Positions 1 to 64,000 of a stretch of DNA of 64,000 nt are shown one piece after another (position 1 is the first letter of the stretch; every line of letters begins with the position of its first letter). The stretch lies in IMG/VR virus record IMGVR_UViG_3300028591_000018, one strand, 5' to 3'. Origin of the DNA: an uncultured virus (IMG/VR IMGVR_UViG_3300028591_000018) (taxonomy: Duplodnaviria > Heunggongvirae > Uroviricota > Caudoviricetes). The notes beneath the pieces are model-generated. The model saw only the letters and a list, made by a program, of their open reading frames with translations. It had not been told where the DNA came from and did no database searches. A program made the translations under genes and the position numbers.

Positions 1-2781
1 TAAAGACTTATAAGCATTTGAATCAGTAATGTTTTGAATTAATTCACCGATCTTACCAAAAATATTTTTTTGAACTACATTTCCTTCAGCATCTTTTTCA
101 CCAAAAATGAACTTATAAATAGACTTAAAAGCATCTGACCGAAATAAGTTCTCAACTGCGGTTTTAATAGACTGCAATACTCCGCCCATTCTTTTATAGG
201 CTGGAATATAACTGTTTAACTTTTCACTCCATTCAGTTCCGATATGGATCTTTTTACCTAATAGAAATTCTTCAGCAGTCTTTCCAATATCTTTTAATAA
301 TTTCCAAAAGGCACTTACTTTATCATAGATCCATTCAATAGCGCCTTTTACAACTTCACCTTCTTTTTCATAACCGAATAAAAAATCAGCGATTTTCTCA
401 AAAGCAAATAATAAACCGGTAAATATCTTTCCACCAAAACCATTTTGAAGGTCTTCCATTTTCATCTTTATTTTTTCAATCAGACCACCGCTAAAAGAAT
501 AAATTTTGGTAGTTTCACCGGTCAATAGATCAGTAACCTTTTTAACATTTAACTCGCCAAAAATATATGTAAAAACCTGTTTGATTTCTTGCGGAACAGA
601 TGAAAAGAAACCAAATATCTTAGTTCGAATAGTTTCTACAGTATTAGCAACTTTTTCGGGCAGAAGTTTAAGATGCTCATTATAAATTGAAGATATACGT
701 TCTAATAGTCCCGGAACGTGATATAAATAATCGGTCGCAAATGGGTCATTGCTAAAAACATTTTTTCCATGTAAAAATTCATCCCAAGCTTTTGGAATTT
801 TTTCTTCAAAAAAACTATGAATATTTTCTTGTACTGACTCAAAAGCATCATCAGTATAAGCAAATATTGAGGTTAACTCATAAAATCCGTTTATTAACTT
901 ACCTAAAAATGACCCTCCGCCGGACAGATCCTGAAAAGTATTAATAATTTCAATTATTGTTAAATATATGTTCTTTACAGTTTTAAAAATATTTTGAAAC
1001 CCGCCAATTAATTTATCACGTCCACCAAGTTCTGTCAAAGATGCAAAAAATCCTGTCGGTTCGTCTATATCATTAATTTTTGCAATATATTTTTCGTAAG
1101 CTTTGATTTGTTCATCAAGAGCTTTTTCTAATGCTTTTTGCTCTTCATCCCATGGAACATCAATACCGGTTTTCCATGCTTCGGCCAATTCAAGCACATA
1201 TTCATAATCATAACCAAGAGCTTCAATATTTTTTCTCTGAGTTTCGTAATCTCTTCCATATGTATTTGAAGCGAGTAAAATAGCTGTTTGTTTTAATGAA
1301 GTACGTCCGCTTTTTAACTCATTTAAAAGTTTGCTAACTGTCTCACTTTCAGATACAAAATCGGCAGAAACTTGTTTAAAAGCCTGTTCAAGACTTGATC
1401 CATAAATATATTCTGAATTTTCCTTTAATAAATCTTCAAGTGAATTGTAACTGCCGAATATGGCATTCGCAGCTGCTTCCCCTTTACTATTTTTGAGCAT
1501 ATCATAGAGTTTATCCCACAAACGGTTATCCATTTCAGTAGGATCCGGGAATTCATCTAAAAAGTTTTCATAATTTGATGCAAATAGTTGTGCTAAAGTA
1601 TCATTACGACGTTCGCTTCCACCTGCAAAAATATCCCATAAATCATTTGACAATTCTGTCCATAACTTTTTAGATTTTTCATAATTCCCGAAAATAAGTT
1701 CAAAAGTACGCATCCATCCAGAAGAAACAGCATCAGTAGTTGCTTCAATTGCCTGAGTAAAAGTAATAGCTTCCTGAGCCCTTTGAAAAGCCCGAGCTCC
1801 TAAACTATCCATTTGATAGCCTTCTGCCTGAAGAACTTTAATTACTTTTGAAACTGTAAGCCATTCACCGTTATGCTCATCTGCCCATTGCTGTTGGCGT
1901 TCATAAACAGCATTTGCGAAGTCATTATATTCAGCTAATGCGGCATTTAAAACATCTCCGGTAAACCATTTTTGTTTTAATGTCTCCCGCATGTTTTCAG
2001 CAGTTACTGCGAATTTTCCATCAAGGGTACTGATCGTTCCATCTGCATTTTCTTTTAATTCACCCAGTGCAACCGCGGTATCAATAGCTACTTGTTTAAA
2101 CTCAAGAGTAGCCATATTTGCAAGTTCAATCGATTTCCAGTCCTGAATACCGACATAGCCCATACCAATAGCTTGTGAAAGATTATACATAGCTCGGCTT
2201 GCCTGCTGAATTCCGGCACCAGAAAGAGCAGCCCAGTTGGAAATACCCATCATAGAGTCAACAGCTATATCCAGATCTACACCAGCCGAAGTAAATTTAC
2301 CAATATTGTTTACCATATCAGTAAAGCTATAGGAGGTTTCATCTGCAAACCAAATCAATTTTTCAAGATAACCATTTACTTCATTAATTGATAAACCGGT
2401 AGCTGCCATAATTGTCTGTACGGACTCGGTTTTTTGCTCGTATTTTTTCCAACCCGCTGAAATTTGATCAACTGATAATGATTTTGCCAAACTTGTTCCT
2501 GCATCAATTGCCTTATTGACAATTCGGCTAAGAACATTTGCTGCAACCATCTCAAGCATATCAAATTTAACGGTTACATTTTCAAGAGATTTTGCAAGTG
2601 GTTCTATATCACACTTTGCAGCTGCAGAAGAGATATTTTCAAAACTGTCTTCTGCACCATCAAAGTCTAAAGATTCCTTTAATTTATTTATAGTCTTAAT
2701 ACTTTGATTAACATTAGCTTCGAAATTTTCATTATCAAAACGCATTTCAACTACACGTTCATCAATTACATTTTCACTCAT
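1..2781 (-). CDS. Tail tape measure protein (5' part; runs off the left edge)
   Basis: Not in the ORF track. Hand translation from ATG 2781 gives MSENVIDERVVEMRFDNENFEANVNQSIKTINKLKESLDF, a typical TMP N-terminus; it follows the tail genes. Confidence 0.9.
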   Translation of the reverse strand, partial: MSENVIDERVVEMRFDNENFEANVNQSIKTINKLKESLDFDGAEDSFENISSAAAKCDIEPLAKSLENVTVKFDMLEMVAANVLSRIVNKAIDAGTSLAKSLSVDQISAGWKKYEQKTESVQTIMAATGLSINEVNGYLEKLIWFADETSYSFTDMVNNIGKFTSAGVDLDIAVDSMMGISNWAALSGAGIQQASRAMYNLSQAIGMGYVGIQDWKSIELANMATLEFKQVAIDTAVALGELKENADGTISTLDGKFAVTAENMRETLKQKWFTGDVLNAALAEYNDFANAVYERQQQWADEHNGEWLTVSKVIKVLQAEGYQMDSLGARAFQRAQEAITFTQAIEATTDAVSSGWMRTFELIFGNYEKSKKLWTELSNDLWDIFAGGSERRNDTLAQLFASNYENFLDEFPDPTEMDNRLWDKLYDMLKNSKGEAAANAIFGSYNSLEDLLKENSEYIYGSSLEQAFKQVSADFVSESETVSKLLNELKSGRTSLKQTAILLASNTYGRDYETQRKNIEALGYDYEYVLELAEAWKTGIDVPWDEEQKALEKALDEQIKAYEKYIAKINDIDEPTGFFASLTELGGRDKLIGGFQNIFKTVKNIYLTIIEIINTFQDLSGGGSFLGKLINGFYELTSIFAYTDDAFESVQENIHSFFEEKIPKAWDEFLHGKNVFSNDPFATDYLYHVPGLLERISSIYNEHLKLLPEKVANTVETIRTKIFGFFSSVPQEIKQVFTYIFGELNVKKVTDLLTGETTKIYSFSGGLIEKIKMKMEDLQNGFGGKIFTGLLFAFEKIADFLFGYEKEGEVVKGAIEWIYDKVSAFWKLLKDIGKTAEEFLLGKKIHIGTEWSEKLNSYIPAYKRMGGVLQSIKTAVENLFRSDAFKSIYKFIFGEKDAEGNVVQKNIFGKIGELIQNITDSNAYKSL

Positions 2782-3155
2782 AGACCCTTAACCTCCTCCC
2801 ATGATTCCTTAGCCAGTTCCTCAAATATCGGACGAATTGCCGGCTCAATATAATGCAGCCCTGCAACCCAGCCGCCATTCCTGGTGCCATGTCCAGTGTC
2901 CAGAATAATTGCGATGTTCTGACCATTTTGAATATTTGAGTTTAAAAATCGTATCGAAACTGAGTCCTTTGACCGTTCGATTTTGTAATACCATGAATCT
3001 CTTGTTCGCCCGGTCCGTACCGGAGTAACAGACTTCAGAGCTTCAACACCTTTTTCACCATATTTGTCCAAAATACCGAGATTCACGGTCTCTTTTACTT
3101 TTTCAAAGTAATTTGTCAGTTTTGAAAAATTGCCCTTTTGTCTGAATTTGATCAT
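2778..3155 (-). CDS. HK97 gp10-like tail completion/neck protein
   Basis: TPVRTGRTRDSW and GHGTRNGGWV...YIEPA motifs; position before the TMP. Confidence 0.75.
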   Translation of the reverse strand: MIKFRQKGNFSKLTNYFEKVKETVNLGILDKYGEKGVEALKSVTPVRTGRTRDSWYYKIERSKDSVSIRFLNSNIQNGQNIAIILDTGHGTRNGGWVAGLHYIEPAIRPIFEELAKESWEEVKGL

Positions 3156-3164
3156 ATCCCACCT

Positions 3165-3222
3165 TAAAAAATTAAAACGACTTGAAAATCCCGCGAAATT
3201 GCAGAAATTTCAAGCCGTTTCT
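3165..3222 (-). terminator. Intrinsic terminator after the endolysin
   Basis: AAACGGCTTGAAA...TTTCAAGTCGTTT stem followed by a T-rich tract on the minus strand. Confidence 0.55.
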
Positions 3223-3225
3223 TTA

Positions 3226-3894
3226 TTATTGATTTGATAAAAGCTGAGTTTCACCATCATTTACCGCGATCCAAATCGTGTCCCGGCACTCGCAGAACGT
3301 CAAACCGTTTTTTTCAATGGTTTTTCCGGTAAACTCTAAAGGATTTCCATAAGGAAATACTTTTTTTGAAGTAAAATCACTGTTATGTCCAAACACTCCT
3401 GATGGAGCAGATACATAAACTTCTGCAGATAATTTATCTGCGCCAAACAACCCAGAATTATTTTGAATTTCTTTCGGCTGTTTAATACTGTCATCCACGC
3501 TCATTAATGGCAGTTTCATCGGATCGAAATGACTCCGATAGTTATTCCAGGTACTTCGTGCTTCAAAGTGAAGATGCGGTCCTGTGGAATTACCGGTATT
3601 TCCGGAATATCCAATGATTTCACCCTGCGTAACTTTACGACCAACTGTAGTGGTCCGAATCGTAACAAGATGCGCGTACAATGTCGCATGAGAAGCATCA
3701 TGCTCAATAATTACACAATTTCCATAACCGGTCTTATCAAAACCGGCATAACGGACCACCCCATTTTCAGATGCAAAAATGGGGGTACCAACCGGGCAAC
3801 CATAATCAATCCCTGTGTGGAAATTGGAAGTAATTGTTTCCCCGTAATATTGAGTAATCGGCCATTCTCCGGAAAAAGGCTGACGGTAGCTCAT
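3226..3894 (-). CDS. Endolysin, M23 family peptidase
   Basis: HTGIDY (HxxxD), YAHL and STGPHLHFE (HxH) motifs; next to a holin. Confidence 0.9.
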   Translation of the reverse strand: MSYRQPFSGEWPITQYYGETITSNFHTGIDYGCPVGTPIFASENGVVRYAGFDKTGYGNCVIIEHDASHATLYAHLVTIRTTTVGRKVTQGEIIGYSGNTGNSTGPHLHFEARSTWNNYRSHFDPMKLPLMSVDDSIKQPKEIQNNSGLFGADKLSAEVYVSAPSGVFGHNSDFTSKKVFPYGNPLEFTGKTIEKNGLTFCECRDTIWIAVNDGETQLLSNQ

Positions 3895-4259
3895 CCTAAA
3901 ACCTCATCATGAGGAGGGAGCTCTCCGCCATTATTTTTCAAATCCTTTACCGCAGATTCGATATACATCACGATCACATCAACATCCAGAGTAATACCCT
4001 TTGCCGCAAGGTACTTTTCAATTACGTTGATTGCATATTTCTTTTTCTCTTCACCTTTTTCTCCGCCGAAAATCTGCTCTGCAGCCTCAACTGCTTTACG
4101 AGAGACAACATTAAGAATCTCATAAAGTTCGGGGTTCTTATCTTTTACTTTTTTAAAAATTTCAATGCACTTTCCGATCATCCACCCGGCTCCGGCACTA
4201 ATCAGGATCGGGAGGGCTGTCTCGAGAAGAATCTGCAAAATTTTACTCAAAAGTTCCAT
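3891..4259 (-). CDS. Phage holin (LL-H-like)
   Basis: N-terminal TM segment and AVEAAEQIFG..GEEKKKYA...IESAV pattern. Confidence 0.8.
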   Translation of the reverse strand: MELLSKILQILLETALPILISAGAGWMIGKCIEIFKKVKDKNPELYEILNVVSRKAVEAAEQIFGGEKGEEKKKYAINVIEKYLAAKGITLDVDVIVMYIESAVKDLKNNGGELPPHDEVLG

Positions 4260-4271
4260 TTTGAATTCTCC

Positions 4272-4616
4272 TTACTTGGTATTCCATTTGGCAGCTTTTT
4301 CAGTAATGTTTTTATCCACTAAAGCCCGATAAGATTCAAGCTCTGTATTTGCTTTTTCCAAACCGCCATTATGGGTTCCATTAATTACTGCGTAAATCAA
4401 CTCATGAAGACAATCATTTGTTACCTGTTGCCCTCTAAGAGCTAAATACTGATCATACTCACGCTCTTTCTTTTCTGCCATATTCGCAGCATTCATCCTG
4501 TCAAACTGAGTAGTCAGTGTTTTCTGAATCAGCCATTTAAAAAACCAACCGGCAGCAGCAATCAATGCCGCACCGATAAATATTAATAATTTGTTATCAA
4601 TAATACTTGTATCCAT
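4272..4616 (-). CDS. Single-TM membrane protein of the lysis cassette
   Basis: One N-terminal hydrophobic helix; directly upstream of the holin. Confidence 0.6.
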   Translation of the reverse strand: MDTSIIDNKLLIFIGAALIAAAGWFFKWLIQKTLTTQFDRMNAANMAEKKEREYDQYLALRGQQVTNDCLHELIYAVINGTHNGGLEKANTELESYRALVDKNITEKAAKWNTK

Positions 4617-4625
4617 GTTCCGGAA

Positions 4626-5165
4626 TCACCCTTTCGTATTTAACTGCTGTCTGCGTGCCGCATTCAGAGCGGCGTTCCGGCTCATTATGTCTCGCTTACT
4701 TTGCTTTTTGGGAGGCTGATTTTTAATAGAGCAGATTCGAATCAAAGTTAAAAGCCGATTCAAATGCCATTTCTGACACTCAAACGGGATTTGATAAGAA
4801 ATCATCCAATAATAAATCAACTCAGAAGTAATAACCTCATGACTTTTTGGCCCCGGCATCTCACGAACAACTGTTGCGCTCATCGGGGCTTCGATATAGC
4901 TATTCACTTTTTCGATGTTTTCTTTACTCAGTAATTCATATACTTTCGGTTTTACATTCTGAGTCAGAGTCATACAACGAATATAGTCGAGCGTTTCCTC
5001 ATAAGTTTTTGGATCCTTTGAAAGAAACGGTTTGCACCATTTCGCCTCCCATTTTGAAATAGAGACAAGTGAATGCTCCAATTGAAGCGTTTGACCTTCA
5101 GTATAGACAAATTCCTGGCTTGTCTCATTCCATTCTTCACGCGCTTTTACAACCAATTGGAGCAT
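4626..5165 (-). CDS. Putative tail assembly chaperone (second)
   Basis: LEHSLVSISKWE and WHLNRLLTLI motifs; position between MTP and TMP. Confidence 0.6.
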   Translation of the reverse strand: MLQLVVKAREEWNETSQEFVYTEGQTLQLEHSLVSISKWEAKWCKPFLSKDPKTYEETLDYIRCMTLTQNVKPKVYELLSKENIEKVNSYIEAPMSATVVREMPGPKSHEVITSELIYYWMISYQIPFECQKWHLNRLLTLIRICSIKNQPPKKQSKRDIMSRNAALNAARRQQLNTKG

Positions 5166-5182
5166 CAGTCCCTCTTAAATAA

Positions 5183-5593
5183 TTAAGCAGTCGGAAGCGC
5201 GGCCTGCTGCTGTTGCTTTTCAACTGCCGCAGCCATATCAGCAGGAATGATGCCGTTCACAAATTTAGAAGCGGCGTCAGAATCAGAAGCAAGTTCCATG
5301 AACAATTCAGAATAGGCTTCGGTCTGAGCAAAAGACTCAGACAGTTCCTGACTCTTAACAAACCGTTTACCATCAGGACTCTTTTCACCATAAGCCTTCA
5401 TAATAATATCTTTGAAGACTTTAATAATCGACGGGGCGTCCTGAGTGTCAATGATACGCTGGATCATTTCTGTCAACCCGCCGGCAGTGCTCATTTCCAT
5501 TTCCATAATTTCAGCTTTTGTGAGATTGAAATAAAAATCTTCCTCACGCTTATTACCATTGTAGTCAGTATAAGTAATGTGTTTCTTAAGCAT
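5183..5593 (-). CDS. Putative tail assembly chaperone
   Basis: ITYTDYNG..REEDFYFNL; directly after the major tail protein. Confidence 0.65.
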   Translation of the reverse strand: MLKKHITYTDYNGNKREEDFYFNLTKAEIMEMEMSTAGGLTEMIQRIIDTQDAPSIIKVFKDIIMKAYGEKSPDGKRFVKSQELSESFAQTEAYSELFMELASDSDAASKFVNGIIPADMAAAVEKQQQQAALPTA

Positions 5594-5620
5594 ATTTAGT
5601 CCTTATTCCTTTCGTTATTT

Positions 5621-5656
5621 AAAAATTAAGGAGCCCCATTTTTCAGAGGCTCCTTA
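5621..5656 (-). terminator. Intrinsic terminator after the major tail gene
   Basis: TAAGGAGCC/GGCTCCTTA stem plus T tract. Confidence 0.7.
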
Positions 5657-5677
5657 TAAAAATATCAATTTACTAAA

Positions 5678-6364
5678 TTAGGCAAAAATCTGAGCGATCT
5701 CGGCCGGCAGCGGCAGACGAGCATCAACAGCCTCAGTACTGCCACTTGCAGGAGTACCATAAAGAATCTTTTCCAAATTGCCAAGCTTGGTGGCATCAGC
5801 TTTTGTAGAATCAATGGTAATGCAAGAGACCGGCTTATGACCAGAAACAATAACCGGGGTCGTAGTGATTTCCCAACTGAAAGTGATCGCTTCAGGGGAA
5901 TCATTAATCGTCTGATACTGACGTTCAGACGGGGAAGCCTTACAGCCATAGATCAGATGGAGCTTATAACCATGATCATTACCATCAATATCATTACCAA
6001 GAACGGTACGATAACAAAGACCAAAGGTCTTGCGACTCTGCTGACCAAGAACAACACCAGTTGCGAGCTCAGCAGAACCATCACACTCAGCCCATTCATC
6101 CGGATAAGTATAAGCTTCAACCGTCGCACCAAATTCTTCAGCAGAATAGAGGTTCAGATATTTAATGTTATCTGCATAAATTGCATTAGCTTCAGCACCG
6201 GACGGGCTTTCAGAGACAGAAGAAAGACCATTCCAGGCAACACCAGGGGTATAAACACCAGAATCATTAATCGGATAAAGCACCCCATGATCAAGACCAG
6301 TTTCGTAAAAACGACTGCCACTATCATCCCATGTAAGCTTATAAACAACTTCATCGTTAGCCAT
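5678..6364 (-). CDS. Major tail protein
   Basis: YETGLDHGVLY, GVAWNGL, YADNIKY motifs (phi13-like MTP). Start moved to ATG 6364, which has an AAGGAG RBS. Confidence 0.85.
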   Translation of the reverse strand: MANDEVVYKLTWDDSGSRFYETGLDHGVLYPINDSGVYTPGVAWNGLSSVSESPSGAEANAIYADNIKYLNLYSAEEFGATVEAYTYPDEWAECDGSAELATGVVLGQQSRKTFGLCYRTVLGNDIDGNDHGYKLHLIYGCKASPSERQYQTINDSPEAITFSWEITTTPVIVSGHKPVSCITIDSTKADATKLGNLEKILYGTPASGSTEAVDARLPLPAEIAQIFA

Positions 6365-6384
6365 AATATATAATCTCCTTAAAT

Positions 6385-6714
6385 TCAAAAGTAAAGTCGA
6401 AAAGTGTCATGATTCAAATTATCCTGCTCATAATGTCTCGTATGTCTGCAGCACGGCAGATGAGCAATTTTATAAATAGTCAAACTGTTCGGAGCAGGAT
6501 CAATCACTACTACTTCATATTCAGCAGTCAATTTATGAATGCCGTTATCGGCCCGGATCGGTTCCAGATTAGTCCGGGTGTACACAATTGCGGGGTATTT
6601 CATTCGAACATTCGAAGGCGGCTGAAAATATACATTTCTGCTCCCCAAAATATCTTCGAATTTCTTTTGAAGTTCCAAACGTTTTATTTCAAATATCTCA
6701 AAAGGATCATCCAT
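6385..6714 (-). CDS. Tail terminator/completion protein
   Basis: NVYFQPP...YPAIVY motif; position before the MTP. Confidence 0.7.
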   Translation of the reverse strand: MDDPFEIFEIKRLELQKKFEDILGSRNVYFQPPSNVRMKYPAIVYTRTNLEPIRADNGIHKLTAEYEVVVIDPAPNSLTIYKIAHLPCCRHTRHYEQDNLNHDTFRLYF

Positions 6715-7021
6715 GATAAAGCCCCCCCAAAGATAAAATAAGTCGAGGATATTGCACCTCGACTTCAGAAATTTTCCATTTGGAATTCAAAAATATCACA
6801 TATCGCATTGCATGAAAATTTTCAAATGCGTATGGATCCGCAACAATACTGATACGATTCGAAATCTCGATATCGTCGTTCACATTCCCTGAAGTTTGGA
6901 GCCTTCGGGAGTTATGGATCACATCGCCATAATACTGCCGCTCCGTAACTTCTTCGGTCCAAACTCCGGGAGTAGTTTCTTTTTGAACGGCGAAACCGAC
7001 TTTTCCAGCAAATCTCGCCAT
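6707..7021 (-). CDS. Head-tail adaptor/stopper
   Basis: Size, beta-rich pattern and position after the capsid gene. Confidence 0.65.
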   Translation of the reverse strand: MARFAGKVGFAVQKETTPGVWTEEVTERQYYGDVIHNSRRLQTSGNVNDDIEISNRISIVADPYAFENFHAMRYVIFLNSKWKISEVEVQYPRLILSLGGLYHG

Positions 7022-7037
7022 TTTGAATAATTACAAA

Positions 7038-9296
7038 TTATTCACGTTCACAGACAAGACGCTGCAGACCGAAGACCTTTGTGACCTTCGCACCGTTCTT
7101 GGTAGTGATCACACGGATGGTCTGAGAATCCGGGTTCGAGATACGGCCAACCCAGGTCATGTCGGAATCCAGAGTGACCGGGCCGCTCTTACCGCCAACG
7201 ATCTCTACAGTGGTCGTAGAACCGGTCTCAGTATCGAAGGACAAAGCAAGATAGTTACCGCTCTGTTCTCTCACATTATCACTGAATCCGGTGTAATCTT
7301 CAACATAGTGCAGAGTACCGGAAATATAATCGTCATTGACATTCACGTTAGACTGAAGATCAGAAACAGACTTCCCAAGAAGCTGTTCATCAGGATCAAC
7401 AGCATCAACAGTAAGGGTCAGACCATTGCCGACATAAAATTCCAGAGCAACTGCACCAAACGGAACAGTCATCGCACCGGAGCAGCGGGTTTCGATCAGA
7501 TACTTCTGAGCATTGAAGTCAATATCGAAATCATCGAACATATTCACAGAACCACCCTGATCGGCGCCGACATTATAGTCTTCAAGATTGACATAAATAC
7601 CTGCCAGAACCAGTTCATTATTGCTGCTGTCATAGCGGGACTTACCTTCCATTACCGGAACAGTCACGATTTCCTTGCAGCGCAGAACCTGAGCAAGTTT
7701 GTCAACAGATTCATAAATGAAGCGGCCATTCAGATCTTCCAGCATCAGCATGGCAGTAAGCATGTCTTCAGTGGTAAACATGGTCGGATTACCGGAGCCC
7801 TTATAAAGCTTTCGGGATTTGACACAGCCCTTAATGAAAGCTTTCGCCTTCTGATCATCAGTGGCATTTGCGGGAATCGAAACAGGATACTTCACTGTGA
7901 ACAGATCAGCATCTTTCCAGATCGGGCGAATACACTGTTCATTGATTTTATCCTCAGAAGAAGAAAGACGGCCATCACCGATCAGATATGCACGGGCAAG
8001 TTCTTCGTCCAGCATCTGGCGCATTTCTTTCTTCATCCAGGCAACCACATCGAAATCAGTAATATCAATCTGATCATCACGATCGATCTTCTGTTTCTTA
8101 TAAACAGTGGTCGGATTTGTAGCCCGGCGGAGCAGACTGAAGACTTCGTCCTTCTTCAGATTACCCTTCATATAACCCCGGGCACGAGCTTCGTCAGCAG
8201 TGATATCCGCCATCAGAGACTTTACACGGCTGAAAGGTGTGTGATGCACTCCACCCATAACCTTCTGAACCCAATTATCTTCACGCTTGATGAAAATCGG
8301 TTCATTGGTAATATTTCGATCATCCGGGAACAGATAATCAATGTTATCAATACCATGGGCAAGGAAAGCATCCTTCAGGCTGCCGCCACGGCGGGCATCT
8401 TCAAAAATCTCTTCCATATCGCTATGAGAGAGAACATTATCATACTCATTACCCCATTCATCTTCAAAAACGTTATGTTTCATATCTTCGTCATCACCGC
8501 CATTCTGTTCGTCTGCATAGCTAGCACCATCGCGAAGTGCAGCACCAATCAAAGCTTGAAGTACTGCAGTCTGTTCATCATCAAAAGTATCCAAAATATC
8601 CTGTACAGTTCTACCTGCCATATTTTCTTCATCTCCTTCGTTATTACTGTGCTTCATTTCGTCATCTTCATCCTCTTTCTCTTCACCTTCATCGGAGTTG
8701 CCGATGTTATCATGAAGAGCCTGGCCAATGAGTGCGTAAACCACAGCTTTCTGTTTGTCAGTCAGTGTATTAAAAACATCGCCGACAGTTTCTTCTTTAT
8801 TGTTTTTGGAAGATTTGTCAGCGTGTTCAAGGCCGAATTCGATTTCTTCACCACTATAAATAATGGCTTCTTCATCGTCTTCGCCTTCACTATGAGCCAT
8901 AACGGTATCAATAAATGCCCCGGGATTTGCGCCGGCAAGGACAAGAGAAACTTCACGGATCGCACCATGAAGAACATTTGCACCCTGCTGTTTCAGTTTA
9001 TTGGCGTAAATTGAGAGAGCAGAAACATCACCGTGTTCAACCAGCATTTTTGCATTGCGGCCGGACTCAGTATCATTAAATTTGCAGTATGCATAAACAC
9101 CCTGATCACGATTCTCAAGCAGCGCATGCCCAAGAACATTTTCAGGTTCGTTATGCTGGTGGTTCCATACCAACGGAACGGTCATTCCATCGTTGTCACG
9201 GAAAGCATCACGCAAAATAACGCGGCCATCCGAGCAGCGAAGATTGTTCCGAGTAGCCCACCCTGAAAAATCATAGGTTTCTGACATACTCGTCAC
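7038..9296 (-). CDS. Prohead protease-scaffold-major capsid fusion with C-terminal extension
   Basis: N-terminal HK97-type protease (VPLVWNH, LSIYA, IREVSLVLAGANPGA), acidic linker, HK97-fold capsid region, beta-rich C-terminal tail. Confidence 0.88.
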   Translation of the reverse strand: MTSMSETYDFSGWATRNNLRCSDGRVILRDAFRDNDGMTVPLVWNHQHNEPENVLGHALLENRDQGVYAYCKFNDTESGRNAKMLVEHGDVSALSIYANKLKQQGANVLHGAIREVSLVLAGANPGAFIDTVMAHSEGEDDEEAIIYSGEEIEFGLEHADKSSKNNKEETVGDVFNTLTDKQKAVVYALIGQALHDNIGNSDEGEEKEDEDDEMKHSNNEGDEENMAGRTVQDILDTFDDEQTAVLQALIGAALRDGASYADEQNGGDDEDMKHNVFEDEWGNEYDNVLSHSDMEEIFEDARRGGSLKDAFLAHGIDNIDYLFPDDRNITNEPIFIKREDNWVQKVMGGVHHTPFSRVKSLMADITADEARARGYMKGNLKKDEVFSLLRRATNPTTVYKKQKIDRDDQIDITDFDVVAWMKKEMRQMLDEELARAYLIGDGRLSSSEDKINEQCIRPIWKDADLFTVKYPVSIPANATDDQKAKAFIKGCVKSRKLYKGSGNPTMFTTEDMLTAMLMLEDLNGRFIYESVDKLAQVLRCKEIVTVPVMEGKSRYDSSNNELVLAGIYVNLEDYNVGADQGGSVNMFDDFDIDFNAQKYLIETRCSGAMTVPFGAVALEFYVGNGLTLTVDAVDPDEQLLGKSVSDLQSNVNVNDDYISGTLHYVEDYTGFSDNVREQSGNYLALSFDTETGSTTTVEIVGGKSGPVTLDSDMTWVGRISNPDSQTIRVITTKNGAKVTKVFGLQRLVCERE

Positions 9297-9321
9297 CTCT
9301 TTTTCATTAGAATTTGTAGTT

Positions 9322-9347
9322 AAAAAGAAAAAGGCGCCGAAGCGCCG
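9322..9347 (-). terminator. Intrinsic terminator after the portal
   Basis: GGCGC-TTCG-GCGCC hairpin followed by TTTTTCTTTTT. Confidence 0.7.
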
Positions 9348-9367
9348 TTATTTAAAACATTTTGAAA

Positions 9368-11215
9368 TTATTTATCAACAATTCGATTAATAAATTCTTT
9401 ATCTGTAAGATTCTGATCCATTCCTTCTGGATCATATTCTTCAAAGAATGAATATTTTACAGAACCATATGTATCGGATATCTTATCAAAGATCTCGTTT
9501 ACATTATTGACTGGTGTTACACCACGATATTTCCATAAACTTGATTCGAACCAATATGGTTTTCCATCAAGTTCGATAACAGAAAATGTATGTGTTATAT
9601 AACTCCCATCTTCACGCTGTGCAAAAAATAAATAAGAATGATCAGGAATATCATTTTGTTTAAAATAATCATGCTGAAGATTTACAAAATCCCAGCAGGT
9701 ACCAATCTTTTCTTTCTTCATCTTTTCAACAGGCATTGTTCTATAATTATCCCAATTAAAATCATTCAAGCTTCCATCATCATACATCAAACGTTTTCCG
9801 TCATGAAGAACACCATAATCCATTTCGGTGTTCATAAAATTATTGAATTTTTCAACTTTATTCAGAATCGTTTTTTCTTGAGATAAAGGGTACGGAGGGC
9901 CATTTCTTATCCCCCATTTTTGCCCTTCAACTCCATGATGTGCTAATGCACTATTTTGAAGTTCTTGTGAATCACTTTCATCCGTATATTCTTCATCTTC
10001 CGGATATTGTTCTTCATAGCCCATTTCCGGCTGCGTAATATTCCGGTTATACATCATATCTGCATCCGGATTATCAGCAGGTTTCAGCCCAAGATAAGGT
10101 CTGAATTCATTCGGTGCCATGATCCCGTTGCCCAAAATTGATTGAGCAGCAGTAGCAAGATCAGTAACAGTAACATAACGGAATGGATCAATAAAGAATT
10201 TGATTGATTGACCCTGTGTGCGAGCGGTCTTAGTCAAAAACTTCCGCTTCATTTCATCTGTGATGGCTGAAAGAATTGGTTCAATCGTACGGTTGTTATA
10301 ATTCTGCATTGACATCATGTCAGCGGTTCCATCCAATATCACCTGATTTATCCCCAGCTGGCTGTATAGCATACTCGTCAGGTATTCAATCTGGCTCATC
10401 AGATTATTTTCCACTTGCCGATTCAACTGCGTAATTTTTTCCGTACCATCTGTATAAGCAATGCCGTATTTTGAACCGGCAAGCTGTGCTTCAATATCTT
10501 TTCGCCTTTTCTCAGCCTGTTCCTTACGGGCTTCATTTTTAATCACATAAGGAAGCTGAATAATCAGATCCAATTTTCCGGATCCGCTTTGCTCATCCAC
10601 CACATCCAGAAGATTTAATTTTCGAACCAGGCGCTGCAGTGTGGAATTCTTTTCATTCATCACCGCATACAGCGGATTTTCCACAATTCCGACAGAAGTT
10701 TTTGGAAATATCAGTTCTTCTTTACGCCCGGTTCGATCATTGTACAAACGGACTTTTACATGCTGCGGATACCAGTCAACAATTTTGCCGGTACGCATCG
10801 TACGAATATCATATGTACTATGTGTACGGGGATCGATGGACGTATCCACAGGAACAATTGCAACTACCCCTTCGTCAAGCATCGACATTACAACATCCTG
10901 AATAAATGCTCTGCCTGTCTGGTCAACATTTGCTTCCAAAGACAAACAATTATTCAGTCCGGAATTGATGGTTTCAAGATAACGTTCTTCCTCATCCTGC
11001 CGAACATGACGAATTTTTACAGATGCCGCATCCATAGCGATCCGATTGACCACGGAAGTAATAATGGAGCGCTCATTCCCCGGAGTCAGCCGGGGACGAT
11101 CAGGTCGCGTCGCATAAGACGATCCAATATTTCGATATTCCGGCACAGTCGGATCTTTGTTATTTAAAAAAGCATTCCAGGCTTGTTTCAGCCTGGCTGT
11201 GAATGTTAGCTCCAT
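9368..11215 (-). CDS. Portal protein with ~200-aa C-terminal extra domain
   Basis: First ~395 aa resemble an HK97-family portal and lie between terminase and protease; extension begins at LAHHGVEGQKWG. Confidence 0.85.
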   Translation of the reverse strand: MELTFTARLKQAWNAFLNNKDPTVPEYRNIGSSYATRPDRPRLTPGNERSIITSVVNRIAMDAASVKIRHVRQDEEERYLETINSGLNNCLSLEANVDQTGRAFIQDVVMSMLDEGVVAIVPVDTSIDPRTHSTYDIRTMRTGKIVDWYPQHVKVRLYNDRTGRKEELIFPKTSVGIVENPLYAVMNEKNSTLQRLVRKLNLLDVVDEQSGSGKLDLIIQLPYVIKNEARKEQAEKRRKDIEAQLAGSKYGIAYTDGTEKITQLNRQVENNLMSQIEYLTSMLYSQLGINQVILDGTADMMSMQNYNNRTIEPILSAITDEMKRKFLTKTARTQGQSIKFFIDPFRYVTVTDLATAAQSILGNGIMAPNEFRPYLGLKPADNPDADMMYNRNITQPEMGYEEQYPEDEEYTDESDSQELQNSALAHHGVEGQKWGIRNGPPYPLSQEKTILNKVEKFNNFMNTEMDYGVLHDGKRLMYDDGSLNDFNWDNYRTMPVEKMKKEKIGTCWDFVNLQHDYFKQNDIPDHSYLFFAQREDGSYITHTFSVIELDGKPYWFESSLWKYRGVTPVNNVNEIFDKISDTYGSVKYSFFEEYDPEGMDQNLTDKEFINRIVDK

Positions 11216-11235
11216 TTTGAATTAATTCCTGTTAT

Positions 11236-12024
11236 TTACTTTTTTTTAAATTTATTCAGGAAAGATGCTACTTCATCATCAAGTCCAATTGAATCCAAAA
11301 ATCTAGCAGCCCCCGCAATAGCGTTATACTTTGTAATTTGCAAAAATGAATTAATTTCATCACCTACATGGCCATTTACGGTAGAAGTCATGTATGCTTT
11401 GCATGCTTTACCTTGAGCGCTAGCAACATATGTATTCAAATAGTTTATACCGGATTTACCGGTTACAGTTTTGTTAGCTAATACATTATTTTTATCATGG
11501 GAGCCAGAATAATAGCTCTTCATAAAATCATGGACCTTATTTGCAGACTGTGAATAAGCTTTGTGTGCTTTGTCTTTAAGTGCCGCTATTTTTTCAGAAC
11601 TATAACCTTTAGCTTTATTATACAATGCTGAAGTTCCAGTTTTAATATTCGTAAAAGTATTTCGAACTTTATCTTTAGCTTTATTAAAATTAGCCTTTGT
11701 AAGTCCAGACTTTACTCGTAGATTATTCAGCTCATATCCGGTTGCATCTTTGAGTTTACCTGCATTTATCCGCGCAGCTGCACGTGCAGTTCTTAGACCC
11801 GCACCAATTTTAGTAAAAACATTATTTTTTTTCTTTCCATATGTTGTAGCATTATTCAGATTTCGTGCATAGGTTTCTTTCCACCAGTCAGTTCCTGGAA
11901 GATGCTTCCCCCATTCCATACCTGGACGACCATAATGATACAACTCGCCATCCATATAAACCCAGCTCCCGCCACCGTTACGACTGGAAGCTGATGCATT
12001 ACTGTAAAGATCGTTTTTACGCAT
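11236..12024 (-). CDS. Basic head-module protein with HxG..W motif
   Basis: ELYHYGRPGMEWG; Lys/Ala-rich; between terminase and portal. Confidence 0.7.
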   Translation of the reverse strand: MRKNDLYSNASASSRNGGGSWVYMDGELYHYGRPGMEWGKHLPGTDWWKETYARNLNNATTYGKKKNNVFTKIGAGLRTARAAARINAGKLKDATGYELNNLRVKSGLTKANFNKAKDKVRNTFTNIKTGTSALYNKAKGYSSEKIAALKDKAHKAYSQSANKVHDFMKSYYSGSHDKNNVLANKTVTGKSGINYLNTYVASAQGKACKAYMTSTVNGHVGDEINSFLQITKYNAIAGAARFLDSIGLDDEVASFLNKFKKK

Positions 12025-12043
12025 AAACTATCCTCCTAAAATT

Positions 12044-12898
12044 TTAAACTTTAACACCAATTTTCTCGAAAAATTTACTAACTTTATCGTCAAGACCCAT
12101 CTTATCTAAAAATATCGAACAGGCTCTTGCAACATTCATTTGAGTAGTTTGAATAATACTATTAATGCAAGTTCCAATACCATCACTGCCTTCTAAATTA
12201 CAATCTATATATTTAAATAAAGCATCATCTGCTTCTTTATCACTATATTTATCAAGATGGTTAACTAAATCACTTCCTTTTGGCATATATGTAATTCTAT
12301 TCGCTATATATTTATCATAACTTTTTTCAAAGTATGATTTAGCATACTTTTTTAATTCAAAATTTGTTTTTGCTTTTAATTTTCTTATTTTTTGATTGAT
12401 CTTATAATCAATGCCATCAATATCCCTATATGGTCTTCTATATGGAGCTCGCATTGCAAATGGTTTTTCACCTTCTACCCACTTATGAGATCTTTCATTT
12501 TTAGCATATACGTATTCGAAATTATCATTTAATCCTTGATATTTATTCTGAACTTGATCTGCTTTGCTATTAGGTCGTGATCGGTGTTTGTCATTTGAAG
12601 GCCCGAAATATTCATTCTGTTTAGAGTTATACTCGATTTCATCCTTAAATTCTTTACTGACCGAAGGTGTATTTCCTTTAATGCCCTTAATATTATTTTG
12701 TGATCGCTTTTTAGAAAAATCATTAGATTTAACTTTTTCTCGACCTCCATTTTCAAGATATCTTAATTTACCAAGTCGAGTTAAAGATCCATCTTTATAT
12801 TGGTACAATCTAACCCCGTTTTTAGAACCAGGGGTCCGATAATGTATTAAATACTCTTTCATTAATATATTCCCTCCCCCTATCATTTTATTATGCAT
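12044..12898 (-). CDS. Basic head-module protein with degenerate HxG/DGSLT motif
   Basis: YLIHYRTPGSKNGVRLYQYKDGSLTRLG; the true start may be at MMKEYL. Confidence 0.7.
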   Translation of the reverse strand: MHNKMIGGGNILMKEYLIHYRTPGSKNGVRLYQYKDGSLTRLGKLRYLENGGREKVKSNDFSKKRSQNNIKGIKGNTPSVSKEFKDEIEYNSKQNEYFGPSNDKHRSRPNSKADQVQNKYQGLNDNFEYVYAKNERSHKWVEGEKPFAMRAPYRRPYRDIDGIDYKINQKIRKLKAKTNFELKKYAKSYFEKSYDKYIANRITYMPKGSDLVNHLDKYSDKEADDALFKYIDCNLEGSDGIGTCINSIIQTTQMNVARACSIFLDKMGLDDKVSKFFEKIGVKV

Positions 12899-13718
12899 AA
12901 AATTCTTTTATAAATTTATCTATCAGAGCATCATGCTGGTCTTTCATTTGTTTATCTTTTTCACGATAATTTTGTCCTGATACTCTTGCTAAATAGCCGT
13001 TATATGAGTTATAAGCGACTGCATCATTACCATAAATCCTCTTTACTAATTCACCATCTTTTTTTACATATTTTTCTATGTCTTTTGAGCTACTTGTGTA
13101 TTTAGTTTTACCATTTACATCTTGATGATCTTTATTAAATTCAGCTTCATGCTTTTTCATATAATTAGTTTCACCTAATGCATACCCCAATCCACTAGTA
13201 GCTGCACCGATTGTAGTTGGTATGAGAATTTTATTTCCAGCTTTAGCTTGAGCATATAGCATTCCGACATCTGCGGCTACACCTATGGCGCCCAATGGAA
13301 TAGCGATCATATTTCCAGCAAAAGCTTTTCCTTTGCCATAATTTGTAGTTGAAATATAACTCTCCTGATATTCAGCAATTTTCTTTTGAACATCCGGAGG
13401 CATACTTAAAAAATCCTCGGTAAATTTTTGTTGATCTGAAATCTGTTTATCAATAATTTTTTTACCGATTTCTAATTTTTCAAATTCTTTTTTTTCTTTT
13501 TCGCTTTTATCTTTTTTACCTTTCAAATAGTTATAACGTTCAGAATAAGAAATTCTTTTCATCTCTTTAACAGTATTAACACCGTATCTCTCTCTTCCTT
13601 CCGGAGTTAAGCTGCCGTCCGGATTTTGAAAACGGCGTATGCCCCAATGCATTCCAAGAATACCCCAATGTTTTAGTTCATCATTTTCATAAATATCCGT
13701 ATGAACGAGATCTAACAA
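12891..13718 (-). CDS. Head-module protein with HWG..WG/DGSLT motif
   Basis: ELKHWGILGMHWGIRRFQNPDGSLTPEGRERYG; Gly/Ala-rich hydrophobic hairpin. Confidence 0.75.
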   Translation of the reverse strand: MLDLVHTDIYENDELKHWGILGMHWGIRRFQNPDGSLTPEGRERYGVNTVKEMKRISYSERYNYLKGKKDKSEKEKKEFEKLEIGKKIIDKQISDQQKFTEDFLSMPPDVQKKIAEYQESYISTTNYGKGKAFAGNMIAIPLGAIGVAADVGMLYAQAKAGNKILIPTTIGAATSGLGYALGETNYMKKHEAEFNKDHQDVNGKTKYTSSSKDIEKYVKKDGELVKRIYGNDAVAYNSYNGYLARVSGQNYREKDKQMKDQHDALIDKFIKEFYA

Positions 13719-13733
13719 ATCTTTCTCACCTCC

Positions 13734-15464
13734 TCACTCAAAAGCTTCACGGTTCAATTTAAATGCGACATAAGCATCCAGCATTGCCGCGACAGCGTCA
13801 ATTTTCTGGTCATAGCGTTTCTTATAAAGTTTTCGATTTCCGTTTGTATCTTCCAAAGTAATACAGTTACCCATCGTGAAAGACATCAGATCTTCATCAA
13901 ATATCAGCATACGTTCTTCGGAAAGTTTCTTCAATTCACCAAGCGGAACGGATTCTGTTCGAGCACCCTGCTTAACTTTTTCAATACCAAATCCGCCGTT
14001 TTCTGACGCCCAGCGTTCAATAAAATCCCGGGCATTATAGGGGTCATATCCAACACAGCGGACATCATAGCCGCAGCGAGTGATATGCTCATCTAAATCT
14101 TCGTAAACTTCCATCATGTTTAAAACTGGTCCGTTTAAAACAACCAGACTTCCTTCATTCATAAAACTGTCATACTTTATCCGCATGGCAGCCGGAAGTT
14201 TATTTAATGTAGAAGAGGAAATATAATTTCTGGTTTTTACGCCAAATGCTCCTCCACGAAGAGGAAACAAAAATGTAAAAGCGCAAAAGTCATCACCCTG
14301 AGAAAGATCGCATCCCATAGCACACGGCATTTTCCAAAAATCCCGTTTACGATGCGGCAAAGTTTCTTCATAGCTGAAATAATAGGTATACCCCTCCATA
14401 GGGATCCCGAATCGCTTGGCTAAAATATCATTTCTTGATGCAGGAGCTTTTTCAGCACGCTCAACATCCAATTGATAAACTTCATAAGTTACGGTTTTTC
14501 CAAGATTGGGGTTCGCTTTGATCCACATCTCAGGCAGAGCAACTTCATCAATGGAGTCAAGTTTGTAATACCATATCGAGACATGAGGAGCATAGTATTC
14601 GCCTTTTAAAATATCCATTAACTCCATTTTTATGGTGTCACCGGCGCCGTTACGGACAGTTCCTTCAGAGCTGATCGCCAGGATCAAATAATCATCAAGC
14701 TTTGATGCGCCTTGCTCAATAGCCCCAACCACGTCTTCACGAATATCGCCGGAAAGCCATTCATCGACAGTATTTATCTTTGTACGAAGTCCATTTAATT
14801 TATTAATAGACATCGGCCGAATCTCTAAAAGAGATCCGGTTAAGAAATTCTCAATACCCTTTTTCGTTGATGCCAATTTGCAGCGATCCGCTTTTGAACC
14901 AGTGGTATTTTGAAGCGAACCATCAGTCAAAAACTTAAACAATGGCCCTCTTGACCGGCTGATCGCAGTTCGAATTGGCGATAATACTTCATCTGCTTGC
15001 TTCATCGTCGGAGCGGTAGTGATTTGATGAGTTGTTGATGGATCTACATTCAGGAAATAAGACTGAATACAAGAGGCGTACATAGATTTTGCCGCGCCTC
15101 GTGCAACAATTAAATATTGCTTATTGATCAGCCGTTTTTTGATTCGTTTGGTTACATACCGTTTTAGATTAGGATCATAAACGGATCGATCGACAAAATA
15201 ATACCATCCAAAAATTTGTTCGGCCCACAACTTAAAAGTGTCCAGTAAATGCAAGTCTGAACCATCTGTGAGGGTGAGCTCATTTTCGCAATAAGAAATA
15301 AATCCTTCAACGGCAAGATCATCATAGTAGATGCCTGGATTTCGTATCAACTCGTCGATACGATTCATTTCCATTTCTATTGTCTGCGGAACAGGTATCT
15401 CTCCCCGCAGCACCTTTTGACGAAACTCACCGTAATAACGTGGTGTTGCGGTGTTTGAGAGCAT
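13734..15464 (-). CDS. terL: Terminase large subunit
   Basis: Walker A VARGAAKS, Walker B TVDEW, nuclease motifs GCDLSQGDD, YDPYNA and KIDAVAA. Confidence 0.93.
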   Translation of the reverse strand: MLSNTATPRYYGEFRQKVLRGEIPVPQTIEMEMNRIDELIRNPGIYYDDLAVEGFISYCENELTLTDGSDLHLLDTFKLWAEQIFGWYYFVDRSVYDPNLKRYVTKRIKKRLINKQYLIVARGAAKSMYASCIQSYFLNVDPSTTHQITTAPTMKQADEVLSPIRTAISRSRGPLFKFLTDGSLQNTTGSKADRCKLASTKKGIENFLTGSLLEIRPMSINKLNGLRTKINTVDEWLSGDIREDVVGAIEQGASKLDDYLILAISSEGTVRNGAGDTIKMELMDILKGEYYAPHVSIWYYKLDSIDEVALPEMWIKANPNLGKTVTYEVYQLDVERAEKAPASRNDILAKRFGIPMEGYTYYFSYEETLPHRKRDFWKMPCAMGCDLSQGDDFCAFTFLFPLRGGAFGVKTRNYISSSTLNKLPAAMRIKYDSFMNEGSLVVLNGPVLNMMEVYEDLDEHITRCGYDVRCVGYDPYNARDFIERWASENGGFGIEKVKQGARTESVPLGELKKLSEERMLIFDEDLMSFTMGNCITLEDTNGNRKLYKKRYDQKIDAVAAMLDAYVAFKLNREAFE

Positions 15465-15466
15465 AT

Positions 15467-16312
15467 TTATTTTTTGCCTTTGTTCTTCTTTGGATTAGTA
15501 ATTTGCGGTTTTGGAATGCCTTTTACATAAGCTCTATTACCTGTAATATCAGACAATCTATCTAACTCGAGAAGCATGTCTTCGTATTGTGCTGTATCAA
15601 AATTGTCCGGATCTTCTTCAATTTTTTGCGCTAAGAAATCAGATATTGCGTCCCGTGTTTTGACTAAGTCGTTTATTTGTGATTCATAATTATTTAAGTT
15701 TCTTAGATGCTGAGTATCTTCAATCATTTTCTCATCATTATTTTTTCGTTCATAATCGCTGGTTTTTTTTCGCTCATCATTTAGTTCATTAATGACCTGT
15801 TGCTTTTTTAATTCTTGTTTTAGTTTGTCCAGTTCTTCTTTTGCATTGTCTTTTTTCTGAAGATGAGCGCCTGTTACGCTATTTAAATATGCAATTGCAA
15901 GATCACTGTCACTTCCTCCGAACACAGAATAGCCAAGCATTCCCAATCCAAATTGGGTATTTCTTGCCATAAAATTTTCAAATGGTACACCAAAAACATT
16001 TTTTAAAAATCTAGGTATAGCATGCTCTTTTTTGGGAGGCGTGGTATTTCTTTTAAACTGATTCTCTTGATATATGTAATTGTTTCTTGCCTGATAATAG
16101 TCTGCTTCTTTTTGGTAACGTTTAGTCATTTTATATAGTTCTTCATCGGATAAACTACCAGCATCACTTATACCTTTAGTATTTCTGGCAGGACCGACGC
16201 CATAACGTATTCTTCCTGCAGGGGTTAGAGAACCATCGGGGTTTTGATAATTACGAACACCCCATTTCATTCCAAAAATACCCCAATGTTTTAATTCATC
16301 CTCAATATCCAT
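15467..16312 (-). CDS. Head-module protein with HWG..KWG/DGSLT motif
   Basis: ELKHWGIFGMKWGVRNYQNPDGSLTPAGRIRYG; LSDEEL motif; coiled-coil C-terminus. Confidence 0.75.
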   Translation of the reverse strand: MDIEDELKHWGIFGMKWGVRNYQNPDGSLTPAGRIRYGVGPARNTKGISDAGSLSDEELYKMTKRYQKEADYYQARNNYIYQENQFKRNTTPPKKEHAIPRFLKNVFGVPFENFMARNTQFGLGMLGYSVFGGSDSDLAIAYLNSVTGAHLQKKDNAKEELDKLKQELKKQQVINELNDERKKTSDYERKNNDEKMIEDTQHLRNLNNYESQINDLVKTRDAISDFLAQKIEEDPDNFDTAQYEDMLLELDRLSDITGNRAYVKGIPKPQITNPKKNKGKK

Positions 16313-16347
16313 TTTATGAGCGACCTCCTTTCTTTAAATGTCTTTTA

Positions 16348-16356
16348 TGCTATAAT
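16348..16356 (+). promoter_or_regulatory. Extended -10 host-type promoter
   Basis: TGCTATAAT, 7 nt upstream of ATG 16364. Confidence 0.6.
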
Positions 16357-16363
16357 GAAATTT

Positions 16364-17110
16364 ATGAAACTAGAAGTACTTGAGTGTCAAAAATGTCATG
16401 GCATATTAAAAATTGATAAGGACCTAATGCATGCCCATTGTCCTTATTGTGGCTCTAATTATTTAATTGAATCTGGTCAATTAACTCTTATTCTTTCAGA
16501 AAAAGAAAAAACTAAACGTATTGTGTCAGGAATGCGAATAATTGAACAAAATAAATGGAAAATTAAACTTAGCGAGCATTCACCAATTTTGGCTTATTTT
16601 TTATTAATACTTTTTGCATTAATATTTACAACACTACTAGAGTATTTCGATTCGGATACTTATAAAATCAGTAAATTAAATAAAACAGAAAATGCAATTA
16701 TTCGAGCTATTAATAGAAATGACTATAAAAAAGCTCTTTCCGAGTTATCTAAATTAACCATTTCAGATGACTTATCTAAAAATGATAAAAAAATCTGGAA
16801 AGAAAAGATTGAAAAATATGAAAAACTAATTCCAGAAAAACAACGTGAATATGACCTTAGCAAACCAGATAATATATTAGCACCTTTAGATGCTAAAAAG
16901 TTTTCAAATAAAACTGGAGATGAAGCGAAACAAATTTTTGAAAATGCTGGTTTTCAAAATATAAAAATGGTAGAAATAAACGGCAGTGGTGGATTATTTA
17001 AAAAAGATCATTGCGTTGACCATATAGATTTCGGCGGAAAAACTGATTTTACCACTAAAGACTATATAAATAAGAAGGACAAAATTACTATTTACTATTA
17101 TTCTAATTAA
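16364..17110 (+). CDS. Zn-ribbon plus single-TM membrane protein (moron-like)
   Basis: CQKC..CPYC, a TM helix and a PASTA-like C-terminus; AT-rich; opposite strand within the head module. Confidence 0.75.
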   Translation: MKLEVLECQKCHGILKIDKDLMHAHCPYCGSNYLIESGQLTLILSEKEKTKRIVSGMRIIEQNKWKIKLSEHSPILAYFLLILFALIFTTLLEYFDSDTYKISKLNKTENAIIRAINRNDYKKALSELSKLTISDDLSKNDKKIWKEKIEKYEKLIPEKQREYDLSKPDNILAPLDAKKFSNKTGDEAKQIFENAGFQNIKMVEINGSGGLFKKDHCVDHIDFGGKTDFTTKDYINKKDKITIYYYSN

Positions 17111-17451
17111 AGTATCTCGCTATACCCACTCGTATAAAGCCGCCATTCCAATTCTTGAATTAAATTATTTCTGCTTTCATCAACTGCGCCATTCTGGCTG
17201 GGATCAAACAACTGGAGTACTCTCAAGTGAATATATGATTTAATAAACTCAATTTTACTTAAATCATCACAAAAATCACTCCAGGTCTCTGCCGGTCCGG
17301 AAATTCGAAAAGGGGATGTAGGTCCCACACCCATCTGCCACAGAATTCCCAATATCGTATTAATATCTATTATTATGTCTTGATCAAAACTCGTATCGAA
17401 TTCAGAAATCCCAAGAAGTTTTTTTATTGAATTTAAGATACTCTCATCCAT
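17107..17451 (-). CDS. Putative head-tail connector
   Basis: SILNSIKKLLGI..FDQDII..IN and LFDP..ELEWRL pattern. Confidence 0.6.
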   Translation of the reverse strand: MDESILNSIKKLLGISEFDTSFDQDIIIDINTILGILWQMGVGPTSPFRISGPAETWSDFCDDLSKIEFIKSYIHLRVLQLFDPSQNGAVDESRNNLIQELEWRLYTSGYSEIL

Positions 17452-17476
17452 GACAAGGGCCCCTTTCCTAAAAATA

Positions 17477-17695
17477 TCATTTTCTTAACACTATATATTC
17501 TTTTAGACAGTATCCTTCATCTCCGGAAGGAGTTACTACATAATAGAAAATATCAATTGATTTGTTTTCAATAATTTCAACTTCACTTAAACATCCAATC
17601 TCACAAACAATATCAGACTGGTTATTCGATTTTTCATGGACCGGAGCCCATATACAATTTACAACCACACCATGACGCGGGTTACTGGTTTTCAT
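17477..17695 (-). CDS. SH3-like small protein
   Basis: GVVVNC...FYYVVTPSGDEGYC resembles SH3b; AGGAGA RBS. Confidence 0.55.
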   Translation of the reverse strand: MKTSNPRHGVVVNCIWAPVHEKSNNQSDIVCEIGCLSEVEIIENKSIDIFYYVVTPSGDEGYCLKEYIVLRK

Positions 17696-17835
17696 TTTGA
17701 ATTCTCTCCTGTTAAAAAGAACTGACTCTGAATCAGGATGATAAAATGACTTCTAAAGAAAAATTCATTGCAATCATCAATGAAATTAAAAAAATTATCA
17801 TCTGACGATTCTGAGGCAAAAAGCGACAAATAAAA

Positions 17836-18246
17836 TTACTTCCGCCATGGGCAGGTATCATGTAAATATCTATCTACAGGTTCAACTGGCAACAGATCTT
17901 CACTGCCATAGTGGATTGCATTATGCGTTTTCTGAGAAACACAAATTAAATACTCGGGATTTAAAATATCATCTTCACGATGAATAATGTCTTTATAAGT
18001 AATAGGATTCATATGATGGATCAAGACCTTTCCGTAAATACGGCAGCCTTCAATTCCAAGATCATTCCCATTATCCCGAACAATTACCAGATCACGAATG
18101 TGCCGCCATTCGGGTGATCTGTAAAATATTTGATTTAAATATCGATCAAAGCCAAAAGTATCTTCACCGACTTTTCCATCGAGCTTTAAATAATTAAATC
18201 GATCTTTGAAGGTTTTAAATTTTTGTAATTCTGTATATGTAAGCAT
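17836..18246 (-). CDS. HNH endonuclease (packaging-associated)
   Basis: WRHIRDLVIVRD, IHHMNP, LICVSQKTHNAIH. Confidence 0.85.
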   Translation of the reverse strand: MLTYTELQKFKTFKDRFNYLKLDGKVGEDTFGFDRYLNQIFYRSPEWRHIRDLVIVRDNGNDLGIEGCRIYGKVLIHHMNPITYKDIIHREDDILNPEYLICVSQKTHNAIHYGSEDLLPVEPVDRYLHDTCPWRK

Positions 18247-18248
18247 AT

Positions 18249-18596
18249 TTAAATATCTTCACTATCTTCTTCATTTGGTTCGCCACGATAATCACGCATA
18301 GCACGTAATGCATCCGAAAATAATTCTTCAGTGCGCTTTGCAGAATGTAAAGCTTCAGTCTTTGCTTCAATTAATTCCTTTTGTTTTAGAAGAATATCTT
18401 TTTCAATACGTTCTTTTGTTGAACCAAGCTTTAAATAGTGTGTAATTACCTGCGAAGAGGCTGTTCCTTCTCGTAATTGTTTCTCCGCAAGGTCGACGGC
18501 AAGCGAAATGAGCTGGTTTTCCCGAGCTTCCACCGACATTCCGGGTCTTTGCCGTCGCTTTACCGGACTTTCGATATCTTTCTCTTTCTTTCTCAT
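18249..18596 (-). CDS. Putative terminase small subunit
   Basis: First gene of the late module, helical (RENQLISLAVDLAEKQL); RBS AAGGAAGGAG before MRKKEK. Confidence 0.5.
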   Translation of the reverse strand: MRKKEKDIESPVKRRQRPGMSVEARENQLISLAVDLAEKQLREGTASSQVITHYLKLGSTKERIEKDILLKQKELIEAKTEALHSAKRTEELFSDALRAMRDYRGEPNEEDSEDI

Positions 18597-18751
18597 CCGC
18601 TTTGCTCCTTCCTTGAACCACTTAAAAGGCACTTTTTCAAAGGCTCAAAGCAAAAAAGAAAGGTCAAATATAAAATTCGCGGAAACAAATGAACCTTGAG
18701 CCCTTGTAAAAGCCTTCTAAGCGATTCTAAAATATAAAACATACCCCAAAA

Positions 18752-18825
18752 TATCCCCCCGGAGAATTTTCGGAGACCCCCGCGATTGGGGGAGGGGGTG
18801 GGTTTTGGGCGCCACTCCCCCCGGT
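18752..18825. other. GC-rich G/C-run element, candidate cos/packaging site
   Basis: Intergenic G- and C-runs directly upstream of the terS-HNH module. Confidence 0.45.
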
Positions 18826-18827
18826 GC

Positions 18828-19172
18828 TTATCTATTATCTTTCCAGTTATCGCGGGAAATTAGTTTGTCGAAGTCTTCTTCGGCATTATTTTCGTTATTT
18901 TCTATTTCATTTTCTTCATATTCTTGTTTTTTGACGTAGAGTTTGGTGTAGATGTTACGAAAGTCGTAGCGGATGATCTCGTCAATCGCTCTTTCGATCT
19001 CTCTTTCACGCTCTATGTCACTCATTGACGGACTGAGCCGTGCGATCCGATCGAGATAGGCACAGCTATAGTAGCCGTGATCGATGTCGAAGTCCAGCCA
19101 ATCGCTGAACTGCGTATCGGGATTGAACGGATTGTCAAATGTAGTCAAGTAGCAAGTCTGATCTTTCTCCAT
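18828..19172 (-). CDS. Hypothetical protein downstream of the RNAP
   Basis: LTTFDNPFNP..WLDFD..GYYSCAYL; AGAAAGGAG upstream. Confidence 0.7.
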   Translation of the reverse strand: MEKDQTCYLTTFDNPFNPDTQFSDWLDFDIDHGYYSCAYLDRIARLSPSMSDIEREREIERAIDEIIRYDFRNIYTKLYVKKQEYEENEIENNENNAEEDFDKLISRDNWKDNR

Positions 19173-19188
19173 ATGGCTGGACTCCTTT

Positions 19189-21987
19189 CTAAATATTGCC
19201 GTTCTTCTGTTCTCTAACGTAATAAAGGACAGTAGAAACCGGAATATTCAAAGATTCTGCGATCTCGGCATTAGAATAACCGGAACGGCGCAGAGAAAAT
19301 AATCTCGTGATTTTTGTATTGCTGAGCCCTTTTTCGGACCGTGGCGTAGCATACTCACGGACGGTATTCGTATCAGTAGCATCTAATATTTGCTTCAGCA
19401 GCGAATCAGATATTGCGCCGGCCTGAATAGCGGTCCACTCTTTCGGCGTAATATTAATCTTATAGCGCTGGGCACCTACTTCAAGCCGTGCAGCAGTCAG
19501 AAATTGCTGAGCGTACTTTCCGCTCTGCTTCTTGTCATCCCGAAGCTCCGGGTTCTCTTTGTAAAGTGCCTGCATGCGCACATTGGCACGGCGCTGGGCT
19601 TCACGTTCACGGGGGGCATTCAATCTCGAGCTGCGCAATTTTTCTTTAAGTGAATCCACTTCATTCTTAAAAACTTTCGCGGCAGACGGACTGTACTCCA
19701 GGTTCGGTGTATTGTACTTGTACTCTTTGCGAGCCTGATTGGCAAGCGCCTTGAGCTGTGATGCGTAACGGGCATAGAGCAACTCGGTCGGGTTCTGCTT
19801 TTCAGAGACAAGTTCATAAGGATCATCGATCTCGAGCATGCGGAAGCTCTCCTGAGTGCGGGTCTTCTCTCGGCCCTTCTCATCAATATAGTGGGCATCA
19901 AAGGCTTCTTTCCAAACCTTCTTGCCTGTCTCCTCATCAACATCAAATTCTCCGCGCCGCTTGGCAACACGTTCAGGGCTCTTGGCACGGGTCACGATAG
20001 TACCGGATCCATAAACCCAGCGACCATCCTCATTGTAGTGGCCCTGATATTTGTCCTTAAGCTCCTGGATCTTGTTCTCTTCTTCAGACAGCTTGTAGTC
20101 AAGCTTGTGCTTCTTGGCGTCAATGACAACCATTGAATGCTTCACTGCACGGGCAACCTCATCATCCGGAGCACCGGCAAGGGTCATGTCCATAATAAGA
20201 TTCGTGATCTTGCCCATCTCCATGTCTGTACGCTGCATGTACTTCATACCGGGCCGTTCAGGATATGAGACTTCAGGATCGAACCCTTCAAGCTCTTTCA
20301 AATATTGTCGATGAGAGACCTGCACTTTAGAGGATAATGGAATGACCATGACTGTGTCACCATCAAAATCAGCGCCGGACAGCTGCTTGGCTGTCTCTGC
20401 ATTAATACCGACTGCATCGGTCGGATTTTTAGTCAGCATAGAAATTCCTTCACGGTTCTTGTTGTTCACCGTAAGGACCGGGATCTCAAAAATTCCTCCA
20501 TGAGGGTAACGGACAAGCGCAACCTTCTCGCCATCCTTAAAGTTAGGAGCATAAATTTGGTCGTTCTTCATGCTCTTGATTGGAATAATGACCTGATAGC
20601 GCTGACGCGGAAGAGCTGCCGCATCCAGATGAACTGCAGTCGAGTCACAGTCTTCAGCAAAGGTTTCTAATAATCGGCGCTTGACGGTCGGATTTGTTAA
20701 ATTACAAATATCCTCGTACTCGGCCATCTTGTCTGCAATTGACAAATCAAGCTGATTTTTTACCAGCTTAATATTCTGCTTGGACAAAAATTGGGAAGGC
20801 AAAGATTTTGACCAGTCATTCCAGTCCCCTTCATCAGCACGTTTATTAATAAGCGATAATTTCCGTTCACCGGTCTTTGAGTCAATATAGTGGCTCTGGC
20901 CTTTTGCAGAAATATAGGAACCGAAGGGATTCATCGGATCATCAGTCTTAATATCCTTAAACGGGTCTTCGCCTTTCTCACGAGATTTTCGGGAATTGTA
21001 AATAATGTCATACCCATCCGGAATATCGTCGGAATATACTGCCATCCCTTTCATATATTTCTTTCCGTCCACTAAAATTCGGACTTGAGAATATCGGGAA
21101 CCGCCAAGTGATAAATCCTCCACACCGGGGCGAATTTGAATAAGGCCGTCACGCTGGTCACCGCCGTCTTCAATATATTTGACTAAAATACGTTTGCTGT
21201 CCATAGAAGCAGGATATTCAAATTTGTCAAATTTTTCTCCGCTTCCATCCTGAGAAGCATATTCAAATAATGGATTAATTTCTCCATACTGATATGCCTG
21301 ATTCTTCGGGGATCCGGGAGGACATAAAACCTTCAATGTCGTCCGCTGCCCATGTTCATTTGTAACCTGAGGCATGGAACCTACACGAACTTCATATCCT
21401 TCTTTCTTTAAAATATCGACAGCCTGTGTAAGCTTCTCTTTGGAAATATTCAATTCCCGATTTACTTCCGCGCCCACGTCGACCGGACCTTTTTCATCAA
21501 CTACTTTTTTCAAAAAATCAGCTGTCTGCTGCGCTTTATTCGCACGGCGCTGACGCTGCTTGTCAATAATTGAACGAAATGTTGATTCCGGAATACCCAT
21601 ACGCCGAGCTGCCTCGGTTTGAGATACTCCGTCTTTAATTAATTGGTTGGCCCATTGAATTCTGTATGCAGAAATATCGTTGTTTGATCTGCGGATCTCT
21701 GCACGAAGTTCAGATGTAGTAGAATATCCGCACTTCTTCGCGATCTCGATCTCAGAATATCCCTTGCGGCGCATCTTGCGCACACGGTTCAAAAAATCGA
21801 GTTCATGCTGAAAAGGAACTTCACCGGATCCCCAAGGGTATCGCCCTGAGTGTCTCTTTGTTCCGTAATGGGCGAAAAAATCCTTGTCTGCTTCCGGTGC
21901 GGCAACCGAAAGTAAAATATCCTGTGCAATGTCATTGTCAAGATTCATTGCCAGTGTAAACAAAATATTCTTTGCGATGCCGTTCAT
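19189..21987 (-). CDS. Single-chain two-barrel RNA polymerase (YonO/QDE-1-like) with HTH domains
   Basis: GADFDGD (DFDGD at 20356-20370), RYPH, DGLIQI/SQVR/MKG, VVIDAKK; HTH-like segments at both ends. Confidence 0.8.
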   Translation of the reverse strand: MNGIAKNILFTLAMNLDNDIAQDILLSVAAPEADKDFFAHYGTKRHSGRYPWGSGEVPFQHELDFLNRVRKMRRKGYSEIEIAKKCGYSTTSELRAEIRRSNNDISAYRIQWANQLIKDGVSQTEAARRMGIPESTFRSIIDKQRQRRANKAQQTADFLKKVVDEKGPVDVGAEVNRELNISKEKLTQAVDILKKEGYEVRVGSMPQVTNEHGQRTTLKVLCPPGSPKNQAYQYGEINPLFEYASQDGSGEKFDKFEYPASMDSKRILVKYIEDGGDQRDGLIQIRPGVEDLSLGGSRYSQVRILVDGKKYMKGMAVYSDDIPDGYDIIYNSRKSREKGEDPFKDIKTDDPMNPFGSYISAKGQSHYIDSKTGERKLSLINKRADEGDWNDWSKSLPSQFLSKQNIKLVKNQLDLSIADKMAEYEDICNLTNPTVKRRLLETFAEDCDSTAVHLDAAALPRQRYQVIIPIKSMKNDQIYAPNFKDGEKVALVRYPHGGIFEIPVLTVNNKNREGISMLTKNPTDAVGINAETAKQLSGADFDGDTVMVIPLSSKVQVSHRQYLKELEGFDPEVSYPERPGMKYMQRTDMEMGKITNLIMDMTLAGAPDDEVARAVKHSMVVIDAKKHKLDYKLSEEENKIQELKDKYQGHYNEDGRWVYGSGTIVTRAKSPERVAKRRGEFDVDEETGKKVWKEAFDAHYIDEKGREKTRTQESFRMLEIDDPYELVSEKQNPTELLYARYASQLKALANQARKEYKYNTPNLEYSPSAAKVFKNEVDSLKEKLRSSRLNAPREREAQRRANVRMQALYKENPELRDDKKQSGKYAQQFLTAARLEVGAQRYKINITPKEWTAIQAGAISDSLLKQILDATDTNTVREYATPRSEKGLSNTKITRLFSLRRSGYSNAEIAESLNIPVSTVLYYVREQKNGNI

Positions 21988-21993
21988 AAAAAA

Positions 21994-22557
21994 TTATGCC
22001 TCCATTTCCTTCAGCTGGATGTCTCTTAAAATTTTGTCGAAACTCTTGATCTTATCCATGATCTCAGAAATACGATCCGGATCCGGAGTTTCATAAATAA
22101 TCTCGTTGGACTGATAAATTCTCAGCTCAGTTTCAATCTCATGCGGATCAAAGTGATACTCGAGACAAAATAGCGCATTATAAATATGAAGCTGCTCCAT
22201 ATGAGCAGGGATGGTCCCCGTCTTCAGATCATGAATGCGCAATAAATTCTTTCGATAGCTGATCGCATCAGCAGTACCGAAGCAATTCTCTGAAAAATAC
22301 AGGATCTGCTCGGAATGCATCTTATACCCGATCGCATCATTGACAAACATATTTAATGTCAAATTCGACTTGGGCAGCCGCTGATTCAGCTTAATACACT
22401 GTGAAGCAAAATCATGCAGCATGGTTCCGCGTTCCTTTGCAAGATCATTCTGATAGGTTTCAATGAGTTTCTCGGGATCGTAATTGATCCAATGATACTT
22501 GGACGCACCTAAAAATGCGTGCCTACCCTCAAGGTTGGAATGATTGTTGAAGTTCAT
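21994..22557 (-). CDS. PD-(D/E)XK nuclease-like protein (DUF2800/Cas4-like)
   Basis: RGTMLH, FGTADAI, IHDLKTG, QLHIY. Confidence 0.75.
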   Translation of the reverse strand: MNFNNHSNLEGRHAFLGASKYHWINYDPEKLIETYQNDLAKERGTMLHDFASQCIKLNQRLPKSNLTLNMFVNDAIGYKMHSEQILYFSENCFGTADAISYRKNLLRIHDLKTGTIPAHMEQLHIYNALFCLEYHFDPHEIETELRIYQSNEIIYETPDPDRISEIMDKIKSFDKILRDIQLKEMEA

Positions 22558-22819
22558 AAAAAACCTCTTCCTTATTCTCAGGGCATATGAAACGAGAAAA
22601 TGACATGCGGTTCAGCATGTCAACGTAATATTCCTGGTTTGGCTGTTTGTGCTCATGCGCAGACTTTTTAGTTTCAAGCATTGCCCAGTGCTTTCCATAG
22701 AGCACCAAAACATCAGGAATGCCTTGCAAATAGTTCGCATCATTCTTCAAAACAACACAACCCGGAAAGCGCTCTTTCAATTCATCGATCACGCGCTTTT
22801 GAAATATTCTTTCAAGCAT
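22529..22819 (-). CDS. VRR-NUC domain nuclease
   Basis: ERIFQ..GIPDVLVL..LETK..QPNQ; start at MLERIF with GAAAGGA RBS. Confidence 0.85.
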   Translation of the reverse strand: MLERIFQKRVIDELKERFPGCVVLKNDANYLQGIPDVLVLYGKHWAMLETKKSAHEHKQPNQEYYVDMLNRMSFSRFICPENKEEVFYELQQSFQP

Positions 22820-22836
22820 TGTTTGTTTCCTTTCGA

Positions 22837-23000
22837 TTGTCTGAATATTAGAGCTGTCCTGGCCCACCTTCTATTTCCGCCATAGTAAAGGAGAAAAAAT
22901 GTAAAGGAGATTGGCCCATGAAAAATAGAAACCTATGAAGAAAGGGAGGATCTTCATTGGAAAATAGAAAGTGGGATAGGCCGGCCCTAATCTCAGACAA
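22837..23000 (-). ncRNA. Structured leader/ncRNA with anti-SD segments
   Basis: Nested inverted repeats (TTGTCTGA/TCAGACAA, ATTAGGGC/GCTCTAAT, CCCACTTTCTATTT/AAATAGAAGGTGGG) enclosing three CTCC(C)TTT tracts. Confidence 0.55.
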
Positions 23001-23070
23001 AAAAATAAGAGGCCATGTACTGATCATGGCTTCTTAAAAACAAAAGAGAGAAGAAACTATCTTCTTCTCT

Positions 23071-23098
23071 CTATAAAAGGGCATGTTTTTTATGCGAA
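23071..23098 (-). promoter_or_regulatory. Phage promoter motif copy 1
   Basis: TTCGCA-TAAAAAACATGCCC-TTTTAT-A. Confidence 0.7.
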
Positions 23099-23109
23099 GT
23101 CAGAAAATA

Positions 23110-23406
23110 TCAGATTCTGTCCTCGCGTTCATCGAGTTCATGCTGGTGATTCTTATGACAGATCACGCATTCGGGAAAATTCGTACGGCATGAATAACAT
23201 TCAGGGCCATAGGCTTCTACGTACTCGTCAAGAAATTCTTTCCTTGTGATGACTGCTCCGCACTTCGGACAAATATAGCATTCCTTTTGCGGATCCCACA
23301 TCATAAATACTCCGCAGCAATCAGTAAGTACACCTTCACCATCCTGGTCATAAACGTCTTCATAGCGGTCACCAAAAATGGCACCGCAATCCACATCTCT
23401 TATCAA
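23110..23406 (-). CDS. Cys-rich Zn-finger protein
   Basis: CC, CPKC, CYSC and CVIC pairs. Confidence 0.6.
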   Translation of the reverse strand: MIRDVDCGAIFGDRYEDVYDQDGEGVLTDCCGVFMMWDPQKECYICPKCGAVITRKEFLDEYVEAYGPECYSCRTNFPECVICHKNHQHELDEREDRI

Positions 23407-23634
23407 GTTCGGTTTGGCTCCTTTCGAAATATTAATGGTCTATCCATTATACCCGAAAGCAGCTCCCATTAACCAAATAGAAAATATTCGTCCCTACGAC
23501 CTTATCAACCTTATTGATCTTATTGATCTCATTGGTCTTATTGACCTTATAGGTTTTTTCAACCTTCCAAATCGGTTGAAAAATACCCATCTTCAAACCC
23601 CTTAAAATCAGCATGAAAACCCTCCAAAAACCGC

Positions 23635-23915
23635 TTCTGCCCATTTGCCCACTTTTTTTTCTATATTACTATATATATTACATTTTTCATTTTTTAATTT
23701 CATTAATAAAAAAGGTGGGCAAATGGGCAGAAAGCCCTTTTTTGATCAATTTTACGAGTAAATTTGCCAAAAATCTCTGCCCACTTTTGATTTTAAAAGT
23801 GGGCAATTGCCCACTTTTTTTGGGCAGAAAGCAATTTTTTCAACTTCCAAAACCCAAAAACCCAAAATAAAAGTGGGCAGAAGCCCATTTTTGGCCACAA
23901 AAGTGGGCAGAAAAA
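23635..23915. repeat. TGCCCACTTT/AAAGTGGGCA repeat cluster with AT-rich core; probable replication origin
   Basis: About 10 (T)GCCCA / TGGGC(A) units in both orientations; a ~24-bp inverted repeat flanks a ~50-bp AT-rich spacer. Confidence 0.65.
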
Positions 23916-24293
23916 TGGACATAAAATTCGGCACCAAAACCGCTATTTTTTAACCACTTTTTCCACCTTTAAATTGCCTGTTACAACCCCTCTGACAATG
24001 TTAGCACCAAGAATATCGATGCAGTCTTCCCGACCTTTAAATGGACATTTTTCGCAATTGTTCTTATTTTTTTCAAGATTCGTGCAGTTGTTCAAAATAT
24101 CAAGTGTATCATTAGCAGACTTAAATGTTAACATCATCTTGTTTCTCCTTTTCTGTTTCAGAAATATCAATGCCTTCAGCCGGCAGCTCACGCTTTACCT
24201 CAAATACTTCAATGGCTTCTTCTTTAGCCTTCTGTTCATTCAAGGCATCGATGTACACCTGAGCAATATTCTCAACGATCTTTTCAAAAATAT

Positions 24294-24830
24294 TCATGCG
24301 ATCTTATGCCCTTTAACCGTAACACTGCGGTTTATGTTAAGACTTTTCGGAAAACGGTCCTCAAAAACATCCCACTGCTGATAAGGCAGCATCGGCTGAT
24401 CTTCTTCGGAAACACCAGGTTCTTCTTTAAGACTCTCCTTATACTTATTCAAATAATAGCGGGCGTCATTCCCAAAGGTATCACCGCAAATATCATCACT
24501 CTGATACGGGCAGCCCTGGCAGGTCTCGTACGAACGACAGCAATCAAAAGCAGAAATCACCTCTTCAAGCTTCCTGGAGGGTTCTTTGATCTCCATCGGA
24601 TTAATGTAACCGGCCGGTAAAATCGGAACACCGGTGCTTGAGTTACTTAGACCTTCTTTAAAATTCCGATACTCTTTCAAATACTCAATGGCGTCTTTGA
24701 CCATCTGACCGTCGCAGTCATCTTCAAGAGGCTCGTACGGGCAACTCTTACAATGGCTTTTATCCGGATTCAGGCCATAGCAGCATTCCAGACCATAAAT
24801 AACATTACTGATTTGATTCTTCTCCATCAC
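24294..24830 (-). CDS. Hypothetical protein with two Cys-rich repeats
   Basis: CC..CxxCPY..C..DA..YL unit occurs twice. Confidence 0.65.
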   Translation of the reverse strand: MMEKNQISNVIYGLECCYGLNPDKSHCKSCPYEPLEDDCDGQMVKDAIEYLKEYRNFKEGLSNSSTGVPILPAGYINPMEIKEPSRKLEEVISAFDCCRSYETCQGCPYQSDDICGDTFGNDARYYLNKYKESLKEEPGVSEEDQPMLPYQQWDVFEDRFPKSLNINRSVTVKGHKIA

Positions 24831-25585
24831 TAAAATCCTTCTAAAATTTCATAAGCTTCCCAGTTTCTTCCTTTGAATTCCCTGGTTATGATGTAAGTAT
24901 CCTCATCGTCCTCACGCTCAACCAGAAGCACATGCTCATTGTCTACGTGACTGGTACCTAAAATCTTCACCGGCCAGAGATCCATCTTGGTAGGTTTGAT
25001 GGAATAATAGACGATGAGAATATCTTTACCCACCATGGCAGGATCAGTTAGTTTGCCCCACGACAGTGTGTTCCAGTTCATGGTGTTCATAAAACTCCTC
25101 AGGTACTTTCAATTTAAGATCATCCTCAATGAGATTCTTAAGAAATGCGTCACAAATCTCGCGATTATCTTGTCTCGTCAGAATCCACACCCTTTTGAAC
25201 CCATAAGTTTCATCCATAATCGCAGCACCGAAATTAGCCTGAGTCGGTTCCTGTTCGACAATCACACGCATCTCTTCAGTGGCATTACTAATGAAAATAT
25301 CAACGGCTGGATGATAAGCTTCATACTCATCGACCGTAAGATTTTCCAAAACTGCAGGAGAACCATCTCCGGCAAGGGTAAAATACAATTCAATAACGTA
25401 GTACATCTGAACTCCTTTTATTCATACAACATTAGCAAAATTAAGACGACAAGCATTACCACCGGTAAGCTTAAAAGATAGATACCTAAAATGTCGTATT
25501 CATGATCTCTAAAAAATTTGCTGAGACGTTTCATATGTTCTTCTTTTAAAAAATAAATAGCCCTTGTTTAAGGGGCTTTTAATAC

Positions 25586-25765
25586 TTATTCAACAATACC
25601 GACGCTCCAGCGAGCGTCATTAAACCCTAAATTCCTTAGGGTGTTGCATAATTGCCGGGCACGGTATTCTTCACCGAATACCCGACTTTCTACATTATTT
25701 TTTGTGGTCCACGTAACCACGTAGACCTCCTTTATTTCTTTAATAACTACAATTTTCTTTTTCAT
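25586..25765 (-). CDS. 59-aa cassette gene (not in ORF track)
   Basis: MKKKIVVIKEIKEVYVVTW...; AAGGAGG RBS; flanked by a promoter motif and a terminator. Confidence 0.7.
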   Translation of the reverse strand: MKKKIVVIKEIKEVYVVTWTTKNNVESRVFGEEYRARQLCNTLRNLGFNDARWSVGIVE

Positions 25766-25776
25766 AGTTATCCTCC

Positions 25777-25804
25777 TTATTAAAGGAGCTGTAAATTATA
25801 CGAA
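25777..25804 (-). promoter_or_regulatory. Phage promoter motif copy 2
   Basis: TTCGTA-TAATTTACAGCTCC-TTTAAT-AAGGAGG. Confidence 0.7.
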
Positions 25805-26039
25805 AAACAGGCACTAATGCCTGTAATACTCATAACCCTTTTTATCATCATCTTCCTTTTCAACTTCCTCAATAATCTGCCAGATCTTATTCTCCGGCAT
25901 GTCCAGTGTCTCAGCAATCTCGCTGACCAAATATCCTTCATCGAGAAACTTGTAAATCTTAAGAATCAGTTGATCCTTTTGCATAATAAACTCCTATGAT
26001 AAAAAATAAGAAAAAAAATAAAGGGCTTGCGCCCTCTTC

Positions 26040-26354
26040 CTAGCAATTAATGCTAGGGTAATATGCTTCTGCCCATTCCTGGGCCATTTCTTCTGCTTCT
26101 TGCGGGGTTTCCGCAATAACACAGACTAACACATTTCTACTTCCTCCATGTTCATGGAGTTGTAGAATATATACACCTTCATCATCCTCCTCACTGGGAA
26201 TATAATTTCCCTGTGAGGGATTATCCGTTATATATTTATCCCAGGCACGAATTTTGTCCTGGGGCCAAATCTCGGCCTGACCGATAGTCAGACCGTCATC
26301 CCAATTATAAGAGTGGGAATAATTTCCCCACCCATTTATAAAATAAATGTTCAT
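26040..26354 (-). CDS. Acidic cassette gene
   Basis: MNIYFING...; AGGAGG RBS; own promoter and terminator. Confidence 0.75.
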   Translation of the reverse strand: MNIYFINGWGNYSHSYNWDDGLTIGQAEIWPQDKIRAWDKYITDNPSQGNYIPSEEDDEGVYILQLHEHGGSRNVLVCVIAETPQEAEEMAQEWAEAYYPSINC

Positions 26355-26401
26355 TTTTCCTCCTGGAGAGAATAAAATTTCAGACTTTTGTCTATTTCTC
26401 T

Positions 26402-26429
26402 CCATTAGAGGGCTTGTTGATATCGCGAT
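26402..26429 (-). promoter_or_regulatory. Phage promoter motif copy 3
   Basis: ATCGCG-ATATCAACAAGCCC-TCTAAT-G. Confidence 0.7.
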
Positions 26430-26691
26430 CGATCTATAAATCTAATTACTTTGTCCAAGGTCTTCGTTGTTATCCTCGGATTCGGATATGTCTATTAAAG
26501 AACTATGAACTTCTTTTTCTAACCAACATAATCTTCTAATCAATTCCTGAATTTCATCGTGGTCTCTTCCTACTTTAGTTTTCAAATCTTCATAATCTTG
26601 AATACCAGCAATGATCCCCAGAACCGCTAAAGTAGCCAGAATTCCAAACACAAAATATAAGGCGCCCATTAATCACTCCAATCATTCATTT

Positions 26692-27180
26692 CTAACTCAC
26701 AAACCACGGACCGGAAAACGCATCAAAAAACTTTTGCGGTAAAGGCAATCCGGTAAACTCCAGTTTGCTATCTTCCCACAACTGAGTTTTGATCTTCATC
26801 AAAATATCAATAGTTACCCGGCCGATGCCATTCATACAAATCAGGTTGTGTCTCGGTATCCGCATTAACTGAGCAAGGGTTGTAATATTGTTTCTCGCTA
26901 ACACCCCGGCAACACGGGTGGTCTCACGCTTGGAAAAATATTCTGAGAGCTTATCTGCCAGCTCTTGTTGGTATGCGGCTCGTGTTTTGTGAATAATAGT
27001 CTCCTTTGTCTTCATCTCAAGAAGGATCTTCACTTCCGAACGCCACAGTCCTTTTGTCGGAACTGTCTTCTCAACAAAGTCATTAAAGTCCAAAATATCA
27101 TTGTCCGTAAGAACTTTGATAACGTGTTTCGGACGTTTGAATCTTCGGTTTTTTAAAATACAAGTTTGAAGATTGTACAT
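26692..27180 (-). CDS. Protein with RNAP alpha-CTD/HhH-like domain
   Basis: RVAGVLARNNITTLAQL..NLICMNGIGRVTIDIL. Confidence 0.6.
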   Translation of the reverse strand: MYNLQTCILKNRRFKRPKHVIKVLTDNDILDFNDFVEKTVPTKGLWRSEVKILLEMKTKETIIHKTRAAYQQELADKLSEYFSKRETTRVAGVLARNNITTLAQLMRIPRHNLICMNGIGRVTIDILMKIKTQLWEDSKLEFTGLPLPQKFFDAFSGPWFVS

Positions 27181-27799
27181 AGATCCTTTTTTCTCCTTTC
27201 TATCCCAGTATTTTATAGATAAGCATTTTTCCGTCATAAAATCTAATCGTTATAAACGTTGGATAAGACCCAAGAGGATACGAACCATCTGTCATCTTTC
27301 CAATAGGTAATTCAATTGCATGCGACTTTTCGCATTCGGAAGCTTTATCAGATTCATCATATACTCGTCCGCAGATTTCACATTTATATACCGTCTGGTT
27401 GACAAGTTTTTCCATAAATATCAATCTTCCTCTCTATCTTTGTACTGTTCGTGCAAGACTTCGATGAGCTGCTTCGTTAATACAGGATCATAGCTATCTT
27501 TGTATAATCTCTCTATCACATCTTTCTGCCATTTATCTTTGTCCCCGCAATAAAACTTGTAAGGATTATCGCATTCAAAACCCATCACACCGCACAGGAA
27601 ACCAATCGAGATGTAACCTTTATCGCGTAAACGTTCTATGAGTTCTTTAAATTTCTTTTCTAATTTGTCTTCTTCTGATTCATCTTTTTCAAAATGAAAT
27701 TCATATTCATCTTCTTCACGAAGAAATTCATAATAATTAAATGTATACGGCATAATTATTTTCCCCTCTCGTTTTTTTCAAAATTTCGCCATTCCATCT

Positions 27800-28387
27800 T
27801 TAATCCAATATTGTTTTCCATACCACGAATGGGAGTGCATTATCGCTATATAGATCTCTAAGAGCAGTGTTCTTAGCAAGCTTATGAAACCCGTCTAAAC
27901 CGTTTGACGCGATTTCATTTAAAAATATTCGTATGAGCTTCTCGGTATCCGGATGAAAATGCCTGCCGCTTCTAACTTTGTTGTAGTATTCAAGCGGTGA
28001 TGCCTGTGTCCATTTATCTTTGCTGTACACCTTTCCGGCACCTACCCAGTCACATACCATTTCCACGACATATTTGTATGGGATCTTGTTAACTTTCAAT
28101 GACCCGTCTTCCTCATTGAAATCCGTCCAGAATTCCCAATGATGCGGATTGCATCCTTTATGATGCAGCCATGCGAGAGAATATCCGTTTTCAGCCGCGT
28201 CACCGTAATGAGGACTTTTGTCACCACAAAAGTATTTAGCAGACGAGAAGAACTCCGTCTTTCCAAATTTTGACAGGTCATGCGTTATTCCCTGCCATGT
28301 TATCCCGCAAGCCTTACACTCAAGGAATACGTACCATTTATGTTTACAGATAGTTTTGAAAAATTTCCAATATGAATTAAGACTCAT
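27800..28387 (-). CDS. DUF5662-like HD-superfamily protein
   Basis: HKWYV, HDLSKF, WLHHKGCNPHHWE, EMVCDW. Confidence 0.75.
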   Translation of the reverse strand: MSLNSYWKFFKTICKHKWYVFLECKACGITWQGITHDLSKFGKTEFFSSAKYFCGDKSPHYGDAAENGYSLAWLHHKGCNPHHWEFWTDFNEEDGSLKVNKIPYKYVVEMVCDWVGAGKVYSKDKWTQASPLEYYNKVRSGRHFHPDTEKLIRIFLNEIASNGLDGFHKLAKNTALRDLYSDNALPFVVWKTILD

Positions 28388-28596
28388 AAAATCCTTTATC
28401 GATACGGGCTTCAACGATGTAATAATATTCATCATCTGATACAATGTAAGTATCGTCGACGCCATCATATTTATAAGAAATGGAACATTTATCAAGATAA
28501 GCTACAGCTTTTTCTTTTGAAGTAAAAACACCAACAACATTTTCGCAGTCAAGAAGCGCGTTCACACCATAAAGAATATAAACGATAGAGTTCATC

Positions 28597-29040
28597 CTAA
28601 TTTTTACCCCTTTTAATAATCTCAAACCGAACCGGACCAATTCCCTTAATTTGTTTGAGCTGATCATTTGAATACGCTACCAGCAAACGCAAGTTTGTAA
28701 TTCCGTTTGCGATAAGAATGTTGTATGCACGAATCGCTTCTCCTTTACGATCTTCTGGTGACCGCATGATCAGACGGTTCTTCAATTCCAACTTTCTCAT
28801 TTCAATAGTGTTGCGAAACAGAAGTTCTTTTCTGCGCAAATCTTCAAGAAATCGTACTTCGCTTTTACTAAGGCCGTACATACGATGATTGTAAGGCGGA
28901 GTCCATTCGATCAAATCGTCCATATCGGCGATACCGTATTTATAAGTTAAAACATAGAACATGTTTTGCCGACGACTTGGCGCGATTTCATAAGAATGAT
29001 CAATGTAGTACATAAGAGAAATAGAAGTCGATTCATTCAT
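28597..29040 (-). CDS. Protein with RNAP alpha-CTD/HhH-like domain
   Basis: IRAYNILIANGITNLRLL..DQLKQIKGIGPVRFEII. Confidence 0.65.
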   Translation of the reverse strand: MNESTSISLMYYIDHSYEIAPSRRQNMFYVLTYKYGIADMDDLIEWTPPYNHRMYGLSKSEVRFLEDLRRKELLFRNTIEMRKLELKNRLIMRSPEDRKGEAIRAYNILIANGITNLRLLVAYSNDQLKQIKGIGPVRFEIIKRGKN

Positions 29041-30544
29041 AGTCCCATCCTTTTACCAAAGCCAGTTTTTATCTACGATTACTTCTCTAACTTTGTAGAT
29101 CTTGTCGTCTATTATTCTTGTTTTTGGAATAAAATATTCGATTTCTTTACCGTCTTTTGTTGTTTTACGGCCATCTTTTTCCGGGTCGAATCCGTACATC
29201 TTCATATGATAGACATAATCTTCTTCTGTCAGGCAATGAATATTTTTACGGAAACCGTCATAATAAATTATTTGAATCATTATGCTTTTCATTTGGCAAG
29301 CCTTCTTCCAAGAATAGCAAACGGCAATACTACCATTGCTAATTCATCTACAGTGATGACGTTGTATCCTTCTGGCAAATATCCATCAACGTCGAGATAT
29401 ATACACACGCCAAATCCAACCGGATGGTACCATACGTTTGAATCATCGGATTCCTGAGTAAAATTTATTCTTTCCAGAACATCTTTTATTTCGTCGAATG
29501 AGGGTGTTCCTTGTTCAACGTAAATGGCATATCGAGCATATGAATACGCTGTATTATCGGCAAGATTAAAAAAGAGTATTTTCCAGAGCATGAATATCAA
29601 TCCCCCACATCTTTATAGCTAATGTTTAGATTATCCGTAACAATTCTTTCCTTGCGAATAAGTCTTGAATTAACCCATACCTCAATTTCAACAATGTAAT
29701 ATCCCGAATACGGAATGTATTCATCTTCGATGTGTTTGTATGAAATAATAGTACTGAGAGGACCGATGCTAACTTTTCTATTAGGCATAATATCGTTCAC
29801 GTTTGTTTCCTTTCTATCCACCCATTTCTGTATAATGATTCCACGGCATTTGAGATGCTCGATAGTCTTCTTCCCATCTTCTGGATATTGCATCATCATG
29901 AGCCTGTTTCATGCATCCATCTCTAAAGCCTTTTTGATATGCGAAATTTGTATTTTTCAGCATATTTCTGTACTCTTTAAGATATTCGAGCGCATCGGCT
30001 TCCCACGGTGTGGGCGAATACGGCGCCTCAAATATCACTTCATCCAGCGTCTTCATAAGCGCCTTCTTTCGTTCTGTAAATAAAGCTTCCAATTCTTTGC
30101 CACCGATCATTTCCTCTGATAGCATAATCTTCACCGTCCAAATTTTTTCGCACCGCTGTGATGATTTCCCAATGTCCTTTACAACCTCGATCTTTAATAT
30201 ACACAGGCTCGCCAATCATTTCGGCAAGCTGATGGAAATCAAGCGGAATGTAGTCAGGTGAATTTCCAAGTGGTGGCTCTTCACTAGTGGCTTTCATTTC
30301 TTCAAGTCTCCGAAGAACTTTCGTCCAGACATGATTCTCCTGATTATGTTCTTTATATGAATTATCCTTGTCAATATAATAAAAAGTATAGGTTTCGTAC
30401 TGCTTCAGCCATCCCATCTGCCAACAACGTAACAGGAAACTGTCGAGTACGGCCATTTCATCAGGAGCCATTTCAATATTTGTAGATTCAAGCAAATCTT
30501 TTTTGGCTTCTGCAATTACTTTATAGCGGTTATCTGTACAGGTA

Positions 30545-30850
30545 TCACTCATGGCCACCTCTCCACTTCACTCCACAGTTTGGGCAAAAATTCTCGTATT
30601 CTAATTCATGAAAAAATGTTGCACCGCATACGGTACACTGAGATACACAAAATCCAATGCATTCGCATTCCCCCGTTCGCTTACCCATAGCAGTATTCCA
30701 TGTTTTTGCAGCCTCTTCAAGTGTTTCGAAGATCGCTGTTTTCATTCCACATTCCTCACAGGAAATGTAATAACCTTCTGTTTTCATGTATCCAATCATA
30801 TGAGCATACGCTTCACTGCCACAACCGCATTTTGCAAGGTTTTCAATCAT
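30545..30850 (-). CDS. Lar-like (restriction alleviation family) Zn protein
   Basis: CGCG..YYISCEECG..EEAAKTWN plus a C-terminal FCPNCG ribbon. Confidence 0.6.
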   Translation of the reverse strand: MIENLAKCGCGSEAYAHMIGYMKTEGYYISCEECGMKTAIFETLEEAAKTWNTAMGKRTGECECIGFCVSQCTVCGATFFHELEYENFCPNCGVKWRGGHE

Positions 30851-31091
30851 ATTTTCACCATTCTATAGACTTTCCCTTCTCAAATTCCATCCATACTCGA
30901 TTGCGACGATCTTCAGATCATCGGTGATCAAATAGTCCTCGTCATCTGCAGGGGTCCAGTCACCAAAAATCCCGCGCTTAACTTTAATGGCCCTCCATAG
31001 GCCACGATCCTCGGGAGCCAATATCCCGGGATCACGGTAACGGAGGGCATAGTGTTCACCATTAATTAATACGATTCGTCCATACAAGGCT

Positions 31092-31565
31092 TTATCGCTC
31101 CTTGGGACGACCTTTGGTCCACTGCTTTCGTTTGGACGAAGGATACTTTGGCTTGTCACCGACTTCATAAAATTCAAAATAATCCATGGAATAGTCCATA
31201 GTTCCGCCTTTGGCAATAACTTTCGGAAGAGCTTCAAAAATCTCTTTCGCACTGAGCTGTTTGCTTTTCGCAGTCTTGGCAGGTTTGTACCAGGTATTGC
31301 AAAAATCCCTGGCTCGTTCCTCAGCCTGCTGGTAACCCATAGCTTTCACCAGAAGAGTTACCTGCCGGTCGCCTTTAAACTCAGTCACAGATACTTCCTG
31401 CACAGGAGGACAAACAGACTTATCCAGACAGGTATCCGGTCCGGACAGTCCAAGAGCTTCAGTCTTTGTTCGGTGAACCGGTCTCAGAATATTGGTAATT
31501 CCGTCATCCCAATAGTGATGAGGATCGTACTTTCCACTACAGACAACCGCAAAAAACATCGACAT
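31092..31565 (-). CDS. Hypothetical protein, paralogous to 26040-26354
   Basis: Shared WDDG(I/L)T and G.R.V...V.A...Q.AEE.A..(F/W)...(W/Y)Y pattern. Confidence 0.6.
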   Translation of the reverse strand: MSMFFAVVCSGKYDPHHYWDDGITNILRPVHRTKTEALGLSGPDTCLDKSVCPPVQEVSVTEFKGDRQVTLLVKAMGYQQAEERARDFCNTWYKPAKTAKSKQLSAKEIFEALPKVIAKGGTMDYSMDYFEFYEVGDKPKYPSSKRKQWTKGRPKER

Positions 31566-32659
31566 CTTAGCCCTCCTTGGTATTTTCGTTCATAATCTTG
31601 CTGATATGTCGGACAAAGTCCAACCGGGACGTCTCATTGACGATCTTGGCCATCTGGTCATACAGAAAACATGCATTCCCAAGAACCACAGTCTCACGAG
31701 TCAACCCCTTCGGATTGATGAAATATTCATAAAGCATATGGTAAAAACGCTCTATGGATTGTTTTTCAATAATAGCATTGCGCTTTTTATTTAAAATGTC
31801 TGAGTATTCATAAAGGTTGTCGATAATAGATTCGACATCCATATCAGACATAGCTTCATATCTGTCTCCCCAGCATTCATCTTCATTTTGTTCTTCGTAC
31901 TCTTCAATTTCATCCTGAAAAATTCCTTCAGGATCTGTAAAATCTTCATCAAGCCTTTCCAAATCCGATTGAAGATCCATAGCTTTATGACGAATTTCAG
32001 CAATAAGTTTTAAATACTCATCAAGAGAATCAATAGTAATTTCCATTTGTTTCCTATCCTTTTATTTTTAAAAGCAAGAGGAGAAGCGCGGAATACCCCA
32101 ACACTTCTCCTCACGATCAATCTTCCGATATCAAAGCACTATTATTTAATCCCCTTAAATAAATTAAAAGTTGCTGTAAGCGCTTTTAGCTGGAAGACAA
32201 ACTCAGCAATTATTCACCGTCGCTGATCTCAACTTCGACTTCTTCAATAACCGGTGTTTCCACCGGTGCAAAATATCCTGTATGAGTCGCATAAGAATAA
32301 ATCCCATAACCCAACACAGAAACTACAAAAAGGCCGGCAACGGCCAGAACAACACGTTTGAAAATTTTAGACATAGTTTTCTCCTATAAAATATAAATAG
32401 CCTGTAAAGGCTTTATTCAACCCAATCATCTGCTTCGTCATCCGACAAAACTTTTACATCAGTTTCATTTAATAATTTAGTGTACTTGTCACCCAATTTT
32501 TTAATATCATCCATTGCGTTACACAAGAACGAACCATCATCCAGAATAGCCGTACAAAGTACCATGAACATTTCTTTAATCCACAATGCTGTGAATACAA
32601 AAATCAGGATGAGACAATTAAACCAATTTGTAAAATATCTTTTCATTTCTTTCCTTTTA

Positions 32660-32770
32660 TACAAAAAAGACAGACAAGATCCACCCGCACCATATGGATC
32701 CTGTCTGCCAGAGGCTCACAAGGGTTATGGATTAAATTATTGGAAAGGAGGTTAGTTTGTAGTGCGGAGG
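32660..32770 (-). ncRNA. Candidate anti-SD small RNA ending in a terminator
   Basis: ORF-less gap containing AACCTCCTTTCC, followed by the GCAGACAGGATCCA/TGGATCTTGTCTGT stem and a T6 tract. Confidence 0.45.
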
Positions 32771-33079
32771 AAAATATCAAAGTTTAATCAGCTTTTGGAT
32801 CTCTCCAAGGATTTGTTCATCTTTGTTGATCACATCCGAACAAATCTTTAGCGTCTGAGCATCATGCTCAAGAATATCATTCATACGATTCAGGCTGTCT
32901 TTATATTTTTCTTCGAGTTCCGTTCGGAGCTCGTCCTGCATCGCTCGAATATTGCGGAGATCCTCATTGATCTTATGGTTGACGATCATACAAACAACCG
33001 CCAACCCCAAAATCCACGCAAAGAAAATAAAAAGGTAAAGTTCCATATCTACCATACTCCTCCTTATTTGTTGTACTCT

Positions 33080-33721
33080 TCATAAATACTTGTACTCTTC
33101 ATAAATACACTGAAGAATCGCCAAATTCTTCGGACCGCAGCGTTTCAGCGAGTCTAACGACTCATACGGCATATCAAGCAGATCCTTCAATGTTTTCAGT
33201 CCGGTTGCTTTCAGCATACGGCTGAACTGACTCTTTGTATGATAAGAAGTCATATCACCGAATCGCTGATCGTAAATATCAATCAAAAGGATCTCGTCTT
33301 TTGACTTGGCGACCATCTTGCTTAATTCTTCCGGAGTCGGCCCTACGATCTTATGAGAATATAAATCGTAGAGCTGTTTCTTGATGTCATCCAGATCGTT
33401 CAGGCATCGTCCCTGTGAATGCTGCAAATACCTTTGCATCCTTTCCAGTTCTTCCATTTTAGAAACAATATTTTCAGGAAGCGGATGTTTTTTAAGATGC
33501 AAAGCCATCGTTACATCAATTGAATCCTCCAAATTCTTCTTATGTTCTTCGAAAGAACTCCGGAGTTCATTGAGCCCTTCATTAAGAATATAAGTCTGGG
33601 CCGAAACATTCACCAGATTCGTATTGAGATCGTCAAACTTGCTTTCCAAAGCAGTCAGACGTTCTGCCAGGGATCCGATTTCAGTCTGAGAAACACCACC
33701 AAGAAATTCAACAAAAGACAT
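33080..33721 (-). CDS. Coiled-coil protein with C-terminal alpha-CTD/HhH-like domain
   Basis: RMLKATGLKTLKDLL..ESLDSLKRCGPKNLAIL; RBS AAAGGAGAAAAAATG. Confidence 0.6.
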   Translation of the reverse strand: MSFVEFLGGVSQTEIGSLAERLTALESKFDDLNTNLVNVSAQTYILNEGLNELRSSFEEHKKNLEDSIDVTMALHLKKHPLPENIVSKMEELERMQRYLQHSQGRCLNDLDDIKKQLYDLYSHKIVGPTPEELSKMVAKSKDEILLIDIYDQRFGDMTSYHTKSQFSRMLKATGLKTLKDLLDMPYESLDSLKRCGPKNLAILQCIYEEYKYL

Positions 33722-33734
33722 TTTTTCTCCTTTT

Positions 33735-34166
33735 TTATTCTTCGTCTTCGTCATTTGCACTTTCTTTAATATCATTAAAGAGTTTGCAGATTGCTGTAAC
33801 AGTCATAGGATGCAAGCCAAGGGCATCCACGATTTCATACATAACTTTCCCATGATCAAGCATATCCGCTGTATAAATCAGGGCCGATTCACAGAGGTCT
33901 TTGTCTTCTGTGTTGTAGCTGTTGTAATAGGCATACTCATCATGCCGTTCGCATTGAATAATTTTGTCGAAGAGTTTTCTCTTCATACTGTAATATTCGC
34001 GATCGTCCAACAGGCAGTAAGCCATTTTGGAAAATGATCCCTTTGACTGAATCTCCGTCATATCGACAGGAACAGGTTCAGAGATTTCACCAAGAGCAGA
34101 AAGAAAACTGCTGGTGTTCCGATAAGTCCGGCCGCAGGAGGCCTTCAGCAATGCACCTAATTTCAT
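33735..34166 (-). CDS. Hypothetical protein with C-terminal HTH-like segment
   Basis: MYEIVDALGLHPMTVTAI; AAAGGAG RBS before MKLGALL. Confidence 0.55.
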   Translation of the reverse strand: MKLGALLKASCGRTYRNTSSFLSALGEISEPVPVDMTEIQSKGSFSKMAYCLLDDREYYSMKRKLFDKIIQCERHDEYAYYNSYNTEDKDLCESALIYTADMLDHGKVMYEIVDALGLHPMTVTAICKLFNDIKESANDEDEE

Positions 34167-34219
34167 TTGTTTCTCCTTTAAAAAATAAAAGCCCGTGTGA
34201 ACGAGCTTTTTTGAAATCG

Positions 34220-34303
34220 AAAAAATAAAAGGAGAGTTTTGTTTCAACGGGTACTCTCCTAAACCCAAATCAATGAAGAGCGTACTAAAAGCTCTTCTCC
34301 ATC
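34220..34303 (-). ncRNA. ORF-less promoter-terminator unit (~85 nt)
   Basis: Promoter at 34302-34329, GAAGAGC/GCTCTTC hairpin, AGGAGAGT/ACTCTCCT terminator and T tract. Confidence 0.55.
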
Positions 34304-34329
34304 ACTATAGCACATGTTTTTTTCGCGAA
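34302..34329 (-). promoter_or_regulatory. Phage promoter motif copy 4
   Basis: TTCGCG-AAAAAAACATGTGC-TATAGT-G. Confidence 0.7.
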
Positions 34330-34862
34330 TTATTCGAAATACTTCCATCGCTCCGGATCAAGAATCATAAGAGGCTCGTTTCTGTCTGAATAATTCCATT
34401 GTTCGATGATCTCTTCCATGTCTTTCAAAGACAGTATCAGGACTTTCTCCAATGAATACTCCCGATCTACTATGTAATGACCTGTTTTGTATCCGGCTTT
34501 GCGGAACACAAACCAGGCTCCGGCCAAGCTGAATGCGCCGAAGAAAATATAAAAGAGTTTGCTCATGACTTGTTCTCCCACCAATCCGGTTTGACCATAA
34601 CGATGATATCATCATCTTCTTTATCATCATCTCTCATTTTTGTGGTGATGTTCTCAATATCTTCGATCGTCACATAGCGGATCTCACTTTCCCATTGTTC
34701 TGTGCTTCGCTCTTTTCCGTTTTTAAATCCTTGGAAAAAAGCAACAGCAGATGTTATTACGAAACCGATAATAAAAACAGCTTTCATACTTTTACTGCAT
34801 CACGCCTCCTTTGGAAAAATTAATAGGATGAGATTGCTCTCAATCCTATTATAATGTGGGTT

Positions 34863-35069
34863 TCAAACCCACTGGTCCGGGTTAACCACCCGGCGGGTGC
34901 CGGTCTTACCCCGGCGGATTTTAGCCCGCTTTTCAGCGGTTTGCATAATCATTTCGGCATTCTCTGAACGCCATTCATAATTACAAGAGCCGTCTGAATA
35001 GACGACTTTCGTGTACCCTTTTTCCGGTCCTCTTCGGACCAGTTGTTCAGATACAATTTTACGTTCCAT
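34863..35069 (-). CDS. Basic cassette gene
   Basis: 68-aa ORF with AGAAAGGAG RBS, own promoter and terminator. Confidence 0.7.
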   Translation of the reverse strand: MERKIVSEQLVRRGPEKGYTKVVYSDGSCNYEWRSENAEMIMQTAEKRAKIRRGKTGTRRVVNPDQWV

Positions 35070-35113
35070 TTTCTCCTTTCTTGAAGGTTACTCCCATTTC
35101 GCCTTCTTTTTCT

Positions 35114-35141
35114 CTATTAAAGGAGCTGCAAATTACGCGAA
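35114..35141 (-). promoter_or_regulatory. Phage promoter motif copy 5
   Basis: TTCGCG-TAATTTGCAGCTCC-TTTAAT-A. Confidence 0.7.
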
Positions 35142-35146
35142 ATTCG

Positions 35147-35278
35147 AAAAAATAAAAGGATACTCAGTTAATCCGTAATTCCCTCTTATACGAAAGTTCA
35201 CCCTGAACATTGGCAAACGATCATTCATCAATTGGATGTTCGGTCCTTTGATGCGTCCTTACAAATCTTCTTTTCTCC
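35147..35278 (-). ncRNA. ORF-less promoter-terminator unit (~130 nt)
   Basis: Follows the promoter at 35277-35304 and ends at TTTTATTTTTT; no convincing RBS-ORF. Confidence 0.45.
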
Positions 35279-35304
35279 AATTAAGGCATTGCGAATATTG
35301 CGAA
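35277..35304 (-). promoter_or_regulatory. Phage promoter motif copy 6
   Basis: TTCGCA-ATATTCGCAATGCC-TTAATT-G. Confidence 0.6.
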
Positions 35305-35323
35305 AAATTAAGAGCCCCAGCTC

Positions 35324-35452
35324 TTACCAGAGACTGGGGTCCAATCCTAAAAAATTCCATGCCTCGGGCCAGAACCCGAAGCAAACCAATGTGGCGTATA
35401 CCACCAAAAATACTAAAATGGCTTTCGCAAGCCATAAGTATACATTTTTCAT
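35324..35452 (-). CDS. 42-aa membrane peptide (not in ORF track)
   Basis: MKNVYLWLAKAILVFLVVYATLVCFGFWPEAWNFLGLDPSLW; AAAGGAG RBS; terminator overlaps the stop. Confidence 0.7.
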   Translation of the reverse strand: MKNVYLWLAKAILVFLVVYATLVCFGFWPEAWNFLGLDPSLW

Positions 35453-35496
35453 TTCTACTCCTTTTTAAAAATTTTGAGCAGATCATCCGTGTCTGC

Positions 35497-35524
35497 TCAT
35501 TAAAGGAGATGCGTATTCTGCGAT
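35497..35524 (-). promoter_or_regulatory. Phage promoter motif copy 7, with GAGCAG hairpin at 35476-35498
   Basis: ATCGCA-GAATACGCATCTCC-TTTAAT-GAGCAG. Confidence 0.7.
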
Positions 35525-35561
35525 TTTGGAAAAAATTTCGAGGGCTTGTTAGGCCCTCTTT

Positions 35562-35756
35562 TTATTGAAGAATATTCTCCGGGTTCGGAGTATATTCATT
35601 TTTGTTTTTCAATATAATAGCGACGTCACCATTATAGCGACGTCCCAACATCCGAGTGATGCCTCGAATTTGTTCCTCTGTCTTAGGGACAGAGGAGTAC
35701 AATTTGTATGTTTTAGAAGAACTCGTCTTCCAAAACATATAAAAATATCTTTTCAT
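35562..35756 (-). CDS. Cassette gene
   Basis: MKRYFYMFW...; AGGAGG RBS; own promoter and terminator. Confidence 0.7.
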   Translation of the reverse strand: MKRYFYMFWKTSSSKTYKLYSSVPKTEEQIRGITRMLGRRYNGDVAIILKNKNEYTPNPENILQ

Positions 35757-35804
35757 TTTTCCTCCTGGAGAGAATTTAGTTTTAGACTCTTCGTCTATTT
35801 CTCT

Positions 35805-35832
35805 CCATAAAAGAGGTTGCGGATATCGCGAT
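35805..35832 (-). promoter_or_regulatory. Phage promoter motif copy 8
   Basis: ATCGCG-ATATCCGCAACCTC-TTTTAT-G. Confidence 0.7.
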
Positions 35833-35901
35833 CGAAAAAAAAGAGGAGATGTTAATAGCAACATCTCCTTTAGAATGCAAGGCCATGCTTTTATCGCGTT
35901 T

Positions 35902-37080
35902 TTACACTTTCCCCTCCGCGAAGGATTTTTCATTGAAATTCTTTTTCAGCTTCAGCGCTTTAAGGATCGCCAGATCAATACTGCTGTGAGATTTCAGATG
36001 ATAGTAGTAAAGATCTTTAAACGGCGTGTTCAAGCGGTCAATTCGTCCCGACGACTGCAGCATGACTTTGTATGAATAGTTCTGACTGAAAAATATAATT
36101 GTGTCCGTCTCCGTACAGTTCCAGCCTTCGCATCCGGCTGTGTATTGAACCAGATAAACCCATTTCTCCGTGGTTGGGATCGGTTCATGTTTATGACCGT
36201 TCCATTCAGCAATGGAAATATCAACCCCGTAATTCAGCCCTTTCAGCAGCTCCAACTCATAATCAAAGTTGTAAAAGATAATCGCTTTGGGATGATCCTT
36301 TAAAATATTAATCACCTGTCTTCCACGGGTATCATCTGTATTTACGAGTCTTCTGAGACTGTAACACAGCTCTGCAGCGTTATCCATGGGCTTTTCTTTA
36401 TAGAGATCCCAGCGGGTGCGTACCAGACTTTTATACACCAAAGAATCAAACTCGCACCAAATATCAATGTGATGCTGAACCGCTTCCCGATGGAAGTCCA
36501 TTGTCACCAAAATATCTTTTCGATATTTGTTCAGCACCGCCAGACCCACGTAGTGATCGATTTTTGGGAACTTTGCAAATCTGGACCAAACAATATGCTT
36601 AGTTGTGAACTCAGACTTGTTTCTAAAGAAGCCATTGGCGATGAAGACAGGTATATAATCAGACCAGGTGTCTCCCGGCGTGGCCGAAAGAAGTATCCAT
36701 CGGTTATGTCTGGAGATACGGATGAAGGATTTTGCCCAGGTGCCATATCCCACAACTCTCTGCTCATCAAATATAAAGAAAGCATCTTCCACCTCACGAT
36801 AATCTTTGATCTTGTTCCAGGAATCGATAACCTTCGGTGAAATATCAAACGGTTCCAGTTCCTTTTCCCATTCCTGTGTATCCCGTTTCCGGGCAGTGGT
36901 GATGATATAAAGAGGCGGAGCTCCTTTCAGCTTTTTGGGCTTTTTCAGATCTCCGCCGTATTGTGTAAAATAATAGGCCAATGCCGTCCGGGATTTTCCG
37001 CTTCCGACTCCACCGCAGAGGATGCAGCCGTTTTTCATTCTCCGTACCGCATCCCGCTGGTAGTCGTAAAGTTCAATCAT
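35902..37080 (-). CDS. SF2 (SNF2/DEAD-like) helicase
   Basis: LYDYQ, GVGSGKS, FDEQ, LSATP, QSSGRIDR. Confidence 0.9.
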   Translation of the reverse strand: MIELYDYQRDAVRRMKNGCILCGGVGSGKSRTALAYYFTQYGGDLKKPKKLKGAPPLYIITTARKRDTQEWEKELEPFDISPKVIDSWNKIKDYREVEDAFFIFDEQRVVGYGTWAKSFIRISRHNRWILLSATPGDTWSDYIPVFIANGFFRNKSEFTTKHIVWSRFAKFPKIDHYVGLAVLNKYRKDILVTMDFHREAVQHHIDIWCEFDSLVYKSLVRTRWDLYKEKPMDNAAELCYSLRRLVNTDDTRGRQVINILKDHPKAIIFYNFDYELELLKGLNYGVDISIAEWNGHKHEPIPTTEKWVYLVQYTAGCEGWNCTETDTIIFFSQNYSYKVMLQSSGRIDRLNTPFKDLYYYHLKSHSSIDLAILKALKLKKNFNEKSFAEGKV

Positions 37081-37471
37081 AAAATATCAAACCTTTTCTT
37101 CTGGTCCATAATTAATAGGCTCATCAAGTTCTTTGATCCAATCGTAAAATGCAAATGGGATCAACATAAATAAAGGTGCAACAACAATGATTGCAATCAT
37201 AAACCACTCCAATCTTTTGTATTATCTATTAGCCAATCCTCATATATATTTTTTCGTGTTCCTCTCGTTTGCAAATCCCGGTACGAATCGACTAGTTCCA
37301 ACGTCATCGTACTATAGAAATTGAAATCGGAATGCGGATTCATATGCAAACAATCCAGAATGTACTGTGAAGCTTCCTGTAAACTATAAAAAGCTTTTAA
37401 CGGAACGTCCCTATAAGAATCCATAGAGTCATCTTCATTCGGCACATGTACACCGGACACGATATAAATCT

Positions 37472-37891
37472 TCATTTTTTCAACGCTCCTTCACCATATT
37501 GAATCTTCATTTTTCCGTGCTCATCACGAATATAATAATGAGTACGTTCGTCATTCTCATTAAACCAATAGAACTTGATCGGAACTTCCGGGTTATCTAA
37601 GAATATCTTTTTGATCGCCAGGTCCGGGCATTTGCTGTGTGACCAGAAGGACACTGAATCGCTCCCCGGGTTATATCCTGCATGAGAGACATTCTCCTGA
37701 GCACCCCAGTTGCGTAATGCCCATGCAATTGTTGCAACACGTTTAGATTGTGTGTTTTTGACAACCTTGTTTAGATCAAAGTTATATGGGCATCCATCTG
37801 TAAAATTATTATCTTTAACCATATATTGTTTAAGAATGTCAGGAGGAGCAATAAGATCACAAATAGTGTATATTATTTTTTTCTTTGTCAT
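37472..37891 (-). CDS. YubB/DUF1281-like protein (divergent)
   Basis: FDLNKVV..WALRNWG..IKKIFLDNP; similar to 39013-39684. Confidence 0.55.
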   Translation of the reverse strand: MTKKKIIYTICDLIAPPDILKQYMVKDNNFTDGCPYNFDLNKVVKNTQSKRVATIAWALRNWGAQENVSHAGYNPGSDSVSFWSHSKCPDLAIKKIFLDNPEVPIKFYWFNENDERTHYYIRDEHGKMKIQYGEGALKK

Positions 37892-37900
37892 TTATAAATA

Positions 37901-38455
37901 TCAATTATTCCCTTCTTCAAGATGGTATCCAAGATAATCAATCAAATCTACTCCACTCCATAAAATATCAAGAGGAATAGCATATTGATTATTAGATGCT
38001 AGATTAACACCAAGATAAGGATCAAGATGTGGCTCATCACCAGGAATATATCGTCCAAATTTGATGATAATTCCAGTAGATAAACTTAAACTTTTTAGTA
38101 CACAAAGTTGTTTCTTTATTTCATGAGGATAGTATCCGGTATAAATAATAATTGGATAAATCCTTGCGAAATATTTTTTTCGAAACAACAGAATAAGAGC
38201 CAACATTTCATCAAAGCTATCAAATGGCTCTAGTCCACCAAATATCAATGCTTCTGTAATTGGGTTGTTTTCAAAACGGTCAATAATTTCTGAAAGTGAA
38301 ATATCAATCATTTTAGCATTATAAAGTTCCGTATTTTGACAAACTATTTTCCCAGCATCATTATTGCATTTACCAGAACAATAAGGAAAGCCGAGGAATA
38401 ACCCCGGCTTCTTATAGTTCGTAAAATCTTCTTCAATTAGATTCACAAGTTTCAT
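37901..38455 (-). CDS. nrdG: Anaerobic RNR activating enzyme (radical SAM)
   Basis: CSGKC...CQN, GGLEPF, IYTGY, KFGRY, LASNNQ; nrdD lies nearby. Confidence 0.8.
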   Translation of the reverse strand: MKLVNLIEEDFTNYKKPGLFLGFPYCSGKCNNDAGKIVCQNTELYNAKMIDISLSEIIDRFENNPITEALIFGGLEPFDSFDEMLALILLFRKKYFARIYPIIIYTGYYPHEIKKQLCVLKSLSLSTGIIIKFGRYIPGDEPHLDPYLGVNLASNNQYAIPLDILWSGVDLIDYLGYHLEEGNN

Positions 38456-38606
38456 AAAGAGTTGTCCTTATAAGTTCAAAGTATTCATCTTTTGCACGAT
38501 GTTTATTAAAAGCTTTCAATTCTTTTTGTGCAGCCTCTTCATCCAGAAATGCCCCCATATATGTCATAATGTACATTCCCAGAATCTGTTTTCCATTATG
38601 GATTCA

Positions 38607-39023
38607 TCATCCTTTTCGATCGTTCCAGTTATTAATAGCATCACGCAGTTTAAAATAGCGCTTTGTCTGCAGACCACAATCATGACATTCGATAAAAAAG
38701 CTGTGATTATATTCTTTCAGATCTGCGATGCCATGGCACTTCGGACAATTTTTCAACGCACTTGTATCTACAATGCTTGGTGAGTATTTTTCACGCAGCT
38801 TTTTTTCAGCATCTTCACGTGTAAAGAAAAATGCGGTACCTTCATAACTTCCCCAGTAAGATCCTTCATTATTTGTTTTCATCTGTATTACACCGCCTGA
38901 ATAAATCTCAAGACTGCTGACATGGACTGCTTTTACAAAAGGATGATCTTCCGCCATGTTCTCGATCACATAAATATCTTTTCCGACATAGTCAAGATAC
39001 TTGTCCAGATTCTCAATTTTCAT
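38607..39023 (-). CDS. Protein with C-terminal Lar-like Zn domain
   Basis: LKNCPKC..FIECHDCG..DAINNWNDR. Confidence 0.6.
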   Translation of the reverse strand: MKIENLDKYLDYVGKDIYVIENMAEDHPFVKAVHVSSLEIYSGGVIQMKTNNEGSYWGSYEGTAFFFTREDAEKKLREKYSPSIVDTSALKNCPKCHGIADLKEYNHSFFIECHDCGLQTKRYFKLRDAINNWNDRKG

Positions 39024-39684
39024 CTTCTTTCTCTCTTTCTGAAAAAACCTCAGGATCCCAGTCTTCCCAACGAGTCCATACACCATGCTCATTCCGGCCG
39101 ATGCAGTGATGACCGTCATAATCCTCATCGTACCAGCTGAAGTTGATCACACAGTTAGGATTGTCTTTAAATATCTTATCGATGATCGGTTCGGGATAAG
39201 ACCAGGCTGTATCAAAATGGACTACGCCAAAACCATTATCATCATAAGAGACACGCGTTTCACAGGCATTCCATTTGGTTCCCCAATTATCAATAGACCA
39301 GGTATACCAGCTTCGATATCCGTATGATTTATAAGCCGTGAAATATTTCTCCCCTCTTCGATAGTATTCCCCAGAATGGTTATTACAGTCGCGCAGCATT
39401 CTTTCAATCATGACTGGATCATTGAAATACCATCCATCATTGTTAAAAATATTTCCAAATCGTATAAAAATTTCACGTGGGCTGATTTTGCCCCTGGCGC
39501 TCAGATACCAATAAAGGCATAGCGTAGTATCACCGCCTTCAGACATATCAGGATCCTGATAAATATCGGGACGTGGGATCACCTTATTAAAGTCAAAATA
39601 GAGATCCCCATCTTCATCCTTTGACAAATATTTTTCAATGACTGCTTTGGGAGCTTCCAGCATGCAATAAGTCCAATTCGGCAT
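39013..39684 (-). CDS. YubB/DUF1281 ferredoxin-like protein
   Basis: MPNW, FDFNKVIPRP, NWGTKWNA, FDTAWSYP. Confidence 0.75.
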   Translation of the reverse strand: MPNWTYCMLEAPKAVIEKYLSKDEDGDLYFDFNKVIPRPDIYQDPDMSEGGDTTLCLYWYLSARGKISPREIFIRFGNIFNNDGWYFNDPVMIERMLRDCNNHSGEYYRRGEKYFTAYKSYGYRSWYTWSIDNWGTKWNACETRVSYDDNGFGVVHFDTAWSYPEPIIDKIFKDNPNCVINFSWYDEDYDGHHCIGRNEHGVWTRWEDWDPEVFSEREKEDEN

Positions 39685-39686
39685 TA

Positions 39687-40538
39687 TTATTTCCTTTCAG
39701 TAAAATCTTCAATATCAATAAATGGTGTCACACTGCCAGTGAAGACCGGGAGCTTGCCATCCCAGGCTTCGATCTTACGGATCTCAATGAGTTCCGGTGC
39801 AAGACTTTCCTGGATCAGGGTGTTTGCATCAGCTTCAGCCTCTGCAGCAATACGGATCTTTTCAGCTTCCGCTTCTGCCTTCAAGATCGAAACTTTCTTA
39901 TCCGCTTCAGCTTTGCTGATAGCAGTCTGGTTCTCGATCTCAATACGCTTCTGTTCCTGAATGGCAAGGGACTTTTGTTGGATCGCCTGATTGTAAACGT
40001 CCTCAAAGTCCATATTGTTGATGATGACCTTGTGAATATAAATTGTGCCTTCATCATACTTTTCATCCAGGGATTCCTGTAGCTTCCGCATAGCCAGCGG
40101 CTCGATCATTGCACGGTTGGTCACCTGATCCGGACCCAGTTCTACCATGGCAGCCTTCAGAGCCGAAGCGATCAGGCTCTGGGTCAGCAGATTCTTTGTA
40201 TAATCGCTGATATTAGCATAAATCCAGGCAGATTTCTGAGGGGAGATATTGTAAGTCACCGAAATGTTTTCGGCAAACACTGGTGTCTTGTCATTCGTCT
40301 CACCCCAGACTTTAGTCTCCACTTTATATTCCTGCTGTTTGTTGTTCACATTCTCAATCTTTTCAACAAAAGGGATCGTGATAAACAGCTGACCATTCGG
40401 AAGGGGCTCTGTACGGATCTGTCCGAACGTGGTCTTTACACCGGTATAACCGGTCGGAATAATATGAAGATTACAGACAACAACCAGGACCAGCAGCAAT
40501 GCGACCCCAAGAGCAATATATAATTTAATGTTTTTCAT
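39687..40538 (-). CDS. SPFH/band 7 (prohibitin-like) membrane protein
   Basis: N-terminal TM, GYTGVKTTFG, AEAEAE coiled coil, WDGKLP. Confidence 0.88.
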   Translation of the reverse strand: MKNIKLYIALGVALLLVLVVVCNLHIIPTGYTGVKTTFGQIRTEPLPNGQLFITIPFVEKIENVNNKQQEYKVETKVWGETNDKTPVFAENISVTYNISPQKSAWIYANISDYTKNLLTQSLIASALKAAMVELGPDQVTNRAMIEPLAMRKLQESLDEKYDEGTIYIHKVIINNMDFEDVYNQAIQQKSLAIQEQKRIEIENQTAISKAEADKKVSILKAEAEAEKIRIAAEAEADANTLIQESLAPELIEIRKIEAWDGKLPVFTGSVTPFIDIEDFTERK

Positions 40539-41320
40539 TCATTTCCTTTTCTATTAATTCAATTTCATTATCTTCTTCAAATTAATGAAACTTGGTGTTG
40601 TTCAGCAGCCAATGATTTTTCGGGTCATTAACAACCTGACTGAAGACCTCCCCGCTGGAAAACGTCTTCCATATTGCACAGGTATAATTATCCGAATCAA
40701 TGGTGTAAATATAATACTCAGCCAAATCCACACACTTTCTGTGACATGCACGTTCAACAAAATCGGAGTGCATCTGACGCAAAGTATCTTCCACGGTAGA
40801 GTGCAGACCAATGACCTGATGGGGGTGATCCATCTCCTGATAAATCAATTCATACATTTATTTCCTTTCATTCCTGTCTTTTTTATTCCTTTACAACATT
40901 GCATTTAGCTCCGAATTCCTTACAGAACCAGGTGCCGTCAGAAGTTTTGGTAAACCCGTTATCTGTCAGGAATCGCTCAATAAATATCAATGCTTCCTCT
41001 TCAGTATCTTCTTCGAATTGCATATCATAATTCCGATAAGTTTCGTATCCGGTATAAGGAGGATAAGTAAATTTCAATATATAACTAATCATTTCATATT
41101 TCTTTCAAACCAGCTTCCGTAATAGGCCAATACCTTGAACCGATAAACACCATTTACGATCTCATCAACAAACTTAACTTCATAATGATCTTTGGGCTGA
41201 ATAATTATTCTGTTCACATTAGGTATGTCATCACGAATTACTTGGCTTAATACACACTTCCGTATTTCAATGTATAAAGTATTTGTATCTCTATCAATAT
41301 AAAACCAATGGCCAAATTTG

Positions 41321-43234
41321 TTATTCAACTTTCATCCAATCACGTAACTTAAATTCCTCCTTACGAGGCTCACTGTAGCTCCGTACGGGTGTTAAAAATC
41401 CGACAATGCGCTGATAAGTCGTCACCTTCGGACCGCCGCAGATCGGGCAGACATCGCCGTAAAAACCATGGTTATGAGCACAAGCGCTGATTCGGGTGCA
41501 GAAGGCAAAATACTTCACACCCGACTTTGCCAGTTCCTGCAGCAGGTCCCAGGCAATATCAAATGACCGGAACGGACTGTCCAGGTTGATATGACAGATG
41601 GATCCGCCGGTGCAGGCTTCATCGATCCTGGCGCTGATGCGGATCTTGTTTTCGATCGAGGTCCGCACGGCCAGCGGAATCCATTGGTTAGCATAGAGCG
41701 GGAGCTCATATTTCTCATCCGGGAAAAATATCTTATCCTTTCGCATGAGTTTTGCCGCGGCGGATTCCGCAGGAACGGCTTCGATGTTGATCATATAATC
41801 ATGATCTTTCTTGAATTCATCTTTGATCTCATGAATAGTTTTCAGGATCTGTTCGGCAAATATCAATCCGTCTTCGGTATAGGTGGTATAGCCAAAACTG
41901 TCCTTACGAACGCAGCCGAACCGATCCAGTGTCTCATAGATCCCGATGATGCCGATCGTGGAATATAATTTATCCATTTCCACGATGCCTTTATCGAAAT
42001 TCTTCATCAGCCCTTTTTCAATATTCCGCTGAATGATATGACGGACTACATCCAGTGCCTTCAGGCAGGTTAGTACCCGATCTTCCAGAATATCAAAGTA
42101 TTTGTCCGTATCGCCATTTGATTCATAGGCAATACGGGCCAGGTTGATGGTGTTGACTTTTTCGGAGCCGACTTTCAGCGCAGTCCCGCCGATGGAGTTC
42201 ATATAAAGATCCTTGACATTATTAGAAAGCCGGCAGCAGGAGCTGAGGCTGGTAACGGAGTCATCAATGAAGAAATTGCTGTCGCACCACTTCATGTTCT
42301 GTTCGCAGGCCCATTCAGCAAAGGCCCTGTCCACAAAATTGCCGTCCTTGTCCTTCAGCAGACTGATCGTGTTGACCGGATAAGTCATCATGTTCTTTTC
42401 CCGAATCTCATGCATAGTATCCATGAAGAGTTTCTGGAACTCCATGATCTGCTCGAGTTCATCATACATCAGCTTTCCGTCCGGAAATACCATTCCGCCA
42501 AACAATGCTTCCAGATAGGGATGATCAAAAATAGAAGTGTTCGTGAAAGCGGACTGGATGTTGCCGCGCAGAAACGGCTGGTTCAGTGCATAGATCAGAC
42601 GCTGAATCTGCTGCTTGGCATACTTGATCGGAGTTTCTGTATAGTAATCCTTCTGAATATCACGGTCCCAGAAGTAATACATATAGATGATCAGATCCGG
42701 AAGGCCGACCGCACCGCTGGAACTGTTAGCGCAGAAGCTGATGAACTCCTTGACAAAGTCAACGAAAGTCCCGAGATGCTTCGGGGGTTCCGCATTGAAA
42801 TTATCAATGAAGAACAGCCCTTTTTCGGCAAGATCCTGCAGGGATGAGGCCCAGCAATAATGCAGATAGCTCGCATGATGGGCATCATGCATGTAAAGAG
42901 CTCCGGTCCATTCCAGTTCGAGCCAATGCTTTGCGGTATCCAGACCGTATTTTTTCTTCATTTCATAAAATATCTTGTTGAACGCCAGCAGCTTCTGGTG
43001 AGGCTTTGCCATCTCATTCAGCAGCGTCACTACAGATTTATTGGAGACATTCGCATTAGCATCTACTGAGGCATCTGCTACTGTCTCTGTGTCAATAAAA
43101 TTATCAATAAAGTCAGTATAGTCGAGCTGACTGTCTGAAAGCCCGTTCAGCATAGCCAGCCCTTCTCCGTGAATTGATTTGAGTTTTGTAAATTCGTATG
43201 AAAAATCAGGATCCAGTTTGATGTTGATCTTCAT
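41321..43234 (-). CDS. nrdD: Anaerobic (class III) ribonucleotide reductase
   Basis: YMHD, SCCRL, VNTINLARIA, EAVPAE, Zn Cys pairs and glycyl-radical loop QRIVGFL. Confidence 0.92.
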   Translation of the reverse strand: MKINIKLDPDFSYEFTKLKSIHGEGLAMLNGLSDSQLDYTDFIDNFIDTETVADASVDANANVSNKSVVTLLNEMAKPHQKLLAFNKIFYEMKKKYGLDTAKHWLELEWTGALYMHDAHHASYLHYCWASSLQDLAEKGLFFIDNFNAEPPKHLGTFVDFVKEFISFCANSSSGAVGLPDLIIYMYYFWDRDIQKDYYTETPIKYAKQQIQRLIYALNQPFLRGNIQSAFTNTSIFDHPYLEALFGGMVFPDGKLMYDELEQIMEFQKLFMDTMHEIREKNMMTYPVNTISLLKDKDGNFVDRAFAEWACEQNMKWCDSNFFIDDSVTSLSSCCRLSNNVKDLYMNSIGGTALKVGSEKVNTINLARIAYESNGDTDKYFDILEDRVLTCLKALDVVRHIIQRNIEKGLMKNFDKGIVEMDKLYSTIGIIGIYETLDRFGCVRKDSFGYTTYTEDGLIFAEQILKTIHEIKDEFKKDHDYMINIEAVPAESAAAKLMRKDKIFFPDEKYELPLYANQWIPLAVRTSIENKIRISARIDEACTGGSICHINLDSPFRSFDIAWDLLQELAKSGVKYFAFCTRISACAHNHGFYGDVCPICGGPKVTTYQRIVGFLTPVRSYSEPRKEEFKLRDWMKVE

Positions 43235-43466
43235 TTACAGTGTTCTCCTTCTCCGGCTCAACCCAGCCATGTGTCAGGGCATCGATGAATTTCATCGCTT
43301 TGGAAAAATCCATATAAACACCTTTGGCATAAAGAACCGGTACTGATTGAAAACCAAGCTTCTCCATTTGATCCACATCAGTAACCAATATATAAGAGAC
43401 ACCCGCCTGGTTCATCTTCATTTCAAGTGTTTTACAAAGCGGGCAACCAGTTGAGTAAAGTATCAT
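43206..43466 (-). CDS. Glutaredoxin-like protein
   Basis: LYSTGCPLC, SVPVL. Confidence 0.8.
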   Translation of the reverse strand: MILYSTGCPLCKTLEMKMNQAGVSYILVTDVDQMEKLGFQSVPVLYAKGVYMDFSKAMKFIDALTHGWVEPEKENTVNEDQHQTGS

Positions 43467-43969
43467 ACTTCCTCCTTATCGGTCGATCCCAAACCGCCGG
43501 TGCGTTCCAGCGAGGCTTTATCCCCGCTGCAAATATCAAACGGCAGGATGATCCCCTGGCAAATAGCGGTTCCTGCGAGAATCCGGCAGTCTTTTTCGCC
43601 ATTATTCACCAGTTTGACCATGATGTGCCCCTCATTACTCGAGTTATTAAAATAATCACGGTCAATGATCCCGACAGTATTGGCCAGACCGATCCGGTAT
43701 TTAAATCCAAGTCCGGACCTCGGGACGATCATCAGAAAATGTCCGGGATCCAGTTCGACTTTTAACCCGGTCGGAATCACAATTGATGCACCGGCTCGCA
43801 GCAGAAGATTGATCGGGCTGAAAATATCATAACCGGCGCTTTCTGCAGTAGCCCGTCTCGGAATGATGAACTTAGCATCCTCAAGGCTGTTTTCTCCGCT
43901 GATCGGCCAATGATGTTCCATCCAATCCTTCCGGATCTGCTCATCACTTACTTTGTAAAACTTATCCAT
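43463..43969 (-). CDS. dut: Trimeric dUTPase
   Basis: SAGYDI, PRSG, GIIDRDY, RTGGLGST. Confidence 0.93.
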   Translation of the reverse strand: MDKFYKVSDEQIRKDWMEHHWPISGENSLEDAKFIIPRRATAESAGYDIFSPINLLLRAGASIVIPTGLKVELDPGHFLMIVPRSGLGFKYRIGLANTVGIIDRDYFNNSSNEGHIMVKLVNNGEKDCRILAGTAICQGIILPFDICSGDKASLERTGGLGSTDKEEV

Positions 43970-43970
43970 T

Positions 43971-44588
43971 CTATTTCCTTTCTTTTCCTGTGATCAATCC
44001 TGAATTCGGAAGTTCTTCGATCCAATTACAGAAAATTCTCCACTCATCCAGTTTGTGATCTTTACGCAATGCATACATATTTGCCAGAACTTCATAGTTC
44101 AGCATAACTGTACGGAGCTGGTTATAAGATGATGGCAGCATCTGAATGATCTGCCACCACCAGGTCTTATCCTTTGTTTCCAGAAAATTCTCCCGCGCGT
44201 TATTTAGAGCCCGAATTGTGTGTTTTTCAAAGATCTGTTTATAATCGTCTGTAAGATGCTCCACACTAAAATCTGAAATATCAAACGGCTTTCGGGTGAT
44301 CGTATGCATGGTAGATTGAGAGTTTGCTACCGTCCCTACTTTATAGGTATCAAACTCTTTCCACCAGTACATCGGAGCTAAAATATCAATCCAGGCAACG
44401 ATCATACGGCGGTATTTCGCATGGGAAGGACCTGATTTTGCCAGTCGTTCCATCAGGCTGTAATCATTCGGGCCGATATAAAAACCGCCGGAGTCAGATT
44501 TCCTCCGGCTGTCGTACGAGTTCCGCATACCCAGGATCGACGGCAATTCTCCGTGAAGTTCGAGCAGGCAAATATCAATCATTTGCAT
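43971..44588 (-). CDS. ThyX-like thymidylate synthase (divergent)
   Basis: SHAKY, APMYWWKEFDTY, SQSTMH, LPSSY, NY..L, R..HKL.EW; next to dut; canonical RHR motif absent. Confidence 0.6.
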   Translation of the reverse strand: MQMIDICLLELHGELPSILGMRNSYDSRRKSDSGGFYIGPNDYSLMERLAKSGPSHAKYRRMIVAWIDILAPMYWWKEFDTYKVGTVANSQSTMHTITRKPFDISDFSVEHLTDDYKQIFEKHTIRALNNARENFLETKDKTWWWQIIQMLPSSYNQLRTVMLNYEVLANMYALRKDHKLDEWRIFCNWIEELPNSGLITGKERK

Positions 44589-45166
44589 TCGTCCTTACGA
44601 TGGCTGAACCATTTCCGGATCACCTGAGCACGATAAGTCTGCATGATCTTTGCGTAATCACCAAATGTTACTTCATTGAAGTTAGCTTTTGCATTGTTAA
44701 TGGCCATATCGAATTCTGTACGAATCCCGGCATTTTCAAGCATTTTATACAGTTTTCCGCGTTTGGAAATATCAAACTTCGCTTTCTTCATCTGTTCTTC
44801 TTCAGAAAGATCTTTTCCGTAAAACTTCTTCAGAGCCAGAAAGTTTGCAATTCTGTTCAGCAAAATATAATTGGCGAGTTCAACGCCTTCGATTTTTTTT
44901 GTAGGCATAATTCATTCCTCCATAACTAAAATATCAAAGATGGTACATTAAATACAGTATGATGATACCCAGCATAATAAAACCGTCAAAGATCAGAACC
45001 CCACCGAGAGTAATGATCGCAAGATCACCGAGAATCCTGAACAACAGTCCGCTGAGCAGACAAATCAATGCAAATATCAATAAAGCGCCTAACATGGTGA
45101 TTTCCTTTTGAAAATATAAAAGACGGAGCCGAGTACATTACCCGACCCCGTCTCCACGAGTCTTAA

Positions 45167-45679
45167 TTAGAACGGAACTTCTTCGGTTTCCGGATTTTTT
45201 ACATCATATTTGTTACCGAAAATACCCGGTCGTTCACGGAAGTAAAGCTGATCCAGATACGCTTTGATCCCATGTCCAAATCGTTCATTTTCCCACTCAG
45301 AACCATTAATGACCAAACCAATATCCGTCATCGGAACATTATCCAGATCGTCCAGCATTTCTGCATCATACTGAATCTGGCGATAGTTATTCACCATAAA
45401 AATCTTCGGTGGCCAGCGGCTTTCCATATTGATCTTGACATTAAGGGTGTAATAAGGTTCCTCGTCTTCATTGCGAGGTTTGCGGATTTTTACATTCCAG
45501 CCTTTTTCGCCCATAATAACTGCCATGTCTTTATCAGGCAGGATCACATCAATATTCCGGTTGCCTTTAGCATTGTATTCCGTCTGGGCACCGGCAAAAT
45601 TATGAAAGCGCAATTCAGCATCGTCAATAACCAGCTGTTCTTTACCACGTTCGTTAACAACAAATCTCATTTCAGACAT
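45167..45679 (-). CDS. Single-stranded DNA-binding protein
   Basis: FHNFAG..YNAKGNRN, GWNVK, GIKAYL and an acidic EEVPF tail. Confidence 0.75.
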   Translation of the reverse strand: MSEMRFVVNERGKEQLVIDDAELRFHNFAGAQTEYNAKGNRNIDVILPDKDMAVIMGEKGWNVKIRKPRNEDEEPYYTLNVKINMESRWPPKIFMVNNYRQIQYDAEMLDDLDNVPMTDIGLVINGSEWENERFGHGIKAYLDQLYFRERPGIFGNKYDVKNPETEEVPF

Positions 45680-45938
45680 ATTCTTTATCTTCTCCTGTGT
45701 TTTTATTTGTTTTTGATTTAATAGTTTTTAAATAAACATTCAGCATTTCAATCCAGCGATTGAAATCAGACAGCAAAAGGAATGTTTTTTCAACTCCATA
45801 GATCCGCAGCACCAGATCGTACATAAGAATCCCGATCAGCAGCGGAATCGTTGCAATGATCAGCCATACCCATAAAAGCAGCTGAAGCAACCTGGTAAGC
45901 ACCAAACATACGAATTTCAAAAGTCACCTCTTAAAATA

Positions 45939-48900
45939 TCAAACAGGTTCCGGAACATCCCGGAACCATTCGAAATCACCATACTGTGAAATATCAATTA
46001 TCGCTTCATCCACCAATCGGTCATAATAAGACCGGTCTATGAATGCATCATAGTTGCCAAAATCCCGGATATCTTCTGATTCCATCCAGAGATAATCTTT
46101 GGCTCCTGCTGCGGAATCGTATTTCACATTTCCGTCTTTATCAATAGCTTCACGAACGAGCCGTCCGCCACCCATTCCCGGTTTAACCGGACAAAATTGC
46201 CCGACACGACCAACGAATTGATAGTCATGTTCTCCTTCCGGAAGCTTTTCATTAAAATCAAGAACCAGACAGCTGGTTACCTGTTTGGTTTCGCACATGT
46301 CTTCGAACTCAATCGGCGCTTTAGCAAAGAGTGTTTTAAAGACATACGGAACCTGAAATTCTGTACCGGTTGCAGTCCAGCCTTTTTTCCAGGCATTTTT
46401 TTTATCTGTCGGATCCCAATTTTTATCATGAGCAATGTAAACAGCATCATTCACCAGACAGAATCGGTCAAACTCTGCTTCTGTTTCAAAGTTGTAACCG
46501 AACTCATGCCCAAAAGCTTTTACAAAGTCAAATATCTTTTGATCCCAATTCGGAATCTTGATTGAATCAGTTTTTATGTGCGCCACCTGATAGCCGCGCT
46601 TTTGCACTTCCTGCTTCAGCAGTGTCATGAACAATGCGCCGCGTTTGGCCACAATATTATCCTTATTCCGCAGATCCCGGAATGGATTCTCAAACCTGGC
46701 ACTGGTCAAACCATACACCGAGTTGATTGCAATCTTCAAAGCATTTGCCAGCCCCTTTGCCTGATCTGCATTCGTCAGCCACTTCGCCAGTTTTCCATCC
46801 ATCATCTTTGCAGCTTCTGAAAAGTCACCGGTTTTAATGGCTTTCTTTACCGCTACACGAATATCCACAAGGTCATAGAACTTTCGGCTGTACTTTGGCC
46901 CAAAGAGTCTCTCAGCCCATATGCTGTGGGGGTGCATAGAAGTTACATCTGCGTCCCAGACATTTCCGTACATACCGGGCTCAGAATATACTCGTCCACC
47001 CTCTCCGATCTCCTGATCAAGATAAGTTGATTTCCCAGCATCAAACTTATACCCGGGAAAGAAGGGCAGGATCGAGTATCCAGAGGGTAAGGATCCTCCA
47101 TTGTAAGTTTGATAGGTTGGTAATCCGCTGCTGTCGAACACGTGAAATTCATAATCTTCTCCAAATAGTTCCCTGTACTCCGAATATCTTTCCGGACCGA
47201 CCGGTTCAGCCAGATTGCGGTAGTTAAACTGACTTTGCGGGTTCCGGTCCTGACCGAATATAATTCGGGTTGTCAGACTGTTGGTTGTGGCGTTAGGTGT
47301 CATTCCGGCAATATCTGCCAAAATCATCCGTGCCAGAAAATCGTCCTGACGATCCTTACTGAAAAATACCGCCTCGGTTGCGATCACATCATTATCACAA
47401 TAAAGAGCAACTTCCTCCCAACGATCCTTCGGAACCGGCTGATCCCAGGGAAGTGCCAGTTCTTTGTGATGGATTCCCAGATCGATTTCAAATTTTTTCA
47501 GGGATTGTTTTACACTGCTGAAGTCATAAATATCTGTATAGGAAACTTCATAAGCATCTCTGAAAAATGCGTTCTTATCTTTATCGATAATCCCTTTGGA
47601 AACTTCATAGATCTGTTCAAGATTCTTACCAAGTGATCGTGCATACAAAATATGATTGTCATATCTCCGACAATTGAAACCGACAAGATGAAAATTGGTC
47701 ATCAATTTGTAAACTTCTTCCGGATCCGGGTTGAACATCCGTACCGGAGGATGGTCAGGGCCCGGATACTTCCAGCAGATCAGCAAAAGATTCGGAAAGA
47801 CCTCAACATCGAAAAATATCAATGGGAGATTCTCATTCTGTTCTTCTGCAGTCGGTTCAATATAATCATCGGAGCATAGTTTCATCTTTCCGACAAGCTT
47901 GATTGCTTCCCTGGCATGGTGAGTGGACTGTGCAGCAAATGAATAAATTGCATCATGCATCTTCCGCACATCATAAGACAAACCGTCATTGTAGGCGCGT
48001 TCCAAATCGTTGTAGATCATGTTGACACAGTTATATGTGCCATTGACATTTTCTTTATTCAGGTTTCGCTCGATCGCCTTGATCAGTGCTTTGTCGTTAA
48101 TAAACGACTTAAAATTAATCACTTTCTTTTTCTCTTTCTTCAAAGGGAGACCTGAAGAAATCGTGGCTACCGGCAGGTCATTGCATTTTGTCAGCATTCT
48201 CCGGAGAGAACTTCCGCCATTAAACACCTTTACTTCAATGTGATCCGCGTAATTGATCTGCAGCTCGGTCGGATCACCCTGATAAATATAATGCAGGTGG
48301 ATTCCGGCACCGGACTTACTTAATTCTGCGTAAGTCGGAGGCCATTTTGAAGCTGCTTCCAGATTCTTTTCAAAACATTTGTTGCCGTTTTCATCCGGAA
48401 TATCAAAGTCAATGACAATGTGCTCCAGCGGCACTTTTACATAATGCAATTTTCGTGTGTTGATGCCTGAAAGTTTTGTAAAACAATTATCCCAGGCTTT
48501 CAGCGGAGTTCCTTCTGAGTTTGCATACTGAGCAGGAGCTTTAGCCATGAGAATATCAAACAGGGAATCTTCACAGTTAAATGTCAGCCATTTATCGTCC
48601 TTTTTATCTCCATTTTGAATGTCTTTCTTTTTCCAGGTCTCTTCGAATTTTTCGGTTTTGAATCCACTGAACCAACTGCGGATCCGTGTTCCGTCTTCGA
48701 GTGTGACCCGATCTTTATAGTCTTCAAAGTAGTTTTTCAGTTCTTCTTTGAAAGCTCTTTGGGAAAACGGATAAACTACTTTAGCTTCCTCGCAGAATGT
48801 TTTATACATGTCATACGCAGCTTTCAGTGACACTCCGTTTTCTTTTTTAAACACAAAATAGCTGTCCGAGACAAAGTTGAAAAAATCATTTGACGCGTCC

Positions 48901-49937
48901 AGCATTTTCAACGGAACATACTCTTCATAGCATTGAGGATCGTCCAGATAAACCTGCTGACAATGCCATGCGATCGCCCCAAGTTCAAAGTCGATCATTT
49001 TCATCAAAATGTCGTATTCTCTTTTTGGAATCTTATGCCCGGTCGGTGTAACATCGATCAAACGTCTCAGCAAGCCTGATTTCGCATCGGTTATCCGCAC
49101 CGGTTTGTTAGTTCCCATAAATAGAAATGAGTTGAAGCGCATCGAATACTGTGGTTTATTTTTTTCATTTACCAGTAATGTCTCGTGAGAGACAATAGAG
49201 TTCAAACGGGTGTTGTCTTCAATATGAGACAGATCGCCATCATGCTGGATCGCAACCAATGGGTTGGACTTGAACGGTTCCAGTGCAAAACTGGCATTCG
49301 CCGATCCAAGTGCTTTCGCGTCAAACACACTACAATATCCTTCAAAGAGTTTTTCAATGATATGAATTACAGTGGACTTGCCTGATGCCGGAGGTCCGTA
49401 AAACACCAGAAATTTCTGGATGTTTTTCGAATCCCCGCTAACAACCGCACCGATCGCCCATTCGATCTTGTGTCTTTCTTCTTCAGAATATAAAACAGAA
49501 AGAAGCCGGTCCCATGCTTCTATGCTGCCTTCCTCAAGCGGATAGCTCAGTGTTTTGCTGGCGTAATCCCGTTTTTTGGTTTTCTGATTGGAAAATATCA
49601 ATTTCTCGTCCAGCTGATGATAATTTTCCCGCATCTGCTCTTTACAATAGTGATGGAACGTATCAATCATCTTGTTATTGCCCATTTTCAGATGCTTGAT
49701 TTTCGGTTTGCGGTCCCACTTACCGCGATGCGCTTCATAATAGTCATCCATCTCACGATCAATAATATCAATCAGATCCTGTTCGACGGTTGACCACAGG
49801 TTTTTTTCTTCAACCCATACTGCGTAAAAATCTTTCGCACGAACCATTAAGTCTGAGGTCCTGTTATTGACAATGAACATTGGGAAAATCTCCGTTCCTT
49901 TTTTTGTTTCTTCATCGGAGATCGTAACAAAGTCCAT
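45939..49937 (-). CDS. SF3 helicase-primase-family B DNA polymerase fusion
   Basis: GPPASGKST and MGTN; IDFD and SKSGAGIHLHY; Exo motifs FDVE, GFN..YD, YCDND; PolB motifs DVTSMHP, KIAINSVYG, KTDS. Confidence 0.85.
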   Translation of the reverse strand: MDFVTISDEETKKGTEIFPMFIVNNRTSDLMVRAKDFYAVWVEEKNLWSTVEQDLIDIIDREMDDYYEAHRGKWDRKPKIKHLKMGNNKMIDTFHHYCKEQMRENYHQLDEKLIFSNQKTKKRDYASKTLSYPLEEGSIEAWDRLLSVLYSEEERHKIEWAIGAVVSGDSKNIQKFLVFYGPPASGKSTVIHIIEKLFEGYCSVFDAKALGSANASFALEPFKSNPLVAIQHDGDLSHIEDNTRLNSIVSHETLLVNEKNKPQYSMRFNSFLFMGTNKPVRITDAKSGLLRRLIDVTPTGHKIPKREYDILMKMIDFELGAIAWHCQQVYLDDPQCYEEYVPLKMLDASNDFFNFVSDSYFVFKKENGVSLKAAYDMYKTFCEEAKVVYPFSQRAFKEELKNYFEDYKDRVTLEDGTRIRSWFSGFKTEKFEETWKKKDIQNGDKKDDKWLTFNCEDSLFDILMAKAPAQYANSEGTPLKAWDNCFTKLSGINTRKLHYVKVPLEHIVIDFDIPDENGNKCFEKNLEAASKWPPTYAELSKSGAGIHLHYIYQGDPTELQINYADHIEVKVFNGGSSLRRMLTKCNDLPVATISSGLPLKKEKKKVINFKSFINDKALIKAIERNLNKENVNGTYNCVNMIYNDLERAYNDGLSYDVRKMHDAIYSFAAQSTHHAREAIKLVGKMKLCSDDYIEPTAEEQNENLPLIFFDVEVFPNLLLICWKYPGPDHPPVRMFNPDPEEVYKLMTNFHLVGFNCRRYDNHILYARSLGKNLEQIYEVSKGIIDKDKNAFFRDAYEVSYTDIYDFSSVKQSLKKFEIDLGIHHKELALPWDQPVPKDRWEEVALYCDNDVIATEAVFFSKDRQDDFLARMILADIAGMTPNATTNSLTTRIIFGQDRNPQSQFNYRNLAEPVGPERYSEYRELFGEDYEFHVFDSSGLPTYQTYNGGSLPSGYSILPFFPGYKFDAGKSTYLDQEIGEGGRVYSEPGMYGNVWDADVTSMHPHSIWAERLFGPKYSRKFYDLVDIRVAVKKAIKTGDFSEAAKMMDGKLAKWLTNADQAKGLANALKIAINSVYGLTSARFENPFRDLRNKDNIVAKRGALFMTLLKQEVQKRGYQVAHIKTDSIKIPNWDQKIFDFVKAFGHEFGYNFETEAEFDRFCLVNDAVYIAHDKNWDPTDKKNAWKKGWTATGTEFQVPYVFKTLFAKAPIEFEDMCETKQVTSCLVLDFNEKLPEGEHDYQFVGRVGQFCPVKPGMGGGRLVREAIDKDGNVKYDSAAGAKDYLWMESEDIRDFGNYDAFIDRSYYDRLVDEAIIDISQYGDFEWFRDVPEPV

Positions 49938-50388
49938 TATTATTCCTCCGACAAAATTTCAATCAGCTCTCTTTTTGCTTCCTTATCTTCTAATCGCTTC
50001 AGCCGTTTATCCAGTTTATCGATAACATCAAGAATGATGAAACCAGCACAGGCCATAAAGATCATCCCCCATCCGCTCATCTTAAAATTACGCTGGATGT
50101 TATTGTTGATTTGATCCTGTACAGCCACTGAATCTTTCAGATACTGAATATCTTTTCCCAACTGGAAACTGTCGCGTGCTTTTTTAAATCCCATCATTTT
50201 TCCTCAACTTTCTCAAACAGCAATTCAAAAATATCTTTATTTGCCGGATAGATTCGGCCATTTTGATCTTTGATCAAATAGTTTCCGCCCGGCACATGAA
50301 GCTTTTGCATATTAACAGTGATCACTACATCCTGTTCAAGATGCTCGGCTTCAAGCTGCACCTGTTTTGTTTTGTAAATATCAATCAT

Positions 50389-50937
50389 TCAGACCTCACT
50401 TGTCGAGTTCAGGTACCAGGTCATTTGGCACCAGATTTCAACATTTCTTAAATCTTTTTTACAATTCGCTATAGTAAACAGGCCTCCTCTTCCGTTGGCT
50501 TCGTACTTACGATCCAACATGCGCTCTATAATTCTGTCTACATATTCCGCATCAAATTTGTCATCTGTCATTCCGCCGAGATTCATGTTGGTAATCATCT
50601 TCCAGAACCATCGCCAGGTCCTGTCGCCATAATCAAAGTCCTGCATAAGCTCGGTTTCGCATCGAATTGAGAGCGCCACCAGCATTTCCAGAACCGAACA
50701 AGGCCGAATATCAATTTCCTGTTCGATTCTGTACCGCGGCACTCTCACTTCTGATCCGAATCTGTACCGCAGGTTTATCCCGTCAATAAAACGGTTTTCA
50801 TCCAGCGGCAGCAGATAAACAAAATCAATTTGATGTAAATGAAAAAGAAGCTCGTGGTATTCGAGCTTCTCAACGTATCCATCACTGCAGACGAGATCAT
50901 AGAGCCACTCAAAATATTGGTGCTCTAAATCCCGCAT
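50389..50937 (-). CDS. Hypothetical protein
   Basis: 182-aa ORF with GGAGG RBS (YFEWL, DENR..DG, CSVLEML). Confidence 0.7.
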   Translation of the reverse strand: MRDLEHQYFEWLYDLVCSDGYVEKLEYHELLFHLHQIDFVYLLPLDENRFIDGINLRYRFGSEVRVPRYRIEQEIDIRPCSVLEMLVALSIRCETELMQDFDYGDRTWRWFWKMITNMNLGGMTDDKFDAEYVDRIIERMLDRKYEANGRGGLFTIANCKKDLRNVEIWCQMTWYLNSTSEV

Positions 50938-50947
50938 GGTTTACCTC

Positions 50948-51640
50948 CTACAGTGAGAAATTGGCAAGTGTTTCATCTCTCAGAAAAACAGCATAATCCG
51001 TTTCCTGACGATTGTTCCTGACAAATACTGCATCTGCTTCATATACGCCGAATTCATTCAATGCATCATCACCGATCGCAGCATGAACATCTTCGATCAC
51101 GTTTCCTTCATCATCTACCAGATTCCGATCCCGCAGATAATATAAATTAATCTGATCATAGGAAGGGATATCTCCGAATTCCTGCGGACTGATCAGTTCA
51201 ATATCATCATAGGCAGTTGCCAGAGATTCCAGTTCTTCATCCGGGACCTCGTTCTTTACCGGTTCTTCATTCTTTTTTCCGGAATAGCTAATGTAATGTT
51301 CATTTTCAACGATTCCGCGATGAAAGGCCATCAGATCCGGCTTTTCCCGGGCCTTGCTGGCATTGTCAAGAATCTTTTTGCTGATATCAGTCAGGGCTTT
51401 CTCATCAAGATCTTTAGAATCTTCGTCATTACTTTCTTCAAAAAGTTCATAATTATGCTCTCTTTCCTGGAACGACTGCTCAATACCAATTCTCGCTTCT
51501 TCAATTTCTTCGTTTACGCGTTCCTCAAATTCATCTTCGAGTTTGTCAAGTTTCTTTTTAAAATACACACCGGTTGCAACAACACCGATGCCGCCTCCTG
51601 CTACAAAGAGCAGGATTCCTTTAATAACTTCAGAATTCAT
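50948..51640 (-). CDS. Acidic protein with N-terminal TM
   Basis: Hydrophobic N-terminus, coiled coil, acidic body. Confidence 0.7.
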   Translation of the reverse strand: MNSEVIKGILLFVAGGGIGVVATGVYFKKKLDKLEDEFEERVNEEIEEARIGIEQSFQEREHNYELFEESNDEDSKDLDEKALTDISKKILDNASKAREKPDLMAFHRGIVENEHYISYSGKKNEEPVKNEVPDEELESLATAYDDIELISPQEFGDIPSYDQINLYYLRDRNLVDDEGNVIEDVHAAIGDDALNEFGVYEADAVFVRNNRQETDYAVFLRDETLANFSL

Positions 51641-51881
51641 TATCTCGTTTCCTTTCTTCTTTAATCGTGATCACTGTGACCGACATTCCACCGAATAGTA
51701 AAGACAGACTCATTAACAGACCTCCAAAAAGATGCCGCTTTCTGGAAGTATCGAGAAGCCCGTCCATTATCGACAGAAAATAATCAAGTTTATCGATCAT
51801 AGACACCGCTTTTTAAAACCGCGATTCCGCTGATCATAAAAATCGCGGAAATCGCTCCAAAAGAAAAAGAAATCAGCTTTA

Positions 51882-52829
51882 TCATGCCGCAAACCCTTTT
51901 ACCAGACCCAGATCGGTCATAGGATTCAGCGGATGACAGTTGAAATGAAGCGGAATCACCGGTTCAAGTCCGTTTGCGAAATCCCGTACGATCTGATTAC
52001 TGAAATCATTGATACCGAAATCGATCACATCTTCAAGTCTCGGATCATGCTTATCCCAGAACCATCCCCAGCCGAAACTTTCAGCAGGCGGATTTTTCCC
52101 AAAGTGCTGATAAAGTTCATTCACCATGAAATATCCTTTGGAATAGTCTGTTGCCCGGGACTGCATAATGTCCTGACATTCTCGCTGAATGAGCTTAAGT
52201 ACACTCATATTATTTCCTGGAGTATGCTGATAGTTCGGGTTGGTACGGTCAAATATAAAATCGAACGGCCCGCCGGCACCGGTTTCAACCAGCTTCTGAT
52301 AAATCGGAACTTTCTTGGTTTTGCCGTCTTCACCCACTTCGATTTGAGTGCCGATCTTTTTATTTGTCAAACCGTAAAAAAGATCATTCTCTGCTTCTTC
52401 GCCGACTTTATCACGAACCCTCTCACGATAATTTTCCAGCTGCTGTGTCAGGACCATCGCCGTAGATGCCAGTGCAGCATTACGTTTCACCATAATGCCA
52501 TGACTGTACCAAATGGCGACGATCGACAAAATTTCCAGCAAAAGCGGGATCCAAAACACTTTCAAATAACGCCAGGCGCTTTTTCCGCCGATTTTAATAC
52601 AATTAGCAACATGTTTCTTACGGTCAGGTTCTTCTTCATTTTCATAGCGGGTCTGCTCTTCTTCAAGCTCCGCATGATTTTCTTCTGTTGCTGCTTCTGC
52701 TTCTTTCATTTTTGAGCAGGCTGTGATCAGCGCAGCAACACCCAAAATAATGCCGCCGGCTGTTAAAATTTCAGGACTTGCCTGCTTCAAGACAAGTCCC
52801 GCTTTCGATAAAATTACTTTTACGTTCAT
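51882..52829 (-). CDS. DUF6353-like membrane-anchored protein, paralog 1
   Basis: SPEILTAGGI; two hydrophobic segments; YRERV..G.E.E; GWGW. Confidence 0.7.
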   Translation of the reverse strand: MNVKVILSKAGLVLKQASPEILTAGGIILGVAALITACSKMKEAEAATEENHAELEEEQTRYENEEEPDRKKHVANCIKIGGKSAWRYLKVFWIPLLLEILSIVAIWYSHGIMVKRNAALASTAMVLTQQLENYRERVRDKVGEEAENDLFYGLTNKKIGTQIEVGEDGKTKKVPIYQKLVETGAGGPFDFIFDRTNPNYQHTPGNNMSVLKLIQRECQDIMQSRATDYSKGYFMVNELYQHFGKNPPAESFGWGWFWDKHDPRLEDVIDFGINDFSNQIVRDFANGLEPVIPLHFNCHPLNPMTDLGLVKGFAA

Positions 52830-52837
52830 ACAACCCC

Positions 52838-53446
52838 TTATTCATCTTCTTCAATTGGTCTTGGTTCCGGAAGATTCAAATAATATCTTCCGTCTTTTGC
52901 ACGAAATGCTGAGGCTTTATCCAAATTCGCCCAGCCATATTTCACATCTGCCCAGGTTTGATCCACACCGGCATATGAGCACAAATCACTGATCGTAACA
53001 GTTCCGTACTCACGAATATCACTCCGCAGATCAGTCAGGACTTTTTCTGCTTCTCTGCGGCTGTCAAAGCTGATGTCTTTATATGTCAGCACTTGACCGG
53101 ACTCGTAGTTACGATTGTATCCGCTGCGTTTATTTCCATTTTGATAACTTTTGCTGTAGCTGGTATAAGATCCGCTATGTTTATATCGATCCGGCAGCGT
53201 GCTGCGATATGTGCCGTCCGGAGATTTGAACATACTGTAAATCAGACTGCTGCATACTTCGTTCAACCAGTCCAATGTGTTCGGTATGACTATTTCGGTG
53301 ACAAAATTATCTTTAATTTCATGATAATTTTTCACGATCACTTCATCATAGATCGTCCGGAAAATGCTCCGCCGGCCGGAAGTTACTTTTCCCTGGGCGA
53401 CCGGTTTAATTTCCCGGTCATTCTTATTCGGGACATTTTCGCTCAA
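52838..53446 (-). CDS. Hypothetical protein
   Basis: FDSRREAEKVL..YG..TISDL..KYGW..LPEP; this C-terminus resembles that of the DUF6353-like proteins. Confidence 0.65.
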   Translation of the reverse strand: MSENVPNKNDREIKPVAQGKVTSGRRSIFRTIYDEVIVKNYHEIKDNFVTEIVIPNTLDWLNEVCSSLIYSMFKSPDGTYRSTLPDRYKHSGSYTSYSKSYQNGNKRSGYNRNYESGQVLTYKDISFDSRREAEKVLTDLRSDIREYGTVTISDLCSYAGVDQTWADVKYGWANLDKASAFRAKDGRYYLNLPEPRPIEEDE

Positions 53447-53525
53447 TGCTCCTCCTTTTCTTTAATTAAAAAAAATAAGAGGAGAAGAATCTTTCGATTC
53501 AACCCCTCTATAAGATCACCGGAAA

Positions 53526-53924
53526 TTATTTCTTCCGGTTTTTATTATTCAATAATCGGGCATGCGCCCGCTGAAGGGCACTGGGCCCTTCGTCACCAGC
53601 AGTTTCCTGCTGGATTTCAGTATTCATTGCAGCCGGTGCAGTTGCTACCGGATCTGCATTTTCTTCTTTCGCCCGTCTTTCACGGGCTTTGTCTGCAACC
53701 TTAATGGCCGCAGGCTCCACAACTTTTCGGAAGAGCCATTTAAGGCCCTCCCAAATTCCAACGCTCAGCGCGAAGCCGAGCGCCCCTCCCAGGGCAACCT
53801 GCCCTGGTGTAATTTCGGCATATTCGTCCTCAGTATTAACTGGGACGATCTGATTGTTCCCCTCAACGGGGACTTCGATCATCGGGACGTTAGTCCCGTT
53901 TGTATAGTTGGAATTTTCTTCCAT
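53526..53924 (-). CDS. Single-TM cassette protein
   Basis: Own promoter and hairpin; AGAAAGGA RBS; downstream terminator. Confidence 0.7.
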   Translation of the reverse strand: MEENSNYTNGTNVPMIEVPVEGNNQIVPVNTEDEYAEITPGQVALGGALGFALSVGIWEGLKWLFRKVVEPAAIKVADKARERRAKEENADPVATAPAAMNTEIQQETAGDEGPSALQRAHARLLNNKNRKK

Positions 53925-53981
53925 TTTTGTTTCCTTTCTTTTTTTTTTTCAAAAAATAAAGAGCAGATAATCCATGTCTGC

Positions 53982-54009
53982 TCTTTAAAGCACTTGATTT
54001 TTTCGCGAA
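53982..54009 (-). promoter_or_regulatory. Phage promoter motif copy 9, with GAGCAG hairpin at 53961-53983
   Basis: TTCGCG-AAAAAATCAAGTGC-TTTAAA-GAGCAG. Confidence 0.7.
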
Positions 54010-54015
54010 CCTGAT

Positions 54016-54798
54016 TTAGAGAACTGTAAGACGGTTGCGATAATGATAAATTGCAATATACGGTGTTCCGTTCTTCGTCATACCGGTTGTATAGTCAAAC
54101 ATGATGCTTTGTGATCCGTCAAATTTCCCGGACCGTTTCCAACCGATATTTTCGAAGTTCGTATTGATTCCGAGCAGAGCTTTTGTGTAATCATCGAGAT
54201 AGAGCTCTTCTTCGGTTTCATAAATACCCTGAAGATCCCTTTCGACGGATTTCACATGCTCCATACTGTCATGAAAATATCTTGTGGTAATTGAATCATA
54301 AAACAGCGTGTCCCCATGCCCGGTTTCAATAATTCCGCGGACCGCACCTTCTGTTTCGAACGGATGCTTTTCTACCTGCTTTTCCATAGCAGTATCCCGG
54401 ATCGCCTGTTCTTTTTTATCACCGACGGTTTCCAAGGTCGCATCCATATAATCCTTCAAATATGATTCAGAAAGCGCATATGCAGTGGATAGAGCTGCAT
54501 AGCGCTTTACCATTCGTGTCGTGTTCACCACCAGACATCCGATTGTCAGACCTAAAATAATCACAACAGGAATGAACCTTTTCCACACGACTTTTATTAT
54601 TTCTTTAGGAGTTAATTCCTCAACCCCCATTTCTTCTTTGGCCTCTTCAATATCTTCTGCGGATTCTCTTCCGGCTTTTACAGCCAGAATAACCGCCGAG
54701 ACCATACCGATAATTACAGCACCCGTCGCAATCGGGGTACTGTTTGCTTTTGCCCACATCACAAAATGTTGGGCAAGCGCTTTGATTGGTACTTTCAT
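54016..54798 (-). CDS. DUF6353-like protein, paralog 2
   Basis: NSTPIATG; two hydrophobic segments; FYDSITTRYF; IGW. Confidence 0.7.
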   Translation of the reverse strand: MKVPIKALAQHFVMWAKANSTPIATGAVIIGMVSAVILAVKAGRESAEDIEEAKEEMGVEELTPKEIIKVVWKRFIPVVIILGLTIGCLVVNTTRMVKRYAALSTAYALSESYLKDYMDATLETVGDKKEQAIRDTAMEKQVEKHPFETEGAVRGIIETGHGDTLFYDSITTRYFHDSMEHVKSVERDLQGIYETEEELYLDDYTKALLGINTNFENIGWKRSGKFDGSQSIMFDYTTGMTKNGTPYIAIYHYRNRLTVL

Positions 54799-55149
54799 TT
54801 GTTTCCTCCTACAAAAAATACGCTGAAACTTCATCCGCAGCATCACGCATGTTGCAGAAAAGTTTATGCGCTTCACTGTCCGGATTTGCCTGAGCAGCCC
54901 GGGCGTTCATCCGGTTGATAAAAATATCAATCAGATTGATCAGCTCATCTTCAAATCTATGCTCGATGAGATAATTTTTTAATTCATTCAACCCCTGACG
55001 CTTCTGAGCGATCGTCAGTTCTTTTTCAGGTGAGATCGGATGATCCGGGAAGCTCACCTGAATATCGATATAATTTTCAATGATATCGATAGCAATTCGA
55101 ACATCATTTAAATAGACAGGAGCTTCATCCTCAGGATTGTAGTAGACCA

Positions 55150-55908
55150 TTAAATAATCATCTCCATCGGCCGCGGCATCGGCAGATCAATCACATAATA
55201 TTCAAGGCCGCTTTCATCCGTATCTTTAAAAATATGAGGATAAAGCATACTTACACCATAACGTCTGGTCAGATCATACGAGTCCCATCCGTAAGCAAAA
55301 TACTTTTGGTCCATCGGTTCCCGTACTTTGGCCAGTTTGAAAAATTCAGCCATCTCGCAGCATTCCGGGCCTTTTTCCATTTTTACATTAAGCTCTGAAA
55401 TGGCGTTTGTGACATCTTCAATGCACGAAACAGTAAAAAATGAATCATATCCCGGAAGCATACAGGTGATCCCATCATATTCTTTCGGAGGATCATTATG
55501 AATATTCTCCCGGGTAACTTCTGAGATGATCCGATCATCGCTTTCTTTTCCATTTTGAAAGACGTTATGCTGCCGGTATTGGTTATATGCTGTTGTAACT
55601 CCGGCTGCATATACAGTCAGATCCCTTATCCGGTGATGAGATATCACCGCTGAACTGACAATGCAAAACAATGTAGCCAACAGACAAAGAAAAGAAGGAG
55701 CATAAATTTTGACTAATGTTTTACCCATTTCAAAGCTTTGAGTTTCCTCTTCGGCAGCTTCATTTAATACTTCTGCAGCTTCTTCGGTTTCTTTGATCGT
55801 CAAAATATAAAGTCCGATCAACCCGATTCCTGCGGCTGCACTTAAAAGAAAAGGAACATTCCGCTGAAGGATCTTCAATGCGGCTGCTCCTGCTTTAGCA
55901 AGATTCAT
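55150..55908 (-). CDS. DUF6353-like protein, paralog 3
   Basis: NVPFLLSAAAGIG; two hydrophobic segments; YGW. Confidence 0.65.
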   Translation of the reverse strand: MNLAKAGAAALKILQRNVPFLLSAAAGIGLIGLYILTIKETEEAAEVLNEAAEEETQSFEMGKTLVKIYAPSFLCLLATLFCIVSSAVISHHRIRDLTVYAAGVTTAYNQYRQHNVFQNGKESDDRIISEVTRENIHNDPPKEYDGITCMLPGYDSFFTVSCIEDVTNAISELNVKMEKGPECCEMAEFFKLAKVREPMDQKYFAYGWDSYDLTRRYGVSMLYPHIFKDTDESGLEYYVIDLPMPRPMEMII

Positions 55909-56342
55909 ATCTCCTCCTATGCGGCAAGAACCCGCATACTTTTCAGAATATCTCCCAACCGTTCTCCGTCTGCTTTTCTTCTGTCAAGTTCCCACATCTC
56001 ATATGATGTAAGCTCTCGTTTCAGCGTCCAGTGATGCCCGATTGAATGGTCATAAATATGCGTACGCTGATATTGCTGTTCCCGTTCAATTTTGCTCTTA
56101 CGGAACTTTGTAATGGCCCAGTTTGCACCACCGATAATGGTACTGCCGACAGTAATAACTTCCGGGTTATCAACGCACCACTTTGCAACTTCTTTAACCT
56201 GCTTCACAATCCATTTACATGCTTTCACGAACTTGTTCCAGCACTTTTTCACAAGGTTCTTTACCTTTTTCAATAAATTTTTCATTTGTTTCCTCCTTGA
56301 AAAAATAAAAGTGCAAGCGAAAGCTCACACTTTTTAAAATTA

Positions 56343-56477
56343 TTACTTTTTGCTTCCGCCTTGGAAGCATTTAAGAGCGATTGTCGCTCCTATGACAATT
56401 AAAATAATTGGCCTAATATCGGACCATACGGTCCAGCCAAAACAACATAAAAATAAGGTTACTAATATGCTAACCAT
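56343..56477 (-). CDS. 44-aa two-helix membrane peptide (not in ORF track)
   Basis: MVSILVTLFLCCFGWTVWSDIRPIILIVIGATIALKCFQGGSKK; AAAGGAG RBS; cassette context. Confidence 0.65.
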   Translation of the reverse strand: MVSILVTLFLCCFGWTVWSDIRPIILIVIGATIALKCFQGGSKK

Positions 56478-56529
56478 ATTTTTTTTTCTCCTTTTAACAA
56501 AAAATTAAGAGCAGATCATCTATGTCTGC

Positions 56530-56557
56530 TCAATAAAGGAGTTGTAAATTTCGCGAT
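56530..56557 (-). promoter_or_regulatory. Phage promoter motif copy 10, with GAGCAG hairpin at 56509-56531
   Basis: ATCGCG-AAATTTACAACTCC-TTTATT-GAGCAG. Confidence 0.72.
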
Positions 56558-56877
56558 CAGTTTGAGTCTGATTCAAAAACCCGAATTACTTTATAATCAA
56601 AAAGTTTTGCTCCGAGTTCATCAAGTTCATCGGCGGTCAGATTCTTTCCCCGCTTTTCAAACGGGCATGCATAATCAATAGAAGTCATGTACAGTGCGTA
56701 CTGAGCAATATGTGCCGGAAGGGCTCCGATCACATGTTTGCCTTTAATATCATCAATGGTAACGCTGGCTTTTACTTCTCCGGTAATTCCGCGGCGTTTC
56801 AGCCACTCTACAGTACCCTCATGACGGGTCACAATAAGGGTTTCAATTTTAGGGGTTTGCGTATCTGCAACGGTCAT
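56557..56877 (-). CDS. Csx16 (Cas_VVA1548)-like protein
   Basis: LIVTRHEGTVEWLKRRG...VIGALPAHIA...RGKNLTADEL...GAKL matches the Csx16 pattern (S/T)RHxG..EW / VIGxLPxHxA. Confidence 0.75.
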   Translation of the reverse strand: MTVADTQTPKIETLIVTRHEGTVEWLKRRGITGEVKASVTIDDIKGKHVIGALPAHIAQYALYMTSIDYACPFEKRGKNLTADELDELGAKLFDYKVIRVFESDSN

Positions 56878-57531
56878 AAAATCCTCCTTCAGGAATTCAA
56901 ATATTCAAGGTCGCGCTCCCAGTGAAGCGCTAATGCATCTTTGTCAGTCAAACCGATAAACTCGTCATTATCAAAGGTCAATTCATTTGGATAATATGTG
57001 AACAGAAGCGTCCAATCTTCTTTTTCATCATGCCAGATAAAAACACCCATTAAAGATGGGTCTGAAATACATTTTCTGATTTCACATTTAACAATGACGT
57101 CCATGTCCATACTAAATTTCCTTTCTGTCAAATACTGTCTCCCATCGCATTTTCGGGAGCGGTTTCATACGAAGCGCCCACATGATCTGGCGCACAGTAA
57201 CAGTTGGGTAAAGTCCATCCTTACAAGGCTTTGCCCGTTTTTCAAAAAACTCCGGAAAGTTCGGATTCAGATAAATATCTGCAGCCAGATTTCTTCCGAT
57301 TTCACGCCAGTAAGTGCATTTTGTTTGCTGACTGAAGTATTGCCGGATTACAGCAATCCCCCGATCCTTGACCAAATATAATGTGCAGCGGTCATACACC
57401 GGATGCTTACACAAATAAAGCCGGCCATAAACTCCCGGTCCATGGTCGGAAGATTCGTAATGGTATCGCATAATGCCCTAAAAAAAATAAGAGGCTATGC
57501 ACCGAAGTGCACAACCTCTATAAAATATCGT

Positions 57532-58065
57532 TTAACTTCTTTTCTTAAACATTCGATCGAAATCGAATGCATGCCGGGAAATATCTTTCCCCGATGCAGA
57601 GGTGATCGTCTCACCTCCTGCCTCAAACGTGTTCTGGCGCTGCATCAATGCGCCATAACATATGAATGATACTACGGTACCTGCAATGCTCAACAGAGCA
57701 TTGAGGAAACCATTTCTCTTAATAGATTTAACCTCTTCTACCCGAAGAGCAATCTCCTCCTCGCGGCACTGCTTATCGAACTCGATTTTTTCAAGTTCGG
57801 CTTCGGATTTTTTCTTTTCGAGTTCAAGCCGTGTATGTGCGACTTGTACCTCTTTCATCGTTTTTAACGATGAAATCAATTTTTCCGATTTTTCTGGCTG
57901 TTCATCCGAACAAGCCATGGCCTTTTTCAATAGTTCATCCGACGCTTCTGCGTAGATGTCTTCCGGAATTTCAACGATTTCCGGGTTTTCAACAATTTGT
58001 GCCGCTTCTTCAGCGACACTTATTTCATTCACAGATTTATTATTTTTTTGATACTTCTTTCCCAT
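57532..58065 (-). CDS. Coiled-coil protein with C-terminal TM (cassette gene)
   Basis: Own promoter, hairpin and terminator; AAAGGAG RBS. Confidence 0.7.
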   Translation of the reverse strand: MGKKYQKNNKSVNEISVAEEAAQIVENPEIVEIPEDIYAEASDELLKKAMACSDEQPEKSEKLISSLKTMKEVQVAHTRLELEKKKSEAELEKIEFDKQCREEEIALRVEEVKSIKRNGFLNALLSIAGTVVSFICYGALMQRQNTFEAGGETITSASGKDISRHAFDFDRMFKKRS

Positions 58066-58112
58066 TTTTCTCCTTTTTTACAAAAAATAAAGAGCAGATC
58101 ATCCGTGTCTGC

Positions 58113-58140
58113 TCTTTAAAGGCGTTGATTTTCTCGCGCT
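58113..58140 (-). promoter_or_regulatory. Phage promoter motif copy 11, with GAGCAG hairpin at 58092-58114
   Basis: AGCGCG-AGAAAATCAACGCC-TTTAAA-GAGCAG. Confidence 0.65.
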
Positions 58141-58494
58141 CAGTTTTCGTATTTAATTTTTACATCAAATACAGCGCTCAGTGAAAAATCAAGATTTTTC
58201 AGGGTATCCTGATCTTTCAACTCCAGAAGCAACTCTGCTGACCCATCGGAATGCACAATTTTATAAAGTGTTCCGATCGGCTCTGGTTTTACAGATTTTT
58301 TGATCAATCTGCCAATACACCAGCCGATAGCTCCTCCGATCGCAAACCAGATCGGAATCGGCACCGCTATAATGAAATTCTCAATCTCCTGAATCATGAA
58401 AACTCCGTATAAAAACTTTTTTCATTTTTCCTCCCCCGGGAATTTTTGCATTAAGAATATACCATTTTGAATTGTCACCTGAGTACGGAACTTT

Positions 58495-58827
58495 TCAGTC
58501 AGATTCATATCCTCTTTCTATCAGTTCAAGAATTGCATAATTTGCAATATCTTTCAAAGTATCTTCGATGCTTTCATCAGCAACATGCACATCGTGACTA
58601 CTATAAAGCCTTTTCAAACGATTGAGTTTATCGGTGAGACGATAGCAGATTGAATTCGGAAATTCCTTCCGAAGTTCCGCAAAACTGTCGCCATAATCTG
58701 CATTTTTCCGTTCATACAAATCTGTCAGTTCCTTACAGATTTTTTTATGCTTATTAACCTTATTATGTTGTTTACCCATTTCCATTAATTCATCACAGTA
58801 TTTTTTATCATATTCGGTGGTATTCAT
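58495..58827 (-). CDS. DUF1599 / nucleotide-modification-associated domain protein
   Basis: KNADYGDSF, RLTDKLNRL, ESIEDTLKDIANYAIL. Confidence 0.8.
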   Translation of the reverse strand: MNTTEYDKKYCDELMEMGKQHNKVNKHKKICKELTDLYERKNADYGDSFAELRKEFPNSICYRLTDKLNRLKRLYSSHDVHVADESIEDTLKDIANYAILELIERGYESD

Positions 58828-59211
58828 TTTTTCCTCCTCCATTTTGAATGCCCTATTAATGCCGAAACGGTTACTGCTTGTTCTATAATATTCACAAATC
58901 ACATTAAAACACATAGCCAAGCTCCACCAATCCACTGATAATATCATCCAAATGCTCATCTGCAAGCCGTTGAATGGCTCCGCGCATTCGTTCCGGGTCT
59001 TTTTCCATTAAACATTCATACAATTTATTACATAGCCATGCTTTTTCATAGCAATCAATAATCTTCCGGTTAGCTTGTTTTTCCGGTTGATATACCGCAC
59101 GGGAATATGATCCTCTGAGGCCCTTCACAAGCTTCTCGGTAAGCACCACATTGTACTCGTTGATTCGTTGATTTGTGATCGGATTTACTTCATCAACCAT
59201 ATAGATTTTTC

Positions 59212-59535
59212 TCATTTTTTCTGATCCTTTTCATATTGTCGTTTGAAGAATTCAAAAGCCTTGTCGACCGTAAGATAACCGACTACTTCATCACCATATT
59301 CTTCTTCTGTAATATCAAAACCCATCGCTTCCAGAAGTCCGTACTCATGACCATATGAACCCATATTGCACACAACATCCCCACATCCAGGCTTCCTAAG
59401 TTCCCATTTTCCATCTGAGGAATACCGGATCTGTCCGCCAAATATTGGATTATCATCACATAAGAATTCATGCGGAATTCCGGCGATTTCAAGTTCTTCA
59501 TGCAATTTCTGTAACGGTTTAATTAAATCTGTCAT
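59212..59535 (-). CDS. Hypothetical protein
   Basis: MTDLIKP with GGAGG RBS; GSYGHEYGLLEAMG..VVGYLT. Confidence 0.7.
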   Translation of the reverse strand: MTDLIKPLQKLHEELEIAGIPHEFLCDDNPIFGGQIRYSSDGKWELRKPGCGDVVCNMGSYGHEYGLLEAMGFDITEEEYGDEVVGYLTVDKAFEFFKRQYEKDQKK

Positions 59536-59559
59536 TTTACCTCCAATAAGATCCAATAG

Positions 59560-59658
59560 AAAAAAAATAAAAGAAGTTGAACCGAATCGAACGGTTCCAG
59601 GCGGGCAGACAAGACCCGTCGCCCACTCACAAACTTTCGTTTGCTTTAACTTCTTCTC
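59560..59658 (-). ncRNA. tRNA-like small RNA (non-canonical)
   Basis: 8-bp closing stem, GAAA-tetraloop arm, central arm and GAACCG-TTCGATT-CGGTTC T-arm; own promoter (copy 12, 59657-59684) and T tract. Confidence 0.65.
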
Positions 59659-59683
59659 ATTAAAGTCCATGTTAATATTGCGT

Positions 59684-59826
59684 AAAAAATAGCAGGAGAT
59701 GTGTTAACTATAAACTCTACCTGTTGTGCAGCTATCTCACAACAGCAACTTTATAGCAACGGATATCTCCTGCTTAATTTAATGCCAGCTCATTTTTTCT
59801 CCTTTCTTTAAGTGAACTAGCTCCTA
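59684..59826 (-). ncRNA. Small RNA with SD and MSWH minigene (59779-59793)
   Basis: Promoter copy 13 at 59823-59850; AAAGGAG-AAAAA-ATG AGC TGG CAT TAA; long AGCAGGAGAT/ATCTCCTGCT terminator stem. Confidence 0.65.
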
Positions 59827-59848
59827 TTTAGACTATGTTTTTCATGCG

Positions 59849-59954
59849 AAAATAAATAGGAGAAGCGCCTGCAATTAACGCTTCTCCTTTCAAATAATTA
59901 ATAATATTTGTACAGTGCTAGGTCATTTTTCCTCCTTCCTATTGCACTCTCATC
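59849..59954 (-). ncRNA. Small RNA with SD and MT minigene (59918-59926)
   Basis: Promoter copy 14 at 59953-59980; AAGGAGG-AAAA-ATG ACC TAG; AGGAGAAGCG/CGCTTCTCCT terminator. Confidence 0.65.
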
Positions 59955-59979
59955 ATTATAGAAGATGTTTTTTTCGCGG

Positions 59980-60071
59980 AAAAAATAAGAGCCTTTGCAA
60001 CGACTCTTATTTTTAATAAATATCTTTGCACCTCCTTTCTTCATAGGAACCTGCTTTCGGGTATGCAGGTC
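59980..60071 (-). ncRNA. Small RNA with orphan SD
   Basis: Promoter copy 15 at 60070-60097 (TTCGCA-N14-TATAAT); ACCTGC/GCAGGT hairpin; AAAGGAGGTG; AAAAATAAGAG/CTCTTATTTTT terminator. Confidence 0.6.
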
Positions 60072-60097
60072 ATTATAGAGAATGTAAATCTTGCGAA

Positions 60098-60514
60098 TTA
60101 TTTCCGCAATTTCGAGAGGATCCAGAAAAATCTTCGAAAGCTTTCATAATACGTTTCCTTACAGCAGGGAACGTCCATACGAGCCGTCAGGTATTCATAG
60201 GAAATTCCTTCTGTGACTCCTTTGAAAATATAATTTCCCAAATCCTCCGAACAAGCTTTTGCCGCCTTATCAACCATATCCAGATGGTCTGTCAGCAATT
60301 CCCGCCGCAGCACAGCCGTAAGAACCGGATCACTCGGCCCCGCGGATTTTCCAATTTTTTCGGAATACGGCGATCCCATCAGGCTGATCATTTTCAGCTC
60401 TTCCTTCCATTCCGGATACTGAAGGCAAAAATGCTTCAGCTCATAAAACCGATGTCTGCTGATCCAGTATGAACTGCGCTTTGAGATCTCAGGACGAATA
60501 TTGGTACCCATCAC
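60098..60514 (-). CDS. Putative transcriptional regulator (RinA/ArpU-like)
   Basis: ELKHFCLQY.EW..DPV..A; C-terminal HTH-like ISYEYL..TYYESFRRFFW. Confidence 0.5.
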   Translation of the reverse strand: MMGTNIRPEISKRSSYWISRHRFYELKHFCLQYPEWKEELKMISLMGSPYSEKIGKSAGPSDPVLTAVLRRELLTDHLDMVDKAAKACSEDLGNYIFKGVTEGISYEYLTARMDVPCCKETYYESFRRFFWILSKLRK

Positions 60515-60753
60515 CGCTCTCCCTTCCAGACAAAGCCTGTATGCTCGAAAAGCAGTTTGGGCGAAATATAATAATTGATCCGCCCGTATTTGCTGTTCAT
60601 TTCCTCAATAGAGGTGACCAGTTTGCCGTTCCGTGTTGCGTTCCCGATAGGTAGCCATCCACAGATCAAACCGGCCCGCACCCAGCACGCATCCTTCCCG
60701 TACGCCCGCGCTGCCACGGACACCGGTACATTACCGTTAGAATACTCTTCCAT
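60511..60753 (-). CDS. Small winged-HTH / excisionase-like protein
   Basis: VPVSVAARAYGKDACWVRAGL..LPIG..YYISP. Confidence 0.55.
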   Translation of the reverse strand: MEEYSNGNVPVSVAARAYGKDACWVRAGLICGWLPIGNATRNGKLVTSIEEMNSKYGRINYYISPKLLFEHTGFVWKGER

Positions 60754-60836
60754 AAATTTCTCCTTTCGTGAGTCTTCTATCTCCGAAACTTATTCTATGA
60801 TAGCCAGGCGTAATCTAAAATAAAAACTTATGTTGA

Positions 60837-60890
60837 AAAAATAAAAGGAGTTGTAAAAATAAAAGGAGTTGTAAAAATAAAAGCCCTTGT
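60837..60890. repeat. 18-bp tandem repeat (2 exact copies and 1 variant)
   Basis: AAAAATAAAAGGAGTTGT twice, then AAAAATAAAAGCCCTTGT. Confidence 0.85.
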
Positions 60891-60908
60891 GGGGCTCAAC
60901 TTCCTTTC

Positions 60909-61085
60909 TTATTCAAATTTTGCTGAGATCTTCTCAGCAAAGTCCATTCCGATTTCGAACGCTTCTCCATAAAGCGTCATAAACATCTTGAAATACCACC
61001 GACGAAGCGGTGGAATACAACAAATAATTATGGACAAAACTGTCCAAATCAATAAAAATCCAAAATAAATATTTATAAAATTCAT
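60909..61085 (-). CDS. 58-aa membrane peptide (not in ORF track)
   Basis: MNFINIYFGFLLIWTVLSIIICCIPPLRRW...; AAAGGAG RBS; cassette context. Confidence 0.7.
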   Translation of the reverse strand: MNFINIYFGFLLIWTVLSIIICCIPPLRRWYFKMFMTLYGEAFEIGMDFAEKISAKFE

Positions 61086-61131
61086 CTTTTTTCTCCTTTT
61101 TTAAAACAACGAGCAGATCATCCATGTCTGC

Positions 61132-61159
61132 TCAATAAAGGAGTTGTAAATTTTGCGAA
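61132..61159 (-). promoter_or_regulatory. Phage promoter motif copy 16, with GAGCAG hairpin at 61111-61133
   Basis: TTCGCA-AAATTTACAACTCC-TTTATT-GAGCAG. Confidence 0.72.
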
Positions 61160-61183
61160 AAATAAGAGGCCTTGCGGCCTATC

Positions 61184-61348
61184 TTATTCAATCGTAATCG
61201 GGGTGATCACGATTTCTTCTACCACGATTTCTTCCAGTTTTGGTCCGGGATCAAGTCCCGGGGTTTCATTAATTTTCTCTGATCCGCTGCACGCGGATAA
61301 AGTAATGGCCATTATGGCCAGCAATACAATGATAAAGAACTTTTTCAT
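61184..61348 (-). CDS. Small lipoprotein (cassette gene)
   Basis: MKKFFIIVLLAIMAITLSAC lipobox; promoter copy 17 at 61372-61399. Confidence 0.75.
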   Translation of the reverse strand: MKKFFIIVLLAIMAITLSACSGSEKINETPGLDPGPKLEEIVVEEIVITPITIE

Positions 61349-61438
61349 TTTATCCTCCTTTAGCTCTTTCTTCATTAGAGGATCTGTTCTTATCGCGAAA
61401 AAAATAAGAGCCCTTGTGGGCTCCATTTTGATTCGGTT

Positions 61439-61768
61439 TCATTTCGCCTGCTTGGCCCAAAATCCCATGCCAAGCTCCGATGCATATTCATGCATCAGAT
61501 CTATGTCATTATATGACCAATGTACCCATTGGTACTTGGCCATATCAGAGAACCTATCAGGTTCTCCTTCCGGTGCGGTTTCCCACACGCCTTCGACCTT
61601 AGCGGTCGCAATAATCTCACCTGCATTATTATGCAGGTAGAAGTTTGTTATTGGTTCCACAACGTATTTTACGTTGCGGTTTAATACATACAGTGCCATC
61701 AGGCTGACGACACAAACAACTGCTGCGATAACAGCAGTCTTCATCATAATGGAATTAAACTTTTTCAT
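61439..61768 (-). CDS. Membrane-anchored cassette protein
   Basis: N-terminal TM; promoter copy 18 at 61801-61828; GAGCCCACAAGGGCTC terminator. Confidence 0.7.
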   Translation of the reverse strand: MKKFNSIMMKTAVIAAVVCVVSLMALYVLNRNVKYVVEPITNFYLHNNAGEIIATAKVEGVWETAPEGEPDRFSDMAKYQWVHWSYNDIDLMHEYASELGMGFWAKQAK

Positions 61769-61788
61769 TTTTATTCTCCTTTCAAATT

Positions 61789-62217
61789 TTAAGTTTTCTT
61801 CCATAGTAGACCTTGCGCATATCGCGACCAGAGATAGATACTCAGGTAACTTGCACCGCAGCCGGCAGTAATACCGCTTTGGATTTTTACAAAAGTATTA
61901 CGGTCATAGTGTTTATATGGAAGAAGAAAAGAAGGAAGAGTAAGAAAAACTTTTCCGCATTTTTGACAGCGGTATTTTGGAAGATAGATCCAATATCGGA
62001 ATCCATAAAAATCAATCATTTTGCGTTTGCGATATCCGTACCGCCACATGGCAAGGCCGGTATTGCATTCAGGACAGCATACGGGTTTAGTGTATCGAAG
62101 ATGATACCCATCAGAATAAACTATCGGCTCGTATTCGATCATGATCATGTAAAAAATAAGTGCATAATACATACGAAAAAATAAAAAGGATAAGTTACAA
62201 ATTTGTGATCCGTTCAC
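61789..62217 (-). CDS. Zn-ribbon protein (DUF6431-like); start uncertain
   Basis: CPEC..YGYRKR..RCQKCG..LPSFLLPYKHY. Confidence 0.6.
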   Translation of the reverse strand: MNGSQICNLSFLFFRMYYALIFYMIMIEYEPIVYSDGYHLRYTKPVCCPECNTGLAMWRYGYRKRKMIDFYGFRYWIYLPKYRCQKCGKVFLTLPSFLLPYKHYDRNTFVKIQSGITAGCGASYLSIYLWSRYAQGLLWKKT

Positions 62218-62374
62218 ACCGGATCATTCATAAATCCTATCCTGTAAAAATTCAAGCTACAATTTTGCTCTCCACGGGTCATGTAGCCAACCTCTGTTTA
62301 TGACCGTTCCTTTCCAAGTTTACGGTTAACCCAATTTCCGGTAAGGCACTTTCATAAAGCACACCTTTCCCTCA
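62176..62374 (-). ncRNA. Structured ~200-nt RNA unit
   Basis: Promoter copy 19 at 62372-62399; several hairpins; AGGATAG/TTATCCT closing stem and T tract. Confidence 0.55.
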
Positions 62375-62433
62375 CTATAGTCCATGCGCACATCGCGAAA
62401 AATAAAGAGCCCTTGTGGGGCTCGTTTCAAAGG

Positions 62434-62655
62434 TCAGTGATGACCTTTGAACAGAAATACTTCTAAGTCTGAGTCGTAGTCCAACTCTGACTCTGAAACC
62501 TTTTTTACTGGCTGCTTTTCTGCAGCCTCTACGTCTTCGATATACCCTTTGATATATCCAAAAACCCCAATTAACGTGACAGTAGCTGCCACAAAACAAT
62601 AAATTGTATTTATTGTTTCAATAATTTTTTTGATTATTTTAAAAAATTTTTTCAT
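62434..62655 (-). CDS. Single-TM cassette protein
   Basis: AAAGGAG RBS; promoter copy 20 at 62704-62731, GAGCAG hairpin at 62683-62705, terminator at 62398-62423. Confidence 0.7.
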   Translation of the reverse strand: MKKFFKIIKKIIETINTIYCFVAATVTLIGVFGYIKGYIEDVEAAEKQPVKKVSESELDYDSDLEVFLFKGHH

Positions 62656-62778
62656 ATTTTTTTTCTCCTTTTTAAAAATAAAGAGCAGATCATTTATGTC
62701 TGCTCAATAAAGGCGTTGTAAAAACCGCGATTATAAATTGTAGGAGTATAATAACTTCTACAAGGAGAAAAAATATCA

Positions 62779-63999
62779 ATGCTGATAAAGTGTCCGGAAT
62801 GTGAACTGTCAGTGAGTGATAAAGCCATTATATGCCCTCACTGCGGCTATCCTTTAAAGCCCGAAGCGAAGAATATCAATTACCGATCCACCAGAAGGAA
62901 GCGCCTTCCGAATGGTTTTGGGCAAATATCAAAGATCAAAGGGGCGAACCTTCGTAAACCTTTCCGAGCCATGGTCACGATCGGAAAAACCGACGAAGGA
63001 AAACCCGTATGCCGATTATTACAGCCGGAAGCCTACTTCGAAACCTACAATGATGCTTATCAGGCATTAGTAAAATATAATAAAGATCCATATGTATTTA
63101 GCAATAATTTAACTGTTGGAGAGCTATACGAAAGATGGAGTGAATATCATTTTAAAACAATTTCTGCAGGTGCGGCGACAAACCTTGGAGCAGCCTGGAA
63201 ATACTGCAATTCCATCAAAAATATCAAACTTGTTGATCTGCGAAGTCGGCACATAAAGTATTGCATGGAAGAAGGAACTGTTACACTAAAAAACGGAAAT
63301 ATCAAACATCCCTCAGTAAACATGAAAAACGTGATTAAAGTCATGTTTAATCAAATGCTTGATTATGCTGTTGAATACGAATTGATCGATCGAAATTATG
63401 CCCGAAACTTCTCTGTATCAAAAGAAGACCGTAAAGAGATGGCAGAAAACCGTGAAAGCCATATCCCGTATACTGATGAAGAAATCGAAAAACTCTGGGA
63501 AAATATCAATTTCAATGAAGTTATAGGTATTATTCTGATTCAGTGCTATACCGGTTGGCGTCCGAAAGAACTTGAAATCATGAAAATCAGTGATATTGAC
63601 CTTGAACTTGGAACCATGAAAGGCGGTGTCAAAACCAGAGCCGGCAAAAATCGCATTGTACCGATCCACTCAAGAATCTATGATCTCATTAAAAAGTATT
63701 ATGAAGCCAGTAAAAAATCCGGCAGCGAATATCTTTTTACAATGACCGGCCGCAGCAAACTATTTTCCTACACGAAATTCGATTGGAACCTGAAACAAAT
63801 CAAGTCACAATTAAATCTAAACGACCGTCACCGTCCCCACGATGGTCGTGCGCACTTTATCACCCAGGCCAAAAAATATCACATGGATGAATACGCCATC
63901 AAACGAATCGTCGGACATGAAATCAAAGACCTAACCGAAAACGTCTACACCACCCGAGATCTCGAATGGCTAAAAGCCGAAATCGAAAAAATACCTTAA
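62779..63999 (+). CDS. int: Tyrosine integrase with N-terminal Zn ribbon
   Basis: TGWRPKEL (R), KT (K), HDGR (HxxR), VGH, VYT (Y); AAGGAG RBS. Confidence 0.92.
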   Translation: MLIKCPECELSVSDKAIICPHCGYPLKPEAKNINYRSTRRKRLPNGFGQISKIKGANLRKPFRAMVTIGKTDEGKPVCRLLQPEAYFETYNDAYQALVKYNKDPYVFSNNLTVGELYERWSEYHFKTISAGAATNLGAAWKYCNSIKNIKLVDLRSRHIKYCMEEGTVTLKNGNIKHPSVNMKNVIKVMFNQMLDYAVEYELIDRNYARNFSVSKEDRKEMAENRESHIPYTDEEIEKLWENINFNEVIGIILIQCYTGWRPKELEIMKISDIDLELGTMKGGVKTRAGKNRIVPIHSRIYDLIKKYYEASKKSGSEYLFTMTGRSKLFSYTKFDWNLKQIKSQLNLNDRHRPHDGRAHFITQAKKYHMDEYAIKRIVGHEIKDLTENVYTTRDLEWLKAEIEKIP

Positions 64000-64000
64000 A

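Follow-up and report, generated by a model that had tools for sequence, protein, structure and literature searches.

A small promoter–terminator unit in an uncultivated phage genome carries two exact complementarities to the regulatory region of a nuclease–RNA polymerase operon 37 kb away

Results

The window, by which we mean the whole 64,000-nucleotide stretch of DNA that was analysed (IMG/VR record IMGVR_UViG_3300028591_000018, Caudoviricetes), has a G+C content of 40% and reads as a temperate phage of the ruminant gut, with near-identical DNA present in sheep and goat gut metagenomes; its host is probably a Firmicute. Apart from the integrase gene (62779–63999, plus strand), nearly all genes are carried by the minus strand, and the gene for the large terminase lies at 13734–15464. 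Among the minus-strand genes are those of a nuclease–RNA polymerase (RNAP) operon (19189–22819), which opens with an endonuclease-like gene (22529–22819) and continues with an exonuclease gene (21994–22557) and the gene for a single-chain RNA polymerase of 932 amino acids (19189–21987; phrog_4291 at 1083 bits). Because the exonuclease and the endonuclease-like gene precede the polymerase, 'RNAP operon', as the initial annotation called it, is a fair name. The polymerase has HTH domains at both ends and a Pfam RdRP match that is weak and below the cut-off, and its phrog_4291 family label suggests that it is of the YonO type. A blastn search with the 58–62 kb part of the window against a phage collection returned no match.

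Within this part, in the early region of the phage, ~560 nt separate a gene at 60098–60514 from the next real start at 59535, and this gap is filled by a cluster of four tandem small promoter–terminator units, each with a motif and a terminator. The first of the four, unit 1, occupies 59980–60097 on the minus strand, where we recovered every feature that the initial annotation had described. Its promoter-like motif begins directly after the stop codon of the upstream gene and consists of a CG-rich upstream hexamer (60097–60092), a 14-nt spacer and a −10-like hexamer (60077–60072). Folding then places a 5′ hairpin with a 6-bp stem and a 10-nt loop at 60070–60049, in agreement with the hairpin proposed earlier, and this is followed by a Shine–Dalgarno (SD)-like core (60029–60047) and by an intrinsic-terminator-like hairpin with a U-tract (~60014–59980). 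In both the MFE and the centroid folds the terminator hairpin has a 13-bp stem followed by six U, and it folds better than most of its shuffles (z −2.9; 2 of 200 fold equally well), which bears out the terminator that had been claimed, even though a pattern/consensus terminator scan did not include this hairpin among its listed sites. Unit 1 therefore seems to have the make-up of a small terminated transcript of ~85–90 nt. In its predicted fold, one of the two segments with complementarity elsewhere in the window lies in the hairpin loop and the other in a mostly unpaired tract.

The SD-like tract had been described as an orphan, with no start codon behind it. In the window this is so, as ATG, GTG and TTG are all absent at a usable distance 3′ of the tract, but as a conserved trait it fails, with relatives carrying mini-ORFs at this place. 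In contigs of three close relatives, the motif, the hairpin and the core are invariant and the 14 nt behind the SD (60015–60028) differ at five positions; the changes give a start codon and an immediate stop, only ~4 nt from the SD. Two other relatives, G002 and L048, have a start, one Lys codon (with a synonymous difference between them) and a stop behind the SD of unit 1, and L133 resembles the window in having no start codon there. The 'orphan' SD is thus an allele of this window. An ORF of 48 amino acids that runs over the unit (59898–60044) was rejected as a gene: it lacks an SD, it spans a terminator as well as two of the promoter-like motifs, and neither G001 (another relative) nor G002 preserves it. 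Rfam gave 0 matches in the window at the gathering threshold, and a permissive search of 59400–60200 gave as its best match rli43, over unit 2, at 22 bits versus a threshold of 100. As for the sequencing runs, one that is labelled RNA (X13) yielded three contigs and depths identical to those of the DNA run X12 from the same sample, apparently one data set filed twice.

The other three units lie on the same strand. The motif of unit 2 (59858–59979) stands directly after the terminator of unit 1 and is followed by an SD, an ORF of two codons and a terminator (59858–59888); the unit is missing from G001 and G002 and occurs in the window alone. Unit 3 (59690–59850) comprises a motif, an SD with a short ORF of four codons, and a long hairpin with a U-tract, and at the start of its ORF the nucleotide sequence is conserved in G001, G002, L048 and L135. 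The SDs of both units are strong. Unit 4 (59560–59660), which has its own motif, is a conserved cloverleaf-like (tRNA-like) RNA built from an acceptor-like stem, a tetraloop hairpin, an invariant long arm and a T-arm-like hairpin, the last followed by a U-tract. Copies of it are found in L028 (2213–2311), L031 (2214–2310), L133 (1169–1267), L135 (765–861) and L137 (1161–1259), and in their alignment the block is near-invariant, with a consensus fold of 31 pairs, six of which are changed on both sides, and with covariation in the T-arm-like hairpin. As a tRNA, unit 4 was recognized neither by ARAGORN (0 genes) nor by Rfam (no tRNA or tmRNA match); a distant relative, L122, has a normal-looking tRNA gene at its position. 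The block was not found in samples of 401 genomes of one family (three short matches) or of 399 scored genomes of the class.

The motif at the head of unit 1 had been taken for a consensus-like promoter. The hexamers are indeed present, but the motif is not of the sigma-70 type: the sigma-70/SigA criterion places the hexamers 16–18 nt apart, and because the spacer here is 14 nt, the consensus scan lists no site at 60072–60097. We therefore defined a phage-family motif as a CG-rich hexamer, 14 nt and an A/T-only −10-like hexamer, lying on the gene strand before genes or RNAs. The window has 11 sites of this class on the gene strand (starting at 62399, 61399, 60097, 59980, 54009, 38170, 35141, 34329, 32092, 23098 and 3197, minus strand) and 0 on the other strand, with a mean of 0.71 in 200 shuffles; G002 has 10 on the gene strand versus 2 on the other, and G001 has 3 versus 3, without enrichment under the strict pattern. 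Downstream of homologues of the upstream gene, the motif was present in all seven of the distant loci that we inspected out of 80 kept, and in one distant locus it stands immediately before a tRNA gene. Within the phage family it normally precedes an SD and a gene, and many copies run straight into a hairpin and U-tract. These placements suggest that the motif is likely a phage-specific promoter, common across a large uncultivated phage family.

The gene directly upstream of unit 1 (60098–60514, minus strand) encodes a protein of 138 amino acids belonging to phrog_11237. An alignment query found 522 relatives of the gene in one scan, and a single-protein query found no relative in viral contigs. 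The predicted structure of the protein, which is of good confidence (pLDDT 82.9), resembles, over residues ~63–138, chains of sigma region 4, although weakly (VIA-align Z 4.1–4.7, rmsd 2.2–3.0), and its best VIA-align row, a chain from a Q-antiterminator complex, is weak as well (Z 5.5, rmsd 8.2). Its match to NCBIfam RpoE (E 0.025) is far below the cut-off, no PDB sequence matched below E 0.65, and Foldseek gave no match to the model at E 0.001 or better. The protein is a candidate for the factor that recognizes the promoter-like motif.

The feature of unit 1 that had first drawn attention was a 14-nt core (60034–60047) said to be the exact complement of the minus-strand RNA at 22932–22945, ~37 kb off, and so it is: the window contains the exact 14-mer at two places only, 60034–60047 on the minus strand and 22932–22945 on the plus strand, with 0.02 matches expected at up to one mismatch. 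The statement that more than half of the core lies outside the SD also stands, as 8 of its 14 bases are upstream of the SD core, and the target does lie in the leader of the RNAP operon, on the transcribed (minus) strand before the endonuclease-like gene, the exonuclease and the polymerase. The pairing runs on across the SD, to leader position 22949, with one bulged base. When the whole RNA was used in a k-mer search, another exact 14-mer emerged, in which 60051–60064 is the complement of 23449–23462; this segment comprises the hairpin loop and 4 nt of the 3′ stem, and the 5′ hairpin that contains it has no differences in the contigs of the three close relatives. The complementarity of unit 1 to the regulatory region of the RNAP operon is thus wider than initially reported and includes the anti-SD arm of a second gene, which encodes a Zn-ribbon protein. 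The two 14-mers fall within 31 nt of the RNA, and their two sites fall within one regulatory region on the transcribed strand, with the site of the loop segment (site 1) 517 nt upstream of the site of the core (site 2) on the same strand, 36.6–37.1 kb from unit 1. A simple inverted duplication was rejected as the origin of the matches, as there is no extended similarity and the two matches are in the wrong order for one inverted copy.

Both target sites fall in predicted hairpins. Between them lies the gene for the Zn-ribbon protein (23110–23406, minus strand; 98 amino acids, TTG start), which is kept in G001 and G002. Its 5′ UTR forms a hairpin (23398–23478; z −3.27; 0 of 200 shuffles fold equally well) that sequesters the ribosome-binding site (RBS), and target site 1 (23449–23462) is the anti-SD arm of this hairpin. 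In the window, G002 and G001 alike, the MFE structure pairs the Zn-ribbon SD with an arm lying upstream of it, and the sequences involved differ between the three. The corresponding z is −2.21 in G002, and the value of −1.29 obtained for G001 is not that of the MFE structure, the coordinates used having left out the 5′ arm of the hairpin. The site 1 arm matches the loop of unit 1 exactly and pairs with its own RBS arm through mismatches and wobbles; because the cis hairpin holds the Zn-ribbon SD, the RNA would have something to compete with. Site 1 also overlaps a −10-like hexamer, so it may lie upstream of the transcription start, in which case it would be outside the mRNA.

The leader of the operon (22868–23098, minus strand) starts with a copy of the motif (23073–23098) and two terminator-like hairpins (23045–23072 and 23012–23030), which are followed by a pyrimidine-rich stretch with three anti-SD tracts. 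Target site 2 belongs to a small hairpin here (22925–22965; z −2.43; 5 of 200 shuffles), the 9-nt loop of which exposes an anti-SD tract; the site lies partly in this loop and partly next to it. In the fold of the leader, the SD of the first gene pairs with bases just 3′ of site 2, not with site 2. Because a distant relative, L018, likewise has an operon leader with a motif, a hairpin, an anti-SD tract and an SD, the family as a whole seems to share the anti-SD leader. Upstream of the Zn-ribbon gene, 23480–23960 (minus strand) is noncoding and rich in short repeats, both direct and inverted, and it includes a stretch rich in A/T; similar repeat regions lie at the same place in G001, G002 and L018, and the region has the look of an origin or of a stretch that binds protein at several sites.

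When inverted 14-mers were counted against shuffles, a single match of this kind proved unremarkable and at the level of chance. The window contains 24 maximal inverted exact matches of at least 14 nt, compared with a mean of 11.9 in 40 dinucleotide shuffles (sd 3.6, maximum 21), and 3 of the 24 join the RNA cluster to the regulatory region of the RNAP operon; blastn assigned the core match an E of 0.18–0.23 (0.09–0.23 for a single inverted 14-mer). Further comparisons started from the RNA itself and kept the two noncoding target regions fixed. Among dinucleotide shuffles of its first 57 nt, 0 of 3000 reached 14 nt at site 1 and 1 of 3000 did so at the leader, and by duplex energy 0 of 300 shuffles were equally good at site 1 and 16 of 300 at the leader. 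Natural RBS windows of the same genome were equally good in 1 of 124 cases at site 1, 6 of 124 at the leader and 0 of 124 at both. In a genome-wide duplex scan, the energies of which permit long internal loops and are a relative measure only, site 1 was the best of 4263 windows and the leader was outside the 10 best. Co-folding puts the RNA of unit 1 on the arms of the sites.

At the leader, the segments involved are the inverse of a generic RBS, and the RBSs of other genes match them equally well or better. Unit 1 is outranked in the window by a 16-mer from another gene and by a 15-mer from unit 3, in which the segment from SD to start (59791–59805) is the exact complement of leader positions 22887–22901, and this 15-mer also matches the RBSs of other genes. 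Because the target regions of the window were chosen after the matches had been seen, we rate the window alone at about the 1-in-100 level, and the clean test is that in G002 alone.

Two relatives hold both loci: G002, with a polymerase 83% identical to that of the window, and G001, with one 73% identical. Searches for more such genomes gave none, the metagenome scan returning nothing but short contigs and a G001 copy; G003/L048 is fragmentary and lacks the polymerase region. In G002 the regions and the RNA were set by homology, and the pairing sequences differ from those of the window. Even so, only 1 of 300 and 0 of 300 shuffles had equally good duplex energies at the two regions, and natural RBS windows were equally good in 0 of 127 and 2 of 127 cases, and in 0 of 127 at both. 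Across the G002 genome, the leader was the best of 6009 windows for unit 1 and site 1 was the fourth, and the loop region of the 5′ hairpin of the RNA contains an 11-mer exactly complementary to site 1. At the G002 leader, the RBS regions of three other genes align better than unit 1 does, and in the co-fold the RNA pairs with a different leader segment. G001 keeps both loci as well, and there shuffles were equally good in 228 of 300 and 237 of 300 cases and natural RBS windows in 116 of 139 and 80 of 139.

The initial annotation had held that absence of the match from close relatives keeping both loci would speak against a regulatory pairing, and on this point the two genomes disagree: there is complementarity in G002, but none above the null in G001. 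Pairing is thus kept with a different sequence in one of the two relatives and lost in the other, and the compensatory changes that can be counted in the leader pairing amount to about two base pairs. What stands above chance, with a statistical excess in two genomes (the window and G002), is the second 14-mer from one RNA combined with the partial replication in G002.

An exact 14-nt antisense match was seen in G001, between 85678–85691 and 47124–47137 (L043/L045). One copy, with a different sequence, ends at the distance from the Zn-ribbon gene's −10-like hexamer at which site 1 ends in the window, and its partner lies in the variable part of the gene upstream of unit 1; E is ~0.13 for the region, and the placement is striking. 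A 17-nt antisense match between L018 and L126 was set aside as a coding coincidence, because both strands code for lysine-rich peptides and the genes are oppositely oriented.

Discussion

The initial annotation proposed that unit 1 encodes a trans-acting regulator of, or sponge for, the leader of the RNAP operon. Its make-up of a small transcript, the second 14-mer and the result in G002 favour a trans-acting role, whereas the chance level of a single 14-mer, the null result in G001, the generic nature of the leader and the lack of conservation of the orphan SD count against it. Weighing these, we tentatively favour a reading in which unit 1 specifies a trans-acting RNA that mimics an RBS and thereby relieves anti-SD sequestration. 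The motif would transcribe unit 1 into an RNA of ~85–90 nt that ends at the intrinsic terminator; the loop of its 5′ hairpin would pair with the anti-SD arm (23449–23462) by which the Zn-ribbon RBS is kept shut, provided that this arm is within the mRNA, and its SD-like core would pair with the anti-SD loop of the small leader hairpin (22932–22949). The likeliest outcome would be that RBS sequestration is relieved, an anti-antisense form of activation, such that transcription of the early RNA cluster would license translation of the Zn-ribbon gene and of the polymerase operon, 37 kb downstream. We infer both the pairing in vivo and the positive sign of its effect from the sequences, and cleavage or an effect on termination would be equally compatible with pairing. 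Because an SD followed by a mini-ORF is present in most relatives, ribosomes may occupy the pairing segment.

The main alternative, which we consider somewhat unlikely but serious, is that unit 1 is an expression cassette, empty or minimal, or else a promoter-proximal attenuator, its sole role being control of read-through into the genes beyond it, with the matches arising from inverted generic RBSs and one chance 14-mer. Either the promoter, RBS and terminator would have stayed behind when a gene body was lost, or the unit would yield a short terminated RNA beyond a regulator gene. The habit of the motif across the phage family, where it normally precedes an SD and a gene and many of its copies lead directly into a hairpin and U-tract, fits such a cassette, as do units 1–3, which are RBSs with ORFs of zero to four codons, the leader, which matches other RBSs as well as it does unit 1, and G001, which lacks the complementarity. 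A known precedent is the PR′–tR′ 6S RNA of phage lambda, in which a regulator gene, a promoter and a short terminated transcript follow one another, and the RNA is a by-product of antitermination control that is not known to have a base-pairing target. Unit 1 has the same order of gene, promoter and short terminated RNA, and the best fold match of the protein encoded upstream is a Q-antiterminator chain, although the resemblance to Q is weak (Z 5.5, rmsd 8.2). A cassette or attenuator leaves unexplained, however, the 14-mer between the non-SD loop and 23449–23462 (0 of 3000 shuffles) and the way in which unit 1 of G002 outdoes natural RBS windows (n = 127) at both regions. It also sits uneasily with the fact that, although the sequence has turned over, the window, G002, L048, L133 and G001 all retain the unit with its hairpin and terminator.

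An RNA that acts through the ribosome without a base-pairing target, as a highly expressed minigene with a strong SD and a start–stop or two-codon ORF that titrates initiating ribosomes or causes drop-off of peptidyl-tRNA, appears improbable to us. Such effects have been described for the bar minigenes of phage lambda, and the start–stop in three close relatives, the start–Lys–stop with its synonymous difference between G002 and L048, and the mini-ORFs of units 2 and 3 would all suit a minigene. Against it, a start codon behind the SD is lacking in both the window and L133, the SD spacing in the close relatives is only ~4 nt, and the complementarity of the hairpin loop goes unaccounted for. 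Least probable is an element acting at the level of DNA, in which the inverted 14-bp copies would be sites of one phage DNA-binding protein beside the −10-like hexamers of unit 1 and of the Zn-ribbon gene: both copies of the loop 14-mer do lie within ~25 bp of a −10-like hexamer, and the different 14-mer of G001 ends at the same place relative to that of the Zn-ribbon gene and has its partner inside the gene upstream of unit 1, but the sequences are wholly different between genomes, so that the specificity of the protein would have had to change each time, the copies differ in their spacing to the −10-like hexamers, and in each of the three genomes the right arm of the local inverted repeat falls on the SD, an indication that RNA is involved.

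Activation in trans by an RBS-mimic RNA has parallels in several documented systems. In the DsrA/RprA regulation of rpoS, the RBS is held by an arm of the leader and is released when a small RNA pairs with that arm; these small RNAs are chromosomal, Hfq-dependent and proteobacterial. The hairpin loop of unit 1 similarly matches an anti-SD arm exactly, but unit 1 differs in being itself RBS-like, in matching two separate leaders and in having a host that is probably a Firmicute. Phage immunity RNAs offer a second parallel: the c4 RNA of P1/P7 and the CI RNA of P4 have two exposed segments that are complementary to one target transcript and that vary between related phages. They are processed from, and act on, the same nearby operon, which they repress by blocking translation or by premature termination. 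Unit 1 shares with them two exposed segments complementary to two sites, but it is not in the operon of its target, from which it is 36.6–37.1 kb apart, and for it activation is the more natural prediction.

By analogy, the closest documented case appears to be IsrK of the Gifsy-1 prophage. IsrK is a short RNA with a promoter leading directly to an intrinsic terminator, beside a gene for a transcription regulator, and its action in trans allows a phage mRNA that is translationally inactive to be translated, thereby switching on a phage transcription factor (PMC4825925). Unit 1 would likewise be a promoter–terminator RNA beside a putative regulator gene and is proposed to activate in trans. The two differ in that the target of IsrK is a read-through form of its own transcript whereas that of unit 1 is 37 kb away, and in that IsrK controls a Q-type antiterminator in an enterobacterial host whereas a polymerase operon would be controlled here.

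A broader form of the favoured reading, which we offer as a speculation that is more probably wrong than right by some distance, takes in the whole cluster. Units 1–3 would constitute a set of RBS-mimic decoys beside the tRNA-like unit 4, and the variable segments that they expose would fit the anti-RBS arms in front of the Zn-ribbon gene and of the polymerase operon. The set would serve as an RNA-based timer for, and a strain-specific determinant of compatibility in, the switch of the phage to its own polymerase, a positive long-range counterpart of the antisense immunity of P1 and P4.

If the RBS-mimic reading is true, an RNA that opens the ribosome sites of the polymerase operon would give a testable mechanism for the timing of the switch to own transcription in phages with a YonO-type polymerase, and an example from a Firmicute phage would join the few phage RNAs that activate translation in trans. 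The promoter of YonO itself is reported as undefined (PMC5467207). The motif, together with the gene whose product weakly resembles sigma region 4, offers a second way into the transcription programme of a large group of uncultivated gut phages.

Two minor features of the intergenic sequence may be recorded beside the motif. One terminator-like hairpin sequence recurs at four intergenic sites on the minus strand (~62650–62690, 61120–61150, 58060–58100 and 53930–53960), each time followed by a U-tract and an SD. At 60835–60885, also on the minus strand and just 3′ of a terminator-like hairpin, there are three tandem copies of an 18-nt sequence that is similar to the motif core but has no upstream hexamer.
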